Source: an uncultured Gemmatimonadales bacterium
GTDB lineage: Bacteria > Gemmatimonadota > Gemmatimonadetes > Gemmatimonadales > GWC2-71-9
DNA: 31,592 nucleotides
Direction of reading: 5' to 3'
NCBI GenBank assembly: GCA_963730185.1
Contig: CAVSQW010000016.1
Location: forward strand, 1 to 31,592
In this document: in pieces, positions 1-31,592 of the stretch
How the letters are laid out: every line of letters begins with the position of its first letter
Position numbering within the stretch: position 1 is the stretch's first letter
The notes under the pieces: generated by a model
What the model was told of the DNA's origin: nothing
Seen by the model: the letters and a program-made list of their open reading frames with translations, nothing else
Databases searched by the model: none
Translations under genes and position numbers: made by a program

Positions 1-95
1 GCTGGACCGTCGGTCACGGTTCAGGCCAGGTCGTAAACCGGCGTGGATATCGTTCTCTGTCTGGCAGCCAATCGCCGCCACTTGCGGAGGCTCAC

Positions 96-1257
96 ATGAG
101 ATGCTGGCTCGCTTTGGCGATCGCCGTCGCTGCTATCGCTCCGCTGGGCGCCTCGTTGGCCGTGGCCCAACGGGTTCCGGCCGTCGGGGCCGCTCACCGG
201 CCCGGTCGGTCGGCTCGGAGAGCCGGCTCTCGGGCGACTTGTCGGCGGCGGACAAGGCCATCGTGGTCCGGCGGCTGGCCGCGATCGAGCGGATCCTGCT
301 CGAGATCCCGGAGTGGCTCCCCCGACGGCTTCGAAATCCGCTCCCAAATGGAGGGCGGCGCCCCGACCGGTCCCGGAAATGTCGTGAGCTATCGATACAG
401 CCTGTGGATCGCCGCTCCGGTGTGGAAAGGGAACGAGGATGTCCTCCCTCGAGGTGGTCATCAACCCACCGGGGAAGGCTCTCAACCTTTGGGCCGCCGT
501 CCACGATCCGCGATGCCCAGGGTGACCTGCTCTACGTCGAAGAAGAGTCGGTGAGCCGGTCAGCGGATCGACACTCGGCTATGGCAACCTCTCGGAGACT
601 GAACGGAGCTGGCGGATGGTGCTGTTGTCGGTGGATGGCGTCTCACCCTGGATACCGGTGAGCCGCCAGGAATACCTCGAAGCGCTGATCTTTGACTGGG
701 AGGGGAAGGGTGGCGAGAAGGTCAAAGGACTTCAGGAATCGCTGCAGAAGACCCGCTATCAGCAGTGGGTCGAAGGCGCCCCGACCCGAAAGAAGACCCC
801 GGGAAGCAATCGTGGCCGGGGTCCGGGCGGTGAATCCGGCCCGGGCCGATTCGACCCTGAAGGAGCTCGAGGATGCCGAGCGCTCCGTGACCGAGCAGCT
901 CAAGGCCGCGGAGCCCCAGGATCGCGAGCAAGCGGCCCGGACAGAGGCCCAGGGAATGCCCGGAGATCCGATCCGGGCCCAGCTCGCGGCCTACACCCCG
1001 GCCGAGCGTGAGCTGCCGGCCTGGACCTTCCCGAGCCTCAGCCTCGCGTCACTCGGGCCCAGAGCCCAGGCAAGGTCCGGATCGTCCGGCGGAATCCGGA
1101 CTTCTACCGGGCCCGGCATTCCCGGCTCGAGCCGCGGGGAATCATGGTCCGGTTCACGGCCAGCATGACGGGGCATCGGCCTCCGGTCCAGCGGGCGCTG
1201 TGGCGGGCCTACCAAACGCTCGACTGGCCTGCTCTGATCCGAATGCTCGAGGAGTAG
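96..1257 (+). CDS. Hypothetical secreted protein, reading frame broken by multiple frameshifts (sequencing errors or pseudogene)
   Basis: GGAGG RBS before ATG96 and a signal-like N-terminus (MRCWLALAIAVAAIAPLGASLAVAQ). Protein-like segments continue across ORFs 101, 96, 616 and 692 and end ...MVRFTASMTGHRPPVQRALWRAYQTLDWPALIRMLEE* at TAG 1255-1257. Confidence 0.6.
1143..1257 (+). repeat. 115-bp direct repeat, copy 1 (3' end of the 96-1257 gene)
   Basis: Aligns ungapped to 3815-3929 with 9 mismatches, counted by hand. Confidence 0.95.
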
Positions 1258-1295
1258 CGGGCGGCCGCTCGGTGAGGCGGTCCCGTCGGGCAGCG

Positions 1296-1685
1296 TCAGC
1301 GCGGAGAGAGCGCGCTGATCGTGACGTAGTACCCGTCCGGATCGCGGAGTGAGAACTCCATCGTTCCGGTATTCCGGTTCAGGTGGGGCTGCTCCTCGAG
1401 TCGAGCGACCAGCGCGCGCGCCCTCGGCAGCGCCCGGTCGAAGTCATCGACGCGAAAGAACAGGAGGAGGCCGTTGCCGGGCCGCGCCTGATCAGGGTTC
1501 GCCAAGGAGGGATGCTCGTGGGCACCCCACTCGTGCAGGCAGAGCAACACCGTTCCGTCCGAGTCGAGAACTTGACCGAAGTGGTCGTGGGCGGGAGCCG
1601 TCTCCGGCAGGCCAAGCAGCGACTGGTACCACTCGAAGCTGCGAGGCACGTCGGCAACGCCTATGATGGTCCAGGTGCGCCTCAT
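1296..1685 (-). CDS. VOC (glyoxalase/bleomycin-resistance) family protein
   Basis: 129 aa with IIGVADVPRSFEWYQSLLG, LLLFFRVDDFD and EFSLRDPDGYYVTI motifs. Confidence 0.9.
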   Translation of the reverse strand: MRRTWTIIGVADVPRSFEWYQSLLGLPETAPAHDHFGQVLDSDGTVLLCLHEWGAHEHPSLANPDQARPGNGLLLFFRVDDFDRALPRARALVARLEEQPHLNRNTGTMEFSLRDPDGYYVTISALSPR

Positions 1686-1904
1686 GGTGCTGAGGATGAC
1701 ATCGCTGATCTCCGTCTCGCCGTTCCCACGGCGGTTGAACGAACCAAGCTACGGCTCAGCGGGATCGCAAACAAGAAGCGGCGGGCGGCGACGCCAGCGC
1801 GCTATGCGGTGTGAAGGGCGTTTCGCTCACCCTTCATTGGGGGTTGGCCAACGGGGCCAGCTTCAAAGGTGCGACCGGAAAGCGCACCAACCCGCGAGGA
1901 AGCC

Positions 1905-2063
1905 ATGACGAGGAATCCAGGCGATCGGTACACCTGCACGAGGTGCGGCGCGACACTGGTGTACGAGAAGGGGTGCCCGTGCCCTCCGCCAATGCCCCAT
2001 TCGGAGATCTGCTGCGGCGTGCCGATGGAGCTTGTGAAGGCGACGGCGGGGGCCGCAAGGTAG
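1905..2063 (+). CDS. Small Cys-rich metal-binding protein, desulforedoxin-like (52 aa)
   Basis: GAGGA RBS before ATG1905; YTCTRCG...CPC...EICCGVPM. Confidence 0.7.
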   Translation: MTRNPGDRYTCTRCGATLVYEKGCPCPPPMPHSEICCGVPMELVKATAGAAR

Positions 2064-2177
2064 CCAGTTGTCTCGTTGTAGCGCCACGCCGACGTGCGGA
2101 GGGCGGCCCGGGGGTGCGGTGGCTCGAGGCCCGGATGGCGCCGAGCCCGGCAACCGGCTGGTGTCGCGGCCCTCGGC

Positions 2178-2345
2178 TCAGGGCTTCTTGAGGAATCGCA
2201 AATAGAATGCTCCGAACAGCAGGACAATGCCGATGTTCGCGAGCAGCCGTTCGAAGAGGCGATGCCGAAAAAAGAGCACGTCTACACCAACGATGACGAC
2301 GATCATCACCACGGCGTAGAGGATGCCAAGTACGGGTTTTCTCAT
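2178..2345 (-). CDS. Small two-TM membrane protein (55 aa), not in the ORF track
   Basis: Hand translation: MRKPVLGILYAVVMIVVIVGVDVLFFRHRLFERLLANIGIVLLFGAFYLRFLKKP*. Confidence 0.75.
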   Translation of the reverse strand: MRKPVLGILYAVVMIVVIVGVDVLFFRHRLFERLLANIGIVLLFGAFYLRFLKKP

Positions 2346-2411
2346 GTCGATCACTGGTTGAGACAGGTCGGCAGCTGAATGCCCATGGAGCCGCCCGGGC
2401 CCGTCCCCCGG

Positions 2412-3575
2412 CTACTGGGGCGAGAAGTCACGGAGCCGGCCGACCGTGGCGGCATCGAGGCGCTGGATGAGGGCGAGCAGCAGCTCGACCGTGCGGTCGT
2501 AGTCGGCGCGATTGATGATGCCGTTGTGGGTATGGGTGTAGCGGGTCGGCACGAGGAGGGTGATGGTCGGAACCCCACCGTTGCTCTTCTGGATCTCGGC
2601 CGCGTCGTCGCCGTATCCCTGAATCAGCTCGCCCTGGAGCGGAATGCCCCGGTCCGCGGCGGTCCGACGGGCCAGGGCGACGAAGCTCCGGTTCGGGAGC
2701 TCGCTGCCGTTGTAGAGGAAGATGCCCGGTCCGCCGCCGAGGACCTCCTGGGCCTGGTCGGGACCGACGCCGGGGATGTCGTTGGTCACGCCCGCTTCGA
2801 TCGCGACGGCCACGTCCGGCTTGACCAGCTCGGCGGCGGTGCGTGCCCCACGGAGCCCGATTTCCTCCTGCACCGTCGCCGCGTAGAAGAGCTGATTGGG
2901 GTGCGGGGTGCCGGCCAGACGGCGCATCACATCCAGGACGATGGCGCAGCCGACCCGATCATCCCAGGCCTTGCCCAGGTAGTTCTGAGTGCCGTTCAGG
3001 ATCGCGAAGGGAGAGTCGGGCACGATCGGGTCGCCGGGACCGACGCCGAGGTCGCGGACTTGAGCGGCAGTGGTCGCGCCGACGTCGAGAAAGAGCTTGT
3101 CCCGCGGATCCAGGAGCGCGCCGCCGGCGCCGTTGCCGACCAGATGCGCGTCCCGCACCGTCGACGTGGCCAATACCGGTCCCTTGGAGCCGAGAATGGT
3201 CCACCGCTGGCCGACCAGCACTTCGTCGAGCCATCCGCCCAGCATCTGCATCGTCAGGAACCCGTCCGGTGTGACCCGGCGCACCAGGGCGCCCAGCTCG
3301 TCCATATGGACGTCGATCATGACTCGCGGACCGTTGCTGCCTTGGACGGCGATGACCGAGCCGAGGCCGTCGGATAGCATCCGGTCGGCCACGGGGGTCA
3401 TGTGCTCGACCATGAGCTTCCGCACCGGCTCTTCGAAACCCGACGGGCCGTGGGCGTTGCTGAGCAGCTCGAGCAGCTGGACGGTCGGATCCTGCGCGGC
3501 GGCCGCATCGGGCGAGAGCAACGAGACCGCGGCCAGCATCCCGAGTGCCGCCAGGGACGAGCGACGGCTGCGCAT
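2412..3575 (-). CDS. M42 family metallo-aminopeptidase with signal peptide (alternative start 3605)
   Basis: GPSGFEEPVR, DVHMDELG, KAWDDRVG, TVQEEIGLRGA, AIEAG and RYTHTH motifs; AAA|Q signal cleavage. The 688-aa ORF in the track is an artefactual fusion with a cusA segment. Confidence 0.9.
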   Translation of the reverse strand: MRSRRSSLAALGMLAAVSLLSPDAAAAQDPTVQLLELLSNAHGPSGFEEPVRKLMVEHMTPVADRMLSDGLGSVIAVQGSNGPRVMIDVHMDELGALVRRVTPDGFLTMQMLGGWLDEVLVGQRWTILGSKGPVLATSTVRDAHLVGNGAGGALLDPRDKLFLDVGATTAAQVRDLGVGPGDPIVPDSPFAILNGTQNYLGKAWDDRVGCAIVLDVMRRLAGTPHPNQLFYAATVQEEIGLRGARTAAELVKPDVAVAIEAGVTNDIPGVGPDQAQEVLGGGPGIFLYNGSELPNRSFVALARRTAADRGIPLQGELIQGYGDDAAEIQKSNGGVPTITLLVPTRYTHTHNGIINRADYDRTVELLLALIQRLDAATVGRLRDFSPQ

Positions 3576-3814
3576 CAGACGAGTCGACCAGCGTTGCTGA
3601 GGCATCGAGCCATCCCCGTTGTGGGTTCGGAGCGGAAGGTGGATCCTGGCACAGTCGGCAGCCGAAGGCACGCTCGACGAAGCTATCCGCCGGTCCCGCA
3701 AAGCGCCACGCAATACCCACCACGACCCCAACCAGGGCCGAAGGGGCACCAGGATCCCGAACGCGCAGGATTCGGACCCGCCACGGCGCGGTGGTCGGCT
3801 CGGTTTCGAGCTGG

Positions 3815-3929
3815 CATGGTCCGGTTCGCGGCCGGCATGACGGGGAACCGTCCTCCGGTCCAGCGGGCGCTGTGGCGCGCCTACCAAACGCTCGACTGGC
3901 CAGCGCTGATTCGAATGCTCGAGGAGTAG
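3815..3929 (+). repeat. 115-bp direct repeat, copy 2 (orphan gene 3' end overlapping the cusA 3' end)
   Basis: Encodes MVRFAAGMTGNRPPVQRALWRAYQTLDWPALIRMLEE*; similarity to copy 1 stops abruptly on both sides. Confidence 0.95.
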
Positions 3930-6900
3930 GGGTCCGGCCGCCGGGCCAGCTGCCCGCGCCGCCAGAGGACGTAGATCGAGGGAATCACCACCAGCGTCAG
4001 GAGCGTGGCCGTGAGCATCCCGCCCACCATTGGCGCCGCGATCCGTTTCATCACGTCGGCCCCGGTCCCATGGCTCCAGAGGATCGGCGCCAGGCCCGGC
4101 CATGATCGCGACCACGGTCATCATCTTGGGCCGGAGCCGCTCCACCGCGCCCTCGCGGACCGCGGCGGCGACGTCACCGGCGTTCCGCATCCGGCCTTCG
4201 AGGCGCCGGCGATGGAAGGCCTCGTCGAGATAGATCAGCATCACCACGCCGGTCTCGGCCGCGACGCCCGCCAGCGCGATGAAGCCGACCCAGACCGCCA
4301 CGCTGGTGTTGTAGCCCGCGAGCCAGAGGAACCACACCCCGCCTACCAGGGCGAAGGGCACCGACAACATCACGATCAGCGACTCGCTCACGCTCCGGAA
4401 GTTGAGGTAGAGCAAGAGGAAGATGATCCCGAGCGTGACCGGGAGGACCAGGTTCAGCTTCTGACGGACCCGCTGCATGAACTCGTATTGCCCGCTCCAG
4501 GCGAGGGTGTAGCCCGGCCGGCAGGGTCAGGCTCCGGGCCACGACGGCCTGGGCGTCCCGCACATAACTGCCGACGTCGCGATCGCCGATGTCGACGAAC
4601 ACCGTCGTGACCGGGAAGGCGTTCTCGGTCTTCACCGCCATCGGTCCCTGGATGACTTTGACCGTGGCCACCTGGCCGAGCGGAATCTGAGCCCCGCCCA
4701 TGGCGGGGATCACCACCTCGCGGAGCTTCTGGACGTCGTCCCGGAGCTCGCGGGGGTAGCGGACGTTGACCGCATAGCGCTCCCGGCCTTCCACCGTGTG
4801 GGCGGCATCCATCCCGCCGACCGTCGCCATGATGGCGCTGTGAATGTCGCCCGCGTTGAGGCCGTACCGCGCGGCCTCCGACCGCTGGATGTCGATGTCC
4901 ACGTAGTATCCCGACACCCCGCGCTCGGCGAACGCGCTTCGGGTGCCGGGCACCTGCTGGACGATTCGCTCGACCCGCTCGCCCAATGCCTGGAGGGTGT
5001 CGAGATCGGGCCCGAAGATCTTGATGCCCACCGGGGTCCGGATGCCGGTCGCCAGCATGTCGATCCGCCCCTTGATGGGCATGGTCCACGCGTTGGTGAC
5101 GCCGGGGAGTTGGGTGGCCCGGTCCAGTTCGCCGATCAGGCGCTCGTAGGTCATCCCCGAGCGCCACTGGTCCTCCGGCTTGAGCGTGATGGTGGTCTCG
5201 TACATGTCGAGCGGGGCCGGGTCGGTCGCGGTTTCGGCCCGTCCGGCCTTGCCCAGGACCGAGCGCGACTTCCGGAAACGTGGCCAGGACGCTGTCCTGG
5301 TACCGCATGATTTCCCGGGCCTGGGCAATCGAGACGCCGGGCACGGTGGTCGGCATGAAGAGGATCGACCCCTCGTGGAGCGGCGGCATGAACTCGCTGC
5401 CCAGCCGGCCCCAGGGCACGGCGGTGACGCCGAGCACCGCCAGCGCCCCGGCGATGACCACCCAGGGCCACCGGAGCGCGAAGCCGAGCACCGGCCGGTA
5501 GACCCACTGGAGGGCGCGGTTGATCGGGTTGCTGCGTTCCGGGCGGATCCGACCCCGGACCAGGTAGCCCATCAGCACCGGCACCAGCGTGATCGAGAGG
5601 AAGGCCGCCCCGGCCATGGCGAACGTCTTGGTGAAGGCCAGCGGCTTGAAGAGCCGACCCTCCTGCTGCTCCAGCGAAAACACCGGCAGGAAGCTGAAGG
5701 TGATGATCAGGAGCGAGTAGAAGAGCGGCGGGCCGACCTGCTTGGCGCTCTCGAGCACGATCTCCCACCGCGAGGTGGTGCTCCCCGCCGCCCGCTCCAC
5801 GTGCTTGTGCAGGTTCTCGATCATCACGATCGCCCCGTCGACCATCGCCCCGATGGCGATCGCGATCCCGCCGAGGCTCATGATGTTGGCGCTCACGCCG
5901 AGCAGCCGCATCACGATGAACGAGAAGAGAATGCCGAGCGGGAGGGTGATGATGGCGACCAGGGCGGAGCGGACGTGGAGCAGGAACAGCACCGCGATCG
6001 CCGCCACCACCAGCGACTCCTCCACCAGCTTGCTCCGGAGGGTGGCGATCGCCCGGTGGATCAGGTCGCTCCGGTCGTAGGCGGTCCGGAGCTTGACCCG
6101 GGGCGGAAGCCCCGCCTGAATCTGGCCGATCCGGGCCTTCACCGCCTCGATGGTCTTGAGGGCGTCGGAGCCGAACCGCATCACCACGATCCCGGCCACC
6201 ACCTCGCCCCGGCCGTTCCAGTCGGCCGCGCCCCGCCGGGGCGCCGGGCCCAGCTGCACGGTGGCCACGTCGGCCACCCGGATCGGCGTGCCGCTCGGCG
6301 TGGCCCCGACGGTGACGTCCTCGATGTCGCTGATGCCCTTCAGGTAGCCGAGCCCGCGGATCATGTATTCGCGCCCCCCCATCTCGAGCACCCGGGCGCC
6401 GATGTCCACGTTGTGGTCGCCGATGGCCCGGGCCACCCGGGTCACCGGGATGTCGAACGCCCGGAGCCGCTCGGGATCGACCTCGACCTGATACTGCTTC
6501 ACGAACCCGCCCAGGGTGGCGACCTCGGAGACGCCCGGGATCGCGGTGAGCTGGTAGCGGAGGTACCAGTCCTGGAGCGAGCGGAGCTGGGCCAGGTCGA
6601 GACTGTCGGACTCCAGGGTGTACTCGAAGATCCAGCCGACCCCGGTGGCGTCGGGACCGAGCACCGGCTCGGCGGACTGGGGCAGCTGCCGGCGGATCCC
6701 GTTCAGGTATTCGAGCACTCGCGAGCGGGCCCAATAGATGTCGGTCCCGTCCTCGAAGATCACGTAGACGAGGCTCAGGCCGAAGAACGAATAGCCGCGG
6801 ACCACCCGGGCGCCCGGGACCTTGAGCATCTCCGACGCGATCGGATAGGTGATCTGGTCCTCGACGATTTGCGGCGCCTGCTCGGCGAAGTCGGTCTGGA

Positions 6901-7045
6901 CGATGACCTGGACGTCGGAGAGGTCGGGGATCGCGTCGAGCGGGGTCGTGGCCATGGCCCAGATGCCGCCCGCCGCCAGCGCGGCGGTGCCGAGCAGGAC
7001 CAGGAACCGGTTCCGGAGCGACCAGGCGATGACCGCGCTAATCAT
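3881..7045 (-). CDS. cusA: CusA/SilA family Cu(I)/Ag(I) RND efflux transporter; frameshifts near 5270, 4515 and 4095
   Basis: MISAVIAWSLRNRF, TPLDAIPDLSDVQVIV, GPDATGVGW, SLGGIAIAIGAMVDGAIVMIEN, ERLRPKMMT, MKRIAAPMVGG. Met triad equivalent to E. coli CusA M573/M623/M672 (LFMPTT, PLDMYET, RIDMLAT). Repaired frame ends at TAG 3881-3883. Confidence 0.92.
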
Positions 7046-8270
7046 GGTCGTGCTCCGGGGTCGTCGGAGCCGGCCGGGCCGGCTGGTCGATCGCGCCGTG
7101 CTGCATCCCGGGCATGGCCCGGCTGGTGGCGGCCAGCCGGGACTCGGCGTCCACCAGGAAGTTGGCCGACCCCACGATCGTCTCGCCCTCGGCGAGGCCG
7201 GAGAGCACCTCGACCCGGTCGCCGGCCCGGTTGCCGAGCACGACGTCGCGCGGGAGGAGGGTGCCGTCGGCGGTCCGGACGAACACCAGGTTCCGTTGGC
7301 CGGTGACCACCACGGCCGCGCGCGGCACCGCGATGACCGACCGGCCCACCACCGCATCGACGTAGAGGGTCGCGAACATTCCCGGCTTGAGCCTGAGGCC
7401 CGGGTTGGGCAAGGTGATCCGTACCCGGTTGGTCCGGCTCTGGACGTCGACGGTCGGGTAGACGAAGCTGACCCGGCCCATGACGTGCTCGCCGGGGTAG
7501 GCGGACACCTCGATGTGGGCCTGGGCGCCCTCGCGAATCAAAGCCAGGTCCTGCTCGAAGACCTCGCCCTCGACCCAGACCTCGGAGAGGTCGGCCAGTC
7601 GGTAGAGGGTCTCGCCGGGCATCACCCGCTGGCCCTCGACCACCTTCTTCTCCAGCACGATGCCATGGACCGGCGAGACCAGGGTCAGCAGCTTGGTCAC
7701 GGTCCCGTCGCGCGCCAGCCGGTCGATCTGCTCGTCGGTGATGTCCCAGTAGCTGAGCCGGCGGCGGGCGGCGGCGAGGGTGGCTTGCGCCGCCCGCCAG
7801 GCCTCGGCCGAGGTGCTGTCGAGGCGGCTCACCAGGCGCTGCGCCGTGAGGAACTCCTCCTGCGCCGCCACCAGCGCGGGGCTGTAGAGCGTGAGGATCG
7901 GCTGTCCCCGGTGCACCGTCTCGCCGGTGGTGCTCACCATCAGCCGCTCGACGAAGCCCTCGATCTTCGGGGTGACCTCGGCCACCCGCGACTCGGGCGC
8001 GATGATCTCGCCCACCGTGCGGATCGTCTTGGTGAGGGTCTCCCGGCCTACGGTGGTGTACGACACGCCGAGGGCCCGCTCCTCCTCGGGCGTCAGGTGG
8101 ACCGCCTGGCGGACGGCCATCCCGGTCGAGTCCATGGTCTGGTTGCCGCCGGCCTGCATCCGGGCATGCTCCTCCGCCGTCATCCCCGCCATCGGCGACT
8201 CGGCCTTGGGCTCGCCTCGACCGCACCCCGCGGCGAGCGCCGCGAGCAGGACCACGAAGATCGCCCTCAT
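7038..8270 (-). CDS. cusB: CusB-like RND periplasmic adaptor (membrane fusion lipoprotein)
   Basis: Lipobox LAAGC; LYSPALVAAQEEFL, LADLSEVWVEGEVFE, LKPGMFA; Met/His-rich termini; overlaps the cusA start. Confidence 0.9.
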   Translation of the reverse strand: MRAIFVVLLAALAAGCGRGEPKAESPMAGMTAEEHARMQAGGNQTMDSTGMAVRQAVHLTPEEERALGVSYTTVGRETLTKTIRTVGEIIAPESRVAEVTPKIEGFVERLMVSTTGETVHRGQPILTLYSPALVAAQEEFLTAQRLVSRLDSTSAEAWRAAQATLAAARRRLSYWDITDEQIDRLARDGTVTKLLTLVSPVHGIVLEKKVVEGQRVMPGETLYRLADLSEVWVEGEVFEQDLALIREGAQAHIEVSAYPGEHVMGRVSFVYPTVDVQSRTNRVRITLPNPGLRLKPGMFATLYVDAVVGRSVIAVPRAAVVVTGQRNLVFVRTADGTLLPRDVVLGNRAGDRVEVLSGLAEGETIVGSANFLVDAESRLAATSRAMPGMQHGAIDQPARPAPTTPEHDHD

Positions 8271-9499
8271 CGGTCGCTCCCGCGCCCGCCGAGCAGGGCG
8301 TCGATCCGGGCTTCGGCCTGGCGATAGGTGGCGGTCAGGCGGACCCGCTCGATCTCGTAGCGGTTCACGGTCAGCTCGCTTTCGACCAGGGTCATGTAGT
8401 CCACCCTGCCGACCCGGTAGGCCGACATCGCCGACTCCACCGCCGCCCGGGCCTGGGGAAGGATCGCGGTGTCGTAGAGCCGAGCCAGGCTCCAGGCCCG
8501 CTCGGCGTCGGCGCGCTGCTCGGTCAGGGTGGCGAAGGTCTCGTTGTCGAGGTCCCGGGCCATCGCCTCTTCGCTGGCCCGGGTGGCAGCCATCTCGCGG
8601 CGGATCGGGAGCTGGCGGCGGCCGGCCCAGATCGGGACGCTCACCCCCACCATCAGGGTGGCCATGTCGTCGTACCGGGGGCGCTGGCCGTAGGCCAGGC
8701 CGAGCATCAGGTCGGGATAGACCTCCCGGCGAGCGGCGTCGTAACCCGCCTCGGCCGCTCGGATCCGCTCGGCCGCCGCCCGGAGCGCCGGTCGGGCCGC
8801 GCGGGCCTGGGCCAGGAGCGAGTCGATCGCCGCGGGCTGGCCCGCCGGCTCGGGCAGCTCCAGGGGGCCGACCGAGTCGGTCGCCGGCCGCCCGAGCCGG
8901 GCGTTGAGCCGGGCGATCGCGGCGATCCGGTTCTGCTCCATGACGGTCAGGTCTTCCGTCATCCGGGCCACGGCCACCTGGGCCTGGAGCACGTCCTGCT
9001 GGAGCCCCTCGCCCACGGCGTAGCGGGTCTGGGAGACCTGGAAGAAGTCGCGGAGGAGGTCCCGGGTGCGGCGCATGATCGCGATCGCCCGGTCCATGTA
9101 GGCGGCCTCGTAGTAGTCGGCGGCGACCTCCGCGGCCAACTGGGCGCGCTGCTCGTCCGCGGAGAGCGAATCGGCGACCGCCAGGCGCGCCGCCTGCGAC
9201 CGGGCGAGCCGGAGCTTGCCCGGCCAGGGCAGGGTCTGGCTGATCTGGATCTGGTTCATGGTCATCGGCTCGGCCGTGCCGAAGCCCGAGACCGGGCGGT
9301 TCATGAGCGAGAGGGTGAGGATCGGGTCCGGCAGCGCGCCGGCCGGGGCGACCCGCTCGGCCGCCGCATCGGCCCGGAGCCGGCTCGCGGCGAGGGCCGG
9401 GTTGGCGAAGGCCGCGAGCGCCTGAGCTTGGGCCAGACGGAACGTATCGGGCGGCGCGGCGCCGGCCAGCGTCGCCAGGAGCAGTGTGATCGCGGTCAT
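8267..9499 (-). CDS. cusC: TolC/CusC family outer membrane factor
   Basis: GALPDP, SQTLPWPGKL, RYAVGEGLQQDVLQAQV, YRVGRVDYMTLV; 4-bp overlap with cusB. Confidence 0.85.
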   Translation of the reverse strand: MTAITLLLATLAGAAPPDTFRLAQAQALAAFANPALAASRLRADAAAERVAPAGALPDPILTLSLMNRPVSGFGTAEPMTMNQIQISQTLPWPGKLRLARSQAARLAVADSLSADEQRAQLAAEVAADYYEAAYMDRAIAIMRRTRDLLRDFFQVSQTRYAVGEGLQQDVLQAQVAVARMTEDLTVMEQNRIAAIARLNARLGRPATDSVGPLELPEPAGQPAAIDSLLAQARAARPALRAAAERIRAAEAGYDAARREVYPDLMLGLAYGQRPRYDDMATLMVGVSVPIWAGRRQLPIRREMAATRASEEAMARDLDNETFATLTEQRADAERAWSLARLYDTAILPQARAAVESAMSAYRVGRVDYMTLVESELTVNRYEIERVRLTATYRQAEARIDALLGGRGSDR

Positions 9500-9511
9500 A
9501 GGCGCCCGTGG

Positions 9512-9527
9512 GGCAGGGCGCGAGCCA
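9512..9527 (-). promoter_or_regulatory. Putative sigma54 (-24/-12) promoter for cusCBA
   Basis: Minus strand TGGCTCGCGCCCTGCC = GG-N10-GC. Shares an upstream GACA-N3-GGTT box (9556-9566) at the same offset as the promoter at 10280-10295. Confidence 0.55.
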
Positions 9528-9611
9528 TACCGGTGTCTTGGGTAGTTACTTATGAGACAACGGGTTGTCGGGCGGGTCGGCGACCGGTGGCCCGGCTAGG
9601 TGGGGGAGGCC

Positions 9612-9646
9612 GCCGGGTCGGTGGGGCATTTGCCCCGCCGCCCGGC
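9612..9646 (-). terminator. GC-rich stem-loop just downstream of the Ig-fold lipoprotein gene
   Basis: GCCGGGTCGGTGGGGCA-TT-TGCCCCGCCGCCCGGC imperfect inverted repeat about 10 nt after the stop; no U-tract. Confidence 0.5.
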
Positions 9647-9656
9647 AACCCGAAGC

Positions 9657-10178
9657 TCACGCGGTCGTGAAGGTGAATACCATGCCGTAGGAGCCGTCGG
9701 CATTCCGCCAGCCGCTCCCCATGCCGCTGCCCATTTGTCCGTGGGCGGAGCCCGGTCCCATCTGCCCGGCTTGGAGCCTCTGCCCACCGAGCTGCTGGCA
9801 GCTTCCATAGTCGAGCTCGGCGCCATCGCGGTCCACCATGTCGCCGCCCAGGTGTATGGCGTACGTCGTGGCCTGCTCGAGCGGCTGGTCGGGGCGGATC
9901 GTGAGCATGGTCCGGTCGGAGGACCAGATGGCGGTGATGGGAACGGTTGGGCCGTCGATGTCGCCCAGGTGCAGGTCGACGTACTGCTCCATGCCGAATC
10001 CCATCGGGTGGTCGAAGGTGAGGACGACGGGCGCCGCCGGGTCGACGGCGGTCGCGCCTTCGCTCGGCGCCACGGAGAGCAGCGCCGGGGCGTCGCCGCC
10101 GGCGGTGTCGGTCGAGCTCGAGCAGGCAACGGCTCCGGCGCCAGTCGCGAGGACGACGAGAGCGGGTAGGAAACGCAT
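9657..10178 (-). CDS. Ig-like (Big_5/SbsA-type) domain lipoprotein with Met/His/Gly-rich loop; candidate periplasmic copper binder
   Basis: AAGGAGG RBS; lipobox AVAC; SVAPSEGATAVDPAAPVVLTFDHPM, LTIRPDQPLEQATTYAI; QMGPGSAHGQMGSGMGSGW. Confidence 0.8.
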   Translation of the reverse strand: MRFLPALVVLATGAGAVACSSSTDTAGGDAPALLSVAPSEGATAVDPAAPVVLTFDHPMGFGMEQYVDLHLGDIDGPTVPITAIWSSDRTMLTIRPDQPLEQATTYAIHLGGDMVDRDGAELDYGSCQQLGGQRLQAGQMGPGSAHGQMGSGMGSGWRNADGSYGMVFTFTTA

Positions 10179-10279
10179 GTCGAACCTCCTTGAATCGTAT
10201 CCAAGCTATGGGCCCACCTTGAAGCCACGGCCAAGTCTCCGTGAGGTGAGCCGGTGCCTTGCGCGCCCATCGGCGAGTG

Positions 10280-10295
10280 GGCAACTTCTCGGCCC
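10280..10295 (-). promoter_or_regulatory. Putative sigma54 (-24/-12) promoter for the Ig-fold lipoprotein gene
   Basis: Minus strand GGGCCGAGAAGTTGCC = GG-N10-GC with canonical TTGC; upstream GACA-N3-GGTT box at 10324-10334. Confidence 0.55.
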
Positions 10296-10339
10296 CGGAC
10301 AGGAACGATCCAAGTGCCGCTAGGACAGGAGGTTAGAGC

Positions 10340-12080
10340 GTGACCACCCAGGCGACCTCCCCGCGGGGGCCGGGGCTCCGGGGAAAGCTCCTCACGCTGC
10401 TGCTGGCGTTCGGGGTCCTACCGGTCATCGCGGCCATCACCGTGGGCTACCTCGTGAGCCGCTCGGTGGCGACCCGGCAGGCGGTCCAGTCGCTCGAGGC
10501 GCTCAACCGGGCGCAGGCGGTGCACCTGGGCACGGAGCTGGACCGGGAGCGGCTCCTGCTCCGGACGATCGCGGGCCAGCTCCCGGGCGACGGGCGGCTG
10601 GAGCGCACCTCGCCGGCCGACCTGGCCCGGATGCTGGTGCAGGGCCTGCCGGAGGATGGCATCTTCGACGGCCTCCGGATCGTGACCGACGGGGGCGAGG
10701 TGGTGGCGGCGGTGGCGCTCCGTAACACGGCGCCCCACTGGCCGGACCGAGCGCCCGCCGCCCGGTGGACGGTGCGGCGGGTGGTGGTGCACCGGGACGG
10801 CGACGCGGTGATGGCCTACTTGGTGGCGGTCCCGGTGGGCGGGCAGGGGGCCTGGCTCGAGGGTCACGTCCGGGCGGAGGACTTCGTCCGGGTCTTCTCG
10901 ATTCCAGAGCACCTGATGAGCGGTTCGGAGTCGGCCGTGGTGGAGGCGGGCGATCGCCTCGTGTTCGCCGCTCATCCCCACGGCGCGAGCGAGGTGCTGG
11001 CCGGCTGGCCGAGCGGCCCGGGGCCCCGAGCCACCTCCACCGGCGACGCCCTGCTCGCGGCGGCGGCGGTGACCGGGACCGACTGGACCTTCGTGTCCCG
11101 GCTCCCGACCGACGTGGCCCTGGCGCCGCTCGCCCGGCTCCGGAACACGGCGCTGGCGAGCTCGGCCGTGCTGGTGCTGCTGATCGTGGTGATCGGGGCG
11201 CTGGCGGCCCGGTCGGTCACGACGCCCCTGCGCACCCTGGCCGCGGCCGCCGTGCGGTTCGGCCGCGAGGGGCGCTACCAGCGGCTCCCGGCGCCCGGCC
11301 GCGACGAGGTGGCCGTGGTGGTCGACTCGTTCAACCGGATGGCGTCGGACCTGGACCGCTCGCGGGCGGAGCTCGAGGAGCTCCATGTCCGCGACCTGGA
11401 GCGGGCCCAGCAGCTCGCCACGGTGGGCGAGCTGGCCAGCGGCGTGGCCCACGAGATTCGTAACCCGCTCACCGGGATCCGCGGGGCGCTGGAGCTGGCC
11501 CTCCGGAGCCTGCCGGCGGACCACGCGTCGCGGGCCCTGTTGGGGGAGGCCGAGCTCCAGCTGGCGCGGATCGAGACGACCACGACGCAGCTCCTCCGCT
11601 ACGCCCGGCCGCCCGAGCTCAAGGAGATCGTGACCGATGCCCGGCTCCTGGTCGAGCGGGCCAACACCATCGTCACCCCCCAGGCCACCGCGGCCGGAAT
11701 CACCCTCCGCGACCGAGGCGCCGGAGGCGGCGCCGGTCCGGGTGGATCCGGAGCTCATGGTCCAGGTGCTGGTCAACCTGATGCTGAACGCGATCGAGGC
11801 CGGGCCGAGGGGGAGCGACGTTTCCGTGCTCCTGGTGCGGCGGGGGCCCGAGGCGCGGATCGCGGTCCGTGACCGCGGTCCCGGCGTGCCGGCCGGGCGC
11901 CGAAGCGATGTGATCCGGCCGTTCTTCACCACCAAGCCGAAGGGTACCGGGCTCGGCCTCTCGATCTCGGTCCAGATCGTGTCGCGTCATCACGGGACCC
12001 TCGTGGTGGACGATACCCCAGGCGGCGGCGCTACGTTCGTGGTGACGCTGCCGCTCGAGACGGAGGAAGGTGCCGGATGA
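10340..12080 (+). CDS. HAMP-domain sensor histidine kinase; frameshift near 11708
   Basis: Two TM segments, HAMP, H-box ELASGVAHEIRNPL. The HATPase half (QVLVNLMLNAIEA, DRGPG, FFTTKPKGTGLGL) is in ORF 11637-12080. Confidence 0.92.
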
Positions 12081-13477
12081 CGCGACAGACCCCTCGCCGG
12101 ATCCTCGTCGTCGACGACGAGAAGCTGATCCGGGTGTGGCTCGAGGCTCACCTCGGCGAGGCCGGCTACCAGCTGAGCCTCGCGGCCGACCTGGCCGCGG
12201 CCCGGGCCCAGTTCGCCGAGCGGCCGCCCGACGCCGTGCTCCTCGACCTGAAGCTGCCGGACGGCTCGGGCCTGGAGCTCCTCCGGGAGTTCATCGAGGC
12301 CGACCCGGACCTGGTCGTGATCATGCTCACCGCCCACGGCGACATCGCCACCGCGGTCGAGGCCATCAAGCTCGGCGCCTATCACTTCCTCGAGAAGCCG
12401 CCCAAGCTGGACGACGTACTGGTGACCCTGGCCAAGGGCCTCGAGACCCGCGGGCTCAAGCGGACCGTGTCGGGCCTCCGGCGCCAGGCCGGCTGGCTCC
12501 TGGCCGACGTGGAGATCGTGGGCCGGTCGCCGGCGATGGCCCACGTGGTCGAGCTGGTGAGCAAGGTGGCCGCCAGCGAAGGCACCACCGTGCTACTCCG
12601 GGGCGAGAGCGGGGTCGGGAAAGAGGTCATTGCCCGGGCGGTCCATGCCCGGAGCGAGCGGCATCCGTTTCCGTTCCTCGAGATCAACTGCACCGCGCTG
12701 CCGGAGACGCTCCTCGAATCCGAGCTGTTCGGGCATGAGCGCGGGGCGTTCACCGACGCCAAGGAGCGGAAGCAGGGGCTCCTGGAGCTGGCCGACCGGG
12801 GGACGGTGCTGCTCGACGAGATCGGCGACCTGCCGGCCGCGGCCCAGGCCAAGCTGCTCAGGTTCCTGGAGAACCGGACCTTCAAGCGGGTGGGCGGCGT
12901 TCGGGACATCACGGTCGACGTGCGGATCGTGGCCTCGACCAACCGCGACCTCGAGGCCGCGGTCCGCGACGGGTCGTTCCGCCGCGACCTCTTCTTCCGG
13001 CTCAACGTGGTTCCGATCGTGATCCCGCCGCTTCGGGAGCGGCCGGAGGACGTCGAGCCCTTGGCCGAGTATTTCCTGACCCGCTACACCGAGGCCATGC
13101 GTCGGCCGCCGCGACGGATCGCGCCGGCCACCCTGGCGATCCTCCGGCGCTACGGCTGGCCGGGCAACGTGCGCGAGCTCCGCAACGTGGTGGAGCGGAC
13201 CGTGATCCTCGACGAGGGCCCCGACTTCCTGCCCGAGAACCTGCCGGACGAGCTCAAGCCGGGAGGCCGGGCCCTGGATCTGGAGGCCGGCTTCCGGCTG
13301 CCGGCGGGGGGCGTCATGCTCGAGCAGCTGGAGCGGGATCTGATCCAGCAGGCCCTGGACCAGGCCCGCGGCAACAAGACCCGCGCGGCCCAGCTGCTCG
13401 GTCTGAGCCGGGACACGCTGCGCTACCGGATCGAGAAGCACGGGTTGGGGGGTGGGGCGGGGGGAGAGGCCGACTGA
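12077..13477 (+). CDS. NtrC-family sigma54-dependent response regulator (REC-AAA+-Fis HTH)
   Basis: ILVVDDE, LLDLKLPD, GESGVGKE, ESELFGHERGAFTDA, LLDEIGD, WPGNVREL, NKTRAAQLLGLSRDTLRYR. Confidence 0.96.
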   Translation: MTRQTPRRILVVDDEKLIRVWLEAHLGEAGYQLSLAADLAAARAQFAERPPDAVLLDLKLPDGSGLELLREFIEADPDLVVIMLTAHGDIATAVEAIKLGAYHFLEKPPKLDDVLVTLAKGLETRGLKRTVSGLRRQAGWLLADVEIVGRSPAMAHVVELVSKVAASEGTTVLLRGESGVGKEVIARAVHARSERHPFPFLEINCTALPETLLESELFGHERGAFTDAKERKQGLLELADRGTVLLDEIGDLPAAAQAKLLRFLENRTFKRVGGVRDITVDVRIVASTNRDLEAAVRDGSFRRDLFFRLNVVPIVIPPLRERPEDVEPLAEYFLTRYTEAMRRPPRRIAPATLAILRRYGWPGNVRELRNVVERTVILDEGPDFLPENLPDELKPGGRALDLEAGFRLPAGGVMLEQLERDLIQQALDQARGNKTRAAQLLGLSRDTLRYRIEKHGLGGGAGGEAD

Positions 13478-13599
13478 CCGGAGTCTCACTTCTTCGCAGA
13501 CCTCCCCGAGCCACTCGCCCGATCGGGTGTCCCGTGGCGAGCAGCCTGGCCCCATCGGTACGTTATCCGCTCCGTCTTCCAACTCCCGGAGCTGCACCT

Positions 13600-15435
13600 A
13601 TGGTCGCGCGCCTCCCGGCCGCCGCCGCGCTGTTTCTCCTGCTGGCGAGCTGCGGCCCCAAGCAGCCGGCCGGCACTATCGTCGTGATGTATGACAACCA
13701 GTACAACGGAGTCATCACCAAGGTTCCGGTCGGCACCCGGGTCACCTTCCTCAACATCGGGGGAACAGTCCACAACGCCACCAGCGTCGATGGGGTCTGG
13801 AAGAGCGGCGACGTCGAGGCCCACACCGCCGGCACCGGGGTCGGGGGCGACGTGGTCTTCGACCAGCCGGGCGTCTACCACTACTACTGCACCTATCACG
13901 GCACCAAGGACGGCATGGGGATGGCCGGGGTGATCGTGGTGGGCGACACCAACTACACCCTGACCGAGAAGGGCCAGCTGCCGACGGCCGAGACGCCCAC
14001 GGGCGTGACCCGGCACGTGCCGGCGGAATATCCCACCATCCAGACCGGAGTCGATGCGGCCTCGCCGGGCGACCTGGTGCTGGTGGACAAGGGGGTCTAC
14101 AAGGAGGAGGTCACGGTCACCACGCCGTCGCTGGTGATTCGCGGCGTCGACCGAAACGAGACCATCATCGACGGCGAGTTCGTCCGCGGCAACGGGATCG
14201 TGGTGCTGGCGGATCAGGTGGCGGTCGAGAACATGACCGCCCGGAACGCCTTTCTGAACGGATTCTTCTGGAGCGGCGTGACCGGCTTCCGGGGCTCCTA
14301 CCTGACCGCGTACAACAACGGCGATTACGGGATCTACGCCTTCGGGGCAAGCGACGGCGTGTTCGAGGACTCCTACGCCTCGGGGTCGCCCGACTCGGGG
14401 TTCTACATCGGCGAGTGCTATCCCTGCAACGCGGTGATCCGGAACGTCGTGGCCGAGCGGAACGGGCTCGGGCTCTCGGCCACCAACGCGGGCGGGCACT
14501 TCTACGTGGTGAGCTCGACCTGGCGCTACAACCGGGCCGGGCTGGTGCCCGCGTCGCTCGACATCGAGCTCCATCCGCCCCAGCGCTCCGCGGTGTTCGC
14601 CAGGAACCTGGTGTACTCGAACAACAACCGGCAGGCCCCGGCGATCGTCCTCAACCTGCTCGGCTTCGGGAACGGGATCCTGCTGGCCGGGTCGGTCGAC
14701 GACACGGTCATCGGCAACGTGGTGTACGACCACGAGGCCAACGGGATCATCGTCTCGCCGATCCAGGATCGGAACTACTACCGGCCCGAGCGGAACGTGA
14801 TCCGAGACAACCTGGTGCTGGGCTCGGGGCGGGCCGATCTGGGCAACGCCGGTCCAGGCGCGTCGGGCAACTGTTTTGCCGGGAACACCTACCAGACGAG
14901 CCTCCCGCTCGGGCTGGAGCGGATGCAAGGCTGTGGCGGGGCTCGGATGCTCTGGTGGTCCGACCTGGCGACCTACGGGACCATCATGCGGCGGGCGATG
15001 GTGGCGCCCGGTGTGACCATCCCGGATTGGAAGACCCAACCGGCGCCACCGCCGCAGGCCACCATGCCCGGCGGGGCCGAGGCACCGGTCCGGTTGGCGC
15101 GCGACGTGTTCCGGTCGCTGAACTTCGATCTCGCCAACGCGACGCTGCCGGCGGGGGCCGATTCGATCGTCGCGCTGGCGCAGGCGGCGGCGCCGGCGCC
15201 GGGCAGCGAGGCCGACGGGGTCTCGTCGAAGCGGGCCGGCTTCGGTGGGTTGGGCGCCAGTCTCCCATTCCTGATGGGACCCCTGGTGCTCCTCTGGTGG
15301 CTTTGGCGGGCGGTCCGGCGCCGGCCGGTGGCGGCGCGGCGTCCCTGGCTGGCGCGGCTGGGCGTGGTGGCCACGGGGCTGGCGGCCTACCTGGTGGTGT
15401 ACCTGGCCAGCGTGCTCTACTACGCCCGGATGTAG
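13600..15435 (+). CDS. Lipoprotein: cupredoxin (type-1 Cu) domain, NosD-like right-handed beta-helix and C-terminal TM helices
   Basis: Lipobox LLASC; HNA...YYCTYHGTKDGMGM T1 ligands; YPTIQTGVDAASPGDLVLVDKGVYKE followed by Asn/Gly-rich coil repeats; two hydrophobic C-terminal segments. Confidence 0.88.
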   Translation: MVARLPAAAALFLLLASCGPKQPAGTIVVMYDNQYNGVITKVPVGTRVTFLNIGGTVHNATSVDGVWKSGDVEAHTAGTGVGGDVVFDQPGVYHYYCTYHGTKDGMGMAGVIVVGDTNYTLTEKGQLPTAETPTGVTRHVPAEYPTIQTGVDAASPGDLVLVDKGVYKEEVTVTTPSLVIRGVDRNETIIDGEFVRGNGIVVLADQVAVENMTARNAFLNGFFWSGVTGFRGSYLTAYNNGDYGIYAFGASDGVFEDSYASGSPDSGFYIGECYPCNAVIRNVVAERNGLGLSATNAGGHFYVVSSTWRYNRAGLVPASLDIELHPPQRSAVFARNLVYSNNNRQAPAIVLNLLGFGNGILLAGSVDDTVIGNVVYDHEANGIIVSPIQDRNYYRPERNVIRDNLVLGSGRADLGNAGPGASGNCFAGNTYQTSLPLGLERMQGCGGARMLWWSDLATYGTIMRRAMVAPGVTIPDWKTQPAPPPQATMPGGAEAPVRLARDVFRSLNFDLANATLPAGADSIVALAQAAAPAPGSEADGVSSKRAGFGGLGASLPFLMGPLVLLWWLWRAVRRRPVAARRPWLARLGVVATGLAAYLVVYLASVLYYARM

Positions 15436-15443
15436 GTCGGCCG

Positions 15444-16421
15444 ATGAAGCGGCGCGACCTGGTCGTCTTCGGCGCCGGGCTCCTCACCGGGGGGGCGGTG
15501 TGGCGGTGGTGGCAGCATGGCATCAGGCTCAGGCCTCCGGTCGCGCGGCTGGCCCCGGCGGGCACGACGCTCGATCGCTACGGGCACGGCGCGATGCCGC
15601 CGGAGGGGATGGGGCCGCTGGCCCTGGACCGGGCCACCTTGCCGCCACCGCCCGCCGGAAACCGCTCGGTGGTCACCCGGACGCTCACGGTCGAGGCGGT
15701 CGAGCAGCGGCTGCCGGTCTCGGTGGACCAGATGCTCGACGCCTGGACCTTCGACGGCTCGGTACCGGGCCCGATCATCCGCGCGACCGAGGGTGACACG
15801 CTCGAGATTACCCTGAAGAACCGGACGACCCGAGCCCACAACCTCCACTTCCACGGCCGGCACGAGATCGCGGCCGATGGCTGGGAGCCCGTGGCGCCCG
15901 GCGGCCAGGCGACTTACCGCCTCACGGCTGGCCCGTTCGGGCTCCATCCCTATCACTGCGACATGACGCCGACCGAGGACCACATCGTCAACGGCCTCTA
16001 CGGCGCGATGATCGTGGATCCGCCCCGGCCCCGGCCGAAGGCCCGGGAGGTCGTCCTGGTGCTGTGCGGCTTCGATCTCGACGGCGACGGGAAGGCGGAG
16101 CTCTTCGGGTGGAACGGGGTGGCGGGGTTCTTTGCCAAGTATCCGATCAAGGTCACCGCGGGCGAGCTGGTGCGGGTCTACCTCGTCAACCTGGCGACGA
16201 CCGAACCGTCGATGTCGTTTCACCTTCACGCCGAGACGTTCGACGTCTACCCGACCGGCACGAGCCTGGTGCCGAGCGAGCGGACCGACGTGGTGACGCT
16301 GGGGCCGACCGAGCGGGCGATGCTCGAGTTCCGGTTGCCGGAGCGGGGCCGGTACATGTTTCACCCGCACCAGACGAAGCTGGCGGAGCGGGGGGCGATG
16401 GGGTGGTTCTCGGCGGTCTGA
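15444..16421 (+). CDS. Tat-exported two-domain multicopper oxidase (small laccase/nitrite-reductase-like, 325 aa)
   Basis: MKRRDLVVFG twin-Arg signal; AWTFDGSVPGPIIRATEGD, HNLHFHG, YHCDMTPTEDHIVNGLYG, SFHLHA, YMFHPHQ. Confidence 0.9.
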   Translation: MKRRDLVVFGAGLLTGGAVWRWWQHGIRLRPPVARLAPAGTTLDRYGHGAMPPEGMGPLALDRATLPPPPAGNRSVVTRTLTVEAVEQRLPVSVDQMLDAWTFDGSVPGPIIRATEGDTLEITLKNRTTRAHNLHFHGRHEIAADGWEPVAPGGQATYRLTAGPFGLHPYHCDMTPTEDHIVNGLYGAMIVDPPRPRPKAREVVLVLCGFDLDGDGKAELFGWNGVAGFFAKYPIKVTAGELVRVYLVNLATTEPSMSFHLHAETFDVYPTGTSLVPSERTDVVTLGPTERAMLEFRLPERGRYMFHPHQTKLAERGAMGWFSAV

Positions 16422-16427
16422 GTCCTC

Positions 16428-16601
16428 CACCTTCGAGAGGCCCTCATCGATGAGCTGCACCTCGCGATGGCGCCGGTCCTGCTGGGTCGGGGCGAGCGGT
16501 TGTTCGAGGGGGTGGACCTGCGAGCCCTCGGATACGAGTGCGCGCAGTTCGCCGCGTCAGAGCGAGCCACCGATGTGGTACTCCGGCGCCCGAGGAAATG
16601 A
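16428..16601 (+). pseudogene. 3' fragment of a dihydrofolate reductase/RibD C-terminal family gene
   Basis: HLREALIDELHLAMAPVLLGRGERLFEGVDLRALGYECAQFAASERATDVVLRRPRK*; matches the family's LIDELHL..PVLLG.GERLF motif; N-terminal two thirds absent. Confidence 0.8.
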
Positions 16602-16602
16602 C

Positions 16603-16630
16603 GTCTAACAACCGGCTTGCAGGGGACGGT
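16603..16630 (+). mobile_element. Degenerate integron attC 5' arm
   Basis: GTCTAAC (RYYYAAC) 1 nt after the stop codon, followed by AACCGGCTTGCAGGGGACGG; no complementary 3' arm found. Confidence 0.45.
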
Positions 16631-16723
16631 CAGGCCGCGGACAGGGTGGCCCCGGTGGGGGTGAGCGGCGACCTCGCGTGTCGTCGTCGGCGGGTGGATT
16701 CCTACTCTCAGGGGGCGGCCTCC

Positions 16724-18286
16724 ATGGACTGGTTGCGACGGGACCTACGTTTCGCCCTCCGCGGCTTTCGCCGCGCCCCCGGGTTCTTCGTCACCGCGAT
16801 CGCGGTGCTCGCCCTGGGGATCGGGATGTCGGTCGCCATGTTCACCGTGTTCCGTTCCGTGCTTCTCGAACGGCTACCGGTCGTCGACCAAGACCGCGCC
16901 GTCGTCATGTACACCTATCGGGCCGATCCGAACACCGACTACGTCACCGGCACGAAGGACCTCTGGGTCGTCCGACACGAATCGCGCACGATGCGGGACA
17001 TCGCTGCGGTCGCGCACTGGCCGGCCACCGCGACGCCGTTTCTCGACGGCGACCGCCCGGTCGAGCTCGCCCGCGGGATTGTCGCCGCTCGCCAATCGCG
17101 GGTCCCGGGCCCTGGTCCTGAGCCAACGCGCCTGGCGCGAGAAGTTCGGTGGCGACTCGGCCGCGATCGGCCGCCACCTCGTCGACCCGTTGGTGCATAC
17201 CGACTACACGATCGTGGGGGTCGCGCCGCCCGGCTTCGACTACCCGTCGGGAGCCGAGTATTGGATGCCGATGTGGTCGGGTTGGGGGAGTATCACGGCG
17301 TCCACGCGGTCACGTTCGGGGAGGCGGTGCTCGGCGACCTGACGCCCGTCCTGCGAGTGCTCACCGCCGCGGTCGGGCTTCTCATGCTGATTGCCTGTCT
17401 CAACGTCGGGAATCTCCTGTTGCTGCGGGCGTCGTCTCGCGCCAGGGAGCTGGCGGTCCGGCGGGCGGTGGGCGCCGGGTCCGTCGACATCGTGCGCCAG
17501 CTGCTGGCCGAAGCCGGTGCGCTCGCCGTGGTCGGTGGCGGGCTCGGTCTGGCGTTCGCGGCGGTGCTGCTTCGGCTGCTGGTGCGATTCGCGCCGCCAC
17601 GCCTCCCGCGGCTCGACGAGGTCCAATTGGCCGGCCCGCCCGTGGCGGTGGCGATCGCGACCTCCGCCCTGGCCGTGCTCGTCTTCGGCGTCCTACCCGC
17701 TCTCATCGCCGCCCGAACGAACCTGGCGTCGCCGCTCCGGGTGGATGCGCGCTCGGGCAGGGAGACGAAGCGCCGCCGCGGCGTGCGGCAGGCGTTGGTC
17801 GCGTCGCAGATCGCCCTGGCGATGATCATGCTCGCCGGCGCGTCGCTCCTGGCGCGCAGTCTGGCCCGGTTGGAGCAGCAGGATTCCGGGTACCGGAGCG
17901 ATCACCTGTCGGTGCTCTGGTTTTCGTGGGACGCCCGCCGCATCGACTCGACCGCGAAGCTGGCGGCGCTCGGCGACCGGCTCATGCAACGGCTCGAAGC
18001 GGTGCCCGGCGTCGAGGCGGCGACCCAAAGGGTCGCGCCCCCGCTGCTGGGCAACGGCGTCTGGCAGATTCGCTTCGACCGGGAAGGGCAGACCGCAGCC
18101 GAAGCCGATGCCAATCCTTCGACCGCGGTCGACTTCGTCGGACCGGACTACTTCGCGACGTTCGGAATACCAGTCGTCCGGGGACGGCCCTTCCGCGAGA
18201 GCGACGGGGCGGGGGGGCCGCTCGTGGCCGTGGTGAGCGCGCTCGCGGCGAGGCGGCTCTGGCCGGGCTGCCCGCGGAGGGTCTAG
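16724..18286 (+). pseudogene. ADOP-family (MacB/FtsX-like duplicated) ABC permease pseudogene: internal frame disruptions and C-terminal truncation
   Basis: MDWLRRDLRFALRGFRRAPGF, LIACLNVGNLLLLR, RELAVRRAVGAG, LVASQIALA. Segment 17090-17290 is in another frame. Stops at RRLWPG, without the second FtsX repeat. Confidence 0.85.
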
Positions 18287-19698
18287 CCGGCCCGCGAGAC
18301 GATGTACTGCTCGATCTTCCCGTTTGGCATCGTCATCGTGGTGAGGTTCATGACCACCCCGCCGGCCCGGATCCGATAGGAGCGGATGGCCATGCCGCCG
18401 CGGAGCGAGTACCCGCCCGGCACGAACTCCGTCGGCGCGCCGAGGGGCCCGAGGCTGGCGGCGTAGTCCTGGAGCGCGGTGGGGTCGAAGTAGCCGTTGC
18501 AGTTGGGCGTAAAGAGCGACCGGTCCACGGTCCCGTGCATCAGCCCGGCGTAGATGGCCCGGACCTGCTCGAGCGCGGGGGCCGGTGCGGGATCGGCCGG
18601 TGGCAGGATGATGCCGGCGATCCGGCCCGCAATCTGGTCGGGGGCACCGGCCGCGCCGGGATAGATGTTGGTCAGCACCACGATCGCCGCCGAGTCGTCG
18701 GGGAAGACGGTGTTGCGCGAGGTGTAGCCCGAGACCGCGCCGCCGTGGGTGAGTATCCGATGCCCGTTGAACCGGCCGACGTTGATCCCCAGGCCGTAGC
18801 CGGTCGCGAGCCCGTTCGCCAGCCGGACCTCGGTCTGCTGCGCGCGGTAGGACGCCGGGCGCATCAGCGACTGGGTCATCATCGAGATGTCCCAGAGTGC
18901 CAGGTCGTGCGGCGTCATGGCCAGCTCGCCGGCCCCCCACATCCACCCGGGGCCGCCGTCGGGCGCCGGCCGGAGGGGGCCCAGCCCGAAGCGGAGCAGC
19001 GGCTGGGCGTCCTTGGCGTTCATCCATCCCGCGTCGAAGTCGGCGACCGAGGTGAGGTGGAGCGGGGTGATGATCCGTTGCCGGAGAAAGTCCATGAACC
19101 GCATCCCGCTCACCCGCTCGACGATGGCGGCGGCGATCACGTAGTTGGTGTTGCTGTACTGCCACTGGGTCCCGGGCTCGAAGTCGAGCGGGATCATTGC
19201 CCAGCGCCGCATCACCTCGTCGGCGCTCACCGGCTTCCGCATGTCGGGGTCCGCCGTCATCACGTAGTCCTGCGGCCAGAAGTCCTGGTAGCCGGAGGTC
19301 ATCGAGAGGAGCTCGCGAATGGTGACGTCGTTCGCGCGGGTGAGCCGGGGAAACCAGCGGGAGACGTGGTCGTCGAGCGAGAGCTTCCGCTCCTCGGCCA
19401 GCATCAGGATGGCGGCGGCACAGAACTGCTTGCTGTTGGATCCGATCGCGTAGCGCATCGCCGTCGTCGCCGGCTGGTCGGGATCGAGCCGGCCGCGTCC
19501 GTAGGCGTGCTCATAGACGATCTGGCCCCTCCGCACGATGGCGATGGACGCGCTCGGCGCGCCGGTGCCGGCCAGCACCGCCTCGGCGGCACTGTCGACC
19601 CGCGCCCGCTCGGCTGGGGTGAGCTGCTGGGCGCCGAGTGGCACGGCGAGCCAGGCGGCAATGAGAACGCTGAACGAGGACCGGGCGAGCAAGGACAT
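18283..19698 (-). CDS. Serine hydrolase, beta-lactamase class C/AmpC-like family, secreted
   Basis: GGAG RBS, signal peptide, SNSK (SxxK), YSN and HGG motifs, LLSMTSG. Confidence 0.92.
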   Translation of the reverse strand: MSLLARSSFSVLIAAWLAVPLGAQQLTPAERARVDSAAEAVLAGTGAPSASIAIVRRGQIVYEHAYGRGRLDPDQPATTAMRYAIGSNSKQFCAAAILMLAEERKLSLDDHVSRWFPRLTRANDVTIRELLSMTSGYQDFWPQDYVMTADPDMRKPVSADEVMRRWAMIPLDFEPGTQWQYSNTNYVIAAAIVERVSGMRFMDFLRQRIITPLHLTSVADFDAGWMNAKDAQPLLRFGLGPLRPAPDGGPGWMWGAGELAMTPHDLALWDISMMTQSLMRPASYRAQQTEVRLANGLATGYGLGINVGRFNGHRILTHGGAVSGYTSRNTVFPDDSAAIVVLTNIYPGAAGAPDQIAGRIAGIILPPADPAPAPALEQVRAIYAGLMHGTVDRSLFTPNCNGYFDPTALQDYAASLGPLGAPTEFVPGGYSLRGGMAIRSYRIRAGGVVMNLTTMTMPNGKIEQYIVSRAG

Positions 19699-19809
19699 CG
19701 AAAGCTCCGGGGTGACGACGGCGCTGGGTCGATACTTGGTCCCGTCCAAGAAACGCGGGGCTGGCCGTTTGCGCCAGATCAACCCGCGCCTCCGTCTCCC
19801 TGGGGTGTT

Positions 19810-19957
19810 GTCTCCCTCGTCGACCTGGCGACGACCGAGCCGTCGATGTCGTTCCGCCTTTCACGCGGGGACGCCCGACGCCTTCCCGACCGCGGGCGAT
19901 CCTCGAGTGCCGGCTCCCCGGGCGGCGCCGGTATATGTTTCACCTTCACCAGGCGAA
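19810..19957 (+). repeat. Decayed partial copy of the multicopper oxidase 3' region (16176-16378)
   Basis: GTCTcCCTCGTCgACCTGGCGACGACCGAgCCGTCGATGTCGTT... aligns to 16176-16257, then jumps to ~16313-16378. Confidence 0.9.
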
Positions 19958-19962
19958 CCCGG

Positions 19963-20210
19963 GTGCAGGTGGCGAGCGCCGGCATGGCCAGCTTGGTGGC
20001 ATACGAGGGGCTCGAGCTGATCGCCAACCCCGCGGCGACGGTGCGCGACTACCGGACCACGCTTCCAGGGCGTACTGCACGTCGGTTTGGTTCGTGATCT
20101 TGCTCTACGTCCTGATCGCGATGGTCGTGCTGGGCTCGCTGCCGGCGCCGTCTTTGCGCTGGACAACCTCGCGAACGTCAGGAAGGCGAAGGAGAACGGC
20201 AGCAACCGGG
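19963..20210 (+). pseudogene. Internal fragments of an APC-family amino acid permease
   Basis: GMASLVAYEGLELIANPAATVRDYRTTLP/RAYCTSVWFVILLYVLIAMVVLGSLP resembles the APC F.AYEGFE.IAN....V.....TLPRA motif; frameshifted, no start or end. Confidence 0.7.
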
Positions 20211-20289
20211 TGCAAACCAGGCGGATCCGCTACCCACCGTGATCACCAGCTCAGGTCGGTAAGCCTCGAGCGAACACCCCGGAGGGCCG

Positions 20290-20924
20290 ATGTCACATCC
20301 CGATTGGAACGCGTGCTACGCTACGGGAGATCTCCCTGGGACACGGGCGTGCCCGACCTGCACCTGGTGGGCCTGGTCGAGCGCGGCACGCTCCCGCGGG
20401 GCCGCCTCTTGGAGGTTGGATGCGGGACCGGCACGAATGCCGTCTGGCTGGCGGGAGAAGGCTTCGACGTCGTCGGCCTCGACCTCGCTCCGCTCGCGAT
20501 CGAGCGGGCGTCCCTTCGGCGGAGCGAGCACGGAGTGCCCAGCGACCGGTGCGCCTTCGAGGTCAGGGACTTTCTCCAGGCCGGCGGCGACTTGGGCCCC
20601 TTCGAAGCCGTGTTCGACCGCGGGGTGTTTCACGTCTTCGACGAGCGGGCGGACCGCGCCACGTTCGCCGGGCAGGTGGCGCGGGCGCTGGCGCCCGGCG
20701 GGGTCTGGGCCAGCGTCATCGGCAGCACGGAGGGTCCCGCCCGAGACGGGGGTCCGCCGCGCCGAACGATGCGGGACATCGCCGACGCCGTCGAGCCCGC
20801 GCTGGAGTGCCTGTCGCTGACTTCGGTGCGGCTCGATGCGCGGCGGCCGGCGCACGTGCGGGCGTGGGTGTTGGTGGCCCGTCGGCGCTCGGTTCCCGCC
20901 CAGCCCTCCACCACGCGCGGCTGA
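20290..20924 (+). CDS. Class I SAM-dependent methyltransferase (TPMT-like); frameshift near 20335
   Basis: GGAGG RBS; MSHPDWNACYATGDL/PWDTGVPD; LEVGCGTG, VVGLDLA, FDRGVFH. Confidence 0.88.
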
Positions 20925-21004
20925 GCTATCCGAACCGCGAAGATGCCCACGGTCGTCGAGTCGGGTCACCGACAGCGAGGCCTCGGCCGAGAGACATTGT
21001 CACG

Positions 21005-21916
21005 ATGAGGTCCAGTTCCCTCGGCTGGCTCTGCTGCGCCTGCGTCGCCACCCTCGGATGCAGGTCGAGCGCGGGCCCCGACGCCGACCGACCGGCCCTC
21101 GACGAGTGCGGCACGCCGGGTCCCGGATGGCTGTTCTGCGATGGATTCGAATGGGGCGGGACCGCGCCGTTCTGGGACGGGTCCGACACCGGCCCAACCT
21201 TGGTCGGGGATCCCGGCGCGCACGGCCGCGCCGGAAACCACGTCTTACGGTTCCGGGTTTCCCCGGGGAGTGGTGGCGGGGCCGGCGTCTGGAAGCGGAT
21301 CGCCGGGCATCGGAAGCTCTACACCCGGTTCTGGGTCCAGTGGGAGAAGGGGCACGACCTGACCGCGGTGCACCACGGCCCCGGCGGACTGGCCGCCGAC
21401 CCCGGTGGGAATCTCGGGCGCTCCGGCATTCGCCCCGACGGCACCGACCTCATCGCGGCCACGATCGAGGCCGGCACCGCCGGCCCCCACCCGCTCTACT
21501 CGTACACCTACTACCCCGGCATGTACCAGGACTGCGCCGACCCCGCGGGCGCTTGCTGGGGCGACTCCTTCCCGTGCAGCTACGATCCTCCCGGGGTCAC
21601 CCACTACTGCACCCACCCGGCCGACCGCCCCAGCGTGGCGCAGGCCGGAGTCCAAACTGGACGCTGGTACTGCCTGGAGCAAATGGTCGACGCCGGCACG
21701 CCGACCCCGACCGCGGCGGGTGCCGACGGCGCGCTCGACTTCTGGATCGACGGGGCGGAGATCGGCCCTTGGACCGGGCTCTGGATGCGGTCGACCGAAT
21801 CGCTGCAGCTCAACGTCCTCTGGCTCTTTCTGTACCACCAGGACGGGAACCACAGCGCCGAGGGTCTGCTGGTCGACGACGTGGTGGTCGGCACCGAGGC
21901 GATCGCTTGTCCCTAG
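21005..21916 (+). CDS. Secreted/lipoprotein with predicted beta-jelly-roll (polysaccharide-lyase/ConA-like) fold
   Basis: Lipobox-like TLGC; WLFCDGFE, LYTRFWV, GRWYCLEQMV, DGALDFWIDG and DDVVVGT motifs. Confidence 0.7.
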   Translation: MRSSSLGWLCCACVATLGCRSSAGPDADRPALDECGTPGPGWLFCDGFEWGGTAPFWDGSDTGPTLVGDPGAHGRAGNHVLRFRVSPGSGGGAGVWKRIAGHRKLYTRFWVQWEKGHDLTAVHHGPGGLAADPGGNLGRSGIRPDGTDLIAATIEAGTAGPHPLYSYTYYPGMYQDCADPAGACWGDSFPCSYDPPGVTHYCTHPADRPSVAQAGVQTGRWYCLEQMVDAGTPTPTAAGADGALDFWIDGAEIGPWTGLWMRSTESLQLNVLWLFLYHQDGNHSAEGLLVDDVVVGTEAIACP

Positions 21917-22062
21917 GTCCTTGCCGGCGGGTGAAGCGGCCGGGAGCGGCTGCGACCCGAGCGGGAGGTGGTTGGGGCGAATGAGGGAAGCGACGCGGGC
22001 GCCGAGGGCCCGCCTCGCCCGCCAAGGGGGGACGAGAGGGGCCGTCTGGGCCGCGGCTCTCC

Positions 22063-22512
22063 TTACCGGACGGCGGTCTCCCGTTCCGCCCGGGCCACTA
22101 CCTCGAGCAGTGTTTCGAGCGCATAGTCCCCGTCGTGACGCAGGCCATTCACGAAGAAGGTCGGCGTCCCGTTCACCCCGCTCATCACGCCGCCCCGGAA
22201 ATGCCGCCGGACCTTGTCGGTCCAGCGGCCGGAATCGAGGTCGTCCCGAAACCGGTCCAGGTCGAGACCGATCTGCTCCGCGTACTGTTCCAGGTCGGAG
22301 CGCTCCAGGTGGTGCTGGTGCTGGAAGAGCTGGTCGTGCATCTCCCAGAACCGACCCTGAGCGCCGGCGGCTTCGGCCGCCTCCGCGGCGCCCTCCGCGT
22401 AGGGATGGATGTTGCCGAGCGGGAAGTTCCGGAACACCACCCTGAGGGCGGCGCCCGCCCGCCGTTCCAGTTCCTTCACGATCGGGTACGCCCCGCCGCA
22501 ATAGGGGCATTC
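22063..22512 (-). pseudogene. DsbA/thioredoxin-fold oxidoreductase lacking its 5' end
   Basis: [46 protein letters not shown]. The usual G...A.VT.VEYGD segment before CxxC and a start codon are missing. Confidence 0.82.
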
Positions 22513-22539
22513 CGTACCACTTTGCGACCTTGCCAGACT

Positions 22540-22806
22540 GGTTACCTGGCCGGAGTCATGGGGGTCCTGAACGAGATCACCATCAAGCCGGTCGTCGCCG
22601 CGACCAAGGTCAAGGACGCCATCGAGAAGGCGCTCAAGCGTGATGCCGAAATCGATGCCGATGCCGTAACCGTGCGGGCGGACGGAGGGAGAGTAACGCT
22701 CTCCGGCAGCGTTCGCAGCTGGGCAGACCGCGAAGAAGCAGGCCGGGCGGCGTGGAGGGCGCCGGGTGTGACCGGGGTGGACAACGACCTCGCCGTCTCC
22801 TACTGA
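22540..22806 (+). pseudogene. C-terminal fragment of a multi-BON (OsmY-like) protein
   Basis: [16 protein letters not shown] (tail of one BON) followed by a complete [14 protein letters not shown]...[35 protein letters not shown]. Confidence 0.8.
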
Positions 22807-23029
22807 GTGGCACTTCGCGGCCCGCGTCTCCAGGTCCAGAGTGAACCCCTCCTGCGGTTCGCCCTGGGCCTGAGAGACGGCCGAGGCGCCGGACCACATG
22901 GTCGCCGGGGGGCCGCTCGGCGAGCCCAGGTCGAGGCTGGTTCCGCGGCCGTGGCGCTGCGAGGGAACCCGGACCCCTGACGGGCCGCCTCGCCCATCCG
23001 AGCGGCCGTCCTGCGAGACGAACCGGTCG

Positions 23030-23155
23030 CCCGACGGCGAGGCGGATGATTCGCGTTTTCGGTCTCCAGGACCGCGTAGAGGTAGTTCAGGATCGCGTTA
23101 GCCGGATTACCGCGCGGTTGGGGCCCCGGCCGCCCAAAGACGAATGCCGCTGGGC
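23030..23155 (-). pseudogene. cas1: Short frameshifted fragment of a Cas1-family endonuclease
   Basis: Repaired translation AQRHSSLGGRGPNRAV/NPANAILNYLYAVLETE/TRIIRLAVG resembles the Cas1 segment (D/N)P.NA.LNY.Y..L.........GLDP. Confidence 0.65.
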
Positions 23156-23158
23156 AAG

Positions 23159-23197
23159 TGTAACCAATACTGGCCAAAAAGAGACGTATAGGTTACA
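23159..23197. promoter_or_regulatory. Inverted repeat, probable operator of the adjacent XRE regulator
   Basis: TGTAACCAATAC-N15-GTATAGGTTACA (11/12 complementary) in an AT-rich patch about 50 bp upstream of the operon. Confidence 0.6.
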
Positions 23198-23246
23198 TTG
23201 CTTCCCGTGAGCTGATGCAATTGTCGAAACGCTACGGGAGCACCAT

Positions 23247-23711
23247 ATGACCAAGTCGACCGAACCGCGCTCGGAGAAATATCTCCGCTTCAGCCGACGC
23301 GGCATGACGGTGCTCCTTCTCCTCGTCATCGCAGTGGGCGGAGTTGGTCTGACCATGGCGGTCCGGCCGCAATCCCCGACGTGGCCCCGGGCGGTCCCCG
23401 CGCTGTGGATCGTCGCGGTAGTCATCGCCGTCTCGCTCCAGCGGACGCTTGGGGGCGAGCGGTGGGACCCGCGCCTGCCTGAGGTACGGGCGATCGTTGC
23501 GGACGAATGGCGACAGCGGAACATGGACCGCGCTCGGCGCATCGCGTTCGCCGTCGTCCTCGGCGCGCAGGTCCCGCTCGGCCTGCTGCTCGCCGGGCTC
23601 CCGCCGCTGCGGGCCGTGATGGCGATGGCTACCGCGACGATCACGCTCGGACTGGCGACCATGCTCGGCCTATTCCTCTACTTCGATCGGGACGCGCCCG
23701 ATGCCGGATAA
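23247..23711 (+). CDS. Four-TM membrane protein, coupled to the XRE regulator
   Basis: GGAG RBS; four hydrophobic segments; DEW-containing loop; overlaps the next gene. Confidence 0.8.
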   Translation: MTKSTEPRSEKYLRFSRRGMTVLLLLVIAVGGVGLTMAVRPQSPTWPRAVPALWIVAVVIAVSLQRTLGGERWDPRLPEVRAIVADEWRQRNMDRARRIAFAVVLGAQVPLGLLLAGLPPLRAVMAMATATITLGLATMLGLFLYFDRDAPDAG

Positions 23712-23940
23712 GGTCCTCCACAACACCCTCCGGGTGCAGCGAGCGATCCGGGATCTCACCCAGGCGGAGTTGGCGGAGCTGGCCGGCGTCACCCGCAAGT
23801 CGGTGAACGCGATCGAAGCAGGGCGGATGGTACCGTCCGTTTTGCTGGCGCTCAGGCTCGCCCGGGTCCTGGGCGTCGCCGTCGAGGCCCTCTTCACTTT
23901 GGACGCCGCTTTCGCAGCGTCGAAGGACGACACGCCGTAG
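23701..23940 (+). CDS. XRE/Cro-family HTH transcriptional regulator
   Basis: LTQAELAELAGVTRKSVNAIEAGRMVPSVLLALRLARVLG..VEALF. Confidence 0.93.
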   Translation: MPDKVLHNTLRVQRAIRDLTQAELAELAGVTRKSVNAIEAGRMVPSVLLALRLARVLGVAVEALFTLDAAFAASKDDTP

Positions 23941-23979
23941 GCGGCAGCTCCGTTGTTGCCGAGCCTCACCGCTCGCGCC

Positions 23980-24279
23980 TTACAACGTCAGCCCTTCCGC
24001 CATTACCCCGAGGGCGGCCCGGGTCTCCCGAAGTGCCTCCCGCCCGTCGCGCAGCACCCGGAAGTACTTCCTGGCCCGGCCGCCCCGCTCCGGGGTGGCT
24101 TCGCCCAGGCGGTGGGCCACCCACCCCTTCCGCTCCAGCCGGTCCAGGGTCGTATAGACGGCCCCGTAGGAGACGTCGCGACCGGTGCGCTTCTCGATCT
24201 CCGCGCGCACGTCCATGCCGTAGGCATCGTTGTCCAGGCGGAGGAGCGCCAGGAGGACCAGCTGCTCGAACTCACCCAT
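23980..24279 (-). CDS. PadR-family transcriptional regulator
   Basis: GEFEQLVLLALLRL, AYGMDV, GAVYTTLDRLERKG, RGGRARKYF; GGAGG RBS. Confidence 0.93.
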   Translation of the reverse strand: MGEFEQLVLLALLRLDNDAYGMDVRAEIEKRTGRDVSYGAVYTTLDRLERKGWVAHRLGEATPERGGRARKYFRVLRDGREALRETRAALGVMAEGLTL

Positions 24280-24303
24280 GATCCGTCCTCCCGGATTTCA
24301 CCC

Positions 24304-26979
24304 TCATTCCGATCGGAGCGCCGTCACCGGCGGCACCCGCGTCGCGCGTGCCGCAGGGATGGCGGACGCGGCCACCGCCACCAGCCCCAGCGCCAGGGCG
24401 CCCGCGATCATGGTGAGGGGATCGACGGCCCCGATCCCGTAGACCATCCCCTCGAGAATCTTGGTGCTCGCCAGGGCGCCGACCAACCCGATCGCCACGC
24501 CCCAGACGGCCAGCCGCACGCCTCGGCGCACCACCAGGCCCACGATGCCGCTCCGGGCGGCGCCCAGCGCGATCCGGATGCCCAGCTCGCGGGTGCGGCG
24601 CGCCACGAAGTGCGACACGATGCCGTAGACCCCGGCGGCCGCCAGGAAGAGCGCCGCCAGGGCGAAGAGCGCGATCAGGGTGGTATAGAAGCGGCGCTGC
24701 GCGAAGGTGCGCTCCACCCGTTCCTGCATCATCCGGACGTCCGAGGGTGGCTGGGACGGATCAACGGCGAGAGCCGCCTCCCGGATCCGGGGCACCAAGG
24801 CACTCAAGGAGCCCGACGCGCGGACGGTAAGGTACTGCGAGCCGCTCCAGCCCCGCGTGTAAGGCGCGTAGAGCTGGGCCTGAGGTGGCTGCTCCGGCCC
24901 CCATTGGCGGATGTCGCCCACCACGCCGACGACGGTGAGCCAGTCGGGCGGGGTGTCGGAGAAGCTGAACCGCTTGCCCAGCGGGTCCCGCCCGGGCCAG
25001 GCGACGTCGGCGAACCGTTGGTTGACGACCACGTTGGTGGCCCCGGGCAACGAGTCCTGGGCCACGAGGAGCCGGCCCTTGAGGAGGGGAATGTCCATGG
25101 CCGCGAAGTAGTCGCCGGTCACGCTGGTCACCTCCACCAGCGGTCCTTCGCCGCTGTTCTTCCGGGGAGGGGTGCCCTCCACCCAGGCGGTGCCGTTGCT
25201 GCCGCCGAAGAGGGGGAGCCGGGAGACGGTCCCCACGCTCTTCACCCCGGGCAGGCCGGCCACCCGCTCGTGCACCTGGTCGTAGTAGGCCACCTTGGCC
25301 TCATTCCGCTGGTACCGTGGACCGGTGGGGTCGAGCGCCATGGTGATCACCCCGTCCGGCCGGAACCCGAACTCCTCGCCGCGGAGGGTGGCGTAGCTCC
25401 GGACCAGGATCAGAGCCCCGTTGGCCAGCACGAGCCCCAAAGCGATCTGGCCCACGATGAACGCGTTCCGGAGGCGCTCCTTGCCGGGGGCGAGGGTGGC
25501 GTACCCTCCCTCCTTGACGTTGGCCGCCAGCCCCGACCGGGCGGCCAGGAGTGCCGGGATCATCCCGAACACCAGCGCGGTGAAGGCCGACGCGCCCAGG
25601 GCAAAGACCAGCGCCGCCCGGTCCACGTGGATCGCGTCGATCCGGGGGAAGGTGGGCGGCAGGACCGACTTGAGACCGCCGATGACCAGGTACGACACGG
25701 CGATGCCCAGCACCCCGCCCAGCGCCGCCAGCACCAGCGCCTCGGAGAAGAGGAGGCGTACCATGGCCCGGCGGCTGGCTCCCAGGGCCGCGCGCACCGC
25801 CAGCTCCGTTTCCCGGCCGGCGGCCCGGGCCAGGAGGAGGCCGGCGACGTTGCCGCAGGCGATGAGGAGCACCAGCGCCGCGGCCCCGAGGATCATCCTG
25901 AGCTGGCCGCCCACCGCGCCGAAGAGGTACTCGTGGACCGTGAAGACCTTGGCCGAGCGGTCGGTATTGGTCTCCGGATACTCCTGCGCCAGCTCGCCCA
26001 TGATCCGGTCCATGTCGGCCTGGGCGCTCTCCTTGGTCCGACCTGGGGCGAGCCGGGCGATGGCCGGCCAGCCGTGGCTGGCCCGGTTCCCGGCCGCGAT
26101 CCGGTCGGCCTGGAACGGGAGGTAGACCTGGTAGGTGCCCATCCGAGCCCACGGCGAGGGGACGTCGAAGTCCTTGGGCATCACCCCGACGATGGTGTAG
26201 GACGTGCCGTCCAGCTGAAGGGTCGAGCTCAGCACGTCGGGCCGGCCGCCGAGCTCGTTTTGCCACAGCGTCCAGCTCACCAGCGCCACGCCCGGCGCCT
26301 TCTCGTCGTCGGGCGCGAGCGCCCGCCCCAGGGCGGGGGAGACCCGGAGCAGGTCGAAGGCGCTGGCGGTCACGTAGGTGCCCTGGATCCGTTCCGGCTG
26401 GGCGAGCCCGGTGAGCGTAAAGGTGCCGGGATTGAGCAGCGCCATTCCCGAGAACGACCGGTTGTGCTGGACCCAGTCCAGATAGTCCGGTCCGGACGCC
26501 GGGCCGCAGCAGCCGAAGCCCGCCTGCTCCATGACGATGACCAGGCGATCCGATTCCGGCAGCGGGAGGGGTTCCAGAAAGACGGTGCGATAGACGCCGA
26601 AGAGCGCGGTGGTCGTCCCCACGCCCAGGGCGAGCGTCACCAGGACGATCAGGGAGAAGCCGGGCCGCCGGCGAAGCGCCCGGAGGGCCAGCCACAGGTC
26701 GCTCACCAGCCGTTCCATCGGGTCCCCCTCTCGGGTGTTGTCACGCCACACCGTCCCGAACCGCCACGCGGTGTGTGCCAGGGCGGGAAGGATCGAGCGG
26801 AGGACCTGGCCCCGGAGCCAGCGGCGGGCGGCCACGCGCCCGCCCCGGTCCAGCCGACATTGGAGCTCCTCCTCCACGTCGCCCAGGACCGCCTCGCGCT
26901 GCTCCGCCGGCACCAGCCGGCCCAGCACGCGGATCCACGCCCGGAGCTCGCGGCTCCGCCCTCCGTGGGCATCCGGCAC
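24304..26979 (-). CDS. ADOP-family duplicated ABC permease, intact (891 aa, with N-terminal prefix extension)
   Basis: DLWLALRALRRRPGF, LLIACGNVAGLLLAR, ELAVRAALGA, RTRELGIRIALGA, PAARATRVPPVTALRSE. Confidence 0.93.
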   Translation of the reverse strand: MPDAHGGRSRELRAWIRVLGRLVPAEQREAVLGDVEEELQCRLDRGGRVAARRWLRGQVLRSILPALAHTAWRFGTVWRDNTREGDPMERLVSDLWLALRALRRRPGFSLIVLVTLALGVGTTTALFGVYRTVFLEPLPLPESDRLVIVMEQAGFGCCGPASGPDYLDWVQHNRSFSGMALLNPGTFTLTGLAQPERIQGTYVTASAFDLLRVSPALGRALAPDDEKAPGVALVSWTLWQNELGGRPDVLSSTLQLDGTSYTIVGVMPKDFDVPSPWARMGTYQVYLPFQADRIAAGNRASHGWPAIARLAPGRTKESAQADMDRIMGELAQEYPETNTDRSAKVFTVHEYLFGAVGGQLRMILGAAALVLLIACGNVAGLLLARAAGRETELAVRAALGASRRAMVRLLFSEALVLAALGGVLGIAVSYLVIGGLKSVLPPTFPRIDAIHVDRAALVFALGASAFTALVFGMIPALLAARSGLAANVKEGGYATLAPGKERLRNAFIVGQIALGLVLANGALILVRSYATLRGEEFGFRPDGVITMALDPTGPRYQRNEAKVAYYDQVHERVAGLPGVKSVGTVSRLPLFGGSNGTAWVEGTPPRKNSGEGPLVEVTSVTGDYFAAMDIPLLKGRLLVAQDSLPGATNVVVNQRFADVAWPGRDPLGKRFSFSDTPPDWLTVVGVVGDIRQWGPEQPPQAQLYAPYTRGWSGSQYLTVRASGSLSALVPRIREAALAVDPSQPPSDVRMMQERVERTFAQRRFYTTLIALFALAALFLAAAGVYGIVSHFVARRTRELGIRIALGAARSGIVGLVVRRGVRLAVWGVAIGLVGALASTKILEGMVYGIGAVDPLTMIAGALALGLVAVAASAIPAARATRVPPVTALRSE

Positions 26980-26984
26980 GATAT

Positions 26985-27013
26985 ACTATACGTTGTATTG
27001 TAAAACTCGACAA
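26985..27013 (-). promoter_or_regulatory. sigma70-type promoter with overlapping palindrome (candidate PadR box); predicts a leaderless mRNA
   Basis: Minus strand TTGTCG-N17-TATAGT ending 5 nt before the GTG start at 26979; palindrome ATAC-AAC-GTAT at 26988-26998. Confidence 0.6.
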
Positions 27014-27088
27014 CCACCCGGCCCGACTCGGCGGGAGGGCCGGGCAAGGCTTGGGGAAGTGGCCCGCGGTTCATACTGTTCAGGCGCC

Positions 27089-27487
27089 ATGCCCGACCTT
27101 TTTCGGTTCCCCAACGCCATCGCCCGAGATCCCGCGATCGAGGTCTGGCTCCGGGATCGCCCTGGCGAGCTGGGGGCGATCGCCCGCCGGTGGTTCGGCG
27201 TCATGCGCGCCTGCGGCGACGACGTCCGGGAGCTGTTGCACGACGGCCACCCGACGGCGTGCGCGGGTGACGCGGCCTTCGGCTACCTCAACGCCTTCAC
27301 GACCCACGTGGACGTCGGATTCTTTCGCGGCGCCGAGATCGCCGATCCCGACCAGCTGCTGGAAGGCACCGGCCAGCGGATGCGCCACGTGAAGCTCGGG
27401 CCGGGGCGGGACGTCGATGCCACCGCCTTGACGGCCCTGATCCGAGCGGCGTACGCCGACATGAGGCGACGGGTGAAGGCGCCGTAG
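27089..27487 (+). CDS. DUF1801-domain protein
   Basis: HDGHPTAC..DAAFGYLNAFTTHVDVGFFRGAEIADPDQLLEGTGQRMRHVKL. Confidence 0.85.
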   Translation: MPDLFRFPNAIARDPAIEVWLRDRPGELGAIARRWFGVMRACGDDVRELLHDGHPTACAGDAAFGYLNAFTTHVDVGFFRGAEIADPDQLLEGTGQRMRHVKLGPGRDVDATALTALIRAAYADMRRRVKAP

Positions 27488-27492
27488 CTGCC

Positions 27493-28053
27493 CTACGGCA
27501 CCCAGGTCGTGAGCTCGGAGGCCGGGCGGCGGGCCTTCACTTCGGGCACTTCTGCCGGCTCCCCGACGTCGATCACGGCGACGATCCGCTCGCCGTCCGG
27601 TATCCCGATCGCGGCGCGCGCCCGAGGGTCCTCCATGACGGCGCCGCTCTTGACGTGGGTGGCGAGCCCCATGGCCTGGGCGGTCAGCAGGATGTTCTGC
27701 ACAGCCATCATCGTCGCGGCATAGTCCTCCTCCCGCACCTCCAGCTTCTCGGCCAGGGTCATGGCGACGGCGATCTGGGCAGGCAAGGCGGCGCCGGCGT
27801 TCGCCACCTTGTCGACGACCGCCTGCGCGGCGACGGGATCCTCCACCTTCTTGGCCTTCCGCGAACCCAACACGGTACCGTAGGCGCGCCGGGCCTCGGG
27901 CCCGAGCACGTAGAAGCGCCACGGCTGGGTCAGCCGATGGTTGGGCGCCTGGACGGCCGAGTCGAGGAGCTGCTCGATCTGCTCCCGCCCGATCGGGCGA
28001 GTGGTGAACTGCCGGACGGACCGGCGGGCGCGGATGGCGTCGTGGAGGTCCAT
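27493..28053 (-). CDS. Nitroreductase family protein
   Basis: AIRARRSVRQF, QAPNHRLTQPWRF, AVQNILLTAQAMGLAT. Confidence 0.92.
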   Translation of the reverse strand: MDLHDAIRARRSVRQFTTRPIGREQIEQLLDSAVQAPNHRLTQPWRFYVLGPEARRAYGTVLGSRKAKKVEDPVAAQAVVDKVANAGAALPAQIAVAMTLAEKLEVREEDYAATMMAVQNILLTAQAMGLATHVKSGAVMEDPRARAAIGIPDGERIVAVIDVGEPAEVPEVKARRPASELTTWVP

Positions 28054-28082
28054 GGGAGTCGGGGTGCGAGAAGAACCAAGGT

Positions 28083-28132
28083 AACCACAGAGAGCGCAGA
28101 GAACACAGAGGTTGCGCGGTGTCCTCGGTGGC
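28083..28132. repeat. REP-like intergenic element with 9-bp periodicity and imperfect inverted arm
   Basis: ACCACAGAG-AGCGCAGAG-AACACAGAG, then CGGTGTCCTCGGTGGC (reverse complement GCCACCGAGGACACCG). Confidence 0.6.
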
Positions 28133-28135
28133 AAG

Positions 28136-28621
28136 TCAGTTGTTGCGGCGGTTGCCAATGATGCTCCGCGGGGCGCCGGGGAGCGACGCCCCCCGTTCCA
28201 CCCGCTTCGCCAGCATCAACGACCCGGCCGCCGAGCCGGCGCAGAGAACGGTGAACGGCCCGACGATCGCGCCGGTGATCAGCCAGAGGCTCGCGTTGGC
28301 GTGCGCCAACCCCACGGCCACCATGGCGGCCGGCACCAGGCTCAGCAACAGGCCGCCCAGGGCGCCCCAGAGGGCGAACTGGCGGACCGAGAGGTCGCTG
28401 AACCGTCGGCGTCGTCCGGCCACGCCGAGGACGATCGAGAAGAGGACGCCGCCAATGAACCCGGGATAGGCAAGGGCCGGCAGGGGGGCGTCGGAGGGAT
28501 CCAGCGCTCCCGGAATGAGCTTGGCAACGAGGGCGATCGCCACCCCGCAGAGTCCCCAGGCCACCCCCCAGACCAGCCCCATGCCGACCGCGCCACGCAT
28601 TCGCCGCAGCCATTTCTTCAT
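28136..28621 (-). CDS. Hypothetical four-TM membrane protein
   Basis: GGAGG RBS; MKKWLRRMRGAVGMGLVWG...; four hydrophobic segments; RRRFSDLS..QFALWGA.GG. Confidence 0.8.
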   Translation of the reverse strand: MKKWLRRMRGAVGMGLVWGVAWGLCGVAIALVAKLIPGALDPSDAPLPALAYPGFIGGVLFSIVLGVAGRRRRFSDLSVRQFALWGALGGLLLSLVPAAMVAVGLAHANASLWLITGAIVGPFTVLCAGSAAGSLMLAKRVERGASLPGAPRSIIGNRRNN

Positions 28622-28842
28622 CCCTGCCTCCGGTCGATTCCCGTGGGCGCCGGGTCCGTCCGTCGCACTTTGTAGGACCAAGTACGACCTTAACCGGAGA
28701 ATCGCAAGACCGACCGCGGGAAAGACGGGACCGCTTCGCCCACCGCTCCATCAACCGCGGGAATTGCCAGGAAACGCCTGGCCCTGGCCCTGCCCTGGCC
28801 TCGTGCCCGGTCGCGGGCGGCCTCCGTGGCCGATCCGCTCTC

Positions 28843-30900
28843 TTACTCCGCCCGGCGGCTTCGACCGGCCCGCCTGGCGGCCATCCGGCCTTCGCGGGCC
28901 AGCCGCTTGATGTCCATCCCGTGCCGGATCAAGAGCTTGGCCTCCGCCATGAAGATCGCCGCGTCGATCCCGGTCTCGACCGATTTGTAGTCGTCGAACC
29001 ACTGGGCGTGGTCCGGTGACTCCGCCCGCTGCATCACCTTGAGCAAGGCCACCTGGAGGAAGCCGACCTGGGTCCGGGTCAGCGGAAACGCCTCGACCTT
29101 CCGGTCACGATAGACGCCCCGCGTCCTCGCGAGCCGGAGCTCCGAGCGCCTGAGCAGGAGGGTGTCGGCCGTGTCGTCGTCGCCGCCCTCGTCGTCGCAG
29201 GAGAGCGGGTGGGGGTTGACGGCCACCGGGGGCAGGGTGGTCGGGGCGTCGGTCCGCGGGGCCGACAGCGGGATCAGGTGGAGGAAGTCGTTGGCGTCGC
29301 GGTCGCGATGGGTCAGGTGGCCCATCCCGAAGAGGTGCTCGACGGTCGCCAGCATCGAGGTGTGGTCGTAGGGCGTGTGGTCGATGACCCCGCGCTGGGT
29401 GTACGGTGAGATCACCACCGCCGGCACCCGGACGCCGAGCTGGTCGAACTTGAAGCCGTGCTGGACGTAGGAGTCGGTCTGGAGGTCGCCTGGGGGAACG
29501 GCCGGCCCCGGCTCGACGTGGTCGAAAAAGCCGCCGTGCTCGTCGAAGGTGACCAGCAGGAGGCTGTGCTCCCAGTGGGGCGAGTTCCGAATGGCCTCGT
29601 AGACGTCCTTGATGAGCCGCTCACCCCGGGTCACGTCGTCGAGCGGATGCATCGAGTTGCCGCAGGTGAAGTCGCCGGGGCCGGTGACGTCGAACTTGTG
29701 GGAGCCGTATTTTGGCTCGATGAAGACGAACTTCTCGTCGAAGGTCGCCTGGCTCACCATCGTCTTGAAGTCCTCGAAGTCGCTGAACCGGCCCTGGAGG
29801 GCGTTCAGGTTCATGCCCTTCATCGCGAAGCTCACCGGAAACTCGTCGCCCTCGAAGATCCGCCAGGGAATGCAGTTGGCGTCGCAGACGTCGAAGACGT
29901 TGCCGTTCTCGAACCGATAGCCCTCGACCGTGGTGGAGGTGACGATGTCGAGCTTGCCCGGGCTCCCGTCCAGGCCACCCGAGGTTCCGGCCAGGAGGAA
30001 GAACCGGTTGGGCCAGGTCGGCCCAGGGAGGGATGAGAACCACTGATCGCAGACCGCGAACTCGCGCGCCAGCGCGTTCAGCACCGGGAGCTGGCTCGGG
30101 TCGTAGCAGCGCATGATCCGCTCGGGCGTCGCGGAGCCGTTGTCGAGGTAGTTCTGGATGAACCCGGAGTTGTCGACGGTCGGGTAGCCGCCCAGCACGG
30201 GGTCGTAGACGGCACCGCCGCCGCAGAGCGAGACCAGGGTGTTCTCGAATTCGTGGCCGGGGTCTTCGTCGATGTCCTTGAGCTGGAAGTCGGCCGGCGC
30301 GCTGACCGGTACGGGCAGGCCGGTGACCGGGTTGACGTTGCTGGTGGTGGCGGGATCGAAGCCGGCGTTGAAGGTGGTCGGATCGCCGAAGGGGTCGACC
30401 CCGGTGATTCCGCTGAAGCCGAGCATGTGGTCGAAGGACCGGTTCTCGAGCATCAGCACGAAGACGTGCTGGATCTTCGGCGGGGCCCGCCGGCCTCGGC
30501 CGAGGAGCGCCGCCAACAGCTTGGCCAGGCTCAGCAGCAGGCACCGAAGGGTGTCCCAGGCGACGCAGACGGCCTGGAGGACCCAGGAGAACACGACGCA
30601 GAGCGCCTTGACCACCCAGGCGAAGGCCTTGCATACCCACTTGGCCACCCAGTACCAGGCCTTGCAGACCCACTTGGCGACCCAGTAATAGGCCCGGCAG
30701 AAGAACCCGGCGATGCAGTTCCAGGGCGTGTACCAGTGGCACTTCTCCCAGGAGGTGCACTGGCTCGACCCTTCGTCGGCCCAGGCCGAGCATTCGCTGG
30801 AGCCCTCGTCCGCCCAGGAAGTGCACTCGTAGTCGAGCTGGTTGGTCCAGTTCTTACAGGTGATGACCAGCGTGTCGACCCACTTGGTGCAGGTGGACAT
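28843..30900 (-). CDS. Phosphoesterase / non-specific phospholipase C family protein with N-terminal Cys/Trp-rich repeat domain
   Basis: IQHVFVLMLENRSFDHMLG, CDQWFSSLPGPTWPNR, TFDEHGGFFDHV, LGVRVPAVVISPY, YDHTS; GGGGA RBS. Confidence 0.92.
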   Translation of the reverse strand: MSTCTKWVDTLVITCKNWTNQLDYECTSWADEGSSECSAWADEGSSQCTSWEKCHWYTPWNCIAGFFCRAYYWVAKWVCKAWYWVAKWVCKAFAWVVKALCVVFSWVLQAVCVAWDTLRCLLLSLAKLLAALLGRGRRAPPKIQHVFVLMLENRSFDHMLGFSGITGVDPFGDPTTFNAGFDPATTSNVNPVTGLPVPVSAPADFQLKDIDEDPGHEFENTLVSLCGGGAVYDPVLGGYPTVDNSGFIQNYLDNGSATPERIMRCYDPSQLPVLNALAREFAVCDQWFSSLPGPTWPNRFFLLAGTSGGLDGSPGKLDIVTSTTVEGYRFENGNVFDVCDANCIPWRIFEGDEFPVSFAMKGMNLNALQGRFSDFEDFKTMVSQATFDEKFVFIEPKYGSHKFDVTGPGDFTCGNSMHPLDDVTRGERLIKDVYEAIRNSPHWEHSLLLVTFDEHGGFFDHVEPGPAVPPGDLQTDSYVQHGFKFDQLGVRVPAVVISPYTQRGVIDHTPYDHTSMLATVEHLFGMGHLTHRDRDANDFLHLIPLSAPRTDAPTTLPPVAVNPHPLSCDDEGGDDDTADTLLLRRSELRLARTRGVYRDRKVEAFPLTRTQVGFLQVALLKVMQRAESPDHAQWFDDYKSVETGIDAAIFMAEAKLLIRHGMDIKRLAREGRMAARRAGRSRRAE

Positions 30901-30910
30901 GGCATTCCCC

Positions 30911-31243
30911 CTAGGGTTCGTACTGGGCTCGGAGGTGGCGATAGAGGAGGGCGAGGCGGAGCCGGGCGACTCCGACGCCGATGAGCTTGCCGGTGAGGCC
31001 GGCCGCGAAGACGAGGGCGGCCCCGAGGAGGAGGCTCCGAGTCAGGCCGCCCTGGAGGACGACCCCGAAGTGGAGGCGGTCGACGACCAGGGCGAGGAGC
31101 GCGATGAGGGCGAAGGCGCCGCCCAGGCTGCAGCCGCACTCGCCGTGGAGCGCCTTGGCGCGTTGGACGTAGGGGAGGAAGCTCTCCCGCTCGCCGGGCC
31201 GGGAGCGCAGCAGCTGGTCGAGGACCGACTCGGTTTGGGACAC
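30911..31243 (-). CDS. Small two-TM membrane protein with CGC motif (GTG start 31243; alternative TTG 31255)
   Basis: ECGCSLGGAFALIALL...LVFAAGLTGKLIGVGVARLRL; ends 10 nt before the phosphoesterase start. Confidence 0.7.
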   Translation of the reverse strand: MSQTESVLDQLLRSRPGERESFLPYVQRAKALHGECGCSLGGAFALIALLALVVDRLHFGVVLQGGLTRSLLLGAALVFAAGLTGKLIGVGVARLRLALLYRHLRAQYEP

Positions 31244-31568
31244 ACCAGCCCCCAAGTACGGGGAGTCGAGGGTGATCAGCTGGACCGCTTCAAGTTATGG
31301 CGAATCCCGGTTCGCGTCGACGGGTGGCGCGCTTTGGGTCACCGAGGGGGCATGCTGTGCCACATAATTCCTTATCGCCGCGGGGGTGCTGCATAAGGAG
31401 GTGCTCGCCGTACTTATGCTGCGGGCCCCGCTCGGATGGGTGGCCAGCGCCGCCTCCGGCGGCCGGCCAGCGAAGGGCCGGAAGTGTCGGTTCGCAAACA
31501 GGTTGCGGAGGGTCTGGCCGGCGGTAACCCGCGGCCCGACGAATTTGTTATCTTGCGAGCTGGAGTCC

Positions 31569-31592
31569 ACGCAGGTCAAGTACTAGTTAGGC
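31569..31592 (+). mobile_element. Possible integron att site (attC 3' arm or attI core) at the window end
   Basis: ACGCAGGTCAAGTACTAGTTAGGC ends in GTTAGGC (GTTRRRY); no matching RYYYAAC arm found upstream. Confidence 0.35.

Follow-up and report, generated by a model that had tools for sequence, protein, structure and literature searches.

A mirror-symmetric cysteine-ladder domain fused to a phospholipase C family enzyme and its adjacent CGC partner gene, a putative two-gene module

A ladder-enzyme fusion and its partner in an uncultured Gemmatimonadales bacterium

Two neighboring minus-strand genes of an uncultured Gemmatimonadales bacterium encode a 685-aa protein, in which a mirror-symmetric ladder of 12 cysteines is fused to a phospholipase C (PLC) domain, and a small predicted membrane protein with a CGC motif. 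Both lie in the 31,592-nucleotide stretch of contig CAVSQW010000016.1 (assembly GCA_963730185.1) analyzed here, the whole of which is called the window. Judged from sequence, the ladder and its partner are an undescribed two-gene module; the openly accessible literature yielded no description of either the ladder domain or the partner. The features of the two genes are as follows.

30900..28843, minus strand: ORF of 685 aa, ladder plus PLC, with the ladder at the N-terminus
30763..30894, minus strand: predicted outbound helix, residues 3-46, four 11-residue C-x-x-W units, polar and acidic (AlphaFold2 helix, hydrophobic moment, position table)
30727..30762, minus strand: turn, residues 47-58, with C48 and C54
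30565..30726, minus strand: ladder part of the predicted return helix, residues 59-112, C-K-A-W-Y-W-V-A-K-W-V units with a Lys-flanked Trp/Val outer face
30475..30564, minus strand: amphipathic continuation, residues 113-134, with C120, then a basic linker, residues 135-142 (RGRRAPPK)
29323..30474, minus strand: phosphoesterase/PLC domain PF04185, residues 143-526 (Pfam; NPC4-equivalent catalytic residues)
28843..29322, minus strand: C-terminal region, residues 527-685, with conserved C568 and a conserved segment at ~610-655, no family match
30911..31255, minus strand: partner, 114 aa, TTG start (start codon uncertain), with homologues beside the ladder
30906..30911, minus strand: GGGGGA, a ribosome-binding-like site overlapping the partner stop (from sequence)

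The ladder cysteines stand at residues 4, 15, 26, 37, 48, 54, 62, 68, 79, 90, 101, and 112, C62 and C68 opening the return helix, and form six nested pairs that each sum to 116, with a palindromic spacing of 11-11-11-11-6-8-6-11-11-11-11. Elsewhere in the family the turn reads CC-x4-C-x3-C or is shorter. When 12 Cys were placed at random in 115 residues, 1 of 1,000,000 trials gave equal sums; this null ignores tandem repeats, so that the weight of the argument lies with the homologue tests below. The outbound arm has a net charge of -6 and the return arm, with 15 aromatic residues, of +6. Since Met1 lies only three residues ahead of Cys4, no signal peptide precedes the ladder.

The cysteine arithmetic, the acidic outbound and aromatic, basic return arms, and the lack of a Sec or Tat signal had all been claimed in a first-pass annotation of this DNA, and all were reproduced here. 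Its 12 cysteines were correctly listed, but a 13th within the segment that it described, C120 (30543-30541), had been passed over; this residue is conserved in 148/148 PLC fusions. The helical nature of the arms and the partner gene were likewise not mentioned there. The 33-bp duplications that it had seen in the ladder DNA are present as arrays, but the recent origin proposed for them did not hold: 6-9 of the 33 nt differ between neighboring units, synonymous changes are seen in two of the three central pairs, and the closest relatives of the window protein on the tree likewise have four units in each arm (4/4), so the units are old and conserved in this lineage.

The two arms change length together

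Unit counts of the two arms were compared across PLC fusions, for which 314 parsed sequences were reduced to 188 rows and then to 148 at 97% identity. Sequences truncated at the 5' end (5) or irregular in the outer arm (13) were excluded, as were rows whose cargo was short or of another kind, and eight arm counts were corrected by hand where the parser had overrun the start codon or entered the cargo. The arms were equal in 139 of the 148 non-redundant PLC fusions (99 at 4/4, 32 at 5/5, 7 at 6/6, and 1 at 7/7) and symmetric in 19 of 21 Kelch fusions. On a cargo-only FastTree of the 148 rows, the left arm changed 26 times and the right arm 29 times, the difference between them only 9 times, and among independent pairs from the cargo tree (n = 13), 11 moved in the same direction, none in opposite directions, and 2 were unchanged (median p ~0.001). 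Distant representatives, with arms from 2/2 to 11/11 units, were equal in 92 of the 133 that could be parsed among 136 (shuffle mean 27.8, maximum 43), as counted by an automatic parser that miscounts some turns and probably overstates asymmetry. Single rungs were also lost whole, with both cysteines vanishing together in L045/P0148 and P0159 (22/22 gaps) and in the L069 clade (22/26).

The earlier proposal that the arms expand in register is thus borne out by the arm counts, the cargo tree, and the shuffle test. Unequal arms, which the first-pass annotation had set against its own proposal, do occur, in 9/148 PLC fusions (off by one) and 2/21 Kelch fusions, and are either real or the product of repeats collapsed in assembly; P0103 is probably mis-started, with a true count of 5/4. 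Since unequal arms exist, the symmetry is a strong tendency and no absolute rule.

The ladder is predicted to be an antiparallel helical hairpin

AlphaFold2 (50 sequences) placed helices at residues 3-46 and 59-134 (mean pLDDT 76.9, pTM 0.50), and the hydrophobic moment peaked at 100 degrees in both arms (0.30 and 0.38). A beta-hairpin was rejected on the same two grounds, the moment at 160-180 degrees reaching at most 0.15 and 0.20 in the respective arms. As 11 residues make three helical turns, all of the cysteines would fall on one face. In the position table the core of both helices is formed by C (a), W/F (d), A/Y (e), and G/A (h), and the outer face is acidic in the outbound helix and W/V/A/W/V, with Lys on its flanks, in the return helix. 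Covariation among non-Cys positions (mutual information, 192 unique sequences, effective 135, with common descent corrected only in part) paired the arms in the same register: i+j lay between 114 and 119 in the top 8 cross-arm pairs, and of the top 20 pairs 12 fell within 5 of 116, against 4.4 expected (for example D23-K91, D23-A94, L11-L108, D9-Q109, and T27-K87). We consider the ladder very probably an antiparallel alpha-helical hairpin in the 116 register, and the long hairpin with facing, symmetric Cys envisaged in the earlier annotation agrees with the model, the 100-degree periodicity, and the covariation.

Comparisons with known structures returned no specific relative. Foldseek with the ladder model gave no match at E <= 0.001, the best VIA-align hit had Z 10.3 (rmsd 1.9, 101 aligned) and all hits were generic antiparallel coiled coils, the sequences of solved structures gave nothing under E 0.2, and the ESM Atlas contained no usable match.

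As a membrane face would, the return arm has Trp at position f in 98% of its units and an interfacial sum of -15.4 over residues 59-112. It was more hydrophobic than the outbound arm in 132/133 distant representatives, a count that is partly built in, since the parser assigns the arms by the same contrast. The ladder of Kelch proteins is inserted between 'MPGTW' and 'LLTDG', interrupting the propeller right after its first strand; P0318 is an uninterrupted Kelch, with ~14 residues from 'MPGTW' to 'LLTDG' and its ladder at the C-terminus. Given a propeller that is complete without the insertion, the two ends of the ladder would lie together, on one side of any membrane.

This geometry bears on a reading in which the hairpin spans the membrane and oligomerizes to a two-layer pore, acidic outbound helices inside and aromatic return helices toward the lipid, so as to deliver the enzyme to a target cell with the partner as immunity factor or chaperone. 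The strongly amphipathic design, a hydrophobic 19-mer at 96-114 (Kyte-Doolittle mean 2.16), and Tc-like toxin genes flanking 5/77 genome loci are in line with such a pore, but these five loci represent about three lineages, the hairpin lies inside the propeller of Kelch proteins, and the fold searches returned generic coiled coils only. Moreover, arms of 2 to 11 units, ~33 to 180 Å by helical rise, fit no bilayer thickness, which disfavors a bilayer-spanning ladder. We hold the pore to be very unlikely.

The cargo is a PF04185 enzyme with conserved catalytic residues

PF04185 was the only Pfam match in the 685-aa protein (236.7 bits against a curated cut-off of 23, model positions 1-355 of 356). 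The best solved relative of the cargo is Arabidopsis NPC4 (PDB 8HAV, E 9.7e-47), and its catalytic residues as named in PMC9837106, E23, N24, D76, H79, T158, H264, D299, and E300, correspond to E152, N153, D213, H216, T295, H418, D453, and E454 of the window protein. All eight were kept in 128/148 homologues, the other 20 having Gly in place of D213. The window protein scored far below the cut-offs of both TIGR03396 (120.4 bits against 580.25; phosphocholine-specific PLC equivalog) and TIGR03397 (94 against 363). NPC4 is without a ladder and relies on a separate membrane tether, S-acylation (PMC9837106), whereas the window PLC is ladder-fused.

Four cysteines, C120, C343, C413, and C568, were conserved in 145-148 of 148 ladder PLCs; one clade has neither the C120-spaced Cys nor C343 and gains a new Cys pair, a single event. 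A signal peptide was also absent from the five ladder-less PLC relatives that were examined, so the ladder is no simple replacement of a signal in PLC cargo.

Ladders are scattered across phyla and carried by diverse cargos

A search with residues 1-135 recovered 389 homologues among 889 candidates, and the 120 matches listed were all PF04185 fusions. Pattern scans added breadth, yielding 77 loci among 185,579 species genomes plus the best 80 of 220 metagenome loci, with hosts scattered over Gemmatimonadota, Bacteroidota, Actinomycetota, several proteobacterial classes, Chloroflexota, Acidobacteriota, and Verrucomicrobiota. A profile search gave 298 ladder clusters at 50% identity, 163 of them at E <= 1e-10. 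Among 136 newly listed distant representatives the ladder was N-terminal in 87, C-terminal in 42, and internal in 7, and an N-terminal hydrophobic stretch was a candidate in just 6 by a crude hydropathy test. Pfam, run on 87 of the 136, identified PLC, Kelch/galactose-oxidase-like, subtilase (S8), M12, M64, GH1, GH16, GDPD, FAD oxidase, and DUF4474 cargos, and many further cargos belong to no Pfam family. The cargo at L045 is a patatin, which brings the lipid-headgroup enzymes to three (PLC, patatin, and GDPD). This range answers the suggestion in the first-pass annotation that the domain be sought on different cargo enzymes, and its statement that no named domain has this architecture stands as well: the ladder had no Pfam family (0/50 members), no NCBIfam match (window domain), and no PDB match. 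A genome of the host's family, G191, encodes a ladder protein also at L005.

The partner gene was found in 0/6 other genomes of the host's genus, and such patchiness within the genus suggests that the cassette probably moves sideways. Viral contigs (searched by a loose alignment), plasmids, and phages gave no match. PADLOC left the window's ladder-PLC and partner unmatched, and among the proteins scanned it matched only the patatin cargo at L045. An apparent second copy at G000:C14 consists of near-identical DNA with many frameshifts at a contig start overlapping the window's end; it is most likely an assembly artifact and was not counted.

A CGC partner gene accompanies the ladder

The partner comprises a basic N-terminal stretch, ECGC (CGC at 31138-31130), two predicted TM segments, a GK..G...AR.RL motif, and a basic C-tail. 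It lies upstream, with 10 nt between its stop and the ladder ATG, and this spacing and the ribosome-binding-like site would suit translational coupling of the partner and the ladder-PLC. Hydropathy and positive-inside charge counts (K+R of 3.4 before TM1, 0.9 in the loop, and 4.4 after TM2) make the CGC appear to be on the cytoplasmic side.

A profile detected the partner in 153/157 loci (77 genome loci plus the best 80/220 metagenome loci, near-duplicates included). CGC was present in 148/153 partners; three of the other five are cut by contig ends, one is frameshifted, and one has RGC. The gene mostly lies upstream of the ladder; in L054 and L071 it is downstream, and in L019 the two are on opposite strands. 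It was the only conserved neighbor, the 79 flanking ORFs being miscellaneous, and its presence beside PLC, Kelch, and zincin cargos alike ties it to the ladder and not to the enzyme. Four loci are without it (L045, L062, L077, and L079), and a search of three of their genomes, which may be incomplete, gave no convincing copy elsewhere.

The association was also visible from the partner's side. A reverse search of 401 genomes from the order of G404 found four new partners, each of them (4/4) next to a mirror-Cys hairpin on a zincin; two of these hairpins are of the 11-residue type and two are spaced 26-26-turn-26-27. The host's phylum, sampled with 401 genomes, gave four matches other than the window's own: a ladder-PLC, a 26-type hairpin, a CGC-less homologue with no ladder within 14 kb, and a match in G313 (E 6.8e-4) to a TPR-like protein, taken as chance. 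The class of G403 gave 0/294 genomes in a set without a positive control. Hairpins of 26- and 11-residue period aligned with an hhalign probability of 3.5, based on three sequences only.

The window partner had no Pfam or NCBIfam match and nothing under E 2.6 among the sequences of solved structures; the ESM Atlas returned 30 unnamed clusters with recognition below the reliable mark. A ladder-partner complex prediction scored 0.00, with an uncertain partner fold. In having a CXC motif in a membrane protein the partner resembles MauE (PF07291), a DsbB-like small membrane protein with an essential CGC (bioRxiv 10.64898/2026.03.05.709764). MauE, however, crosses the membrane with four TM helices and carries CGC-FG in a periplasmic loop that joins TM3 to TM4 (same source), whereas the partner has two TM segments, with its CGC before TM1 and predicted to be cytoplasmic. 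Homology to MauE was rejected, as hhalign gave a probability of 4.3 with only the motif (8 columns) aligned and none of 45 members matched PF07291.

Possible roles of the hairpin and its partner

Our preferred reading, on whose truth we are evenly divided, is that a disulfide-stapled amphipathic hairpin docks the PLC on a membrane, with the CGC partner as its dedicated receptor and thiol-disulfide relay. The signal-less cargo would be made in the cytoplasm, and the return helix would lie at the membrane interface beneath the acidic outbound helix, which would face water. The partner would then swap disulfides with the rungs, locking the hairpin, and the enzyme would be kept at a lipid or another substrate on the surface, much as acid sphingomyelinase is by its saposin domain. 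The facing cysteines are likely joined as disulfides, to judge from the paired gain and loss of Cys in the ladder, the conserved C120, C343, C413, and C568, and the redox precedent for CGC, which is the active site of MauE, a membrane disulfide-former (bioRxiv 10.64898/2026.03.05.709764), and a redox motif in YphP and model peptides (cited in PMC3173608). We lean toward docking of the ladder at a membrane surface, given the Trp/Val return face, the interfacial sum, and the lipid-headgroup cargos PLC, patatin, and GDPD. Against the relay, a ladder without a signal peptide begins in a reducing compartment. Many cargos, moreover, are not lipid enzymes (Kelch/galactose-oxidase-like, S8, M12, M64, GH1, GH16, and FAD oxidase), and the partner-less loci, the unequal arms, the differences from MauE, and the prediction of a cytoplasmic-side CGC also count against docking and relay. 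Between a signal-less ladder with disulfides and a cytoplasmic CGC there is a tension, and three alternatives would relieve it: oxidation on the cytoplasmic face, export via the partner, or metal sites in place of disulfides.

Metal sites are central to a reading that we judge distinctly unlikely, in which the protein stays cytoplasmic and reduced, Zn or Cu is bound at each rung by the Cys pairs of two hairpins, the Trp faces form a soluble four-helix stalk that oligomerizes the enzyme, and the CGC partner supplies or senses the metal. It accommodates the missing signal peptide and the predicted cytoplasmic CGC, paired gain and loss of Cys would be expected equally for metal sites, and the Trp/Val stripe could be a protein interface. 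Yet the position table has no conserved third ligand (His/Asp/Met) beside the Cys, the 79 flanking ORFs have no metal-handling theme, and paired Cys changes occur inside the cargo domain too. Lys beside a Trp face, as in the return helix, is typical of interfacial helices.

Export via the partner is likewise unlikely in our estimation. Here the hairpin would be a portable export tag and the CGC partner a holin-like translocator moving folded, signal-less enzymes across the inner membrane, the rungs oxidizing during or after passage. Several of the ladder cargo families are usually secreted, and the rarity of N-terminal hydrophobic stretches (6/136) and the placement of the tag at either end or internally would suit such a route. 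The partner is small, with two TMs and a predicted N-in/C-in topology, and 2/45 members weakly match the holin family PF07332 (best E 1.7e-4). This match is absent from the window partner, however, neither an endolysin nor another conserved third gene was found at the loci scanned, and the ladder-less relatives of the window PLC are likewise signal-less. No holin is known to have an invariant CGC. Non-lytic export of signal-less proteins by a small membrane protein encoded beside them is documented for TcdE, TpeE, and ChiW (type 10 secretion; PMC9527704); the ladder loci differ in having no conserved endolysin and only the weak PF07332 matches, and a Cys-ladder tag is missing from the holin systems described there.

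A broader version of the relay, which we regard as rather doubtful, is a two-gene pathway spread sideways over many phyla, in which the ladder is a portable tag that the CGC partner oxidizes on the cytoplasmic side, delivering or exporting the enzyme without Sec or Tat, as a bacterial counterpart of the Mia40 fold-and-trap. CHCH proteins are helix-turn-helix units with nested Cys pairs and have a dedicated oxidase with a Cys-x-Cys (CPC) motif. These twin CX9C proteins and Mia40 (CHCHD4) belong to the mitochondrial intermembrane space (PMC12114033, PMC4571295). The likeness lies in the antiparallel helical hairpin and nested, facing Cys, which for the ladder are predictions from AlphaFold2 and covariation. 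CHCH proteins have two rungs and CX9C spacing, whereas the ladder has 4-13 rungs, CX10C spacing, and arms of opposite character, and is bacterial and enzyme-fused; furthermore, the two-TM partner shows no evident CHCH fold, and Pfam matched none of the 50 ladder sequences.

For the docking reading, a functional parallel is the saposin domain of acid sphingomyelinase, in which N-terminal amphipathic antiparallel helices with nested disulfides are fused to a lipid phosphodiesterase and present the lipid (PMC5062611). Four short helices with three disulfides, fixed in their spacing, make up the saposin domain, whereas the ladder consists of two repeat-built helices whose length varies; its 12 Cys at 11-residue spacing in two long predicted helices depart from the saposin pattern of six Cys in a four/five-helix fold. 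No sequence match links saposins to the ladder, solved saposins were absent among the listed fold matches (coiled coils, Z up to 10.3), and the catalytic domains of acid sphingomyelinase and the ladder PLC are of different families.

Implications

Two repeat halves obliged to co-vary in length are rare direct evidence of structural register in a gene, and the register predicts a disulfide map beforehand: C4-C112, C15-C101, C26-C90, C37-C79, C48-C68, and C54-C62. Outside the ladder register, C120-C343 and C413-C568 may be further pairs. The ladder and its partner would be a minimal two-component system. Gaps in the understanding of bacterial disulfide formation and targeting are acknowledged in that field (bioRxiv 10.64898/2026.03.05.709764), and should the CGC partner oxidize or move its substrate, bacteria would have one more way of forming disulfides or of targeting proteins independently of a signal. 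An amphipathic hairpin that can be tuned in length might also be useful as a membrane-anchoring part. If true, such a pathway would account for hundreds of hydrolases of soil and sediment bacteria that have no signal.

Window genes apart from the ladder, and a probable overlap artifact

Besides the ladder-bearing phospholipase C (PLC), the window encodes an RND efflux operon and a DsbA-like thioredoxin:
2412-9499, reverse strand, RND efflux operon (OEP, HlyD/CusB, AcrB-type)
22063-22899, reverse strand, DsbA-like thioredoxin gene, in segment 21245-22899

Near 4454-4478 the AcrB-type gene of the operon breaks into two frames, and the final portion of this gene continues into an M42 peptidase ORF; sequencing errors are a possible source of both the split and the read-through. 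Some 6 kb separate the DsbA-like gene from the ladder-bearing PLC gene; the two are probably unrelated, because the DsbA-like gene is not conserved next to other ladder loci. Elsewhere in the same genome, a near-duplicate of the last 3 kb of the window stands at a contig start (G000:C14:1-2320, L002) with many frameshifts, and is probably a low-quality long-read overlap.

Variation in the ladder and its cargo

The PLC P0208 bears an 11/11 ladder with 26 ladder cysteines, corresponding to a hairpin of ~180 Å when calculated from helical rise. One rung has been lost in a PLC clade (L069, L072, L074, L075, L076, L078) whose members are without C343 and C226 but with newly acquired cysteines at positions 219, 234, and 503. 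A large group of proteins (P0209, P0212, P0217, P0246, P0284, and similar) carries the ladder C-terminally, behind an N-terminal domain with 'YPTIDWDRVTFY..HEGFH' that, judging by this motif, looks like a zincin; a Pfam search at E 0.01 returned no match for P0209 and P0217.

Neighbors of the cassette and partner variants

Tc-toxin-like genes (TcA_TcB_BD, ABC_toxin_N, neuraminidase-like, and SpvB types) adjoined the ladder/partner cassette at five of the 77 genome loci, in about three lineages:
L030, upstream, clustering only
L031, upstream
L044:4152-8508, downstream
L076:8103-11294, downstream
L078, downstream, clustering only

A homologue of the CGC partner lacking the CGC motif (L188:6919-7446, genome G356) had no ladder within 14 kb. 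Two Bacteroidota partner proteins have an additional TCG motif at the C-terminal end, past the basic tail:
L183:1321-1818, partner protein with terminal TCG
L184:985-1419, partner protein with terminal TCG

A second hairpin type

Three loci encode a second type of mirror-Cys hairpin, with a 26-residue period and 26-26-turn-26-27 spacing:
L185:2198-3988, 26-residue-period hairpin
L186:569-2305, 26-residue-period hairpin
L187:2615-4408, 26-residue-period hairpin

Homology between this and the 11-residue type was not detectable. In all three proteins the hairpin is joined to a zincin as well as to long amphipathic helices, and directly downstream of the three genes lies the same CGC partner that accompanies the 11-residue ladders.
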